Of a stretch of DNA of 49,635 bases, positions 1 to 49,635 are shown one piece after another (position 1 is the first letter of the stretch; the number at the start of each line of letters is the position of its first letter). This DNA comes from Deltaproteobacteria bacterium RIFOXYA12_FULL_61_11 (GTDB taxonomy: Bacteria > Bdellovibrionota_F > JAHFAK01 > YA12-FULL-61-11), in NCBI GenBank assembly GCA_001799195.1, contig MGSU01000091.1, positions 1 through 49,635 on the forward strand, in the 5' to 3' direction. The notes under the pieces are model-generated. The model searched no databases. It worked only from the letters and a program-made list of their open reading frames with translations, and was not told the origin of the DNA. The position numbers and the translations under genes are program-made.

Positions 1-185
1 AGTCCGAACCGTCATCCCAGTCGCTATCGCCCCAGTCCGAGTCCGAGCCGTCGTCCCAGTCGCTGTCGCCCCAGTCCGAGTCCGAACCGTCGTCCCAGTC
101 GCTGTCGCCCCAGTCCGAGCCGTCGTCCCAGTCGCTGTCGCCCCAGTCCGAACCACCATCATCACCCCAATCATCATCGTCCCAT
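1..185 (-). repeat. Coding tandem repeat (SD)WGDSDWDDGSD, 33-39 nt units
   Basis: Repeated units such as gtcgtcccagtcgctgtcgccccagtccga. Confidence 0.9.
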
Positions 186-271
186 TGGGCCGACACAGGG
201 AATGCCGCCAACAGCATCGCGCAAAACAACGCGACACCCCATGACCGTAAGCCACGCCACTGAGCCTTCAT
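1..271 (-). CDS. Secreted Asp/Gly/Trp-repeat protein, 5' part only (runs off the window); paralog of 819..1730
   Basis: Not in the ORF track. Manual translation from ATG 271 (RBS AAGGAGG): MKAQWRGLRSWGVALFCAMLLAAFPVSA|QWDDDDWGDDGGSDWGDSDWDDGSDWGDSDWDDGSDSDWG..., open to the window edge. Confidence 0.85.
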   Translation of the reverse strand, partial: MKAQWRGLRSWGVALFCAMLLAAFPVSAQWDDDDWGDDGGSDWGDSDWDDGSDWGDSDWDDGSDSDWGDSDWDDGSDSDWGDSDWDDGSD

Positions 272-818
272 CGGTATTTCCTCCTTGGGTTGCACTCGCA
301 CATAACGCGGCTAATTTGCATACAATGAACATACCAGTTAACATGAGAGCCACCAATTTACAATCAAACAAACAGAATTAATTTAAAATAAAAAATTCTG
401 ATTAACATATTTCCGACAAATTTGTAAATCCACCGCCTCTGTACGGTGCCGAAATGGCCACCACCAAACACTCCGATTGCTATCTGCATAAAATACATAC
501 TGTTAGTTCGGTGTCGCCGTGGCTCCAGGCGCAACACCGGAACAGAGAACCTAACTATCACCAGTGGTTGGAGCTTCTGTCCTTGCACCGATTTGCGAGA
601 ACATCCCACTACTCTCGCAACGACGAGAGATGTTCTCGGTCTGCTGAGGGAAGAACCTTCTCGCCGAAAAGTAAAATCTCGATCTTAGTAACGATGAAAC
701 CTAAGGAACGAGCAATCCCGAGAAACCTACAAAGCGGTTCGAGATGCGCGGGGAAGGGAGCAACCGCCGCAATGGCGGGGAGAGGGCCTACGCGGGAGAA
801 GCTACGTCGAGGAAGAAC

Positions 819-1730
819 TCAACCTTGGCGGCGGCGGCGAACGCCGGTCACAACCAAACCGACCGCGAGCAGACCAAACAGCAAGCCGGCAACCGCCGCC
901 TGGCTCTCGCTGCCGACCGTGGTCGCACACGTTCCGCGAGAACGCACCACGTAGTTGCAGCGATTGTAACGGCAATAGACCCGTGGGTCCCCGTGCCAAG
1001 CCCTGCACTCGCTCGGGTGCCATGCACACCATGTGTAATAGATCCGGTCGGAATAGCACCAACCGTAACCCCAGTTGTAGGGCGACCATACACACGTGGT
1101 AGTGAGGTACCCATATGGCCACACCGTCATCATTTCCCACGGATAATAGTGGTAGATCGAATACCAGCTATAGTCATAGTAGTCGTACCAGTAATAAGGG
1201 TCTGACCAATAATCATAGCCATAGTATTCGTTGTACCAGGTGTCGCCGTAGTCCCAGTCACTGTCGTACCAATAATCGTCATCCCAGTCCGAATAGAATT
1301 CGCCGGTCTCGCTGTTCCAGTCGTCATCACTCCAACCATCGTCGTAATCACTGTCGCCCCAGTCAGAGTCGCCGCCGTCATCCCAGTCGCCGTCGCCCCA
1401 ATCGGAGTCACCACCATCATCACCCCAATCGGAGTCGCCGCCATCATCCCAGCCGCCGTCACCCCAATCCGAGTCACCACTATCGCCCCAATCGGAGTCG
1501 CCCCAATCATCCCCGTCGCCCCAATCAGAGCCGCCGTCATCCCAGCCGCCATCGCCCCAGTCGGAGCCACCGTCGTCCCAGCCGCTATCGCCCCAATCAT
1601 CCCCGTCGCCCCAATCGGAGCCACCATCGTCCCAGCCGCCGTCGCCCCAATCATCCTGAGCCAAGGCCGAGCCGCCAAACACCAGGGCAAGGCTTGCCAC
1701 CATCATCAACCACGATTGACGCCAACCCAT
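819..1730 (-). CDS. Secreted protein with Asp/Gly/Trp repeats, Tyr/Trp-rich region and MYXO-CTERM-like anchor
   Basis: RBS GGAGG, signal peptide ending ALA|Q, DWGD/GWDD repeats, Y/W-rich then Cys-containing segment, C-terminal GTC...TM...RRRR. Confidence 0.85.
   Translation of the reverse strand: MGWRQSWLMMVASLALVFGGSALAQDDWGDGGWDDGGSDWGDGDDWGDSGWDDGGSDWGDGGWDDGGSDWGDGDDWGDSDWGDSGDSDWGDGGWDDGGDSDWGDDGGDSDWGDGDWDDGGDSDWGDSDYDDGWSDDDWNSETGEFYSDWDDDYWYDSDWDYGDTWYNEYYGYDYWSDPYYWYDYYDYSWYSIYHYYPWEMMTVWPYGYLTTTCVWSPYNWGYGWCYSDRIYYTWCAWHPSECRAWHGDPRVYCRYNRCNYVVRSRGTCATTVGSESQAAVAGLLFGLLAVGLVVTGVRRRRQG
1320..1655 (-). repeat. Coding tandem repeats DWGDGGWDDGGS / DSDWGD
   Basis: Visible in both DNA and translation. 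Confidence 0.9.
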
Positions 1731-2139
1731 ACATCCTCCTTCCTTCGTTATCGTCGTAGTTCGACGTTACCTTCACACTGCGTGGCCCACTATCAAATTG
1801 CGAGCCAGTTAATAAACAACACCCGCGATATCTTTCAAAGAACCAATATCACTACATTTATTTTTATCATCTACACTAACTGCCGCTCTATCGATATCAT
1901 CGCCGTCAACATTCGGCGCCATTCCGACACCACCAGCGCCCAAGGCCACGTACTTTCAGCAGGATGCGGCCGCCGCATGGTTGCATCTCGACACCAATCA
2001 GGGATAGGTGCAGGGAGGAGCGGCCGAAACCACTCCTCCCTGGCTCCTCCTTTTTCCTTCTTCCAGGAACGTATCCCGGCCTCCCGTGAAAGGAGACTAC
2101 GAAGAAGTCCTCAGCGGCCCAGGGGACCGCTCTCGTTCG

Positions 2140-2895
2140 TCAGAAGTTCGCGGTGATCTTGCCGTCCGGGGTGAACATCTCCTGCATGCGCAGCTCGGGC
2201 ATCGCTTGCTCGGGGATGTTGTGCTGATCCCGAATGAAGCTCCTGAGCTTGTTGTAACCGAGGGTGATGGCACCCAGGCGGAAATGCAGGTCTTCAAGCG
2301 CGGTTTTGCTCGGCTTGAGCGAAATCATGGTCATCTCGTTGCGCGGGATGTTTTCGAAATCGAATTTGTCCTGGTCCTTGGCCCTGAGGATGAAGCGAGC
2401 CACTTCGGCCCTGCGGGTGAAGTCGAACAGGAAGTTGTCGTAGTAGAAAGGTCCATTGTGCTTTTGCACGGCTTCCTTCAAATTGGGCTTACCCGAAGGA
2501 GAGACCCCCGAGGTCTGCTTGGCCCGCTGCCACTGGATATTGCCCTGGCTGTAGCCCACCACGACCAACCCGCAGTACATACCGATCTTTCCGCGCTGTT
2601 CGGGAGTGTGCGCTCCGAATTTCTCTTTCATGGCCGTAGCGCACCGCATGAAGAGTTTCTCGTAGGTGTCACAGATGACCTCGTGGGCCTGGGTCCCGAA
2701 TTGGCTCCCGGCGCCGAGATAAACATCCGCCTCTTCGACCAACCTGACACACGTGCCGTTCTGGGAGGAATTAGTAAAACTCCCCGCCATGTCCCGTAGG
2801 TCGAGATCACTCTCGTCCAAGCCAAAGCCTCCGCTCGCGCTCGCCGTGCCAAAGGTCAAGGCCAAGCCCAACAATGCGATGATCATACGTTTCAT
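2140..2895 (-). CDS. Hypothetical secreted protein
   Basis: GGAGG RBS before MKRMII at 2895, signal peptide ending ASA; no family recognised. Confidence 0.75.
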   Translation of the reverse strand: MKRMIIALLGLALTFGTASASGGFGLDESDLDLRDMAGSFTNSSQNGTCVRLVEEADVYLGAGSQFGTQAHEVICDTYEKLFMRCATAMKEKFGAHTPEQRGKIGMYCGLVVVGYSQGNIQWQRAKQTSGVSPSGKPNLKEAVQKHNGPFYYDNFLFDFTRRAEVARFILRAKDQDKFDFENIPRNEMTMISLKPSKTALEDLHFRLGAITLGYNKLRSFIRDQHNIPEQAMPELRMQEMFTPDGKITANF

Positions 2896-3257
2896 GAAAC
2901 ACCTCCAAACCATTTGTTATCGAACTTGCTCTTCGCTTCCTTCATCCATTCATGGCCTGCTCAGCGCACGGCGGTGCCATATCGACACCATAGTTTTCCG
3001 AGCGGTCGAGCAGTCGCAGCCTTTCACCTCTGCACCTGGCATCGATGAACACAGCACGACGCGATATATCAACTTTTGTACCACCCTTGTCTACAACACC
3101 ATCCCCTGGCCTCGGATTGTTTATACTGTTTGATTACATTAATAATATTTATTATTATTTGCTTCTGGTATTCCATTTGGCAACACAGGAAATAATGCTC
3201 TGCAGCAGCATATTGGGGCCAAAGAGAACCCGCCTAGAGGGCGTTCTGGGATCGCTG

Positions 3258-4025
3258 TCAGGTGCCGAGGAAAGAGGCCGTGCCCTTCCAGTTCGGTCGA
3301 TACAGATCGCGGGCCAGGAAACGTCTCACCCGCTCGTCGGACGAACTCACGAACTCCTCTCGCGGGAGGTAGCTGACAAGACGGCCGCCGTCGAGCAGTC
3401 CGATTACATCGGCAATGCGCAGGGTCCCGACAATATCGTGACTGATGATCAAGAAGGTAATGCCCAAGCGCTCCTTCATCTCCAAGATCAACTGGTCGAT
3501 GGTGTCGGCCATCAGGGGATCGAGTCCGGAGTTCGGCTCATCGAAGAGGAGGAGGCGTGGGCGCAAGACGATCGCTCGGGCCAAGCCGACCCGTTTCCTC
3601 ATTCCACCGGATAGTTCGTCGGGCATGAGATCGCCGCAACCGGGTAATCCGACTAGCTCGAGAACTTCGTCGACCCTTCGCTGAAGCTCCCCATCCGTGA
3701 GGGTACCGTGATGTTGGACGGGAAAAGCCACGTTCTCGGCTACGGTCTGCGAATCGAAAAGGGCTCCGTCCTGGAAAAGCATGCCGAAGGAGTTGCGCCA
3801 GGCTCGCATCTTCGACCTGGACATTCCAAACAGGTCCTCGCCCTCGATCAGGATGCGTCCGCTATCGGGCCGCAACAATCCGGTGATGAGCTTGAGGAGC
3901 ACGCTCTTCCCCACCCCGCTCGGACCCAGTACACAGGTGGTCAGATTCGCCGCGATACGACAGCTTATCCCGCAAAGCACCTCTTTCTTCCCGAACCGCT
4001 TGGAAACCTGTTGCAGCTCGATCAT
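3258..4025 (-). CDS. mlaF: ABC transporter ATP-binding protein, MlaF/Mkl family
   Basis: Walker A GPSGVGKS, FQDGALFDS, LSGGMRKRVGLARA, DEPNSGLDP; follows two MlaE genes. Confidence 0.9.
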   Translation of the reverse strand: MIELQQVSKRFGKKEVLCGISCRIAANLTTCVLGPSGVGKSVLLKLITGLLRPDSGRILIEGEDLFGMSRSKMRAWRNSFGMLFQDGALFDSQTVAENVAFPVQHHGTLTDGELQRRVDEVLELVGLPGCGDLMPDELSGGMRKRVGLARAIVLRPRLLLFDEPNSGLDPLMADTIDQLILEMKERLGITFLIISHDIVGTLRIADVIGLLDGGRLVSYLPREEFVSSSDERVRRFLARDLYRPNWKGTASFLGT

Positions 4026-4028
4026 GGT

Positions 4029-4757
4029 TCACCCGTAGAAGAGGGCTGTCACCAGGCAATTGGCCAGGATACAGACCACGCAAAGTACGATGACGGTAGC
4101 ATTGGTCGCGTTGCCTATGCCAAGAGGCCCCCGGGCCGCATGGAACCCATAATAAGCACTGACCAGACAGATCAAGACCCCGAAGACCAAACCCTTGAGC
4201 ACACCGATCCATAGGTCGCGGACCTGGATGAAGCTCCGCAGGCCTTCGAGGAAAACCAACGGGTCCACCCCGAGTTGATGGCGCGCGACAAAGAAACCCG
4301 AGGCCAAACAGAACAGATTGGAAACCAGGACCATCATCGGCATGACGAGGAGGAAGGCATAGAATTTCGGTACAACCAGATAGCCCACGGGATCCACTGC
4401 CATGACCTCCAGGGCATCGAGCTGGTTCTTCTCTCGCATGGCAGCAAAAGCTGAGGTAATACCGGCGCCTGCCTTGGCCGCAACCATGGCTCCTGCCGTG
4501 ATCGGAGCCATTTCCCGCACCCCCGCCAACCCGACGAAAACGCTGACCAACTGGTCCCCCCCGATGTTCTCGAACGCGCGATACCCCTGGATGGCCAAGT
4601 TGGAGCCGACGAACACTGCCACGACCATGACGACAACCACGGATTGGCCACCGAGAACGGTCACCTCTTCGGAGAGACGAGCAAAGCTTGGAGGAGCCAG
4701 GACCAACATGCTGCCGACCCGGACTAGGAAGGACCAAAAACGAACCAGTCCCGCCAT
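4029..4757 (-). CDS. mlaE: MlaE/YrbE-family ABC permease (second copy)
   Basis: REMAPITAG..., AMREKNQLDALEVMAVDPVGYLVVPK; start moved to MAGLV at 4757, just after the upstream stop. Confidence 0.85.
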   Translation of the reverse strand: MAGLVRFWSFLVRVGSMLVLAPPSFARLSEEVTVLGGQSVVVVMVVAVFVGSNLAIQGYRAFENIGGDQLVSVFVGLAGVREMAPITAGAMVAAKAGAGITSAFAAMREKNQLDALEVMAVDPVGYLVVPKFYAFLLVMPMMVLVSNLFCLASGFFVARHQLGVDPLVFLEGLRSFIQVRDLWIGVLKGLVFGVLICLVSAYYGFHAARGPLGIGNATNATVIVLCVVCILANCLVTALFYG

Positions 4758-4759
4758 GA

Positions 4760-5452
4760 TCACCGCGCTCCGAGTTCGGCAAATAGGGTGGTCAAGCCAT
4801 AATTGACGACGATGAAACACAGGATCGAACCAACAACCGCTCGGTTTACCGCACGACCTACCCCGAGCGCACCACCGGTAGCCCGATACCCTTGCCAAAC
4901 CGAGACCGAACCAATGATCAGTCCGAATACCAAAGATTTGACCACGGTCGCAAGCAGATCGAGGCCGGTGATCGGGGTGAACATATTCGCCAAGAACACC
5001 CCTTCGTCCATACCGGCAATAGGCACCGCAACCAGGTAACCGCCGGCCAATCCCGAGAGCAAGGCACAAAGATTGACCACTCCGCAGGCCACGGTGATAC
5101 CAAGTACACGGGGCGCTATGAGATAGGCAAAGGGGCGAACTGCCATCAACTCGAGGGCATCGATTTCCTGCCTGATACGCATCGCCCCGAGTTCAGAAGC
5201 AACCATACTGCCGGACTGCGCCGCGACCATGATCGCGGTAACACAAGGGGAGAGTTCTCGCACTAAAGCCACAGCGAGAAGTGATCCGATCAACTGCTCA
5301 GTCCCGTATTGTCTGGTCAGGGACAAGCCCTGCAGGACGATCACGCTACCAAAAGGAGCCAGCACGGCGATGACCGGAAGCAGAGACTTCCCACACAGAG
5401 AAAGGAAGTGATGCAAATACTGGTTCACATATAAAACGGTGGATCTCGTCAT
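4760..5452 (-). CDS. mlaE: MlaE/YrbE-family ABC permease
   Basis: RELSPCVTAIMVAAQSGS, ELGAMRIRQEIDALELM, GGALGVGRA. Confidence 0.88.
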   Translation of the reverse strand: MTRSTVLYVNQYLHHFLSLCGKSLLPVIAVLAPFGSVIVLQGLSLTRQYGTEQLIGSLLAVALVRELSPCVTAIMVAAQSGSMVASELGAMRIRQEIDALELMAVRPFAYLIAPRVLGITVACGVVNLCALLSGLAGGYLVAVPIAGMDEGVFLANMFTPITGLDLLATVVKSLVFGLIIGSVSVWQGYRATGGALGVGRAVNRAVVGSILCFIVVNYGLTTLFAELGAR

Positions 5453-5473
5453 GCTGGGTATGGTCCTGCTGGA

Positions 5474-7042
5474 TCAGAACAAAATTTCGCAGAGTGCGTG
5501 CAGGAGGATCCATCGATGCCGCAACAAGACCCGCAAGACCCTGCCTGTTACCTCTCCATCCGCCACGTCGAAGCTGCTCCAGGACAGACAACGGCACTCG
5601 GCGCCCCGAGCGAGGGTACATGCCGCGGCCGGGAAGGCTTCTCCGGAAACCAGCTCCTGGATCAAAGCGCCAACCGGTAGTGCATAGGTGAATTCGCCAA
5701 AGCGGTAGAAAACACTGTCCTGGCTCTCGACACGATAGAGAGCAGCGCCGGTGAGAGGGCTCCCCACGGGACCTCGATAGGGTTCCAAAGCTTGCTCGAG
5801 CACCGGGTCGAACAGCTCCTCATCGAGCACAAGGGTGTGCAACATCGTCAGCGCGGAGGGGAGAAGCGCTTCGATCTTGCGTTCGAGGTTTGCTACCAAC
5901 GTTGCCAGATGGGGGATGGAGTCTACGGATTGCTCGAACAAGGCAGCCACTTCAGTACTTGCAACCTGTAACACTTCGACTGGGCTGGCCAGGACCCCGG
6001 ACGCTTCCCAGCGCTCCTGCCCGACCAAAGTGCCCTCTCCGAAAAGTATGGGTGCGGCAAAATAGAAGCTCTCAAGACCATTATAGGTGAGATCGCCATC
6101 GAGCAAACAGCGCAGGTCATGACAACGCTTGTGGTGCTTGAATAATTGCTCCCCGGCGGAAAATCGGAAGCGCCGTGCCGAAGGCAATCGTTCCAGGGTC
6201 TCGAGCAAGGAGACATAGTCGGGTTGGAAGACCTTCGGAGGGCGGGACAAGAGCCTTGTATCCACATCATCTCGTCTTCTCTGTTCCACTGCGTATTCTA
6301 CCTCTGATTCGAGGGGCTCCGCGTGTTCCTCGAAGACCGGGGCAGGGCTCGCTCCTTCACCGTAGGACAGACATAAGCCTTCGTTCTCAAAAGTGATTTC
6401 TGGTGATACTACCACAGTATCGGGTAGTGCTTCCTCCGGGACAGCTTCTACGTGAAGGGGCTGACGTGGTGCTGCACCGTCTACGCTCCGTTCAACGGTG
6501 GAGGAGGGTCCAAGTACCTCGCCCACCCCTTCAGCGCCCATTCTTTCGATCAACTCGTCCATGGCTACTCGTAATCCCGAAGCCCGCGCCTCGAGTTTTG
6601 CCATCTTTCTCGCCTCGGAATACCCCAGGCTCTCCGCAAGGTCGTCGATGCGTTGCTGCACCTGACGATGTTCGTCCTGTCGCAAGCGGCAAGACGAGGT
6701 TAGGACGAGGATGTCAACAAGGGCATCGAGCGCCTGCTCATACCAGCCTCGACGCCGACAGAGCACTGCGGAGAGTGCCAGGTTGGCAAGATCAAAGCGG
6801 TCGAGGCGAAGGGCATGGTCGAGACTGTCGGTCGCTGCCTCGAGATCCCCTCGGGACAACGCTATTCTCGCCTTACAGGCCATGACCCGAGCGCTCACGC
6901 TAGGACATCGCCGTATCAAAGCCTCACCCTCCTCGATTCGTCCTCCGTCGAGAAGGAACTCGGCCACGCTCAGAATGGCCTCGTGATCGGAAACTACTGC
7001 CTTCGCTGCCATGCCTTCCTCCGGCTCATTCGTCGCGCTCAC
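5474..7042 (-). CDS. Hypothetical protein with N-terminal TPR-like repeats and a degenerate cyclic-nucleotide-binding-like domain
   Basis: TPR-like helices (ARIALSRGDLEAA..L..AL.LD); RFSAGEQLF...LLDG...FGEGTLV resembles a Crp-type cNMP fold. Confidence 0.55.
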   Translation of the reverse strand: MSATNEPEEGMAAKAVVSDHEAILSVAEFLLDGGRIEEGEALIRRCPSVSARVMACKARIALSRGDLEAATDSLDHALRLDRFDLANLALSAVLCRRRGWYEQALDALVDILVLTSSCRLRQDEHRQVQQRIDDLAESLGYSEARKMAKLEARASGLRVAMDELIERMGAEGVGEVLGPSSTVERSVDGAAPRQPLHVEAVPEEALPDTVVVSPEITFENEGLCLSYGEGASPAPVFEEHAEPLESEVEYAVEQRRRDDVDTRLLSRPPKVFQPDYVSLLETLERLPSARRFRFSAGEQLFKHHKRCHDLRCLLDGDLTYNGLESFYFAAPILFGEGTLVGQERWEASGVLASPVEVLQVASTEVAALFEQSVDSIPHLATLVANLERKIEALLPSALTMLHTLVLDEELFDPVLEQALEPYRGPVGSPLTGAALYRVESQDSVFYRFGEFTYALPVGALIQELVSGEAFPAAACTLARGAECRCLSWSSFDVADGEVTGRVLRVLLRHRWILLHALCEILF

Positions 7043-7288
7043 GCGGGACGGTGCGCTCTATGATAGCGAAAAGATGGGTCAATGCACACCTGAGAAAAAA
7101 TATGCCCATTCTCCGACCCTCCGCTGTCTAAAGTCCATCGAGTCGCGCGAAAGCGACCCAATGCACCGGAGAGACGCTGCGATCTCGCATGGTTGCGAGG
7201 CAATTCGTTGATCCTTCTTGACCTGAGCGAGTTGCTCTGTTAAGGGTGCGGGGTTCTTCGAGCGAGAGAACTTTTCTGAGGTAGCGCC

Positions 7289-8089
7289 ATGATACGTACC
7301 GCGGTCATTATTGCCGCTGGCAACGGCAGCAGATTCAAAGAGTTTTATCGCCCAGAAGATTTTTCAAAACCGCTCCTCAAGGTAGGGGGCAGGACGCTGA
7401 TCGATCGAATTATCTCGACGGTACAGGGCTACGGCATCGACCGCTTTATCGTGATCACCGGGTTCAACCACCACCTTCTCGAAGCCCACTTCAGTGACCG
7501 GCACGATCTCGACATCCAGTTGGTCTACAACCCGGATTGGCAGAAACCCAACGGCCTTTCCGTGTTACACGCTGCTCCCTACATCGAGGAACCTTTCCTG
7601 CTCCTCATGGCTGATCATCTCTTCAATCCCTCGATCCTGCATCGTCTGGACGACGTCGAGCTCGACCATGACGAAGCACTCCTCTTGGTCGACCACCACA
7701 TCGAAGCGGTCTACGACCTCGACGACGCAACCAAAGTCAAGTTGAACGGTCGACTCATTGCCGACATCGGAAAAGACCTGAGCGTCTATGATGCGATCGA
7801 CACCGGGATCTTCCTCTGCACCCCGGCGATCTTCACCGCACTGCATTGCGCCTCAGCCCAGGGCAAGTACTCCCTGTCCGATGGCGTCCGACAACTCGCT
7901 TCCCTCGGGCGTATGCGTACCCTGGACATACTTGCGGGGTATTGGCAAGACGTGGACACTCCGGAAGCATTGGCCCTTGCCGAGGCCCGGCTCCATCTCT
8001 TCCTCGAACCCACTATTCCGCAGCCCGAGTTCGAGACGTCGCCGGTCTCGGCAATACCCCTGGTCAGCAGACCCTCTCTTTCAGCGTAG
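7289..8089 (+). CDS. NTP transferase family protein (phosphocholine/inositol-1-phosphate cytidylyltransferase-like)
   Basis: AVIIAAGNGSRF, KPLLKVGG, NGLS, LLMADH, DDATKV, DTGIF, WQDVDTPE. Confidence 0.8.
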   Translation: MIRTAVIIAAGNGSRFKEFYRPEDFSKPLLKVGGRTLIDRIISTVQGYGIDRFIVITGFNHHLLEAHFSDRHDLDIQLVYNPDWQKPNGLSVLHAAPYIEEPFLLLMADHLFNPSILHRLDDVELDHDEALLLVDHHIEAVYDLDDATKVKLNGRLIADIGKDLSVYDAIDTGIFLCTPAIFTALHCASAQGKYSLSDGVRQLASLGRMRTLDILAGYWQDVDTPEALALAEARLHLFLEPTIPQPEFETSPVSAIPLVSRPSLSA

Positions 8090-8383
8090 AGTCGTCGCGC
8101 CCTTCACCACCAAATACTTCTGGATCTTGGAATAGGTCGCTTGCCCGATTCCCTTCACGTTGAGGATTTCCTCAGGATTTTCGAAAGGCTTGACCTTTCG
8201 GTAATCGACGATCTGCTGAGCTTTCTTAGGACCAATGTTGGGCAAGAGTACCAATTCTTCGGTATTCGCGGTGTTGATGTTGATCTGCCCGGTCAGCGAC
8301 ACGGCAGCAAGCGCGGTGTTGCACAGCAGGGCTGCCACAAGGGCCGCCAGAATCATTCTCGAGGTAGTACGGTGGTAATTCAT
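8081..8383 (-). CDS. comEA: ComEA-family helix-hairpin-helix DNA-binding protein
   Basis: Signal peptide, then ININTANTEELVLLPNIGPKKAQQIVDYR...VKGIG; RBS AAGGAG before ATG 8383. Confidence 0.88.
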   Translation of the reverse strand: MNYHRTTSRMILAALVAALLCNTALAAVSLTGQININTANTEELVLLPNIGPKKAQQIVDYRKVKPFENPEEILNVKGIGQATYSKIQKYLVVKGATTLR

Positions 8384-8399
8384 CTCGTGCTCCTTGTTA

Positions 8400-8576
8400 T
8401 TATTGATTTTTGTTGGCCTTGCGAACATGTAAGCGGCCGTTCACCGGCAACGCGTTCAGGGAAATGGTCAAGGACTCATCCTTGTTGACAAAGGCGATAC
8501 CCACCCTGACCCACAGACTCTTCTCGCCACCATCGCGTTCCACAATGGTGTAGACCTCGAAATAGTTACCATCCAT
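8400..8576 (-). CDS. Small conserved-looking protein (58 aa), possible ssDNA-binding fold
   Basis: RBS AGGAGG; MDGNYFEVYTIVER...WVRVGIAFVNKDESLTISLNALPVNGRLHVR; directly upstream of comEA. Confidence 0.75.
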   Translation of the reverse strand: MDGNYFEVYTIVERDGGEKSLWVRVGIAFVNKDESLTISLNALPVNGRLHVRKANKNQ

Positions 8577-8645
8577 CGGCGGTTTCCTCCTGCCTGTCGT
8601 GATCAACCATCCTTGGCGGGTGGCCGACCTCATACTCAGCCTTAA

Positions 8646-8661
8646 CGCAAAGCGAATGCCA
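8646..8661 (-). promoter_or_regulatory. sigma54 (-24/-12) promoter for the small-protein/comEA operon
   Basis: Minus strand TGGCATTCGCTTTGCG with exact GG-N10-GC spacing. Confidence 0.7.
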
Positions 8662-8712
8662 TAAAATTCAATAAGAATATCAATGAGGATTTCGGAAGAC
8701 TTCCCTGCAGGT

Positions 8713-8770
8713 CTCCGATTTCCGGAGACTTACTCTCCGGAAATCGGTCAGTGGCTCCGATTTTCGGTCA
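8713..8770. promoter_or_regulatory. Putative upstream activator sites (three CCG-N5-CGG boxes)
   Basis: Perfect 14-bp inverted repeat ccgatttccggaga-cttac-tctccggaaatcgg (8715..8747) plus a third copy ctccgattttcggtca. Confidence 0.55.
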
Positions 8771-8841
8771 GTTCACCGCCAGGAGAACGTGCTTCACGCT
8801 CCCGAGGTCAATCCACGGAATACAGACAACGGCTCTCTTAG

Positions 8842-8861
8842 CGGCAGGTAATCGCCTGTCG
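8842..8861 (-). terminator. Hairpin downstream of the peptide ORF, possible terminator
   Basis: cggcaggt-aatc-gcctgtcg, imperfect stem, no clear U-tract. Confidence 0.3.
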
Positions 8862-8904
8862 TACTATTGATAACAATCAGTTGTGGAAATTGTGGTAGCC
8901 GAAC

Positions 8905-8991
8905 TCAGCCGCGCTCGTCGGTGAACGGACACTTTGCCAGGGCCTTACCTTTCTTCGTCGTGGTCAGCTTGCGAATCATTGGCTTGCTCAT
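8905..8991 (-). CDS. Putative RiPP precursor peptide, 28 aa, MSKPMIRKLTTTKKGKALAKCPFTDERG
   Basis: GAGGAG RBS 8 nt before ATG; starts 30 nt after the rSAM stop; Lys-rich leader-like part and a single C-terminal CX3D motif. Confidence 0.7.
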   Translation of the reverse strand: MSKPMIRKLTTTKKGKALAKCPFTDERG

Positions 8992-9020
8992 GTCGAAGTC
9001 TCCTCACGGTTCATGCCGGA

Positions 9021-10442
9021 TCAATACCATGTCGTGGGAGAAAAGTAAAGACCTCGCGAAGGAATCTCCCCTGTGGACTGCTCTCGTCTGAGTTGCCAAC
9101 AAAACAACGACAGTTCTGCTAATTCTCTGAAATACTGACAGGTATCAGAGTCCTTACCCCCCCGTACGCCGCAACGTACCCGATTGACGAAACGGCAGCC
9201 ACCCCAACACAATGACTTGATCCAACAATTCTTACAGACTGCCGAACGCGCGTTACTCACAAGCGTTGTCCGTCCCTCATGCGTGGGTTGCCATCCGCTC
9301 CGCACCGAGCCTAGGTTCAGTTCGACCTGCTCAGTGAATCGATGGCATGGAAACAGGTCCCCTTCGCTTCCTATCGCTAGGTATCCTCTCCCTGCCGAAC
9401 AAAAATCAGGTAGTGTTTCTGCCGTATCCAGTCGCTCGATAAAAGTCCCCAAATTGCCGATATTCCAGGGCTCGATTCCTCCGAACGCTGATGGCCCCTG
9501 TACGAGCATGCTCCTAAGCTGCCGGACGAGTTCGCTCAGTACTGCCGAATATCTGGCTCCAGGACACGCGGGACTGAAGGTCGCTCTTCGAACTCCACAC
9601 CCATACAACCAGGTGAGAGACGCCCCCAGGTCGAAATGATCCTCCACCAAGGTACTGCGCACCAAGACCCGTTCGGGTCCAAGCGCGGAGAGCAGCAGCG
9701 CCAATCCTCTCGTGGTTTCCTCGCTGCTCCCGCGCCCTTGGGCAGGCCAGCGTCGATGCCGATCGTGAATCTCGGGCAGACAATCGAGACTAACGGTGAC
9801 TCTGAGGTCGAGTGCCGCCAGCCTCGCGGCGATCTCGACATCGACCAGCGTGGCATTGGTGGTCAAGGCCCAGTGCACCTCCTGATCGGCCATCCCCTCT
9901 ATCAGACGTTCCATACCTGCAAGGTTGAGGAGTGGTTCTCCGCCGAACAGAGAGATCGTGGCTCCCGGCTGTAATATCGGACGCCCCTTCGGGTCCCGTC
10001 CGCGCAACCACTGCACCACAGAATCCACCGTGTCCAACGGCATCAATCCACGCGCTCTGCCATAACTTCCTTGCTGTGCATAGCAGTATGAACAGCGCAA
10101 GTTACAATCCCGAGCCAGAATTACCGCTACCGCAGACAAACCGGCTTCTCGACTCGGCCGCGGAGCATTGCCTGAGAGGAGTTGATCAAGCAAGGCTCCC
10201 TGCGAATCGTTGCCGACCGTGTTCATGTCCAACCGGGAGGTGCCACGCCCGAGTTCTTTACAATCCCGAGCAGTAGATTCATCGAGTTCATAGAGTTCCA
10301 GCGTCCTTGTGGCGAACAAGAAACTGCGCCCCCTGACGGAAAAGAGGTGGAACAGTTGTCCTCTCCACGTGGAGGTGCCCGTCTTTCCCTCGGTTCTCAC
10401 GCTCTTCCTTGCCGAGCACAACTCATCGCGAGGTTTCGCCAC
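9021..10442 (-). CDS. Radical SAM/SPASM peptide maturase with N-terminal RRE-like domain (CteB/PapB/anSME-like)
   Basis: CNLRCSYC, FGGEPLL, TTNAT; SPASM C-SAG...G..FPCH...CKNCW...CWGGC...C; N-terminal FHLFSVRGRSFLF...ELYELDE; exact start uncertain. Confidence 0.9.
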   Translation of the reverse strand: MAKPRDELCSARKSVRTEGKTGTSTWRGQLFHLFSVRGRSFLFATRTLELYELDESTARDCKELGRGTSRLDMNTVGNDSQGALLDQLLSGNAPRPSREAGLSAVAVILARDCNLRCSYCYAQQGSYGRARGLMPLDTVDSVVQWLRGRDPKGRPILQPGATISLFGGEPLLNLAGMERLIEGMADQEVHWALTTNATLVDVEIAARLAALDLRVTVSLDCLPEIHDRHRRWPAQGRGSSEETTRGLALLLSALGPERVLVRSTLVEDHFDLGASLTWLYGCGVRRATFSPACPGARYSAVLSELVRQLRSMLVQGPSAFGGIEPWNIGNLGTFIERLDTAETLPDFCSAGRGYLAIGSEGDLFPCHRFTEQVELNLGSVRSGWQPTHEGRTTLVSNARSAVCKNCWIKSLCWGGCRFVNRVRCGVRGGKDSDTCQYFRELAELSLFCWQLRREQSTGEIPSRGLYFSPTTWY

Positions 10443-11607
10443 GCATGGCGGGGTCTTCGGGAATGCCCATCGAGAGTGGAAGCACTTCGTTGATCAATCC
10501 TTCCCCTTCAGGCGAAGGCAACGCGGTAAGGAGTTGTTCGAAATCTTTCACTCGTCGGTGAAGATTTTCCAGGTCAACAGCGGCAACAGGGTCTCGTGCG
10601 AAAAAACGGCCGATCTCGGTCCAATCGTCCTTGACCCCTTCGGCGATTGCCTGCCGGCGGTAACGATCCAACTCTTCTCGCCAGAACTGTACCTCCTGCT
10701 GCAGTCGCACCGCTTGGGACCGGTCAGTGAGAAGTCCTTGTGCAGCATTCGCCCGTAAGATCAGCTTGCCGAAATACCTACCGCGGGTGCCCGCCTCGAG
10801 GACGAACATCCCATCGTGCAGCAAGGGCACATCGAGTTTCCTCTCCCCCGTGGCATTGACGATCAGAATGGGGATCCCGGCGAGATTCGCAGGCCGTTCC
10901 AGATGGTCGAGTTCATCGGCCGAGAGACCGGAGAGCAGGATGACCACATCGCACGGCCCTCCGAGGGGGAGAGCATTGAGTGCTTCTTGAGGCGATGAAA
11001 CCAGGTACTGCTCCGGGAGCAGGGTTCCCGGAGAGAGCAAACCTGTCAGGGCTACAGAAAAGGGTCCGAGCTTGACTCGACGCACTGCAACCCAGGGTGA
11101 GGGACCGGGATGCTTGCGCAGGAGGTTGGCGCAGACGAGCGGCAAAGCCGAAGCCTCGAGCAGAGGCATGTAGTTGATGAGATCGAAAGGCCCGGGAAGC
11201 AAGGCGTCGAGAGCAAGGGGACGGAGTTGGTTCAACACTCGCTCGGCTTGGGTTAGATAGACCTTCTCTTCTCCAACGGGAATGAGTCGGGTCTTGAGTA
11301 AAGTATTGCCGGTTTCGACAAGGAGCGTGGGTCGTACGGCGCGTTCGCGTTTGATCACCGTCGCTCGCCTCGTCAAACCTCCGAGGTGGTCAGTCATGCA
11401 ACCGCAAGCCTCGAGTTCCCCCCAGAGGTTGGTCCCGTATAAGAGCACCGGAGCTTCGCTCGCTGCCTCGAGCACACTCGACCAGAAAAGCAGGGCCGGC
11501 AACAGCAGCTGGAGCCAGCTACCCCAGCGGTGCCTCCCACCAAGTTGTTGCCCTCTTCGATCAGCGGCCGAATCGCTCAAGGTGCACCTCACGTTGCTTA
11601 ACCCCAT
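10423..11607 (-). CDS. UshA/5'-nucleotidase-like (metallophosphoesterase-fold) exported protein with CGC motif and coiled-coil insert
   Basis: Hydrophobic signal, NLWGELEACGC...LGGLTRRAT, LLVETGN, LPLVCANL, AGTRGRYFGKL. Confidence 0.65.
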   Translation of the reverse strand: MGLSNVRCTLSDSAADRRGQQLGGRHRWGSWLQLLLPALLFWSSVLEAASEAPVLLYGTNLWGELEACGCMTDHLGGLTRRATVIKRERAVRPTLLVETGNTLLKTRLIPVGEEKVYLTQAERVLNQLRPLALDALLPGPFDLINYMPLLEASALPLVCANLLRKHPGPSPWVAVRRVKLGPFSVALTGLLSPGTLLPEQYLVSSPQEALNALPLGGPCDVVILLSGLSADELDHLERPANLAGIPILIVNATGERKLDVPLLHDGMFVLEAGTRGRYFGKLILRANAAQGLLTDRSQAVRLQQEVQFWREELDRYRRQAIAEGVKDDWTEIGRFFARDPVAAVDLENLHRRVKDFEQLLTALPSPEGEGLINEVLPLSMGIPEDPAMRGETSR

Positions 11608-13792
11608 CCTGAGGCCCGATTAATCCTTCTTCTTCCATACGTTCGACAATCCGCGCTGCCCGATTGTACCCGATGCGCAACCGTCGCTGTAAATACGAAG
11701 CAGACGCTTTCTTCGTTTCACGGACAACAGAACAAGCTTTTTCGTAGACTTCGTCCTCATCAGCTTCCTCCTGGACACCCTCCCCCTCACCGGTTACCAA
11801 AACGTCTTCGACTTCCGTAAGGAGCGAAAACTCGGGCCGCCCCTGCCCTCCAAGAAATCCTGTGACGGCTTCAATCTCTTGCTCGGCAATGTAAGCGCCA
11901 TGAATTCGCTGTAATTTTTGAAAACTAGGGGACAAATACAGCATGTCCCCTCGTCCGAGCAACGTCTCGGCACCCTGGGTATCGAGAATTACCCGTGAAT
12001 CGAGCTTCGAAGAGACCGAGAAGGAGATGCGCGCCTTGAAATTTGCCTTGATCAAACCGGTGAGGATGTCTGCCCGCGGAGTCTGCGTGGCCAGGATCAT
12101 GTGAATCCCCGCTGCACGAGCCATCTGGGCCAACCGAGCAATCTGATCCTCGACATCCTTGGAGGCGACAAGCATCAGATCGGCGAGTTCATCGATCACC
12201 AGTACGATGTAGGGTAACGGTTCTTCTCCCTCGCGAAGGTCCTCGGTACCTCCTGCACCACCGAAGCGCCTGTTATAGCTGGAAATGTCTCGAACGCGAT
12301 GTTCCGAAAGCAAGGTATATCGACGCATCATCTCCTTGACACACCATTTGAGCGTCGCCGCGGCTTTGCGCGGATCGGTCACCACGGGCAAGAGCAGATG
12401 GGGAATAGTCTCATAGGTCTTGAGTTCCAGCATCTTCGGGTCGATCATGATGAATTTCACTTGATGCGGCAAGCTTTTGTAGAGAATGCTGGCGATGATC
12501 GCATTGATGGTGACCGACTTCCCGGTCCCGGTCGCTCCCGCCATCAGCAGATGCGGCATCTTGACGAGATCTGCCAAGAAAACCTGCCCGTCGATAGTCT
12601 TGCCCAGCGCCAAGGTAAGGGGAGAAGTAGCGGCACGAAACGCAGGGGTCTCGAGGAGTTCACGCAGGTACACGGTTTCTCGAGCGCGGTTCGGGAGTTC
12701 GATCCCCACTGTTCCTTTACCGGGGAGAGGGGAGATGCGCACGCTCTCGGTCTTGAGATCCATGGCAAGATCATCTCCGAGTGCCATGATCTGCTTGAGC
12801 TTGATTTCCGGAGCGAGTTGATACTCGTAGAGGGTGATCACCGGCCCAGGTTGAATATTGACAACCCTCCCGAGGACTCCGAAGTCACCGAGGGTTCGCT
12901 GTAGGATCTCGGCGTTACTTCGTAACGTACTTTCATCGACCTCGGTCCCACCCTGGGGCGGGTTAGCCAGGAGGTCCAGTGGCGGCAAGGTGACGGGTAC
13001 AGTACCCGAGGGAGGATCGAGTGGAGTTCGCTGTTCCTCCTCGGGCTGATCGTCGCATTCCTCATCTTCTTCGGCTTGATCCCGGGCTGGAGGATGGGGT
13101 CGGGTCGGAACGACCGGAGTCAGTAGTATGTGGTCGGGTCTGGTCTCGGGTTGCTCCCATCCTCGAGCGAACCACGTTGCAAGGGCACGACCGAGGGCCA
13201 AGAACGCTCCGATCGACCTTCCTAGAACCGCTGCGACCACTCGCCCGAGACGCAAGACCAAACGGGCCAGGGTCACGAGACTGACCTCCAGAATTGCGAC
13301 CATCAAAGCCAGAACCCCGCCGAGGAGTAGCACCGTGGCACCGACAGTCCCGAGATTCTCTCGGAGCACCTCAGCCGATCCCTGCCCGATCCTGCCTCCT
13401 GCCGAGAGGACTAACCCCCCGAGCTGCACTTCCTCGACATGGAGTTGGAGGAACGCGGCCAGGAACACGACCACTCCGAGCAAAGCACACGGTTTGAGCA
13501 GGACGGTCCAAGGTTCGTCGTGCAAGGCAATTTGAAGAGCTCCGGCCAGTACCGCGGTCAAAAAAAGATAGGCGCTGAAACCGAGCAGCTCGAAGAGGAA
13601 ATGCGAGACCTGCACTCCGGCAGGGCCACACCAATTGTGTTGACCATGCTCGAGGAAAATGTCCCGAGGAGTATGGGTGAAGAGAGCAACCGCGAGGAAC
13701 AAACCGAGGGAAAGCAGAAGGATGAAAACAACCTCTACCCCTCGTCCGCGTCGCTCACCCACCGCCTTGTGCCTCCTCTGTCCAAGCCTCAA
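11561..13792 (-). CDS. ftsK: DNA translocase FtsK
   Basis: N-terminal TM domain, MPHLLMAGATGTGKS, IDELADLM, ARAAGIH, gamma domain LQRRLRIGYNRAARIVE. Confidence 0.97.
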   Translation of the reverse strand: MRLGQRRHKAVGERRGRGVEVVFILLLSLGLFLAVALFTHTPRDIFLEHGQHNWCGPAGVQVSHFLFELLGFSAYLFLTAVLAGALQIALHDEPWTVLLKPCALLGVVVFLAAFLQLHVEEVQLGGLVLSAGGRIGQGSAEVLRENLGTVGATVLLLGGVLALMVAILEVSLVTLARLVLRLGRVVAAVLGRSIGAFLALGRALATWFARGWEQPETRPDHILLTPVVPTRPHPPARDQAEEDEECDDQPEEEQRTPLDPPSGTVPVTLPPLDLLANPPQGGTEVDESTLRSNAEILQRTLGDFGVLGRVVNIQPGPVITLYEYQLAPEIKLKQIMALGDDLAMDLKTESVRISPLPGKGTVGIELPNRARETVYLRELLETPAFRAATSPLTLALGKTIDGQVFLADLVKMPHLLMAGATGTGKSVTINAIIASILYKSLPHQVKFIMIDPKMLELKTYETIPHLLLPVVTDPRKAAATLKWCVKEMMRRYTLLSEHRVRDISSYNRRFGGAGGTEDLREGEEPLPYIVLVIDELADLMLVASKDVEDQIARLAQMARAAGIHMILATQTPRADILTGLIKANFKARISFSVSSKLDSRVILDTQGAETLLGRGDMLYLSPSFQKLQRIHGAYIAEQEIEAVTGFLGGQGRPEFSLLTEVEDVLVTGEGEGVQEEADEDEVYEKACSVVRETKKASASYLQRRLRIGYNRAARIVERMEEEGLIGPQDGVKQREVHLERFGR

Positions 13793-13944
13793 ATAATTCA
13801 GCTCGGGTCCTGCCGCTCGGAGGCGTTCATCATACCTCAGGCATTCTGGGAGGGGAAGCAGGGGAAGAGGTCAAGGCTCGAGGCCGAAACGAGATGCTCA
13901 GAGTATCTATAGGAGAAGCAAGGACCGGGATAGTACGTGGTCGG

Positions 13945-14043
13945 TCAGTCGGATACCAGGAGTAAGACGCTGCAAAGAACGAACACGATCTGGAAGGTGA
14001 AGAACAGGGTCACCTGCGAAATTTCGCGAAGCTGCTTTTCCAT
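13945..14043 (-). CDS. Small single-TM protein, 32 aa, MEKQLREISQVTLFFTFQIVFVLCSVLLLVSD
   Basis: GAGGAG RBS, sigma54 promoter about 35 nt upstream, about 20-aa hydrophobic stretch; below the ORF-track size cutoff. Confidence 0.6.
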   Translation of the reverse strand: MEKQLREISQVTLFFTFQIVFVLCSVLLLVSD

Positions 14044-14078
14044 ATCGTTTCTCCTCACGTGTTCCTGATTGTAGGCTT

Positions 14079-14094
14079 CGCAAGGCCCGTGCCG
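14079..14094 (-). promoter_or_regulatory. sigma54 promoter
   Basis: Minus strand CGGCACGGGCCTTGCG, near-consensus; upstream AT-rich tract and palindrome aaatcgt-aa-acgattt (14115..14130). Confidence 0.75.
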
Positions 14095-14254
14095 AAATTT
14101 ACTGTGTTGAAATTAAATCGTAAACGATTTGCGCAACGCATTATCCGGGAACCTTCCGGCTTTCTCTGGCCAGAACGGCACCACACCGTCATTGCCCGAC
14201 CACACCCTCGATGGTACGGTGGTACGAAGGTCCTGCACTGGTGTGCCAGAACAG

Positions 14255-16228
14255 ATGCCCAGCCCTCCCCTTGTTACTCGGCCGTGCGCTTTCGTCCTCC
14301 TAGCGCTTGTTGGTATCCTCTTGTTCGCACCGACCCTCGGCCACGATTTCGTCTTCGATGACACGCTGATTATCAAAGACAATCCTCTGCTGGAACACGT
14401 AGATGAACCCTGGCTCTTCTTCCTCTCAGATTATTGGGGCAATCACTATCGGAGCGGTGATTACCGTCCGTTGACCATGCTCAGCTATGCACTCAATGCT
14501 CACTTGTTCGGAATCGATCCATTCTCCTTCCACCTCGTCAACCATATCCTGCACATACTCAACACCTTACTCTGGCTGTTCCTACTCCTCAAGCACGGAC
14601 ACAACCGCCGTCTCGCCTGGGCCGCAGCCCTTCTCTTCCTGGTTCACCCGGTGCACACGGAAGCCGTCGTCGGCATTGTCGGCCGGGCCGAGTTATTGGC
14701 GACAACCTTCTCGCTCTTGGCCTGCTGGTTCGCTTTGACCCCAGGCATCTCGACCCTGTTCTTCGCTGCCTGTCTCTATGGGTTTGCCATGCTCTCAAAA
14801 GAGAACGCCGCGATGCTGCCGGTCTATCTCGCCTTGTGGTCTTGGTATCGATATGGCCGGATGGAAAGAAGAGTGCTTGCGCTGCTTCCCTCCCTACTGC
14901 TCGTAGCTTTGTTGAAATATCAGACCCTCGGCACGCTCGGTCCCACAGGAGCGGCGGTTTTCTACCAGGGAACCGACCTCGTTACGCGATTTTGGGCAAT
15001 GTTGGAAGTCTTTCTCGTCTATACCCGATTGCTCCTCCTCCCTGTCCGTCTCTGTGCTGATTACAGCGGAATGCGTTCTACCGTAGATCCGCTCGCTCCG
15101 GTCAATCTCCTCGGTATTACCCTGCTGCTCGGTCTGATCTCCGCGATGGGGTGGACCCTGCTCCGTCGGCATCGAGCTTCTTTCGCCGTGAGTTGTGTGT
15201 TCGCCTCATTCTTGCCGATTGCCAATCTCGTACCCATGGGCACGAATCTCGGGGAGCGCTTACTGTATCAACCCTCCCTCTTCGCCTTGCTACTCGCCGC
15301 CGGCCTGTTCGGTCGCTCTCTCATGCAACATACAACCCTCTTCGCAATCGTGCTTTTATTTAGTGGGCTCACTCTCCACGCCGGCCGAGCTTGGAAGGAT
15401 TCCTACACCCTGTTCTCGCAGACGGTCTCAGTCCTTCCTCGCTCGGCAAAGGCGCAAGCCAACCTAGCCATCGCCATGTTCGAACGGAATGATCTCGACA
15501 CTGCTGCGCAGCACCTCGATACCGCGCTCGCTCTCGCACCTCTCGAACCAACCCAGGCCGCATTCCTCGCGGCCTTCCACCTCTCTCGCGACAACGCACC
15601 CCGAGCCGAAGCCTTGCTACGGAACGCCCTCGAACTCCAAGAACACCCCTTGCTCCGGTACGATCTCGGCGTAGTGCTCTTGGCGCAGAGCAGACCCGAA
15701 GAAGCCTCTCTGCAATTCCACCAAGCACAGGTTTTCCTCCAACGTCAGAGGGTCGTTGATCGTCGCCTCCTCGCCCGCTGTTATCACCAGTCTTCACGCG
15801 CAGCGCTGGCCAAAGGATTTCACGAGGACGCCGAAGCTGAGCTGCGAAGAGCAGTTGCTCTGGCACCCGAACTCACCTCTGCTCGTCAGGATCTCGGAGC
15901 GGTTTTATACCTACGAGGTTCCTTCGTCGAAGCCAAGCAACACTTCCTCGCCGCCCTGGAGGACACGACCGCGGATCAGGTCGCCCTGCTGCGCAATCTG
16001 GGGCTCTGCGACGTAGCTCTCCATAACTATGAAGAGGCGTGGACCTCATTCTCCCGTCTGCTCGAGCTGTCCCCCGAGGACGAACTCGGATTGGCCCAGA
16101 GCATTGAACTCGGGTTTCGCACCGGCCGTGTTGGTACCCTCGGTCCTCTCCTCGAACGTCTCCGTCACCGCCCCACGAATGATCCCCTGCGACAACATCT
16201 CAAACACCTCCTGCAGAACGGGCAATAA
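14255..16228 (+). CDS. TMTC-like GT-C glycosyltransferase with C-terminal TPR repeats
   Basis: FVFDD, YRPLTMLSY, HPVHTEAV..IVGRAELL, SKE, ERLLY.PS, many TMs, TPRs; start uncertain (14129 in the track). Confidence 0.8.
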   Translation: MPSPPLVTRPCAFVLLALVGILLFAPTLGHDFVFDDTLIIKDNPLLEHVDEPWLFFLSDYWGNHYRSGDYRPLTMLSYALNAHLFGIDPFSFHLVNHILHILNTLLWLFLLLKHGHNRRLAWAAALLFLVHPVHTEAVVGIVGRAELLATTFSLLACWFALTPGISTLFFAACLYGFAMLSKENAAMLPVYLALWSWYRYGRMERRVLALLPSLLLVALLKYQTLGTLGPTGAAVFYQGTDLVTRFWAMLEVFLVYTRLLLLPVRLCADYSGMRSTVDPLAPVNLLGITLLLGLISAMGWTLLRRHRASFAVSCVFASFLPIANLVPMGTNLGERLLYQPSLFALLLAAGLFGRSLMQHTTLFAIVLLFSGLTLHAGRAWKDSYTLFSQTVSVLPRSAKAQANLAIAMFERNDLDTAAQHLDTALALAPLEPTQAAFLAAFHLSRDNAPRAEALLRNALELQEHPLLRYDLGVVLLAQSRPEEASLQFHQAQVFLQRQRVVDRRLLARCYHQSSRAALAKGFHEDAEAELRRAVALAPELTSARQDLGAVLYLRGSFVEAKQHFLAALEDTTADQVALLRNLGLCDVALHNYEEAWTSFSRLLELSPEDELGLAQSIELGFRTGRVGTLGPLLERLRHRPTNDPLRQHLKHLLQNGQ

Positions 16229-16355
16229 TGCGGTACTTCATCCTTCTGGCTTCTGCTTCCTTCGACCCCAGTCGGAAGAGAACCGTATTGTCGGCTTGCC
16301 TTGGGCTCATCTCTCGTCTAGGGTCGTGGTTGAATCGTCTTCCGGGGAGTCACCG

Positions 16356-16580
16356 ATGGACCTGTCCTCTCTGCTGCTGATCGCGGTATTGGTCTTCCTC
16401 GCTTTCGAGGCCGCCTCCTTTCATTTCTATAGGGTGGCAGTGAAGGCTAAGAGCGAGGGCAAGAAATTCTTCAGCGAATCCCGCTTCTGGAACCTGGCCT
16501 TGGCCACCTTCCTTGCCCTGGTCGGAGTGTTGTTCCTCATCTTCTTCGTCAGGAACAACCAACGCTCGCCCTTGGTTTGA
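16356..16580 (+). CDS. Small two-TM membrane protein (74 aa)
   Basis: GGGGAG RBS; two hydrophobic segments separated by a basic loop. Confidence 0.65.
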   Translation: MDLSSLLLIAVLVFLAFEAASFHFYRVAVKAKSEGKKFFSESRFWNLALATFLALVGVLFLIFFVRNNQRSPLV

Positions 16581-16667
16581 GCCTTTGCCCTCTCAACGTC
16601 TTGCTACACCACCTAGCTCTGCCCATCGAGGAATTCCATGAGTGCGGCCGAACCATTGTGGGTGAGT

Positions 16668-18440
16668 TCAAACCAAGGGCAACTCCACGAAGAAAATAGT
16701 CCCATTCGCCGAATCGCTCGAGCAGAAGATCCGTCCCCCGAGATGTTCGATCAATTCCTTGGCAATGGCTAAGCCGAGTCCATGCCCCTCGGTCTTTTCA
16801 TCTGCCTTGAAGAATGGGCTGAAGACCCTCTCGAGATGGTCCTTGCTCAAGACCACTCCGCGGTTCCGTACGAAGAGGACAACCTTCTCTATCTGCCTTT
16901 TCAACCCCAAGATTATTTCGCTTTCGGGATCGGAGAATTTGATCGCGTTGTCGACCAAAGCATGGAGAATCATGACCAAGGAAGTTTTATTCCCGGAGAT
17001 GGTACCGGCTTCTTCGGGGAGCGCGAGGGTCAGGGTCAGACCCCTCTTCTGTACTTTCTCCTGGACAGTGGCCTGGACTCGATCGACAACCTCCTTGATG
17101 GAAACCGGCTCTGGAAGAGAGACATGTTCGAGTTGTTGTACTTTTATAAGCAGGAACACGTTTTTTACCAGACCCTCTGTTTTGAGGAGCTCATTGTCGA
17201 GGTAGGTTAAGAAGAGCTTTCGTTTTTCCTCGTCGGCATCCTGCCCTTCCACTACCCTGAGAAAATACAGCATTGATTTTAGTGAATTCTTCAAGGACTC
17301 GGCAAATTTTTCGGTGAAGGAATCGCGTTCTTTGAGCATCCGAGCAAAGCTGGCTTTGTTTTTCGTAAGCTCCTGTCGCAACACTTCCACTTCGGCTTCA
17401 TTCCCGCTGCCTTTTGCATTGTGGACAGCCTCGACGAGGTGATTGCACAATGCGGCGACCCTTCCGAGTTCCCCACTCTCGAAGAGATTGACCTGATCGA
17501 GCTGCTGCAGGGCCAAGCCTTCCTCGAACTTGCTCAGCAAGAGTTCGAGTTTCCGGAACCACGGTACTACTTGGAAATAGGAGAGCAGGACACTGACCGC
17601 GAAGAGGATCAAGGTCCCAATCAGGAGATAGAGGCTCTGCTTGCGCTGCTGCTCATGTAAGGGAGCTATCTCGGTAACGAGGATCGAGGAGAGCGTCGGG
17701 GTGTTGATGATGTGGACCAGTTTATCGTTCCATTGCTCGTGATACGGTAGTTTCTTCGCGAGCGGTCCGAGCAGGACCGTGATCTCATCCTCTCGGAAAT
17801 ACCCCAGACGATTCAATTCCACTTGAACCGGGTCTTCCCCCTCGAACACGATGAAATGCCTCGATCCTTGTGGAATGTTCGCCTGCTTGAGGAACATTGG
17901 ATGAAGGATCTTCTCCGTGATATATTGGGTGTTGAGCACCGCGAAGACCACATATCCAAGTTTCCCGGAGACATCCTCGATCGGTACGATGATGCGATCC
18001 CGGTCGCGCCGAGGTCGCCGATCGAAACGTTCGTTGAGTTCTGCAAGGTACCTTGTTACCTCTAACGCAGCAGGTGAAGGCTCCGCGGTATCGACCATGC
18101 GCACGATCTCGTGTCCTTGGGCATCGACAATGACCAGATTCTGGTAAAAGAGTTCCTCAGCAAGTATCCGCCGGAACACGGCGGATAACTCCGGAACCTC
18201 GCGGTTACATTCGCTGACGATCTCCTTGCCCAATCCGAGGAGTTCGTCCTCGACCCTGGCGAACACCTGCTCAGTCTGCCACAGCACGGCGCCATTGATA
18301 TGAATCTGACGCTTACCGATTTCCTGTACCTTCAGATCCATTTCCGTGGACCCAAAGCGCAGGATCATCAGGACCAAGAACAGGGTAAACAGAACACACG
18401 AGAGAATGATGGTGCCATGAATCTTGGTCGAGGTCTTCAT
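16668..18440 (-). CDS. Membrane sensor histidine kinase-like protein with degenerate H-box
   Basis: Two TMs, periplasmic domain, coiled coil, HATPase (LVDNAIKFS, GHGLGLAIAK); FAESLKNSL where SHELRTPL is expected. Confidence 0.8.
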   Translation of the reverse strand: MKTSTKIHGTIILSCVLFTLFLVLMILRFGSTEMDLKVQEIGKRQIHINGAVLWQTEQVFARVEDELLGLGKEIVSECNREVPELSAVFRRILAEELFYQNLVIVDAQGHEIVRMVDTAEPSPAALEVTRYLAELNERFDRRPRRDRDRIIVPIEDVSGKLGYVVFAVLNTQYITEKILHPMFLKQANIPQGSRHFIVFEGEDPVQVELNRLGYFREDEITVLLGPLAKKLPYHEQWNDKLVHIINTPTLSSILVTEIAPLHEQQRKQSLYLLIGTLILFAVSVLLSYFQVVPWFRKLELLLSKFEEGLALQQLDQVNLFESGELGRVAALCNHLVEAVHNAKGSGNEAEVEVLRQELTKNKASFARMLKERDSFTEKFAESLKNSLKSMLYFLRVVEGQDADEEKRKLFLTYLDNELLKTEGLVKNVFLLIKVQQLEHVSLPEPVSIKEVVDRVQATVQEKVQKRGLTLTLALPEEAGTISGNKTSLVMILHALVDNAIKFSDPESEIILGLKRQIEKVVLFVRNRGVVLSKDHLERVFSPFFKADEKTEGHGLGLAIAKELIEHLGGRIFCSSDSANGTIFFVELPLV

Positions 18441-18637
18441 CGTCCTCCTGACACCCCCGATCAACACGGTCCCCACTGTAGCACAGGCAGGGGATCATGC
18501 CCATCAATACCACCCACGAAAATCATGCAACTTTATATAATTACTACAACTGATCTGCCATGGAAAAGCACTCCTCCGTCGTAATATCGAGGTGCCGCAA
18601 GGTCCTGATCTCATCGCAATCCAACGGCGCAACTCCC

Positions 18638-18667
18638 TTGACAAGGTTAGGCGAGGCCAGATAGTAT
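18638..18667 (+). promoter_or_regulatory. sigma70-type promoter
   Basis: TTGACA-N18-TAGTAT upstream of ATG 18727. Confidence 0.5.
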
Positions 18668-18726
18668 CGCTCGTTCTCGGCGGGCATTCCCGGACCGATG
18701 ACGCGACGCGACAGTACCGGACGACC

Positions 18727-19605
18727 ATGGTCTCGCGAAAAAAACTGATCCTCAAATCTCTGAACCGCGTCAATGATTTACCAACCATTTCCGAGGTCTA
18801 CCGGGAAGTCCTGGACGCTATCGATGCCGATCAGGACATCGAACAGATCGCCCAACTGGCAAAACGGGACCTCGCCCTCTCGACCAAGGTCTTGCGCGTC
18901 GTTAACTCTCCGGTGTTCAGGACCGGGGGCCGTGAGGTGACCGATATCGAGACCGGCGTGGTCCGCCTGGGTATCCTCGAATTCAAGAAACTCGTCATTT
19001 CGCTCAGCGTTATCGAGACCTTCGGCAATTTTGGGCACCGCATCGACTACCGTACCTTCTGGAAACACTGCTTGACCTGCGCATCGGTCACTGTGAAAAC
19101 CTTTGCCCTGGTCTCTGGCAAGAACCTCGGACGCAAGGTCGCCGGGGAACTCTACACCGCCGCGCTGTTGCACGACATAGGCATCATCATCCTCGATCAC
19201 TATTTCCCTGACTACTACCTTAAGGTTCTCGAAGCCGGGGACAATCCGGCCTCTCGCAAACTGCTCGATCGGGAGCTGGAGATCCTCGAGATCACCCACG
19301 AAGAAGTCGGAGAGATCGTGGCTCGCCGCTGGAACTTGCCCGAGTACATACTCGCCGCAATTCGCTATCATCATAGTATCCGCGAGTACCAAGGACGCTA
19401 TGAACCTATCGTCCGAGTGGTCAAGATCGCCAACGAGATGTGCCTCATGCAGGGAGTCGCTGGAGTGACCCCAGAGGGAGTACACCTTGTGCTAGACGAA
19501 GAGGCCCAGGAAAAGCTCAAACAAAAGAGCGCATTGTATGAAAAACTTCTGTCTTCCTTCGAGGAGGACGTGGAGAAGTCCGAGGCCATGTTGTCGCTTG
19601 TTTGA
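18727..19605 (+). CDS. HDOD domain protein
   Basis: LPTISEV, D.ALSTKVLRVVNSP, FWKH, ALLHDIG, HEEVG...WNLP...IRYHH. Confidence 0.9.
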   Translation: MVSRKKLILKSLNRVNDLPTISEVYREVLDAIDADQDIEQIAQLAKRDLALSTKVLRVVNSPVFRTGGREVTDIETGVVRLGILEFKKLVISLSVIETFGNFGHRIDYRTFWKHCLTCASVTVKTFALVSGKNLGRKVAGELYTAALLHDIGIIILDHYFPDYYLKVLEAGDNPASRKLLDRELEILEITHEEVGEIVARRWNLPEYILAAIRYHHSIREYQGRYEPIVRVVKIANEMCLMQGVAGVTPEGVHLVLDEEAQEKLKQKSALYEKLLSSFEEDVEKSEAMLSLV

Positions 19606-19664
19606 CGGCAACCCGGAACTCGGTTGAGAACCTGTACGATCAGCACGAGGAGACAGCACACACC

Positions 19665-21599
19665 ATGCTCAAGTACATGCGAGAAAATGCCGGATCTTGG
19701 GGCATCCGGGCGATCTTCGTAATCCTGGTCTTAGCCTTCATCGGCTGGGGTGGCGGAGGAATTTCCGATTTTTTCCAGGGTACCGATGATCTCGCCGCCA
19801 GCGTGAACGGCACCACTATCAAGCGGGCAGACTACGAGAACCGGGCTCGCCGACTCTTACAGACCTATCGATCCCAATATCGGGCCATCCTCAAGAAAGA
19901 TATTACCCCGCAAATGGAACTCGAATACAAGAAGAGTCTCCTCGAACGGATGATAGAGCGCGAACTGCTGCTGCAAACAATCGATGAGATGGGGCTTGCT
20001 ATCAGTAACAGCGCGGTCAGCGAGGCCATCAAAGCCGAGGATTCCTTCAAAGATGAAAAGACCCAGCAATTCTCGTATGAACTCTACACCCGTCTTCTCA
20101 GGGCCAATCAGCTAACCCCGGAAGCCTATGAACTCGAACGTCGGCGCGACCTTCTCATCGAGCAACTGCGCACCTCGGTCGAGGACTTCGTCAAGGTCTC
20201 CGCAGCAGAACTCGAGAGCGACTTCCTCCGGAAGAATGAACAGCTCGATCTGAACTATGTCGCTTTCTCCTCCAAGAATTTTGAGGCTCAGGTGGAACCG
20301 TCGCCAGAAGAGCTGCGCAAGACCTACGAAGAGAACGCGGCCTCGTACCAGAGCGAAGAGCAACGCAGGGTCACCTATACCGTGCTCGATCCCTCTTCCC
20401 TGATCTCCACCCTGCCCATCCCGGACGAAGCAGCCATCCTCAAGGAATTCGAGACCAAGTACAAAGGGACCAAGGATGAACCCGAGATGGTCCGGGCAAG
20501 GCACATCCTTTTCAAGACCGAAGAGGGCGCAGACAATGCTGCGGTTCTTGCGAAAGCCCAGGAGGTGTTAAGCAAACTCCGCGCAGGTGCCGACTTCGCC
20601 GACATGGCAAAACTCCACAGCGATGACGCAGCAAGCGCCCGAGATGGCGGTGATCTTGGTTTCTTCGGCCGAGATAAAATGGTCAAGGTGTTCGAAGAGG
20701 CGGCCTTCGCCCTGCAACCTGGTGCACTCAGTGAGCCCGTGCAAAGCGATTTCGGCTATCACCTCATCAAGGTCGAAGAGCGGAGGGCTGCTGTCCCCGC
20801 AACCCTTGAACGGTATCGTGAGGAAATCATCTCCTCCTTGCGGTCTAACGCAGCAGCCGAACAAGCAAAAGAACGCTTGCGCGACCTTCGGAAGACCGTC
20901 ACGGATACCCCGAATCTCTTCGAGAAACATCTCGCCGAGGCACGCTTACCCGTTCAGGTGACCCCAGCTTTCACGAAGGACGGCAATCAACCAGGTATCC
21001 CCGATGCACGGGTCTTAACCCGCACCGCTTTCGCCATCCCTGCTGTGGGACGTTTCTCCGCACCGCAATCCTCGAGTTCGGGTTCGATCTATCTGCTCCG
21101 GCTTGACGAGATCATTCCACCTGCCCCCATGTCCTTCGAGGACGCCCTCGAACGGGTCAAAAAAGACCATGTAGGTAAACAAGCCAAACTCTTGGCAAAA
21201 GCCGCTGCAGAGGATATCCTCACCCGTCTTCGCGCAGGGGAAACGTTGTCCGGAGAATCGTTCCAGATTCAAACGACCGGACCCTTCTTCTATCGTCGGG
21301 TCGCTTATCTTCCGAAGATTGGTGCGGTATCCAATATGAAGGAAAAACTGGCATCCATCACGAAAGACAAGCCCCGTATCGATGAGGTGATCGAACATCT
21401 CGACACCTATTATTGCCTGTGGTTGAAGGACCACCTCGCGGCCGATACCAAAGACTTCGAGCAGCGGAAGGATGAGATCCTCGCTACCCTCCTCCAAGAG
21501 AAGAAAACTGCATATTTCAACGAATGGAAGGAACAACTCAAGGAAAAAGCTGAGATTAACCGTTACTATCTCTTCTACGAACTTCCCGAAGAAGGCTGA
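19665..21599 (+). CDS. ppiD: PpiD/SurA-N peptidyl-prolyl isomerase (periplasmic chaperone)
   Basis: N-terminal TM, SurA-N region, parvulin ARHIL...HSDD..SARDGGDLGFF...FEEAAF...SDFGYHLIKV. Confidence 0.88.
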   Translation: MLKYMRENAGSWGIRAIFVILVLAFIGWGGGGISDFFQGTDDLAASVNGTTIKRADYENRARRLLQTYRSQYRAILKKDITPQMELEYKKSLLERMIERELLLQTIDEMGLAISNSAVSEAIKAEDSFKDEKTQQFSYELYTRLLRANQLTPEAYELERRRDLLIEQLRTSVEDFVKVSAAELESDFLRKNEQLDLNYVAFSSKNFEAQVEPSPEELRKTYEENAASYQSEEQRRVTYTVLDPSSLISTLPIPDEAAILKEFETKYKGTKDEPEMVRARHILFKTEEGADNAAVLAKAQEVLSKLRAGADFADMAKLHSDDAASARDGGDLGFFGRDKMVKVFEEAAFALQPGALSEPVQSDFGYHLIKVEERRAAVPATLERYREEIISSLRSNAAAEQAKERLRDLRKTVTDTPNLFEKHLAEARLPVQVTPAFTKDGNQPGIPDARVLTRTAFAIPAVGRFSAPQSSSSGSIYLLRLDEIIPPAPMSFEDALERVKKDHVGKQAKLLAKAAAEDILTRLRAGETLSGESFQIQTTGPFFYRRVAYLPKIGAVSNMKEKLASITKDKPRIDEVIEHLDTYYCLWLKDHLAADTKDFEQRKDEILATLLQEKKTAYFNEWKEQLKEKAEINRYYLFYELPEEG

Positions 21600-21625
21600 G
21601 TCTCACGCTCTCTCACCACCAATCC

Positions 21626-22990
21626 TCAGGCCTGGTAACGATCATCCGAATAGCTCTCGTATCGCGTGAATTGACCGAAGAACCGTAGCTGTACTTTATC
21701 CAGCGCACCATTACGATGTTTCTCGATGAGCAGTTCGGCTCCTGTTTGATCATCGAGTTCTTTATCGAAATAGCTTTCGCGATGTAAAAAAGCGATAAGG
21801 TCGGCATCCTGTTCCAGGGCTCCGGACTCACGCAAATCCGAAAGTTTTGGGCGTTTTTCTTTCGCCCCTCGTTTCTCCAGCTCGCGATTGAGTTGCGAGA
21901 GTGCGATCACCGGAGCATCGAGTTCCTTTGCCAACTCTTTGAGGGTGCGTGATATTTCTGCAATCTCCTGCTCTCGGTTGTTGATGCTGCGCTTGAGATA
22001 GGGATCGAGTCTCACGAGCTGGAGGTAGTCAATGACGATCAAGGCGAGCCCACTCTCCCGTTTCTGCCGACGCGACCGCAGCACCAACTCGGACAGCTTT
22101 ATCCCTCCGGTATCGTCGATGAAGAGCTTGCCATCGCTAATTCTACCTATGGTGTCGATGAGTTGCTGATACTCGCGCTCGCTGAGTTGACCGGTCTTGA
22201 CGTTCTTCGCATCGATACGTCCTTCACTTGCAATAACCCTCAGGGCCAATTGCCGCGAAGACATCTCACAACTGAAGAATAAGACCGGCTGCCGTTGCAC
22301 GAGAGCTACATGCGCCGCGATGTTGAGAGCAAAAGCGGTCTTGCCCATGCCCGGGCGTGCTGCCAGAATGATCAGGTCCGAATTTTGCAAACCCGCAGTC
22401 AGACGATCGAAGTCGGTAAATCCGGTAGGTAGTCCGGTAAATGGTTGTTTGTGCTTGTACCTCTCATCGATGTAAGAAAACGTCGTCCGCAAAACCTCGT
22501 CGATGCGTTGGACTTTCTTCGCATTCTTCTGGTTTCCTAATTCATTGAGATTTTTCATGCTTGTCAGCATGAACTGCTCGACATCCTCCTCACCCTGAAA
22601 CGCTTTCTCGATCAAGGCCGAGGCTTCGTCGATCAAGGTCCGGTAGAAAGCCTTCTCGCGTATGATGCGAGCATGGTGTTCGATATTGGTCAGGTTGAGG
22701 ACTCGTTCAGAGAGAGAGGTCAGGAACTCCACCCCACCGACTCGATCGAGTTCCCCGGTCTCCCGTAGTCGATCGGACACGGTGATCAGGTCGATCTTCT
22801 CCCCCTCGGTGTGGAGCGAAAGCATGGTCCGGAATAAAACCCGGTGTGTTTCCTTGTAAAAGTCCTCGGGAGAAACCAATTCAGCAACCCGGTCGAGCAC
22901 CTCTCCCTTGAGGATGATGCCGCCGAGCACCGATTGCTCGGCTTCGAGATTCTGAGGGGGAATTCGGCCGGTGGTAGCCCCCTCGCTCAT
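21626..22990 (-). CDS. dnaB: Replicative DNA helicase
   Basis: PPQNLEAEQSVLG, AARPGMGKT, IDYLQL, SQLNR, SDLRESGALEQDAD; no intein. Confidence 0.98.
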   Translation of the reverse strand: MSEGATTGRIPPQNLEAEQSVLGGIILKGEVLDRVAELVSPEDFYKETHRVLFRTMLSLHTEGEKIDLITVSDRLRETGELDRVGGVEFLTSLSERVLNLTNIEHHARIIREKAFYRTLIDEASALIEKAFQGEEDVEQFMLTSMKNLNELGNQKNAKKVQRIDEVLRTTFSYIDERYKHKQPFTGLPTGFTDFDRLTAGLQNSDLIILAARPGMGKTAFALNIAAHVALVQRQPVLFFSCEMSSRQLALRVIASEGRIDAKNVKTGQLSEREYQQLIDTIGRISDGKLFIDDTGGIKLSELVLRSRRQKRESGLALIVIDYLQLVRLDPYLKRSINNREQEIAEISRTLKELAKELDAPVIALSQLNRELEKRGAKEKRPKLSDLRESGALEQDADLIAFLHRESYFDKELDDQTGAELLIEKHRNGALDKVQLRFFGQFTRYESYSDDRYQA

Positions 22991-23430
22991 TCCTCGACGA
23001 CCCAGACCTTGATCTTCGTGGTAACATCTGCGGTAATGCGGATGGGAACACTATATATGCCAAGTTTCTTTATCGGTTCGTCGAGTTGAATCCAGCCCCG
23101 GTCGACCTCGATCCCTTCGGTAAGCAACTGTTTTTCGATGTCCATGGCGGTCACCGATCCAAAGAGCTTTTCGTTTTCCCCGGCCTTCTTGGCAATGGTG
23201 CAGGACATGCTGGCGATCTTATCAGCCATAACCTGGGCATTCTTGAGATCCTTCTTCCGTTTATGCTCCATGAGCATGGATGTATGCCGCTGGTTGCGCA
23301 CGCTGCCTTCCCTGGCCTCAAGGGCGATATTCGTCGGGAAGAGGAAATTGCGGGCATACCCACGCGCGACATTGAGAACATCGCCAACCTTGCCCAGACC
23401 TTTCACGTTTTCAGTGAGCATGACCTTCAT
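22987..23430 (-). CDS. rplI: 50S ribosomal protein L9
   Basis: MKVML...LGKVGD..V..GYARNFLFP, KLFGSVT. Confidence 0.97.
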   Translation of the reverse strand: MKVMLTENVKGLGKVGDVLNVARGYARNFLFPTNIALEAREGSVRNQRHTSMLMEHKRKKDLKNAQVMADKIASMSCTIAKKAGENEKLFGSVTAMDIEKQLLTEGIEVDRGWIQLDEPIKKLGIYSVPIRITADVTTKIKVWVVEE

Positions 23431-23446
23431 CAGAAACCTCCCTCGT

Positions 23447-24352
23447 TCAGGACTGCCGGTGCAACCCCCGGAAATCAAACCACACATCGAAGACGCCAAG
23501 CAACGCCAGGACTACATTGAACTGGACAAAGGCCAGCACGTAGAGGACCGGCTTGAGCAGGGCGAACGTCTTCAGCTTTGTAAGATAAAACGCGGTGATT
23601 GACAAGCCCTGGAAGAAGTAGAGCATGCCTACTCCAACCAGCAGGTTCATACCAACGCGATCGACCCAGGGAGAATTGACCAGGAAACCCAGGGTAAAGA
23701 TCCCCAAGGCTGCCGCTACTATCCATATCAGGTTCTCGGGGAGCTGCCATTTTGAAAGATCACTCGGCAGGAACAAACCTGGGAAACGGCGGAACAAGAT
23801 TACCAAATTAAGCCAACTCAGGACAAAGGCGTTAACTAACAACAAGGAAGGAGCAAGTTCGGTGACACTGCTCAAGAACTGTTGCCGGTGTGTCTCGTCC
23901 TGGAAGAGGTGCTCGTTGGTCGTGAGCATGTGGAGTTGATCCCTGACGAGTTGCTCGAGACTCGCTTCCGAGAAGAACAGGAAATACCCACCAGAAAGCA
24001 GAAGGGTGATGCACAGGGTTATAAGGGCGAAAAAGAGCGTACCAACGAAAGACCGAGTGCGCCACGCAAACTCACCGATCAACGCGGAGTATGCGACCAA
24101 GGTCAGCGGTACTATGAGCATAGTGAGCTGCATTCCGCCCGACAGAGCAGCGCTTGCGAGCACCACCACAAGTCCGAGGCCCGCTGCACTCAGACCATAC
24201 ACTCGGCCAAAGCGGAGGTACAGATACACGACCGGTAACGGTACGAAGATCACGAGGCCAAAAGCGATGATGAAGACGAGACCAATAACAGGGATGAGGA
24301 GTTCTCTCCCTGCTGTTCCAAAACCTCGGGACAAAGTACCCTTCCCGTTCAT
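23447..24352 (-). CDS. DUF2232/YybS-family membrane protein
   Basis: Multi-TM, FFQGLS, LLGVFDVWFDFR, typical position between rpsR and rplI. Confidence 0.85.
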   Translation of the reverse strand: MNGKGTLSRGFGTAGRELLIPVIGLVFIIAFGLVIFVPLPVVYLYLRFGRVYGLSAAGLGLVVVLASAALSGGMQLTMLIVPLTLVAYSALIGEFAWRTRSFVGTLFFALITLCITLLLSGGYFLFFSEASLEQLVRDQLHMLTTNEHLFQDETHRQQFLSSVTELAPSLLLVNAFVLSWLNLVILFRRFPGLFLPSDLSKWQLPENLIWIVAAALGIFTLGFLVNSPWVDRVGMNLLVGVGMLYFFQGLSITAFYLTKLKTFALLKPVLYVLAFVQFNVVLALLGVFDVWFDFRGLHRQS

Positions 24353-24384
24353 ATTGATGGGACGATCGAGTATGAGGATCGTTC

Positions 24385-24639
24385 TCAGTAGACCGTGGTG
24401 GAATAAGGCATCAAGGCGACATTCCGAGCTTGTTTGATGGCTTTTGCCAGAAAACGTTGGTGCTTCGCACAGGTGCCGGTTATCCGCCTCGACATGATTT
24501 TGCCGCGCTCGGTGACAAAATTGCGCAAGGTCATCGATTCTTTATAGTCGATGGTCATCGCCTCACTCGACTCGATGCAAAACTTGCATACGCGCTTGCG
24601 GAAGGTCCTGCGTTTCTTGTCCGTCTTCTTCGTGATCAT
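24385..24639 (-). CDS. rpsR: 30S ribosomal protein S18
   Basis: [26 protein letters not shown]. Confidence 0.97.
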
Positions 24640-24668
24640 AACTTGCTTACTCCTGTACCTATCCGCAC

Positions 24669-24971
24669 TCAGGCGGCGTTGTACTCACGCTCCAGCAACA
24701 TGGTCTGGTACCGCAGGACATCCTCGTCGATTTTCAGGTACCGCTCTATCTCTCGTACTAACTCAGGACCTCCGCAGAAGGTCATGAGGAAGTAATAGCC
24801 CTTGAAGGATTTTGCGATCTCATAGGTAAACTTGCGCTTACCCCATTCGTCGAACTTGACGATCTTCCCCTCTCGAGCCGCGACCAGTTCTTCGATCTTC
24901 TTGCGTATCGTCTCTTTTTTATCGTCGCTGACATCGGTCTTCACGATGTACAGACACTCGTACAGTCTCAT
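24669..24971 (-). CDS. rpsF: 30S ribosomal protein S6
   Basis: [25 protein letters not shown]. Confidence 0.97.
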
Positions 24972-25114
24972 GCCTCCTCCAAACCCAAGGGGTTGCTCCC
25001 CAGAAAGTAAGTCGATATACCACCTTCCCCGAGAATTGCAAGGATTTTCGCGGGCATCACTCAGCCTTTTGAACTTGATCGGAGTCTACGGGGCCTGGTC
25101 GAGATAAGAAACGA

Positions 25115-25145
25115 CGAGGGGGGCGGAGTTACTCCACCCCCCTCG
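25115..25145 (-). terminator. Rho-independent terminator after groL
   Basis: cgaggggggcggagt-t-actccacccccctcg stem-loop followed by TCGTTTCTT on the minus strand. Confidence 0.75.
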
Positions 25146-25173
25146 AGCTTTTCGTCAATCAGGGGTCGTCAAC

Positions 25174-26862
<1,689 letters not shown>

Positions 26863-27150
26863 TTACTCCAAGATACCGAGAATATCGTCTTCCCTGAGAA
26901 TGAGATGCTCCTCGCCATCGAGCTTGATCTCGGTGCCGGCATACTTGCTGAAAAGCACCCTGTCGTTGACCTTCAGTTCCATTGCTTGACGCTCACCGGT
27001 CTCCAGGCGCTTCCCGTTCCCCACGGCTACGACTTTCCCCTCCATGGGCTTCTCTTTCGCGGTATCGGGAATGATGATGCCCCCCTTCGAGGTATCTTCC
27101 CCCCCAATCCTCTTGATCAAAACACGATCGGCCATCGGTCGAACCTTCAT
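26863..27150 (-). CDS. groS: Co-chaperonin GroES
   Basis: [29 protein letters not shown]; RBS AGGAGG. Confidence 0.98.
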
Positions 27151-27495
27151 ACGTCCTCCTTGTACTTTGGTTGCTGTTGACCATTCGGGTTCAAACGCGG
27201 GCAACTTGTAACCACCTTGTCCGGGGAGTCAACCTCGGGGTAGAAAATTTTCTTCTTTGCGCCATTCGGGAATTCCTGTTAGGCTGAGCATCCTGTCATG
27301 TCGGGATCGTGATCATCGTCCATGCCGTTCTCCAGCATTCACCAGCGCTATGCTCTCGCTCGGAGGTCCCCAAAACGACCTCTCGAGACGAACCCAACGC
27401 ATAGGGAACGCTGGTCATCCTCTTGTGCATGCACGAAAGGACTCGTACCCCTCAGGTGGCAGTAGCAGGATTCCTGACGAGGAGAGAAACAACCG

Positions 27496-28092
27496 ATGTC
27501 GTTCATCAATTACTCGACCAAGGAAATCAACTGCAAAATCGTGTATTACGGAGCAGGCTCGAGTGGGAAGTCCACCAACTTGCAGTACATCTACAAGAAA
27601 ACGAGCCCAGAGGCCAAGGGCAAGATGGTTTCCCTCTCCTCGGAGAACGACTCCACCCTGTTCTTCGACTTCCTACCTCTCTCCCTCGGGGAACTGAAAG
27701 GGTACAAGACGCGTTTCCATCTCTATACCATCCCAGGGCAGCAGTTCTTCGCTTCGAGCCGAAAGCTGATCCTCAAAGGCGTGGATGGAATCGTCTTCGT
27801 AATCGATTCCCAGGTCGAGCGGATGGAAGCGAACCTCGATACCCTCGAGGACCTCAAAATCAATTTGAAGGAGCAGAACTACGATGTCGACAAGATCCCC
27901 TTGGTCTTCCAGTACAATAAACGAGATCTTCCCAATGTATCTGCTGCCCCGGAACTCCAAGAGCTGATCAACCCGCACCAACTGCATCCCGACTTCGAGG
28001 CCGTGGCCGTCAAAGGTCAGGGGGTTTTTGAATCTTTCAAGTCCGTAGCCAAGCTCATTATTAACGAACTCAAGCGTAAAGACCTCGAATAA
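27496..28092 (+). CDS. mglA: MglA-family small Ras-like GTPase (atypical, orphan)
   Basis: MSFINY...EINCKIVYYG, TLFFDFLPL.LG, YT.PGQ, QYNKRDLP. Confidence 0.88.
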   Translation: MSFINYSTKEINCKIVYYGAGSSGKSTNLQYIYKKTSPEAKGKMVSLSSENDSTLFFDFLPLSLGELKGYKTRFHLYTIPGQQFFASSRKLILKGVDGIVFVIDSQVERMEANLDTLEDLKINLKEQNYDVDKIPLVFQYNKRDLPNVSAAPELQELINPHQLHPDFEAVAVKGQGVFESFKSVAKLIINELKRKDLE

Positions 28093-28162
28093 CGCTCTTC
28101 TCGCATGATTTTATTTCTGGATTTTCGTGCGCAGCGGAGGAATCGGGTAGGAATCTATTCGA

Positions 28163-29044
28163 TCAACGCGTACTGCGCGTCCGGAACAACAGCAGACCAA
28201 GGAGTAGGGTGATCCATCCCGACAGGAAGAACTCGGATCTGCCCGGCAACATCGCACATAGTCCACCCTCGGGTCTCGAAGCATCCTGGGGTTCGGGGTT
28301 GTGTTGGAGGGTTGGATCCTCGGAGAGAATACTAACCTCCTCTATATAAGGACTCGCGCTGTCGACTTCGAGACAGTGAATGGTCTGACCATAAAATGGA
28401 TACCACCGTTCTTCCTGGAGTGGAGCTTCCACTTGCTCCGGGAAGAGGTCCCCCGTGAACACGGTGTGCGTTTCAACGATCTGCCGCTCACTATCATAAA
28501 TGACGAAAACATCACCGTATTCCATGGTCCGCCACTCGATTTGACCTGCTCGGGGATCATAGACTCCCATCACGTCTCCGTGGAACTGGGTGCGCCACAC
28601 CACTTCGTTGGTCAGTGGATCGAGGACTCCATAGACACCTCCTGCCCACCGTTCGTGCCACACCATCTCACCGAAAGCTTCGACATAGAGCCCGAACACA
28701 CCACCATGCCAAGAAGTCTTCCATTCGACCTTCTTTACCGAGGGATTGTAGACCCCGTGAACCCCGGATTCCCAGGCTGCTCTCCACTCAACAGCTTCTT
28801 CAGCCGGATTGTACACACCGAAGACCCCGCCTCCCCATTGACCGCGCCATTCGACCCGCTGGAAGGCAGGATTATACACCCCATGCACGCTCCCAGCGTT
28901 CTTCAGGCGCCATTCGGTGATCCCCGTAGCCGGATTATGCACCCCGAAAACACTGCCACGGGGGTTGTTTTTGCATACAACACGGGCCTCGAGCTCGGCC
29001 CCCAGGGAACTGATGATAAGGAGTACAAGCAGGGGCCGTACCAT
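28163..29044 (-). CDS. Secreted 21-aa repeat protein with MYXO-CTERM-like tail
   Basis: Signal peptide, 8 copies of G.V.GVYNP....EW(R), C-terminal GGLC...TM...RTRSTR. Confidence 0.8.
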   Translation of the reverse strand: MVRPLLVLLIISSLGAELEARVVCKNNPRGSVFGVHNPATGITEWRLKNAGSVHGVYNPAFQRVEWRGQWGGGVFGVYNPAEEAVEWRAAWESGVHGVYNPSVKKVEWKTSWHGGVFGLYVEAFGEMVWHERWAGGVYGVLDPLTNEVVWRTQFHGDVMGVYDPRAGQIEWRTMEYGDVFVIYDSERQIVETHTVFTGDLFPEQVEAPLQEERWYPFYGQTIHCLEVDSASPYIEEVSILSEDPTLQHNPEPQDASRPEGGLCAMLPGRSEFFLSGWITLLLGLLLFRTRSTR

Positions 29045-29138
29045 ACTTCGGTCCTCGTGTTGAGCGAAATCGATCTTTTGCTAGCACGCCTTGGCTCCGA
29101 TGTCAAACCGGCACACGCTTTGAATTCCCCCGATAAGA

Positions 29139-29447
29139 TTGTTCCAACAAACCAGCATCAACAGAGGTTGTTCAATGTGTTACAAGTTCTTCCGGACCAT
29201 TGTTCCGACCTACCTGTTCGGCGCTCCGAATCGCCTTTCCGTAGCACATCTGCCCCTCGTCCTGTTGTTCCTGACATACTCCTCTCTGCCTCGGCTGGTG
29301 TTCACCCTCGAGCATACGCAAACCACGTCGCTGGTCCGCAATGAGGTCTATAAGCGTCAGGAGAATTTCTCCTTCGCTATCTTAGCCGTCTTTCCTCTCG
29401 ATCGAACACTCTCGACACCATCACTTACAACAAGGAGTCTTCCATGA
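29139..29447 (+). CDS. Hypothetical protein
   Basis: ORF whose stop overlaps the next start (ATGA); no motifs recognised. Confidence 0.3.
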   Translation: MFQQTSINRGCSMCYKFFRTIVPTYLFGAPNRLSVAHLPLVLLFLTYSSLPRLVFTLEHTQTTSLVRNEVYKRQENFSFAILAVFPLDRTLSTPSLTTRSLP

Positions 29448-30019
29448 GAGCCCTGGTCTTCGCTCTATGCCTCTTGCTCGGTCCACAGAGCCAGGCCGAG
29501 CAGCATCCTCTTTGCAAAGCCGAACGCCCCAGTCTGGACTCCCTCATCGGGCATCTCCGTGAGGATGCACGCCGCCAAGAGACAAGCCTTACCTCCTTGC
29601 TCCGCTTCGCCCGGTATCAGGCTCTGTTACCCGAAGTGAACGGGAAAGCGACGCGGGACAGAGATCGTAATCTCACGCTCAGCAATGGCAAATCAGGGAT
29701 TTCGACCGATATCGACCAAGATGCAGGCGTGAGTTACTCGCTTACCTTGGCATGGAACCTCGCTGAACTTCACCATAACAGTCAGACCCTTCGCTTGCAT
29801 TGGGAAATTGAAGAGGTGCTCGAGAAAGAAACCAAAGCGGTAGATCTCGCCGTGGAGTTATACCAACGCTGGGTCCAACTACGAGAGAAACTATGCACCG
29901 GCGAGGTCTCTGCCTCTACGGGCTTGGAACTACGAGCTCTCGAACACCGCCTGAATTCTCTCAGCCGGGGTTGGTTCCTGGATTGGGAGACAATCAAGAA
30001 GCCAGCTCCTTCGGAGTAA
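29444..30019 (+). CDS. Hypothetical secreted protein (helical, weakly outer-membrane-efflux-like)
   Basis: AAGGAG RBS, signal peptide SQA|E, coupled to the next gene. Confidence 0.7.
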   Translation: MRALVFALCLLLGPQSQAEQHPLCKAERPSLDSLIGHLREDARRQETSLTSLLRFARYQALLPEVNGKATRDRDRNLTLSNGKSGISTDIDQDAGVSYSLTLAWNLAELHHNSQTLRLHWEIEEVLEKETKAVDLAVELYQRWVQLREKLCTGEVSASTGLELRALEHRLNSLSRGWFLDWETIKKPAPSE

Positions 30020-30552
30020 TGACAATGAAAATACGAACCCTATTTCCCATTGTTCTCTCGGTTTTCTATACTTGTGCCCCTCCCGACAACTCCTGGTCTT
30101 CTATCCAACAAGGAACATTGAGCATTGTTCCACACCTTACCTATACCAACATGTCTCGGCTTGACAGCGCGGCTGTCGCAGTTGAGCTCCAAGGAAGCGA
30201 ACCGTTCCTTTCTGAGAGCGTCGATCGCCGCTCGCTCACCTTCGGTGAACTGACTCCTGAGGGTGTTCACCTACTCGAAACCATCCCCGAACCGTTCTGG
30301 CCCTTTGACCTAGCCAGCCTGCAAGCTGACATGACATTGTGGCGCTCCACGGTATGGGACGATATCGTCGGGAAGGGCAACGGTTATCAGGAGATTAATG
30401 CGACCCTGCAATGGCAGGTCGAGGGAACACTCCTACGGATTCTCCTTCCTTCACTCGATCCTGCACACAGTTATCTCTTGGCAACCGACGGGATTTATTC
30501 TCTAAACCTGTATCGTTTCCTGCCCCTAGCGCTTGTGCTGACCCTTCCCTGA
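30019..30552 (+). CDS. Hypothetical lipoprotein
   Basis: TAATG coupling; MKIRTLFPIVLSVFYT|C lipobox-like. Confidence 0.6.
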   Translation: MTMKIRTLFPIVLSVFYTCAPPDNSWSSIQQGTLSIVPHLTYTNMSRLDSAAVAVELQGSEPFLSESVDRRSLTFGELTPEGVHLLETIPEPFWPFDLASLQADMTLWRSTVWDDIVGKGNGYQEINATLQWQVEGTLLRILLPSLDPAHSYLLATDGIYSLNLYRFLPLALVLTLP

Positions 30553-30686
30553 GACTGAGGTCCCGAGGTTTCCCCTTCTTGCATTCGATTCCTTCCTGTG
30601 GGACATCTCTGATGCCCATCGAAACCGGGTAGATTTCGGTTGAAGTACCTCCCTAGAGGGATTCTGCCCATACACTGGAGTATTCT

Positions 30687-31454
30687 ATGGATACCATTTT
30701 CAATACTGCAGGTCGGCACACACTGCTCACAAAGATCGCCACCTTACTCGAGGCCAATGCCCACCGCTATATTCCCGGTAAAATCCTTCCTAGCATTATT
30801 CATGAACTCAACAATCAACTCAATATTATGGCCTTCGCTCTGGAACTCCTTGAAGACATGAACGTCGCTGGGGCAATATCCGATGAATCAGCCCGTAGAC
30901 AAACACAACTCGGCTATTGCACCTCTGCGCAAGAACGCATCTCCTCCCTACTCCGCGCCCTACGCGAGCTATCGCGTGAGCACCAAACTCGCCTGATAAC
31001 CTTCGACCTCGGTTCGGCCCTTGAAGAGCTTGTCCATCTCCTGTCCTGTTCTTATAAAGATCGCGTCGGTCTGACCCTTTGCCGTCGGGCAGCTATTCAG
31101 GTTTACGCCGATCCTGGGCAGGTGCGTAGAGCCGTGTTCGAACTCATCCTCAATGCTTTGGAGGTCTCTCCGAGCGGAAGCATTGTCGAGATACTCTCCG
31201 AACCGATCGCGCAACTGGCCGTGATTCGGATTGCCGATCGCGGTCCCGGGTATTCCGCTTCGCACGCCACCGAGAGCCCTCTCCACCTCGAGTCCCCGGA
31301 CCATCTCCATCTCGGCATGGGCCTTTGGTTGGCCCGGAAAACAGCCATGGAATACGGGGGTTCTGTCACTCTACACCAGCGACCGGACGGTGGTTCGGTC
31401 TGCACCTTTACCTTACCTCTCGTCTCCGCGGGAGAACCCACGAGAAGCGCTTGA
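30687..31454 (+). CDS. Cytoplasmic histidine kinase with no obvious sensor domain
   Basis: HELNNQL H-box, LILNALE, IADRGPG, GMGLWLA. Confidence 0.85.
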   Translation: MDTIFNTAGRHTLLTKIATLLEANAHRYIPGKILPSIIHELNNQLNIMAFALELLEDMNVAGAISDESARRQTQLGYCTSAQERISSLLRALRELSREHQTRLITFDLGSALEELVHLLSCSYKDRVGLTLCRRAAIQVYADPGQVRRAVFELILNALEVSPSGSIVEILSEPIAQLAVIRIADRGPGYSASHATESPLHLESPDHLHLGMGLWLARKTAMEYGGSVTLHQRPDGGSVCTFTLPLVSAGEPTRSA

Positions 31455-31479
31455 CCTCGACGGGTCTGCCCAGTATTCT
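31451..31479 (+). promoter_or_regulatory. sigma70-type promoter
   Basis: TTGACC-N17-TATTCT upstream of the response regulator. Confidence 0.45.
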
Positions 31480-31520
31480 GTTTCAAGTCCAGGATAGCTC
31501 GATATCCGAACGAGGTTGTC

Positions 31521-32003
31521 ATGAAAGATGGGAAATACTGTCTCCTTGCTATTGACGATGAACCCATCATCCTCGATCAGATCAAAAACGTCTTCAACGA
31601 CCTCTACTGTGTGTACACCACCGAAGATCCAGAAACAGCGCTTTCTCTGATCCGCGAAGGCATTGTCGACCTCGTCATCTGCGATCAACGCATGCCGAAG
31701 ATCAAGGGGGTCGAGCTGCTCGCTCAAATCAAACAACTCGATGAAGATGTCGTTCGCATCCTGCACACCGGTTATGCCGACCTCAACGTAGCCATTGATG
31801 CCGTCAATATCGGTTCTATCCACCGTTACGAATCAAAACCGGTCAATGTCAAGAACCTGCGACAGGTTATCAAGAACGAACTCGAGAAAGCGCAACACAG
31901 CAAGGATGCAAAAGAGAAGGCAGCTCAAATGGAGAATATGGAAACGATGCTCGACGAGATCGAATCCATTTTCGTCGACCCGGAGGAGAAATCAAAAGGA
32001 TGA
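31521..32003 (+). CDS. Response regulator receiver with short coiled-coil tail
   Basis: IDDE, VICDQRMP, LHTGY, KP. Confidence 0.9.
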   Translation: MKDGKYCLLAIDDEPIILDQIKNVFNDLYCVYTTEDPETALSLIREGIVDLVICDQRMPKIKGVELLAQIKQLDEDVVRILHTGYADLNVAIDAVNIGSIHRYESKPVNVKNLRQVIKNELEKAQHSKDAKEKAAQMENMETMLDEIESIFVDPEEKSKG

Positions 32004-32100
32004 GTTGACCTTTCCCCCCAGCAACCCTAGGTACCCCAGGAGCTTCTTTTCGGCTCGAATATTGCAAATACATTATACGCCAACGAACGAGGGCGTGATC

Positions 32101-34275
32101 ATGATGCGACGTAGGTCTTTGTTCTTCATTCTCTTCATTGCTTCATGCGAGATACTGGCCATGGCTGCACCAGCCACCCTCGATATCCCCAATCGTGCCC
32201 AAGTCTTCGTGAATACAGAGGCAATCAATGCTACCCTGCAACATCAATTGGTCGGAACCCCGCTGATCTTCGATCGCAAGACGGCTGGGACATACTGGTC
32301 GCATTTCGATGAAGCACTTACCCTAGATAATTCCACTTGCGATCAGCTAGAACTGGACCCATTTGCCCTTGAACTCGAACTCTCTGAGCTTACTCTAACC
32401 CAGATCCCCCATGAATCCGCTTTCAAGATCACCCTCGATATCGCTCGGATCGCTGCCTTGGGCCATCTCGTGGTTTCTGGTTGTCTTCCCTTCACCCTTG
32501 ACGACGATTTCACCGCCTCTATTGAGAACACCTCGGTCATCGCCGCAGTGTCACCCCAAATCCTCGATGGCACACTAACCATGAAGTTGGTGGGGAAACC
32601 CTCGATCAAGCTGGGGAAGATCAAGGTCGATTTCGACAAGGTGTGGAACGGACTGGAAGCTGTGTTGAATACCGTAATTTCCCTGCTTTCCCGCTCAGTT
32701 CTTCATGTGATCGAAGGTCGTCTTGTGCTAAAAGTTGCCGAATCCCTAGTTGGTATCTCCCTCCCCGTCGCTACCCACCTTGAAGACAAAAATCCATTTG
32801 GATTCGGCGAAGGGGGGGTAGCCTACACCTTCGACGCTTCGATCGATGCGATCCGCCCGTTGAATACTGGGATTGCGGTTGACGCTGATTTTCTGGTCAG
32901 TCTGGACCTTGCGCCGAGCGATTGCGCAATCGACCCGTCGGTCCCTCCCCGCCATAACAAGAGCAACTTCCCGACGAGAGCCTCGATCGATAACGCCAGC
33001 AGTCATCTCGCCCTTTCCATCCCCGATGGGCTTGTCAACGATGTACTCTACGAGTTCTGGCGCTCTGGACAACTCTGTATCACCAAGACCAAGGTGGACC
33101 CGATCTTCCAAAGCCACCTCAACGTGATCTTGCGAGATCTTGCAGACCTCTTGAAGATCAACCTCGTGCTATACTCCCCTCCTTTGCTCCGCTTCGGCAC
33201 CTCCAAGTACGATGGCATTGTCATCGAGTTGCGCGAGGTTGATTTGGTACTCGATTTCCAACCCGCCCTGACAGAACGTGAACTCTATGAACTCGGTATT
33301 AAACGGCTCCGACTGAAAGGAGATTTCGATCTCTACACCTCCCTGCGCATCGATAAGGCCCATAATGTGTTAAAAGTGGCCGTTGATCACGTAGAGGTCG
33401 TCGAATTGACCCTCGAGCACAATGGAGAACAGCTTACCGGCTCAAGCGGCTTTTCACCGTCCGAACTTACCGACTATCTCATCCATCACATTCTACCCAT
33501 GATCGGAGAGAAAATCGCAGAGGCTCCTCTCTTCCCTCCCACAATCTTCCCTGTAACCGACGGTTTTTTCCTCGCTCTCGACGAGGTCGTGCCGCGCGGC
33601 TCATACCTCAATGTCTTCCTTTCCTTGCTTTGGGCAGGTGATCCGGCCGTAGACAATTTCGCACCGAACACCGAGATTCTCGGTTTCGTGGACGATTTTG
33701 GGTTGTCCTGTATCGACCTCGATCCCTCTTTCTCGTCCTCGACCCAAGAAGATGCACCGGTTTTTATCGACGGAGAAGCCGAGCCTCAGACAGCAACGGT
33801 ACAACCCTCGAACATCCCTCCTGCAGCTCGTCACCTATGTACCTCATCGATACGCTTCGAGGTTGCAGGCAGCGATGAACGAAACTCTCCGCTGTTATAC
33901 GAATATCTCGTCCTCCAATGCTCTCGCTCCGGGCAATCACCTTCCGAAGACGTACTGACCGTGGACTGTACCCGTACTATCGACCTCGAAGACCTCAAGA
34001 ACAGTGGGGATCTGAGCTGGCAAACCTCTGCCGAACAGGAAATCATGCTTTCCTCGCTCTCGCCCGGAGAGGACTACCTCTTCTTGGTTCGCGCAAAAGA
34101 CAGCAATCACAATGTCGACGAAACCCCTTCCAGCGTGATGTTCAGCATGGATGAGGCTCAGAGTTCTGGATGTTCGATGCATCCCATTCCAGGATCCTCA
34201 GGCCGGAGCACTGCACTTCTCGGCTTCATCCTCGTTGTATGGTATATCTGGAGACGAGTTCGTCAAAGAGCCTGA
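32101..34275 (+). CDS. Large secreted protein, BPI/LBP-like N-terminal region, Ig/FN3-like domain and MYXO-CTERM-like anchor
   Basis: Signal peptide at MMRRRSL; long amphipathic strand/helix pattern; LALSIPDGLVNDVLYEFWRSG; FLVRAKD..NVDETP; SSGCS...TM...RRVRQR. Confidence 0.7.
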   Translation: MMRRRSLFFILFIASCEILAMAAPATLDIPNRAQVFVNTEAINATLQHQLVGTPLIFDRKTAGTYWSHFDEALTLDNSTCDQLELDPFALELELSELTLTQIPHESAFKITLDIARIAALGHLVVSGCLPFTLDDDFTASIENTSVIAAVSPQILDGTLTMKLVGKPSIKLGKIKVDFDKVWNGLEAVLNTVISLLSRSVLHVIEGRLVLKVAESLVGISLPVATHLEDKNPFGFGEGGVAYTFDASIDAIRPLNTGIAVDADFLVSLDLAPSDCAIDPSVPPRHNKSNFPTRASIDNASSHLALSIPDGLVNDVLYEFWRSGQLCITKTKVDPIFQSHLNVILRDLADLLKINLVLYSPPLLRFGTSKYDGIVIELREVDLVLDFQPALTERELYELGIKRLRLKGDFDLYTSLRIDKAHNVLKVAVDHVEVVELTLEHNGEQLTGSSGFSPSELTDYLIHHILPMIGEKIAEAPLFPPTIFPVTDGFFLALDEVVPRGSYLNVFLSLLWAGDPAVDNFAPNTEILGFVDDFGLSCIDLDPSFSSSTQEDAPVFIDGEAEPQTATVQPSNIPPAARHLCTSSIRFEVAGSDERNSPLLYEYLVLQCSRSGQSPSEDVLTVDCTRTIDLEDLKNSGDLSWQTSAEQEIMLSSLSPGEDYLFLVRAKDSNHNVDETPSSVMFSMDEAQSSGCSMHPIPGSSGRSTALLGFILVVWYIWRRVRQRA

Positions 34276-34286
34276 ATATTTTCAGA

Positions 34287-35372
34287 TCAATCAGTTAGTC
34301 CTACTGCTCCCCGTGTATAGAGTACCACTATGCTCCTACCATCCCGCATCAAAGGGGATTCATCGGTCTGAACCCTGGCATTTCCACCTCGGGGATCGAT
34401 ATAGGCCGAAGAACGATATCCTTGGAAATCCTCGACCTCGTTGAAGCCTCGAATTCCAAAACCGATACGAGCACCAAGCGATTGAAAATACTCGTTTAAG
34501 TTCTCGTGCCTCGTTGTCTTGAGCACTTCGTGCCGCCCGACCTGAAGGGAAAAAACACATTTGTCGTGCCCTGCAGCATCAATCTCAACGAACACGGAGA
34601 TATTGATCGCTCCCAGTAAACTCTCGGGAAAATAGAGGAAGGAATCTCGCAAGAGCCTCTGACAGAGGGCAAGCATCATCAGGAACCAATTTTGGGCTTC
34701 CTCGCCTCGACCAGGAACAGTTCCTCCCGCTAAGAGAATGTTGAGAACTCGCTCGTGTGCTGGAGCGACCAAGGCATGGACTGGGGAAGGGGTCGGGCTC
34801 TTCGCAAGAAGTAATTCGAGACGTTCAAGGAACAGATCTTCATCTCCCCTCAAAAAGAGTCGTTCGATTTCGATCCTGTTCCTCTCACGCTCTTTGAATT
34901 TTTGCACGGTTTCCCGGTACTTGAGTTTATGGATGCGGATGGCCTCATTGACCTCCTGTACCATTTGCACTTCCATCACCGCTTTCATCGATCGATTCCG
35001 CAGTAGATGGGCGACCAACCAGAAAAGGTCGATATTGAACAAGATTCCCCCAGAACCGAGCAAACCCAGGAATACCGGGTCATCCGCTCCGTCCGGTCCA
35101 AGGAATGGTGCAAGTATCATGAGGATAATGCTCACGAGGAGCACGGCGAGAAAACCGATAACAAAAATGAGCGTTCGCCGCCGTCTAAAAACCAAATATT
35201 TCTCTTTTATATCATCAACATCCAAAGGAGCCATGGGTTCAGGTTTTCGCTCTTCCTGAGCTTCTTGCCAATCGACAGGCACTCGGAGAGCCCCCCTGAG
35301 CAATTCGCTCTTGGCTGCAGCTAACCCCTGCCCGAGATCGAGAACCGTCTCGAGTTCAATTCGATGTCTCAT
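34287..35372 (-). CDS. Hypothetical two-TM membrane protein
   Basis: Two TMs then a coiled coil; ATGA overlap with the PilZ gene. Confidence 0.7.
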   Translation of the reverse strand: MRHRIELETVLDLGQGLAAAKSELLRGALRVPVDWQEAQEERKPEPMAPLDVDDIKEKYLVFRRRRTLIFVIGFLAVLLVSIILMILAPFLGPDGADDPVFLGLLGSGGILFNIDLFWLVAHLLRNRSMKAVMEVQMVQEVNEAIRIHKLKYRETVQKFKERERNRIEIERLFLRGDEDLFLERLELLLAKSPTPSPVHALVAPAHERVLNILLAGGTVPGRGEEAQNWFLMMLALCQRLLRDSFLYFPESLLGAINISVFVEIDAAGHDKCVFSLQVGRHEVLKTTRHENLNEYFQSLGARIGFGIRGFNEVEDFQGYRSSAYIDPRGGNARVQTDESPLMRDGRSIVVLYTRGAVGLTD

Positions 35373-35761
35373 GCTACTCCTCGCGAGGCTCTCAATTGGC
35401 TCAATAATATAGCAATCTGTTTCTCTTGATCCTCGTCCAGGGCAAGAAAACGAATACCCATTCCGCGGAAATCCTCTCCCTCATCTTCTATCCGTAGGTT
35501 TGCGACCACTCCTTTCACCCTTAGTTTCTCTTCCCCACCTGGTAGGTTTATTTCAAGCTGCACCTCGGTATCCAGGGGTAGGGGCAACCGTTTCTCAAGA
35601 AAAATCCCTCTTGCGCTTATATTGGTCGAATAATGAAGGTAGCGGGCTTCATCGGTTGCTTCTTCAACCCAGATGTTGACGGAGGTCCTGAACGCACTGC
35701 GACGGTCCTGGCACCGCCGATCCTGTTCGACCGGAAGATTGCGGGTTCTTCGATCGTTCAT
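35369..35761 (-). CDS. PilZ domain protein (myxobacterial TIGR02266-like)
   Basis: DRRSAFR and NISARGIF motifs, GMGIRF. Confidence 0.85.
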   Translation of the reverse strand: MNDRRTRNLPVEQDRRCQDRRSAFRTSVNIWVEEATDEARYLHYSTNISARGIFLEKRLPLPLDTEVQLEINLPGGEEKLRVKGVVANLRIEDEGEDFRGMGIRFLALDEDQEKQIAILLSQLRASRGVA

Positions 35762-36705
35762 TGCGCATCTCCTCCTTTTACCCTACTTGCCGTTATTGAT
35801 CTCAACAACTGCCCATCGAGGGGACAGGATCGAAGATACGGTCGATACCGGCGCAAGCATAGAGGGCATTCGAGTAGCCCCGGGTCATCCTGAGAGCTTT
35901 TAACCAGACGAGATTGTAGCTCGTGCAAGGCGGCAACATTGGCCGTGGTTCGTGCTGGTCCTGGGGTGGAGAGTGCTAGCTCGAGAACTGCTTCAGCCGA
36001 CCTCCGATAACGAATCTGTCCTGTGTAATCTCCCAGAGCGGCCATTCTTTGTACCAACAGTTCGAACAGAGCGAAGCAATCCACTTGTCCGGTTGCAAGT
36101 TCGAGATGCCCTGGCGCAAAGTTCCTATGGAGGATCCGCTCGAGGATAGCAGCAAGTGCTCGCACGCGGGTCTCCCGCACCAACTTCTCGTACTCCGTCT
36201 GGTCGATTGGCTCTCCGTAGAGCACACGGGATTGTTCCTCGCCCATCCTAACAAGTCGGAGGTCGAGAACGAGCGTGATTTCTATAGCATCGCCAAGTGG
36301 TTCCTTCAATAGCTTTTGTACTGTTCTCTCCAAGCTCTCCGCAGCAGCAAGACAGGTGAGATTTTCTCGAGCCAGGGCAGACTCGAACCATCTTCGAGCA
36401 GTTTGGTTTTCTGGTTCTCGGATTCGCTGCTGTCCGGTCATCAGCATGGATGATAGCTGCAGAGCTTGCGCTTCTTGCGTCAACCCCAGTAGAATCAGCC
36501 CAATTCTGGTTCCATCCTGGAAGAATCGCGGTCCTTGCGTGAGGATCAATCCTAACGCTTGTTCAGCCGTCGCAAGATTCCCCTGCCCGAGAGCTTCCAG
36601 CCCACGAGCTTGAAAATCGAGCGGCGAACGCTGGGGTAAAGCGAACGTGGAACAAGGTAGAACACACCCGAAACACCAGAGGAAAAGCAACCCGAGCCGG
36701 ATCAT
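35758..36705 (-). CDS. Hypothetical exported protein with C-terminal CPxC...CPxDG motif
   Basis: Signal peptide, helical body, CPLC..Y.....CPLDG..L; ATGA coupling on both sides. Confidence 0.65.
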   Translation of the reverse strand: MIRLGLLFLWCFGCVLPCSTFALPQRSPLDFQARGLEALGQGNLATAEQALGLILTQGPRFFQDGTRIGLILLGLTQEAQALQLSSMLMTGQQRIREPENQTARRWFESALARENLTCLAAAESLERTVQKLLKEPLGDAIEITLVLDLRLVRMGEEQSRVLYGEPIDQTEYEKLVRETRVRALAAILERILHRNFAPGHLELATGQVDCFALFELLVQRMAALGDYTGQIRYRRSAEAVLELALSTPGPARTTANVAALHELQSRLVKSSQDDPGLLECPLCLRRYRPYLRSCPLDGQLLRSITASRVKGGDAQ

Positions 36706-38549
36706 TGTAAATGCATCTCGCGTAACTTGCGCAGAACCAACTCGAGTCGTTCGAGGGTTCCCCGAAGCTGGCCGACCCCCTCAGCCAAAACCTCGAAGAT
36801 TTCCCCGATGGCAGCATCCCGCCCCCTGTTCTGTATTGAGGGGGAAGCTCCTGCGAAAGACTCTTGGTCCAACTCGACCTCGTCCGTTGTGCGCTCTGTT
36901 CTTGTTTCCTGCAATCCCTCCAATAGACTCAGCGTAGCAGCACCCCTGCTTACTCTAGGTTCAGGTAGAATCTTTCGGGTAGAGGGGGGATCTTCTTGAG
37001 CAGGATCCAAGCCTGGAAACAGGGGTTCTTCCTCGAATGCCAGATTCTCGATCTCTTCCCCTCCGTTCTCTCCTCGGAAAGCCTCATCTATAAGCTCGTC
37101 CTCTTCAGAGTTGTGATCATCTCCCGCCCAAGGCCCTTCGACCTCGACTGAGTTACCCGTGCCCTCTGATGAATCGTCTTGGATTTCTCCTAATTCTTCG
37201 GGTAACGCAGCAACTGCCTCCTCCAACTCGAAGGTGAGACTAACGTCATTATCTTCCACTTCAACCGATTCTCCGTGGTTCCTTGGTCCTACCCTCAAAC
37301 CGTCGCTTATCTCTTTCTCGGTACTCTCAACCTCGTCGTCGAGCACTGGTCCTTCACTCACTTCTCTTTCGAGGATTACGTCTCCTTTTTCTTCTGAGTG
37401 AAAAAGTGGTTCTAGATCGAACACTACTACACCCTGTGCAACGTCTTCTTCTGACACTTCCTCATCGACAATCTTCATTTTCCCGCTTGCTGCTGCTCCG
37501 CTCGAAGGGAGGTCGCATTCAAGATCACCTCCTACTAAGGTCTGACCTTCGAGTGCGGCGAATTCTTGCTCGAGTTCTTCAGAAGAGAGTTCTCGTTCCA
37601 GGGCTTCTTGATTGACTAACTCCGCGCTCGAAATACCCGTCAAATCGTCGAGATCGACATCATCTTCTTCATCAGAAAAGGTTGGTGGAGTGATCCCTCG
37701 TGTTTCTCCTTCATCATCATCTTCAAAGATCTCGCCGGACAAAATCTTGCCCTCTTCGGCTGTTAATTCCTCTTCCGGCATCGGTTCCGCTCCGAGGTGT
37801 GAAACCTCGGACAGATCGTCTAGATCATCAAGGGCAAGGCCTTCAGCCTTGCTCCGAGAGAGGACATCTTTTGACCTCGGCGCTGAGAGTTCAGTAACCT
37901 CTTCATCCCCGATGAAAGAAATATCCTGTTCCTCGAGATCCTCGAGCACAACCATCCCTGGCTTGCTCTTCCTCCTCTCTGGTATCAACTCCTCCTCAAC
38001 CTCTGTCGCTTCGGCAAATGCACCTTCTTGGTCTTCGGCGGTAAATTCAGCCGGTATTGTTTCGTCAACTTCCTCCTCCGAAAAGAGAATTTCACCAGCC
38101 CTTTTAATCGCAATTTCGGTGGTCTCCGCCTTTCCGAGAAACAACACATCGTCTTCGTCTTGACCCTTCCAACCGAGCAGGGTCTCAAGAGTTAAATCGA
38201 GATCCTCGGCTCCTACTGGTTTATGCAGATAGTAATCGGCCCGAGCCTTCAACTTCTTGTGGCTGATAAAAGTCTCCTCCGAGGCTACTTTTGAGGTGAT
38301 GACGAGCGGAATATCCTTGAATTGTTCGTTATTTTTCAGTTTTTTGCAGATAAAAAACCCGTTCACTGTGTCTAGTTCTGCACACAAAAAGATGAGGTCC
38401 GGCAGTGCATCCGCTCGAGACTTGAGCTGTTCGATAGCCTCTAGTCCATCCCTAGATATCAAGGTTGTGATCTTTCTCTCCTCGAGAAGCTCTTCGAGTT
38501 CGGCCAGGGAGATCTCGTCTTGGTCGATCAGCATCACGGTCCTATTCAT
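36702..38549 (-). CDS. FrzS-like pseudo-receiver protein with long acidic linker and C-terminal coiled coil
   Basis: PDLIFLCAEL (no phospho-Asp), NGFFICKKLK, HKKLKARADYYLHKPV resembling the FrzS receiver. Confidence 0.75.
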   Translation of the reverse strand: MNRTVMLIDQDEISLAELEELLEERKITTLISRDGLEAIEQLKSRADALPDLIFLCAELDTVNGFFICKKLKNNEQFKDIPLVITSKVASEETFISHKKLKARADYYLHKPVGAEDLDLTLETLLGWKGQDEDDVLFLGKAETTEIAIKRAGEILFSEEEVDETIPAEFTAEDQEGAFAEATEVEEELIPERRKSKPGMVVLEDLEEQDISFIGDEEVTELSAPRSKDVLSRSKAEGLALDDLDDLSEVSHLGAEPMPEEELTAEEGKILSGEIFEDDDEGETRGITPPTFSDEEDDVDLDDLTGISSAELVNQEALERELSSEELEQEFAALEGQTLVGGDLECDLPSSGAAASGKMKIVDEEVSEEDVAQGVVVFDLEPLFHSEEKGDVILEREVSEGPVLDDEVESTEKEISDGLRVGPRNHGESVEVEDNDVSLTFELEEAVAALPEELGEIQDDSSEGTGNSVEVEGPWAGDDHNSEEDELIDEAFRGENGGEEIENLAFEEEPLFPGLDPAQEDPPSTRKILPEPRVSRGAATLSLLEGLQETRTERTTDEVELDQESFAGASPSIQNRGRDAAIGEIFEVLAEGVGQLRGTLERLELVLRKLREMHLQ

Positions 38550-38579
38550 GCGTCCCTCTCTCCTTTTCCAAGTCTTACC

Positions 38580-40193
38580 TCATCCTCCCGAATTCGGGCG
38601 ATAGGTCAGGACTGAGCCTACGGCCACAAGGTGCCGGTTCAGTAGCCTATCCTTGTCCATACTCCATAAACCATAGCCGAGATCAATCTCCAACAGCAAA
38701 CCGGGCTGCCATTCCAGGGTCCATCGTGAACAACCCCCGCGCATGACAATCTCCCCTGTCCGTTCGAGGAACCCGGAGCGTCCGAGAAAACCTTCACCTG
38801 TCTGTACCACGAAAGGATCACCAGCGTGCCGTTCGTGGAACAACCATCCAACCACACGGGCCTCAGGCCGCAAGTGAAACCGTACCGTCAACCGATATCC
38901 CATCGCTGCAGGACCCAGGGATGACCCGAGAATTCTGCTATCGGCAGTGAATCCCGAGAGATGGAGTTGATGCCCATACAGTCCTGGAGAGGTCCTGACG
39001 ATCTCTGCACCGACCTCTACTGTGCCACGGACAAGAAGGTTTGCCAAATTACCCCCAAGACCATAAGATAGTGATTCCGGTCTGGAGAAAGGAAACGCTT
39101 CCTTCCCATCGGCAGGAATGGGAGAAGCTAACTCTCCGTAGAACGTGAGCATGCGAAGGAAATCCACCCTACCGTCCAAGCCCGCGATAGCGGGACTGAG
39201 AGCATACCCCTCATCATTCGTTGCAATATCTCCTACCAGGTCCCCAAGTCCTTGTCTAAACGAATATTCCGGAGAACCTTGCCCTCCAATGAGTTGAATT
39301 CTGCCCAAACCCAGTTCCAGGGCTCGCCCCGGCTTCCAGGAGCATTTCACACCGAGGATGCGACTTTGAGGATACCGCCAACGTTCCCCAGGTAGTGTTG
39401 CGAGAAAAGCAGTATACCGCACCAGACCGAGCCCGAACCCTTGAATCGGTACATCGTTACCAAGGATGATAAGCGGCCATCCGAACGGATTCCCCAACGC
39501 TTCATCACTGGTATCAAGTAGAAGCCCCCCACTCTCCAATTGCCCCCAGGCTAGGTTCTCTCTACCAATAATCAGGACATGCCCCCAGAGATTGAAACGC
39601 AGATGAGCTCGGCGTAACGCAACCGTGAAATCAAGATTCTCTTCTCGTGGTACTCTCCAGGCTAGCCGGGGTTCCAAAATTATCTCAAATAGTTCTAACA
39701 CATTGAACCAGATCGTTGTTTCAAAACCAAAAGCAGTCCCCAGTATGGGATGAACTCCATGCCCGTGCTCCGACATGGGATCGATGAGGGCTTCGACGAA
39801 TCCCGGATGATTGGTCAACGGGGCTTGTCTGTAGGAGGCATCGATCCGGACATCAAGAGTGCGTAAGAAGATCCGTTGGCGAGTCTCAGCTTTACTGCCG
39901 TCTGCATTGAAGTTCTCGAACTCAGCACGGTATTGTTCCACCATGCTTCGCAACAAGGCATCATGGTAGGCAACCAATTCAGCAGGTATTTCGATCCGCC
40001 CATGAAACGCCTCTTCTAAAAGCCGCGCGGTATAGAGCCGAGATATTGGCCGCTGCCCATGTATGTAGGAGGAAAGGGTTCCCAGGGTCTGGAGCTGTCG
40101 TAACCGCTCAAGATGATCATCTTCCAGCGCCAAGTCGGCAGCGAATAGCGTGTAACCAGAAAGGTACACCACTGCCGCAAACAGTGATCTCAC
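38580..40193 (-). CDS. Capsule assembly Wzi-family outer-membrane beta-barrel
   Basis: Signal peptide, RPISR, IGRE.LAWG....GGLLL, LELGLGR...GG.G, LGSSLGP. Confidence 0.75.
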
Positions 40194-41122
40194 GATCTTA
40201 GTTTCCCACGGAAAAACGCGATCGTTCGTTCCAAACCTTCTTCAACAGCGACAAGCGGCTCGTACCCTAAGACTGAACGAGCTACACCAAGATCCGGCTG
40301 CCGTCTGGTCGGGTCATCTTTGGGTAAAGGTAAGCGTTGTATTTTTGACCGAGAATCGGTCATACGTAAGATCAGTTCAGCCAACTCGAGAATGGTCCTC
40401 TCATCATCATTGCCGAGATTAACAGGTCCTTTCAGCGTTGGGTGATCCATTGCTTGAATCATACCCCGTATAAGATCATCAACATAACAGAACGACCGGG
40501 TTTGGTTGCCTTCACCATAAATGGTGAGGTCTTCCCCACGTAAAGCTTGAACAATGAAATTGCTGATAACCCTTCCGTCATCTTCTGCCATACGCGGACC
40601 ATAGGTATTAAAAATTCTGATTACCCGGATGTCCACGCCGCTGTTACGATGATAATCAAACATGAGGGTCTCGGCCACCCGTTTGCCTTCATCGTAACAA
40701 CTCCTCGGCCCTATCGGATTAACATTGCCCCAATAACTCTCGACCTGGGGGTGGACGAGTGGATCTCCGTAAACCTCGCTGGTCGACGCCTGAAGCACGG
40801 TAGCCCCAACACGTTTGGCAATACCGAGCATATGCAGGGTTCCGAGGATGTTGGTCTTGATAGTTTTTACCGGATTGTGCTGATAGTGGTGCGGGGAAGC
40901 GGGACAGGCCAGGTTGTATATCTGGTCAACCTCAAGCAGAATAGGCTCGACGATATCATGCCGTACAATTTCAAAGCCCGACCACTCGAAGAGATGGGCA
41001 ATATTGCTTTTCTTGCCAGTGAAGAAATTGTCCAGACAGATGACCTCATATCCCCGTTGTAAAAGGGTTTCGCAAAGATGAGACCCCAGGAATCCTGCTC
41101 CTCCTGTCACTAATACTCGCAT
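40190..41122 (-). CDS. uxs: UDP-glucuronate decarboxylase (UDP-xylose synthase)
   Basis: [45 protein letters not shown]. Confidence 0.93.
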
Positions 41123-41157
41123 CAAACTCCCTCCTGTTTCATACAATCTGTCCGCTC

Positions 41158-42579
41158 TCATCCTTCGAGACCGAACTTCTCTAACCTCCTTTTGAACGCA
41201 TGCCGACTAATACCAAGAAGCTGCGCCGCGCGTGTGCGATTCCCGCTCGCGCGAATCATGGCTTGATCTACCAAGGCACGTTCACAATGCTCGAATAGGT
41301 CTTGTCCACTGTCGAGTCGGAGTTCGAGAACTACGCGGTCTTCTTCCTCGACCTGACCTTGCAATGGCAATCCCGTATTTCTAGGGGTTTCGAAGGTGAG
41401 CACCTCCCCCTTGGCTAAAATAACCGCTTGCTCGATGATGTTACGTAACTCACGAACATTTCCGGGGAAAGGGTAACTTGTGAGAAACCGCTCCGCCTCC
41501 GCTGAAAATCCTTTGAGGTTCCTACGGAAATCACGGTTGAACTGCTCGAGGAACCGCCTAGCGAGAAACATGACGTCTCCATCGCGCTGTCGGAGAGGTG
41601 GCAGATCAATGGTGAAAACCTTCAGACGGTAATAGAGATCTTCACGAAATAACTTTCTTTCAACCTGGAGATGCAGGTCGTTATTGGTCGCGGCCATGAA
41701 ACGTACATCTACCCGCAGATCTCGAGTTCCGCCAAGTCGGCGGAAGGTTCGCTCTTGCACTAAGCGTAACAACTTGGCCTGGAGTGGCGCTTCGAGGTCC
41801 CCAATTTCATCAAGAAAGAGAGTCCCCCCATTCGCTGCTTCGACCATTCCTGGTTTGGTGCGGGATGCATCGGTAAAGGCCCCCCGCTCATATCCGAATA
41901 GTTCGCTCTCGAGAAGATTCGCGGGCATAGTCGTGCAATCCAACGCCACGAGCGGACGCTTGCTGCGAGGGCTGAGATCATGAATCGCCCTGGCCACCAA
42001 TTCTTTGCCCGTTCCACTTTCACCCTGAATGAGTACCGTGGTGTTTTCGGTCTCGGCTACTTCACGGATCCGACAGAAAACAGCTTGCATCGCCGGACAT
42101 TCACCAAGTAAATTGCGGAAACCGTTCTGTTCACTCTGCCGTTCCCGGAATACCGATAGATCACGCTCCATGATAATGAGATCAAGGTTCTTGCGCACCT
42201 TGAAAATCAACTCTGGTAAGTCCATGGACTTGACCAAGAAATCTTTGGCGCCATGGTTTACCGCCTCTACCGCCGCCTCAACACTGCCGTAGGCCGTCAT
42301 CATCATGAAAGTAACCGGGTGTCCCTCTGCGCGAAGACGCTTGAGGAGCTCCAATCCAGTCATGTGAGGGAGGAGATAATCACAAAGAACCAAATCATAC
42401 TCTTTCCCAAGAATCTCTCGATAGGCTGTTATTCCATCATGACAACACTCGACGAGATAGCCTTCTCGCTCGAGTAACTTTCGCAACGCTCTAGCGAAAA
42501 CCTCCTCATCATCCACGATGAGTATCCTTTTCGTACTTCCCCCACGCGCGGTATTGCTCAATACAGGGTTCCTGACCAT
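41158..42579 (-). CDS. sigma54-dependent response regulator (NtrC family)
   Basis: Receiver domain, [44 protein letters not shown], Fis-type HTH. Confidence 0.93.
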
Positions 42580-42588
42580 TTTACTCGC

Positions 42589-44418
42589 TCACTCAACGGT
42601 CACACTTTTAGCCAGATTGCGCGGCTGATCCACATCGGTTCCGAGCAGAACAGCGATCGAGTAAGCGAGGTATTGAAGCGGAATAACGGTGAGCAGTGGG
42701 GAGAGTACTTCAGCACACAGAGGTAGGGAAAATACTTCATCGCAGAATTGAGGAGTGCTGTGATCTCCCTCGGTGATGATCCCAATAACCTTGCCATTCC
42801 TGGCTTTGGCCTCCTCAAGATTGCTTAGGATCTTCTCGTGGGTGCGACTACCCATAGGGGCTACTACCACAACAGGCATATGTTCGTCGATTAAGGCAAT
42901 CGGGCCGTGTTTCATTTCCCCCGCTGCATATCCCTCCGCATGGATATAGGAAATTTCTTTGAGTTTCAGAGCCCCTTCTAGCGCTATGGGATAATTGATC
43001 CCTCGTCCTAGATAGAGGAAATCCCGACAATGGAAAAATCGATGAGAGATATTGTCGAGTTCTACGAGCCTATCTAGGACACTAGAAATCAGAGGAGGTA
43101 TACGTAACAATCCAAGGACAATATCGTGTTCATGCTCAAGGGGTAGTTTTCCGTTTTTGCGACCAAGATACAAGCTCAAGAGATAGAGCATTGCCAACTG
43201 GGTGGTAAAAGCCTTGGTCGAAGCAACTCCTATCTCGGGTCCGGCATGTGTGAAGAGTACATGATCGGCACTTCTGGCAATGGTAGAGTCTATCACGTTG
43301 CAAATAGCAACCGTTATTGCCCCACGCCCTTTTGCTTCGTTCATCGCCGCCAATGTATCAGCCGTTTCCCCTGACTGAGAGATGGGTACGACCAATGTGT
43401 CAGGAAGTACGATGGGGTCACGGTACCGGTATTCAGAAGAGAGATCGACTTCCACAGGTATTCTCGCCAGTTTCTCTATCAAGAATTTACCCACCATACA
43501 AGCATGACCTGCGGTTCCACATCCCAAGAGGACGACCTTTGACACCTGGCTCAATTCGGACACATTCTCGAGCTCCTCAAGGATAATCCGATTGGTGGAT
43601 TTATCTACGCGCTCCATAATGGTATCAATCAACGCTCGTGGTTGTTCGTGAATCTCCTTGAGCATGAAATGTTTATACCCGAGTTTTTCTACCATGATCG
43701 GTGACCACGTGACGTTGTGTGACGACCGTTCTACAATCTCAAGGTTCCTATCGTAAATAACCACCTTCTGTCGCGTTACCACCGCGATCTCGTCGTCCTC
43801 GAGGTGTTTGATCTCACGCGTATAGTTGACTATTGCAGGAATATCTGATGCAATGAATTGTTCATCTTTCCCACATCCGATGACCAGGGGACTGTTCCGT
43901 TTTGTGGCAATAAAACGATCTGGCTCACTCGTGGCAAGAATTCCGAGGGCGAAAGACCCTTCCAGCCGCGAAACTGCGATTTTCACAGCATGAACGAAGT
44001 CATATCCTGTGTCGAACGCTCGTTGGATGAGGTGGGCAATGACTTCAGTGTCAGTCTCAGAGTAAAATTCGTGCCCCTCGAGCATAAGGGATCGCTTTAA
44101 TTCAAGATAGTTCTCCACAATACCATTGTGCACGATAACAATATTCCCGTGACGGTGTGGATGTGCATTGGTTTCACTCGGTTTACCATGGGTAGCCCAA
44201 CGCGTGTGTCCAATGCCAAGACGCCCGGAAAGATGTCTGTCCCGGAGCTTGTCTCTTAGATTGCTGAGTTTCCCTGCACTCTTGACCACCTCAAGGTCAT
44301 CACCGGTCATCACAGCTACCCCAGCAGAATCATAGCCGCGGTATTCCAATCTCTGTAAACCTTCGAGAATCACCTCTAAGACATCGCGGTCACCAATGTA
44401 ACCAATAATTCCACACAT
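42589..44418 (-). CDS. glmS: Glutamine--fructose-6-phosphate aminotransferase
   Basis: MCGIIG, LEYRGYDSAG, GHTRWATHG, PRNLAKSVTVE. Confidence 0.98.
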   Translation of the reverse strand: MCGIIGYIGDRDVLEVILEGLQRLEYRGYDSAGVAVMTGDDLEVVKSAGKLSNLRDKLRDRHLSGRLGIGHTRWATHGKPSETNAHPHRHGNIVIVHNGIVENYLELKRSLMLEGHEFYSETDTEVIAHLIQRAFDTGYDFVHAVKIAVSRLEGSFALGILATSEPDRFIATKRNSPLVIGCGKDEQFIASDIPAIVNYTREIKHLEDDEIAVVTRQKVVIYDRNLEIVERSSHNVTWSPIMVEKLGYKHFMLKEIHEQPRALIDTIMERVDKSTNRIILEELENVSELSQVSKVVLLGCGTAGHACMVGKFLIEKLARIPVEVDLSSEYRYRDPIVLPDTLVVPISQSGETADTLAAMNEAKGRGAITVAICNVIDSTIARSADHVLFTHAGPEIGVASTKAFTTQLAMLYLLSLYLGRKNGKLPLEHEHDIVLGLLRIPPLISSVLDRLVELDNISHRFFHCRDFLYLGRGINYPIALEGALKLKEISYIHAEGYAAGEMKHGPIALIDEHMPVVVVAPMGSRTHEKILSNLEEAKARNGKVIGIITEGDHSTPQFCDEVFSLPLCAEVLSPLLTVIPLQYLAYSIAVLLGTDVDQPRNLAKSVTVE

Positions 44419-44422
44419 AGGG

Positions 44423-45370
44423 TTACCTCTGTCCGCGCCAATTGACTAGCGAATCGTTCGACACTTCTCCGTCAATTACGCTATTTGGGCCTAGTATGCA
44501 ATTCCTGCCGATTCTTGCTCCTCTGTATAAATAACAACCTGGATAAATAACACTATCTTGTCCTATCTTAACTTCAATTTCAATATGAGTTGTCTTGGGA
44601 TCGAGTATGGTAACTCCTGCAGAGAGGTGTTCATCAATGATTCGATCATGAAGACAAGCAGCAACACGGGTAAGGTCGTCACGTGTGTTAACCCCGAGCA
44701 TCTCTCGCTCGTCCTCAAGGAGAAATAGTCCTGCAGTACCTCGAGCGGCTGCCAGCGCAATTACATCGGTAAGATAGTATTCTCTCTGGATATTTTCGGT
44801 GGTTAATTGTTCCAAAGAACCTAGCAAAAAGGGCAAATCAAATAAATATATTGATGAATTCACTAAATTCAGACCCCGAGTTACCGTATCTGCGTCTTTG
44901 TATTCTACGATACGTTGCGGTTTTCCCTTCTCGTCTAATAGTACTCGGCCATATCCCCCGGGTTCTTCTAGCCTCGCCGCGACAAGACACACCTCTTCTT
45001 CTTCCTCACGAGCAAGCAAACGCTCGAGGGTACCAACGCTGACTAACGGGCAATCCCCGGGAACTACCAATACCCGTGTTCCCTGCTCTAGAAGGAATTT
45101 CCGAGAGCACATGACCGCATGACCGGTTCCGAGTTGTTGTTCTTGGAATATCGTAGAAATCTTCCCTACCACGGAATCTAGTATAGAGTGGACCCGCTCC
45201 GCCTGATGTCCAATCACACAACCGATAGAACCACGCACTACTTTTTGTAGTGTATGTATGAGGTGCTCAAGAATAGAGGCCCCATACACAACATGCAAGA
45301 CCTTTATTTCAGATGATTTCATCCTTGTACCTTGTCCTGCCGCTAGTATTAGAGTCGTGCATGAATTCAT
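44423..45370 (-). CDS. glmU: GlmU-like GlcNAc-1-P uridyltransferase, short form lacking most of the acetyltransferase beta-helix
   Basis: LAAGQGTRMKS, QLGTGHAV, GYGRV, EYYLTD, GVN; ends at 315 aa. Confidence 0.85.
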   Translation of the reverse strand: MNSCTTLILAAGQGTRMKSSEIKVLHVVYGASILEHLIHTLQKVVRGSIGCVIGHQAERVHSILDSVVGKISTIFQEQQLGTGHAVMCSRKFLLEQGTRVLVVPGDCPLVSVGTLERLLAREEEEEVCLVAARLEEPGGYGRVLLDEKGKPQRIVEYKDADTVTRGLNLVNSSIYLFDLPFLLGSLEQLTTENIQREYYLTDVIALAAARGTAGLFLLEDEREMLGVNTRDDLTRVAACLHDRIIDEHLSAGVTILDPKTTHIEIEVKIGQDSVIYPGCYLYRGARIGRNCILGPNSVIDGEVSNDSLVNWRGQR

Positions 45371-46182
45371 TTTCCCTCCACAAGCTGTTCAGGGAAGATT
45401 AGCGTCACAGTGGTTCCTTTCCCTGGGCTTGAGCACAATTCAAGATGTCCCCCAATATCTTGCATGAAGCGCTTCGCTAGGTACAATCCAAGCCCTGTCC
45501 CTCCGGCCTTTCCAGAGCTGAAGAATGGCTCAAAGACTCGTTCTAACACTTCGGAGGTCATGCCAATCCCACCATCTTCTACGACTACTGCGCCTCCACC
45601 AACTCGTTTCTCTACTGTGACCTTGATTTTCCCATCATTGTTGCGAACAGCTTGGCAAGCATTGAGGAGTACATTACAGAGCACCTGATCAGCTCTTCCC
45701 CTGTCTAGTATTAATTCTATAGTCTCGAAAGCTCGTTTGTGTTCAATAATTCTATTTCTATTATCTAATTCTTTGATGAAAGTAATCCCGGACGCAACAA
45801 ATTCGTCAAGGTCGACCTGTTTCAAGAGCGTCTCCTCTCCGGTAGAAATTCTTCTCATGGTTTGTATAGTTTCTAAAGCTCGGTGAGATACCATTTTACA
45901 ACTTTCCAGGAGCTTCCCCACATCAGTGAGCATATATTCCAGGTCATGTTCAGACCGAAATCTCTTCAATATTTCATTATCCTCTGGTTCGACCCGGCTT
46001 TTTCCTACAAGGTTGATAAATCCGACAATGGCTTCTCGGTATTCATCCAAGACCTGTAGATTCGCCAGTATCGCATGCAGCGGATTGTTCAGTTCGTGGA
46101 TCAGTCCAGCTGCATGTAACCCTAGCCAAGCCAGTTTTGCAACCCGTACCTCGTCCAATTCTCCTAGCTCTTTCGTTTCCAA
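45367..46182 (-). CDS. Cytoplasmic histidine kinase (NtrB-like)
   Basis: AGLIHELNNPL, NVLLNACQA, EDGGIG, FEPFFS, GTGLGL. Confidence 0.9.
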   Translation of the reverse strand: METKELGELDEVRVAKLAWLGLHAAGLIHELNNPLHAILANLQVLDEYREAIVGFINLVGKSRVEPEDNEILKRFRSEHDLEYMLTDVGKLLESCKMVSHRALETIQTMRRISTGEETLLKQVDLDEFVASGITFIKELDNRNRIIEHKRAFETIELILDRGRADQVLCNVLLNACQAVRNNDGKIKVTVEKRVGGGAVVVEDGGIGMTSEVLERVFEPFFSSGKAGGTGLGLYLAKRFMQDIGGHLELCSSPGKGTTVTLIFPEQLVEGK

Positions 46183-46193
46183 TTTCTCTCCGT

Positions 46194-47495
46194 TTATTGT
46201 TGAAATAATGCTTCAGTAAATTCTGAGGCATTGAAAGGTCTCAGGTCATCCATTCGTTCCCCAATCCCTATGTATTTAACCGGTATACCAAGCTCATCGA
46301 CAATCCCAATGATGATACCACCTTTAGCAGTTCCATCGAGTTTTGTTAACACAATGTCAGTGACTCTAGTAGCTGATCTGAACTCTTTCGCCTGAACAAT
46401 GGCGTTTTGCCCGGTTGTTGCATCTAGTACTAAAAGAACTTCATGCGGTGATCCAGGTAGAACCTTCTCGCTTGTTCGTTGCATCTTGCTCAGCTCTTCC
46501 ATAAGGTTCTTCTTTGTATGCAATCGCCCCGCAGTGTCGATAATTAGTACATCATATGCATTATTCTTCGCGTTGTTCACGGCTTCGAATAAGACAGAAG
46601 AAGGATCAGCACCTTCATGCTGTTTAACAAGCTCAACACCGACAACTTCGCACCAACGTTCTAATTGTTCAATAGCTGCCGCCCTATATGTATCCGCTGC
46701 CGCAACTAAGACCTTTCGTCCTTGATTAAGATGTAATTTTGCTAATTTTGCGATTGTTGTCGTTTTACCCGCTCCATTAACCCCTACCATAAGAATTACC
46801 TGGGGCTTCTCAATTAATTCATAGGTGGATTTCTTCGACGATAGTATTTCACAAATCTGTTGCACAAGGAGTTCACTGATGGTCTCAACCCGATCATGTC
46901 TATCAATGTGTGCATTTATTTTCTCGAGGAGTTTGTGGGTAGTACGAACCCCAAGATCTGCTGTTATTAGTGTCTCTTCTAGCTCCTCAATCATTTGATG
47001 GTCTACCGTTGTTTTTCCCTTCAGTAGAGCTTCTATTCGCTTTATAAAACCTCGTCGGGTTGCTTCTAACCCTTGGCGTAGTCGTTGAATGTAATTGTAT
47101 TCTTCTTTGTTCTCTCTGTTCAGATCAGGAGGGCCATGTTCTTGCTCTGTTCTCTCGTCTTCGCTTTCCTCATCTTCTCGTGCTCCCTGTTCTTCAACGT
47201 CTTCCCGATGACTTGCAAGTTCCTCCAGGTCCACTGCTTTCTGTATTTCTGGACTCTGTTCTACTTTCAGTCCCTCGTCCACTCCAGTTTCGTCTTCCCG
47301 TTGTCTCCTTACATTACCTCGTCTTGACTCTTCTTGTTCTTGATCCTCTTCTTTATTTATTAGAATGAAAATAATAAGGATTAAGCAGAAAAGAACAGTG
47401 TAAATGAGGGAGAATAGGAGAAATTGGTCATCCATAACCATAGATTCCCACCTCTCGTAACCAAGATAGTTTGCTATGGATTCAAGTATATTCAT
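46194..47495 (-). CDS. ftsY: SRP receptor FtsY with N-terminal TM anchor and acidic domain
   Basis: GVNGAGKTTTIAKLA, DTYRAAA, DTAGRLH, TKLDGTAKGG. Confidence 0.96.
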   Translation of the reverse strand: MNILESIANYLGYERWESMVMDDQFLLFSLIYTVLFCLILIIFILINKEEDQEQEESRRGNVRRQREDETGVDEGLKVEQSPEIQKAVDLEELASHREDVEEQGAREDEESEDERTEQEHGPPDLNRENKEEYNYIQRLRQGLEATRRGFIKRIEALLKGKTTVDHQMIEELEETLITADLGVRTTHKLLEKINAHIDRHDRVETISELLVQQICEILSSKKSTYELIEKPQVILMVGVNGAGKTTTIAKLAKLHLNQGRKVLVAAADTYRAAAIEQLERWCEVVGVELVKQHEGADPSSVLFEAVNNAKNNAYDVLIIDTAGRLHTKKNLMEELSKMQRTSEKVLPGSPHEVLLVLDATTGQNAIVQAKEFRSATRVTDIVLTKLDGTAKGGIIIGIVDELGIPVKYIGIGERMDDLRPFNASEFTEALFQQ

Positions 47496-47564
47496 GATGC
47501 TCTCTATCCTTGAGGCTCACTTTAGCCTTCGGTCGGTTGGGAAATCCCACCCAGAAACGTTTCG

Positions 47565-47593
47565 TTTGTAGTTGTCGGTGTAGAAAATGTCAA
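47565..47593 (-). promoter_or_regulatory. sigma70-type promoter for the ftsY operon
   Basis: Minus strand TTGACA-N17-TACAAA. Confidence 0.5.
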
Positions 47594-47682
47594 CGAGAAA
47601 ACTAATAGTACAGTATACATTCAGAATCGATTTTCTTGCTATGAATTAGTTCCTGTTACATGATGGTGACTTTTCTTATGTT

Positions 47683-48220
47683 GTCACCCCTGATAAATCT
47701 CCTCGTCAAGCAGCGTACTCTTCACACACAATCGAAGGAACGGCTCGAAAGATGTGGAGGAGGATAGTAAAATACGGAAAAAGAAAAGTCCTCCCCCGGG
47801 AGAGAACGGCGAGGAGCTTATTGAGGTTGTACCCTGCTCCGCTGAGCAGGGCATTGACCCGATCGCCGGAGGAGTGGCGATAGAAGTTGCGATCCATGCG
47901 ATGATCGGTTTTCAGATGGCCGATGATGGGTTCGACGGCGGCCCGACGTTTCCACCAGCGACGTTCCCACGCTGAAGGCGCCTTCTTCCTGCGATCGACG
48001 ATGTGGACCTTCACCTCACCTTGGTATCCGGACCCGCGATAACCTAGATCGCAATACGCATGTTTGGGCGTCACCCCAGTCAACCGGCCGACCTGCTCAA
48101 GAGCTGCAGCCAAGGTGTGCCCATCATACGGGTTGTTGGGACACACCAAACTGCCCACACACCAATTGCCGACCGCGGTCGCCGCCACAGAAACATTGAC
48201 CCCGAACTCGTACTTCTTGC
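47683..48220 (-). mobile_element. IS5-family element, 3' part (transposase C-terminus 47706..48220), interrupted
   Basis: KKYEFG..VS, NPYDGHTL, DLGYRG, RRAAVEPIIGHLK.DHRM.RN; IR-like end gtcacccctgataaa at 47683. Confidence 0.85.
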
Positions 48221-49497
48221 GTAAGCGCGTAATTATCCCCACCCCGAGCAACAAACTTTCGTGATTTTGGCTCTCCTGACCAAGCCGAGGGTGCGTCGAC
48301 GAGAAGACTTCATCGTATCCCGGTCCAACCGGCATGCGTGGGAACGGACGAGGTACGGTGGATGGAGGATCAGAGGGTGAAGGCCTGGACGAGCGGTGTA
48401 TTGGCGGCGAAGGGCAGAAGCAGTTCGTAGTCCGCGAGGCTGGCGGCGTGGGGGAGTTTGGTGAAGAGGTAGACCAGGTAGCGGTAGGGATCGAGACCGT
48501 TCATCTTTGCGGTTTCGATCAGGGAGAAGAGGGCGGCCGAGGCGTCGGCCCCCTCGGGCACACCGGCGAAGAGCCAGTTGTTGCGGCCGATGACAAAGGG
48601 GCGGATGGCCCGTTCGACGGCATTGTTGTCGATTTCGACGTGCCCATTCTCGACGTAGCGGCTCAGCCGGGGCCACTGGTTGACGGTATAGCTGATCGCT
48701 TTGCCCAGGAGACTGGTCGGATCAACCTGCGGTTGGACCTCGTGGAGCAGGGCGCGCAAGCTCGTCAGGACCGGGACTGCTTCCGCTTGGCGGAGGGCTT
48801 TGCGCAGGTCCGGCGACAACGCTGCTTCGCGAGCCTTCTTCTCCACCGCGTACAGTTGCTGGAAGAGTTTGAGGAACTGTGCCGCCATGGTCGGTTTGCC
48901 CTTCTGTTTGCCGCTCTTATGTGCCAACTCGGCAAGGGCCACAAAGTTGCGCCGCGCGTGGGCCATACACCCATACAGGGTGAGGCCCGGAAGGGTCTCC
49001 AGCCGGTTGTAACCATCAAAGCCATCGCACTGGACCCCGCCGCGATAGCCTTGCAGGAACTCCACGGCCACGGTGCCCGAGCGAGTTGGCCGGTACTGGT
49101 AGAGCACGGCGCGCTGCTCGGGGACACCCCCGAGGAAGACCCACATGTACGAACGCTGCCGGGCGGTTCGCCCGGGTTCCTCCAGTACCTGGAGTACCGT
49201 TTCGTCCGCTCCGATCACCGGCCCCTCCAGGATCGCGTCCGCGAGTAGGTTGGGCAGCGGTTGCACCGCCTCACCCACCTTCATCGCCCAGGTGCATAAG
49301 GTCCGTCGCGTCACCTCAATCCCATGGCGGGCAAGGATCTTTTCCTGGCGGTAGAACGGCAGATGGTCACAGAACTTCCGGACCATCACGGAGGCCAGAA
49401 GGCCAGGGGTAGCGATCGACCGGGGGATGAGCTCCGGTTCCCGCGGTGCCATTTTCACCGCGGTGTCTTCGCTTCCCTCACAGCGAGGACACGCATA
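48221..49497 (-). mobile_element. tnpC: IS66-family element, right part with 5'-truncated tnpC (48370..49497)
   Basis: Terminal GTAAGCG at 48221; YACPRC, KFCDHLPFYRQ, ADET, CMAHARR.F, IDNNAVERAIRPFVIGRNNWLF. Confidence 0.9.
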
Positions 49498-49635
49498 CCC
49501 TTTGTGCCAATGAAGAGTGAGACAGAAATGGAGGTTAAGTTTATTGTAGAGGAGAGGGCGGGAAGGAGCACGAAGGATGAAGAAGCAAGAGAAGGAAGCA
49601 ACGAGAGCCGGGTCACCGGAGGGAGACCGGAGGTC
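49498..49635. other. Unrelated sequence interrupting tnpC, possibly the end of a third IS
   Basis: TnpC similarity stops abruptly just upstream of YACPRC; purine-rich sequence follows on the + strand. Confidence 0.4.

Follow-up and report, generated by a model that had tools for sequence, protein, structure and literature searches.

The locus described here lies within a window of 49,635 nucleotides, the whole stretch of DNA that was analysed, and every feature described sits on the minus strand (Table 1). A radical SAM/SPASM gene is followed by a 28-codon ORF that is preceded by a Shine-Dalgarno sequence and translates as MSKPMIRKLTTTKKGKALAKCPFTDERG. The gap between the stop codon of the enzyme gene and the start of the small ORF is 29 nt; the initial annotation, which was right about the GAGGAG-led ORF and its placement, had given the spacing as 30 nt. 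Residues 1-20 of the peptide make up a basic leader, and the core that follows, CPFTDERG, forms the C-terminus. Cys21 is the sole cysteine, and Asp25 completes a CX3D motif; Thr24, Asp25 and Glu26 are contiguous, with Thr24 and Glu26 as alternative acceptors.

Table 1. Features of the radical SAM/SPASM locus (positions in the window)
Feature	Position	Strand	Remarks
UshA-like gene, upstream, exported product	10423..11607	minus	NF041198, 5e-29, below cut-off
Radical SAM/SPASM gene	9021..10442	minus	473 aa from GTG 10442; more likely 459 aa from GTG 10400
N-terminal ~100 residues of the enzyme, putative abbreviated RRE-like domain	10101..10400	minus	homology only
Stop codon TGA of the radical SAM gene	9023-9021	minus	
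Shine-Dalgarno sequence GAGGAG	9000..9005	minus	8-nt spacer to the ATG of the small ORF
28-codon ORF, candidate precursor peptide	8905..8991	minus	ATG 8991-8989, stop TGA 8907-8905
Perfect hairpin, 14 bp	8714..8746	minus	160 nt 3' of the small ORF, no U tract

From stop to stop, the frame of the small ORF spans only 32 codons and contains no earlier start. The small ORF was also considered as a piece of a frameshifted longer gene, and this was rejected, the frame being shut four codons upstream. Before the next gene is reached, the minus strand has just two further ORFs of at least 20 aa, both of which overlap the small ORF. Strong Shine-Dalgarno sites are found at neighbouring genes as well, for example AGGAGG ahead of a 57-aa ORF. 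The 14-bp hairpin occurs once in the genome and may mark the end of a transcription unit or an operator; a promoter and terminator scan of the locus returned nothing and did not score the hairpin as a terminator, and an Rfam scan of positions 8300-9200 gave no matches. No protease or exporter gene adjoins the pair, as had been noted from the start; the neighbours, judged by NCBIfam and Pfam, are UshA-like, FtsK and ComEA-like.

In the protein database the enzyme (P0001, whose numbering is used below for the cluster cysteines) is 459 aa long and starts at GTG 10400, behind AAGGAAG. With this start, the 20-nt overlap with the upstream UshA-like gene vanishes, and the UshA-like stop codon (10425-10423) falls 22 nt ahead of the radical SAM gene; the two genes are possibly co-transcribed. 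The UshA-like protein belongs to a family in which selenocysteine is frequent, and represents its Cys form (ACGC).

The best NCBIfam match of the enzyme is PapB (NF047865, 4.6e-54, 183.9 bits, cut-off 340), with residues 102-425 aligned to positions 2-325 of the 330-position model. It is followed by the nif11-type maturase (TIGR04064, 1.1e-48, 166.1 bits, cut-off 518.7), QhpD (TIGR03906, 9.5e-39, 133.3 bits, cut-off 453) and the SCIFF maturase (TIGR03974, 1.2e-32, 113.3 bits, cut-off 425); ScfB-related and CcpM families also stand among the top NCBIfam matches, and the 'orphan maturase' class NF040492 is matched at 2.2e-29. Models of sactisynthases score far lower (RumMC 2.1e-17, StsB 2.8e-17). 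Pfam finds Radical_SAM and Fer4_12 domains, and the SPASM model TIGR04085 is matched with 46.8 bits, above its cut-off of 27, whereas the enzyme passes none of the curated family cut-offs as a whole-protein maturase. The closest solved structure is CteB (5wgg, 2.2e-26, enzyme residues 98-417), and a QhpD (P0054) and a SCIFF maturase, each above its own cut-off, are among the nearest proteins in the database. Because PapB is the top NCBIfam family, CteB the top PDB entry, and QhpD and SCIFF maturases the nearest database relatives, the enzyme, judged by its sequence, is a very divergent member of the thioether-forming (ranthisynthase) group. The kinship to makers of Cys thioethers proposed initially is thereby borne out, with every one of the family cut-offs failed.

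The catalytic residues were judged in an alignment of 45 sequences, this enzyme among them. The radical SAM CX3CX2C motif (C99, C103 and C106) and seven SPASM cysteines (C334, C352, C389, C392, C398, C402 and C421) all occupy invariant columns, in agreement with the full SPASM set claimed at the outset, and the enzyme retains 22 of 22 invariant columns, all ten cluster cysteines among them. Among 66 homologues, no terminal branch is longer than that of the enzyme (2.15; median 1.0), and the codon usage of its gene is atypical, at 0.09-0.12 bits per codon versus 0.32-0.49 for neighbouring genes.

These last two properties, together with a shortened N-terminal domain and the lack of relatives in related genomes, speak for a reading of the locus as a decaying or recently transferred remnant, in which the enzyme would have no working partner and the small ORF would be a leftover. 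Against this, the 473-codon frame is unbroken, the family-invariant residues are all retained with the ten cluster cysteines, and several groundwater and soil runs have contigs in which the sequence recurs without any change. In the four runs that were compared, the contigs match the window exactly across the enzyme gene and the small ORF wherever they cover these; the only differences listed, both in one run, are at 8389 and 8580, outside either. We regard the remnant explanation as very improbable. No RNA run is found among the 14 runs listed for the locus.

The N-terminal part of the enzyme had been described as an RRE-like segment. Positions 4-229 of the nif11-maturase model align to enzyme residues 31-256, and the profile of the family aligns end to end with CteB (5wgg, residues 5-452), the N-terminal domain included. 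Alignment of 66 homologues shows three strands and two helices in this part of the enzyme, with the helical part shorter than in the relatives, where an RRE, a PqqD-like winged helix, has three strands and three helices; a Pfam search of the first 100 residues gives no match even at E<=10. By homology alone, this part is assigned as a putative, abbreviated RRE-like domain that would bind the leader. A complex prediction for the enzyme (45-row alignment) with the 28-aa peptide scored 0.02 twice, where the mark is 0.32; this mark is not calibrated for a partner of fewer than 30 residues, and the scores weigh on neither side.

The chance that an ORF would be placed in this way was estimated from a base-rate survey of the 3199 ORFs of at least 300 aa in this genome. 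In 82 of them, any ATG ORF of 20-60 aa follows within -10 to +60 nt in otherwise open DNA; when a Shine-Dalgarno core is demanded in addition, only six rows remain out of the 3199, corresponding to five distinct ORFs, the small ORF included, and two of the four others resemble N-terminal fragments of ordinary genes. Such a core precedes 137 of 3052 intergenic ORFs of 20-60 aa. With a codon model of the whole genome, the small ORF scores 0.396 bits per codon, versus 0.50 +/- 0.33 for real 28-codon windows, and 2.8% of 6456 spurious small ORFs reach this value. A second codon model was retrained on 10 low-GC contigs; here the small ORF scores 0.30 versus 0.35 +/- 0.25 for real windows, 5.4% of 575 spurious ORFs reach 0.30, and the frame of the small ORF is the best of six. 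Of 11051 ORFs with a length of 24-34 aa, 47 have CX3D within the last 10 residues, a motif count made post hoc. The GC content of the contig, 53.8%, is the eighth lowest among 172 contigs of at least 10 kb, so that the genome-wide base rates may partly derive from another organism. In placement the small ORF far surpasses chance ORFs, and it also looks more like a gene than they do; Shine-Dalgarno sequence, position and codon usage favour its translation, which we infer from these properties.

Database searches place the enzyme in isolation. In a collection of 1.84 billion representative proteins, the closest match other than the enzyme itself has 36% identity and 169 bits, against 1060 for the self-match; the enzyme is a singleton with no orthologues in that collection. 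With nothing similar to the pair in other sequenced organisms, the proposal rests on one locus. Three genomes of the same class have an FtsK that is merely 43-44% identical, shared neighbours were not seen in them, and no relatives of the enzyme were found in related genomes. We collected 68 loci of homologues (17 from genomes, 22 from metagenomes and 29 from sampled genomes), all at most 35% identical and most of them QhpD-type operons with QhpG. No related peptide is encoded in these 68 distant-homologue loci (best tblastn E 0.86), and near the 41 stronger radical SAM loci only one small ORF with a terminal C-x3-D/E was found, an 18-aa ORF with a GTG start. Conservation of a small ORF beside homologous radical SAM genes had been put forward as a check; none is conserved in the 68 loci, and with relatives that reach no more than 36% identity, this comparison could not have come out in favour of the proposal.

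The peptide is equally isolated. Its exact sequence is absent from protein collections, NCBIfam and Pfam give no match, and there is no second copy in its own genome. A six-frame search of 400 other genomes produced only hits at chance level in 10 of them (E 0.06-0.5), and in none of the nine best of these, viewed as loci, does a radical SAM gene adjoin. The SCIFF model TIGR03973 (cut-off 50 bits) gives no match even at E<=10, and the supposed resemblance of the leader to SCIFF leaders thus gets no backing from this model.

The absence of any homologue bears on a second explanation, which we consider possible but rather unlikely: that the small ORF is untranslated or unrelated, and that the enzyme is an orphan maturase acting on a protein or peptide encoded elsewhere, for example the UshA-like protein. 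Chance can never be excluded for a 28-codon ORF without any homologue, and the enzyme does match the 'orphan maturase' class. Thioether enzymes of the radical SAM/SPASM kind with protein substrates are on record, as described for QhpD on QhpC (PMC8326336) and for CrpC on CrpA (PMC13692751). The UshA-like gene is a close neighbour on either choice of start, and the protein carries an ACGCMTD segment, in which C-G-C-M-T-D brings Cys and Asp close together; PapB is reported to tolerate CXnD with n=0-6 (PMC9413430). On the other side, none of 30 UshA-like family loci in other genomes has a radical SAM homologue within 1.5-kb flanks, none of the 68 radical SAM loci has a UshA-like gene, and the UshA-like protein, which has 5 Cys among its 394 residues, is not rich in cysteine. 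Nor were known kinds of substrates found in its own, 87%-complete genome, whether the Nif11 leader (TIGR03798) or the SCIFF peptide and QhpC (PF08992), the last two being searches in which control genomes also gave no match. Finally, each of four properties of the small ORF, namely its Shine-Dalgarno sequence, spacing, codon usage and terminal CX3D, is unusual for an ORF that arose by chance.

The best reading of the locus, to which we give a probability of about one half, is a minimal ranthipeptide-type pair of two genes and one ring. Gene order and spacing are typical of RiPP pairs. The peptide motif fits thioether chemistry by analogy, with a CX3D like that used by PapB and its sole Cys at position 21, like the contact residue of CteA. 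We infer leader binding, chemistry and acceptor residue as follows. The 28-aa product would be the substrate of the adjoining enzyme, and its basic residues, approximately 1-20, would be held as a strand by the short N-terminal RRE-like domain. Cys21 would approach the auxiliary Fe-S cluster in the SPASM domain, while the 5'-deoxyadenosyl radical would take a side-chain hydrogen from a close acceptor, most likely at the beta-carbon of Asp25, with the gamma-carbon of Glu26 or Thr24 as alternatives. The presumed result is a single Cys-to-carbon thioether ring (-2 Da). In the CteB structure, as described in PMC8326336, CteA lies with its leader as a strand on the RRE and with Cys21 touching the open iron of the auxiliary cluster. 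The parallel to PapB drawn at first holds, in that the single Cys-X3-Asp matches the published cross-linking, including that of a one-motif substrate (PMC9413430).

The 28-aa peptide might also be the substrate and yet yield a product other than a Cys-Asp ring, with Cys joined to Thr24, to Glu26, to an alpha-carbon (a sactionine) or to the residue at the C-terminus, or with a modification that is not a thioether at all. The three candidate acceptors adjoin one another, and the enzyme is equally distant from all characterised families, having passed no cut-off. CteB joins Cys to Thr and NxxcB joins Cys to Asn (PMC8326336), and PapB is reported to link Cys to a C-terminal residue as well (PMC12373016). 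Nevertheless, PapB is the best-scoring family and the spacing is exactly that of native CX3D, and for the sactionine in particular the sactisynthase models are much weaker; other chemistry on this peptide therefore appears unlikely.

With no protease or exporter nearby, the product may remain intracellular or be trimmed by general peptidases. It is quite unlikely, in our estimate, that the locus represents a new lineage with its own precursor family, in which an uncleaved, unexported one-ring thioether peptide is an intracellular cofactor or regulator, comparable to the peptide-derived cofactors PQQ and mycofactocin, maybe together with the co-oriented, exported UshA-like redox protein of the Cys/Sec family.

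If the two-gene, one-ring reading is true, no ranthipeptide-type system so far would be smaller than this one, with one enzyme, a 28-residue peptide and one ring, and the known sequence space of the enzyme group would be widened. The pair comes from a groundwater lineage that is almost unsampled. If modified as proposed, the peptide would be the natural equivalent of the one-motif substrate engineered for PapB, and a thioether cyclase that is compact and very divergent and has a short leader could serve peptide macrocyclisation. The understanding of such systems would be unchanged: single-link examples are already known, and thousands of clusters have been predicted (3421 sacti- and ranthipeptide clusters in PMC10288494). 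The initial annotation called the precursor much smaller than the multi-Cys precursors that it named; the single motif stands, and the novelty was overstated, because one-link ranthipeptides (NxxcA and CteA) are already in print (PMC8326336). Given these and the single-motif PapB substrate, the pair is a plausible, unverified variant.

Among the known systems, CrpC of Methanococcus voltae is an RRE-rSAM-SPASM protein of an 'orphan' family that places ranthionine links in the product of a neighbouring gene with C-X-X-Q/D motifs (PMC13692751), much as is proposed for the enzyme described here. Unlike the 28-aa peptide, CrpA is a large Cys-rich repeat protein, and the CrpC family, TIGR04463, is absent among the best 25 matches listed for our enzyme. 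QhpD forms Cys-Asp and Cys-Glu thioethers (PMC8326336), and QhpD-type proteins are among the nearest relatives and make up the majority of homologous loci. The score of the enzyme is nonetheless far below the QhpD cut-off, neither QhpC nor QhpG adjoins it, and QhpC is an enzyme subunit of approximately 100 aa.

NxxcB and NxxcA of Streptococcus orisratti belong to a streptococcal quorum-type cluster. A single thioether joins Cys23 of NxxcA to Asn20 (PMC8326336), so this enzyme class is already known to make one-ring products; there, unlike in our candidate, the acceptor precedes the Cys.

CteB (SCIFF, thermocellin; 5wgg and 5why) is the best solved relative, and the lone Cys here is also residue 21. 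CteA differs in having six Cys, the enzyme and the peptide both fall short of the SCIFF models, and in a SCIFF-like locus (L004) the small ORF is upstream, whereas here the enzyme comes first. PapB and PapA (freyrasin) of Paenibacillus polymyxa share with the present pair a radical SAM protein with the full SPASM Cys set and a Cys-X3-Asp in the adjoining peptide. The enzyme lies far under the PapB cut-off, natural PapA has six motifs instead of one (PMC9413430), and the leader has no detectable similarity to any known family of precursors. PapB joins the Cys of a CX3D/E motif to its Asp or Glu, and in a synthetic one-motif PapA the cross-link is C19-D23 (PMC9413430), close to the Cys21-Asp25 ring proposed here.

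The initial annotation described an rSAM gene followed by a 28-codon ORF behind a GAGGAG, and this arrangement is confirmed, with a measured gap of 29 nt from the rSAM stop to the ATG of the small ORF and all parts of the pair on the minus strand. The frame of the small ORF is shut four codons upstream, so that it has no longer version. For the enzyme, GTG 10400 with AAGGAAG ahead of it is the likelier start and the one used in public collections (P0001, the 459-aa database version); this start leaves 22 nt between the stop of the upstream gene and the enzyme, compared to a 20-nt overlap with the start at 10442.

Features of the rSAM-peptide locus and its surroundings
Feature	Position	Strand	Remarks
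Exported UshA-like protein	10423-11607	-	Signal-like hydrophobic segment; NF041198 5e-29, below cut-off
rSAM ORF	9021..10442	-	473 codons, TGA at 9023-9021
GAGGAG Shine-Dalgarno (SD) of small ORF	9005-9000	-	Spacer 8 nt to ATG
Small ORF	ATG 8991-8989, TGA 8907-8905	-	28 codons, reads MSKPMIRKLTTTKKGKALAKCPFTDERG
Hairpin	8714-8746	-	Perfect 14 bp, 5-nt loop, without U tract, unique in genome
57-aa ORF	8400-8576	-	Starts MDGNYFEVYTIVE..., AGGAGG before it, high codon score (0.49-0.60)
FtsK	upstream of pair		Neighbour gene

The enzyme matches Radical_SAM and Fer4_12 in Pfam, and its top NCBIfam model is PapB (4.6e-54, 183.9 bits), followed by the nif11-type maturase (1.1e-48), QhpD (9.5e-39), the SCIFF maturase (1.2e-32) and then the ScfB-related orphan class, CcpM and the geopeptide maturase; all of these scores fall far short of the curated NCBIfam cut-offs. 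The closest solved structure is CteB (5wgg, 2.2e-26, residues 98-417). Across 45 aligned sequences, the enzyme among them, neither the CX3CX2C site nor any of seven SPASM cysteines varies, which bears out the full SPASM set noticed initially. The profile derived from this alignment matches CteB over residues 5 to 452 (1.4e-152) and therefore covers its N-terminal leader-binding domain. As to the N-terminal RRE-like segment of the initial annotation, in a 66-homologue alignment the enzyme aligns with the three strands and with helices of the CteB-type domain, but its helical part is shorter than in relatives, and the first 100 residues have no Pfam match even at E<=10. Homology suggests an abbreviated RRE-like domain.

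Outside the enzyme's own three-sequence cluster, no protein above 33% identity turned up in a word-based search of 5.8 billion. Searched exhaustively with HMMER, 1.84 billion representatives yielded 13422 matches at E<=0.001, of which 59 reached E<=1e-30; the top non-self match has 36% identity and 169 bits, versus 1060 for self. The closest proteins are unremarkable members of established families (P0054 scores above the QhpD cut-off, P0002 above that of the SCIFF maturase). Among 60 sampled genomes the top match is 25% identical; only three of these genomes belong to the same class, their FtsK proteins being 43-44% identical, and the lineage is barely sampled. Contigs carrying this DNA in groundwater and soil metagenome runs are identical across the locus, and none of these runs is of RNA. 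The genome itself has 13 matches to the rSAM query (contigs C338, C341, C262 and others), among them two tandem rSAM/SPASM genes on C338 (15127-17195).

The enzyme has the longest terminal branch in the 66-homologue tree (2.15 versus a median of 1.0) and a poor codon score (0.09-0.12), both of which speak for a decaying remnant; against this, its frame is intact and it keeps the full set of invariant residues. That the locus is a remnant is very improbable. Even by the standard of this contig, the enzyme's codon usage is unusual. The contig itself, at 53.8% GC, ranks 8th from the bottom among 172 contigs of at least 10 kb (mean 60.6%, sd 2.8); its GC drops to 0.45-0.49 at 42-48 kb and climbs sharply to 0.62 over 48-49.5 kb, and it may be an island or mis-binned.

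The initial annotation looked to a conserved small ORF beside homologous rSAM genes; no related peptide was found at 68 loci, all with distant homologues (lowest E 0.86). Near the 41 better-matching of these loci, only one small ORF with terminal C-x3-D/E was seen, and a six-frame peptide search of 400 other genomes gave chance-level matches only. Conservation being unusable, the small ORF was judged by how unusual it is. Among 3199 ORFs of at least 300 aa in the genome, 82 have an ATG ORF of 20-60 aa at -10 to +60 nt in DNA free of longer ORFs; an SD core is present as well in six rows, i.e., five distinct ORFs, including 8905-8991, and two of the others look like fragments of ordinary genes. 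Among the 3052 ORFs of 20-60 aa that lie between genes, 137 have the core. With a whole-genome model, the codon score is 0.396 bits/codon (0.50 +/- 0.33 in real 28-codon windows), a value reached by 2.8% of 6456 spurious small ORFs. Since contig GC is unusually low, the model was retrained on ten low-GC contigs (85 ORFs), giving 0.30; this frame is the top one of six, the score lies at the 37th percentile for real windows, and 5.4% of 575 spurious ORFs attain it. Of 11051 ORFs with a length of 24-34 aa, 47 have CX3D in their last ten residues (a post hoc count). Position, SD, codon usage and motif together make a chance ORF unlikely, with translation putative.

PapB is reported to join Cys to the Asp beta-carbon or Glu gamma-carbon in CX3D/E motifs, to tolerate CXnD spacings of n = 0-6, and to process a one-motif substrate, cross-linking C19-D23 (PMC9413430). 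As reviewed (PMC8326336), the structure of CteB shows the leader of CteA as a strand on the RRE, with Cys21 contacting an auxiliary cluster at its open iron; CteA has one Cys-Thr link and NxxcA a single Cys23-Asn20 link, while QhpD makes Cys-Asp and Cys-Glu links. The sole cysteine of our peptide is residue 21, with Thr24, Asp25 and Glu26 after it. From these residues and the published behaviour of PapB, CteB and QhpD, we propose, wholly by analogy, that the leader would be held by the RRE-like domain, Cys21 would be placed at the auxiliary cluster, the acceptor side chain would lose H by abstraction, and a single thioether ring would form. The reading first given in the initial annotation is partly supported. 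We put the probability of such a one-ring pair at about 0.5: enzyme class and the Cys21/Asp25 fit favour the minimal ranthipeptide first suggested, and the lack of related peptides at the 68 loci speaks against it. That the peptide is the substrate of some different chemistry seems rather improbable.

Likelier than this, though still less probable than the one-ring pair, is that the enzyme's true substrate is something else. QhpD (PMC8326336) and CrpC (PMC13692751) are described as acting on proteins, and the UshA-like protein was for this reason tested as partner; the flanks of 30 family loci from other genomes contain no rSAM homologue, and a UshA-like gene is at 0 of 68 rSAM-homologue loci. 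Of the substrates typical of the nearest families, no Nif11 leader, SCIFF or QhpC was found in the genome (87% complete), in searches where two of three controls gave no match anywhere. The UshA-like protein is a Cys form, reading ACGC at the place of the in-frame TGA (selenocysteine) that is frequent among its family elsewhere; in other genomes, many family loci have '1 TGA' inside the match.

As the initial annotation held, no protease or peptide exporter is near the pair, and its more distant neighbours are housekeeping genes. The 57-aa ORF, downstream of the small ORF between the hairpin and a ComEA-like gene, lacks Cys and, tested as a 77-aa form, matches no Pfam or NCBIfam family; a promoter-like TTGATA...TATGGC stretch lies after the hairpin, ahead of this ORF.

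Two other arrangements were seen at homologous loci. At L004, a 39-aa ORF (1376-1495, +) with only two Cys and a weak SCIFF-model match (8.1e-05, below cut-off) directly precedes a SCIFF-type maturase (1507-2763, +; 400.7 against a cut-off of 425), and looks by sequence like a reduced-cysteine SCIFF variant. A recurring QhpD-like order (L033, L038, L036, L039, L042, L049, L066, L067) comprises a ~500-aa protein, a 725-816-aa protein (weakly GoxA-like in L038), rSAM and a QhpG-type flavin monooxygenase, without an evident stand-alone small QhpC-like gene; such loci may encode quinoprotein systems with the cross-linked segment inside a large protein.

Testing the pair by expression is reasonable, although the case is built on one locus and would come as no surprise to specialists in thioether-forming rSAM/SPASM enzymes. 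The locus is proposed to work most like PapB/PapA, and its product is likened to the one-link ranthipeptides CteA and NxxcA. By curated thresholds the enzyme falls outside the PapB, SCIFF, QhpD and nif11 families, and MSKPMIRKLTTTKKGKALAKCPFTDERG is in no described precursor family. Novelty lies in an enzyme of extreme divergence, in a candidate precursor that is very small and has a single motif, and in a bare layout of two genes; the proposed chemistry and logic are already established.
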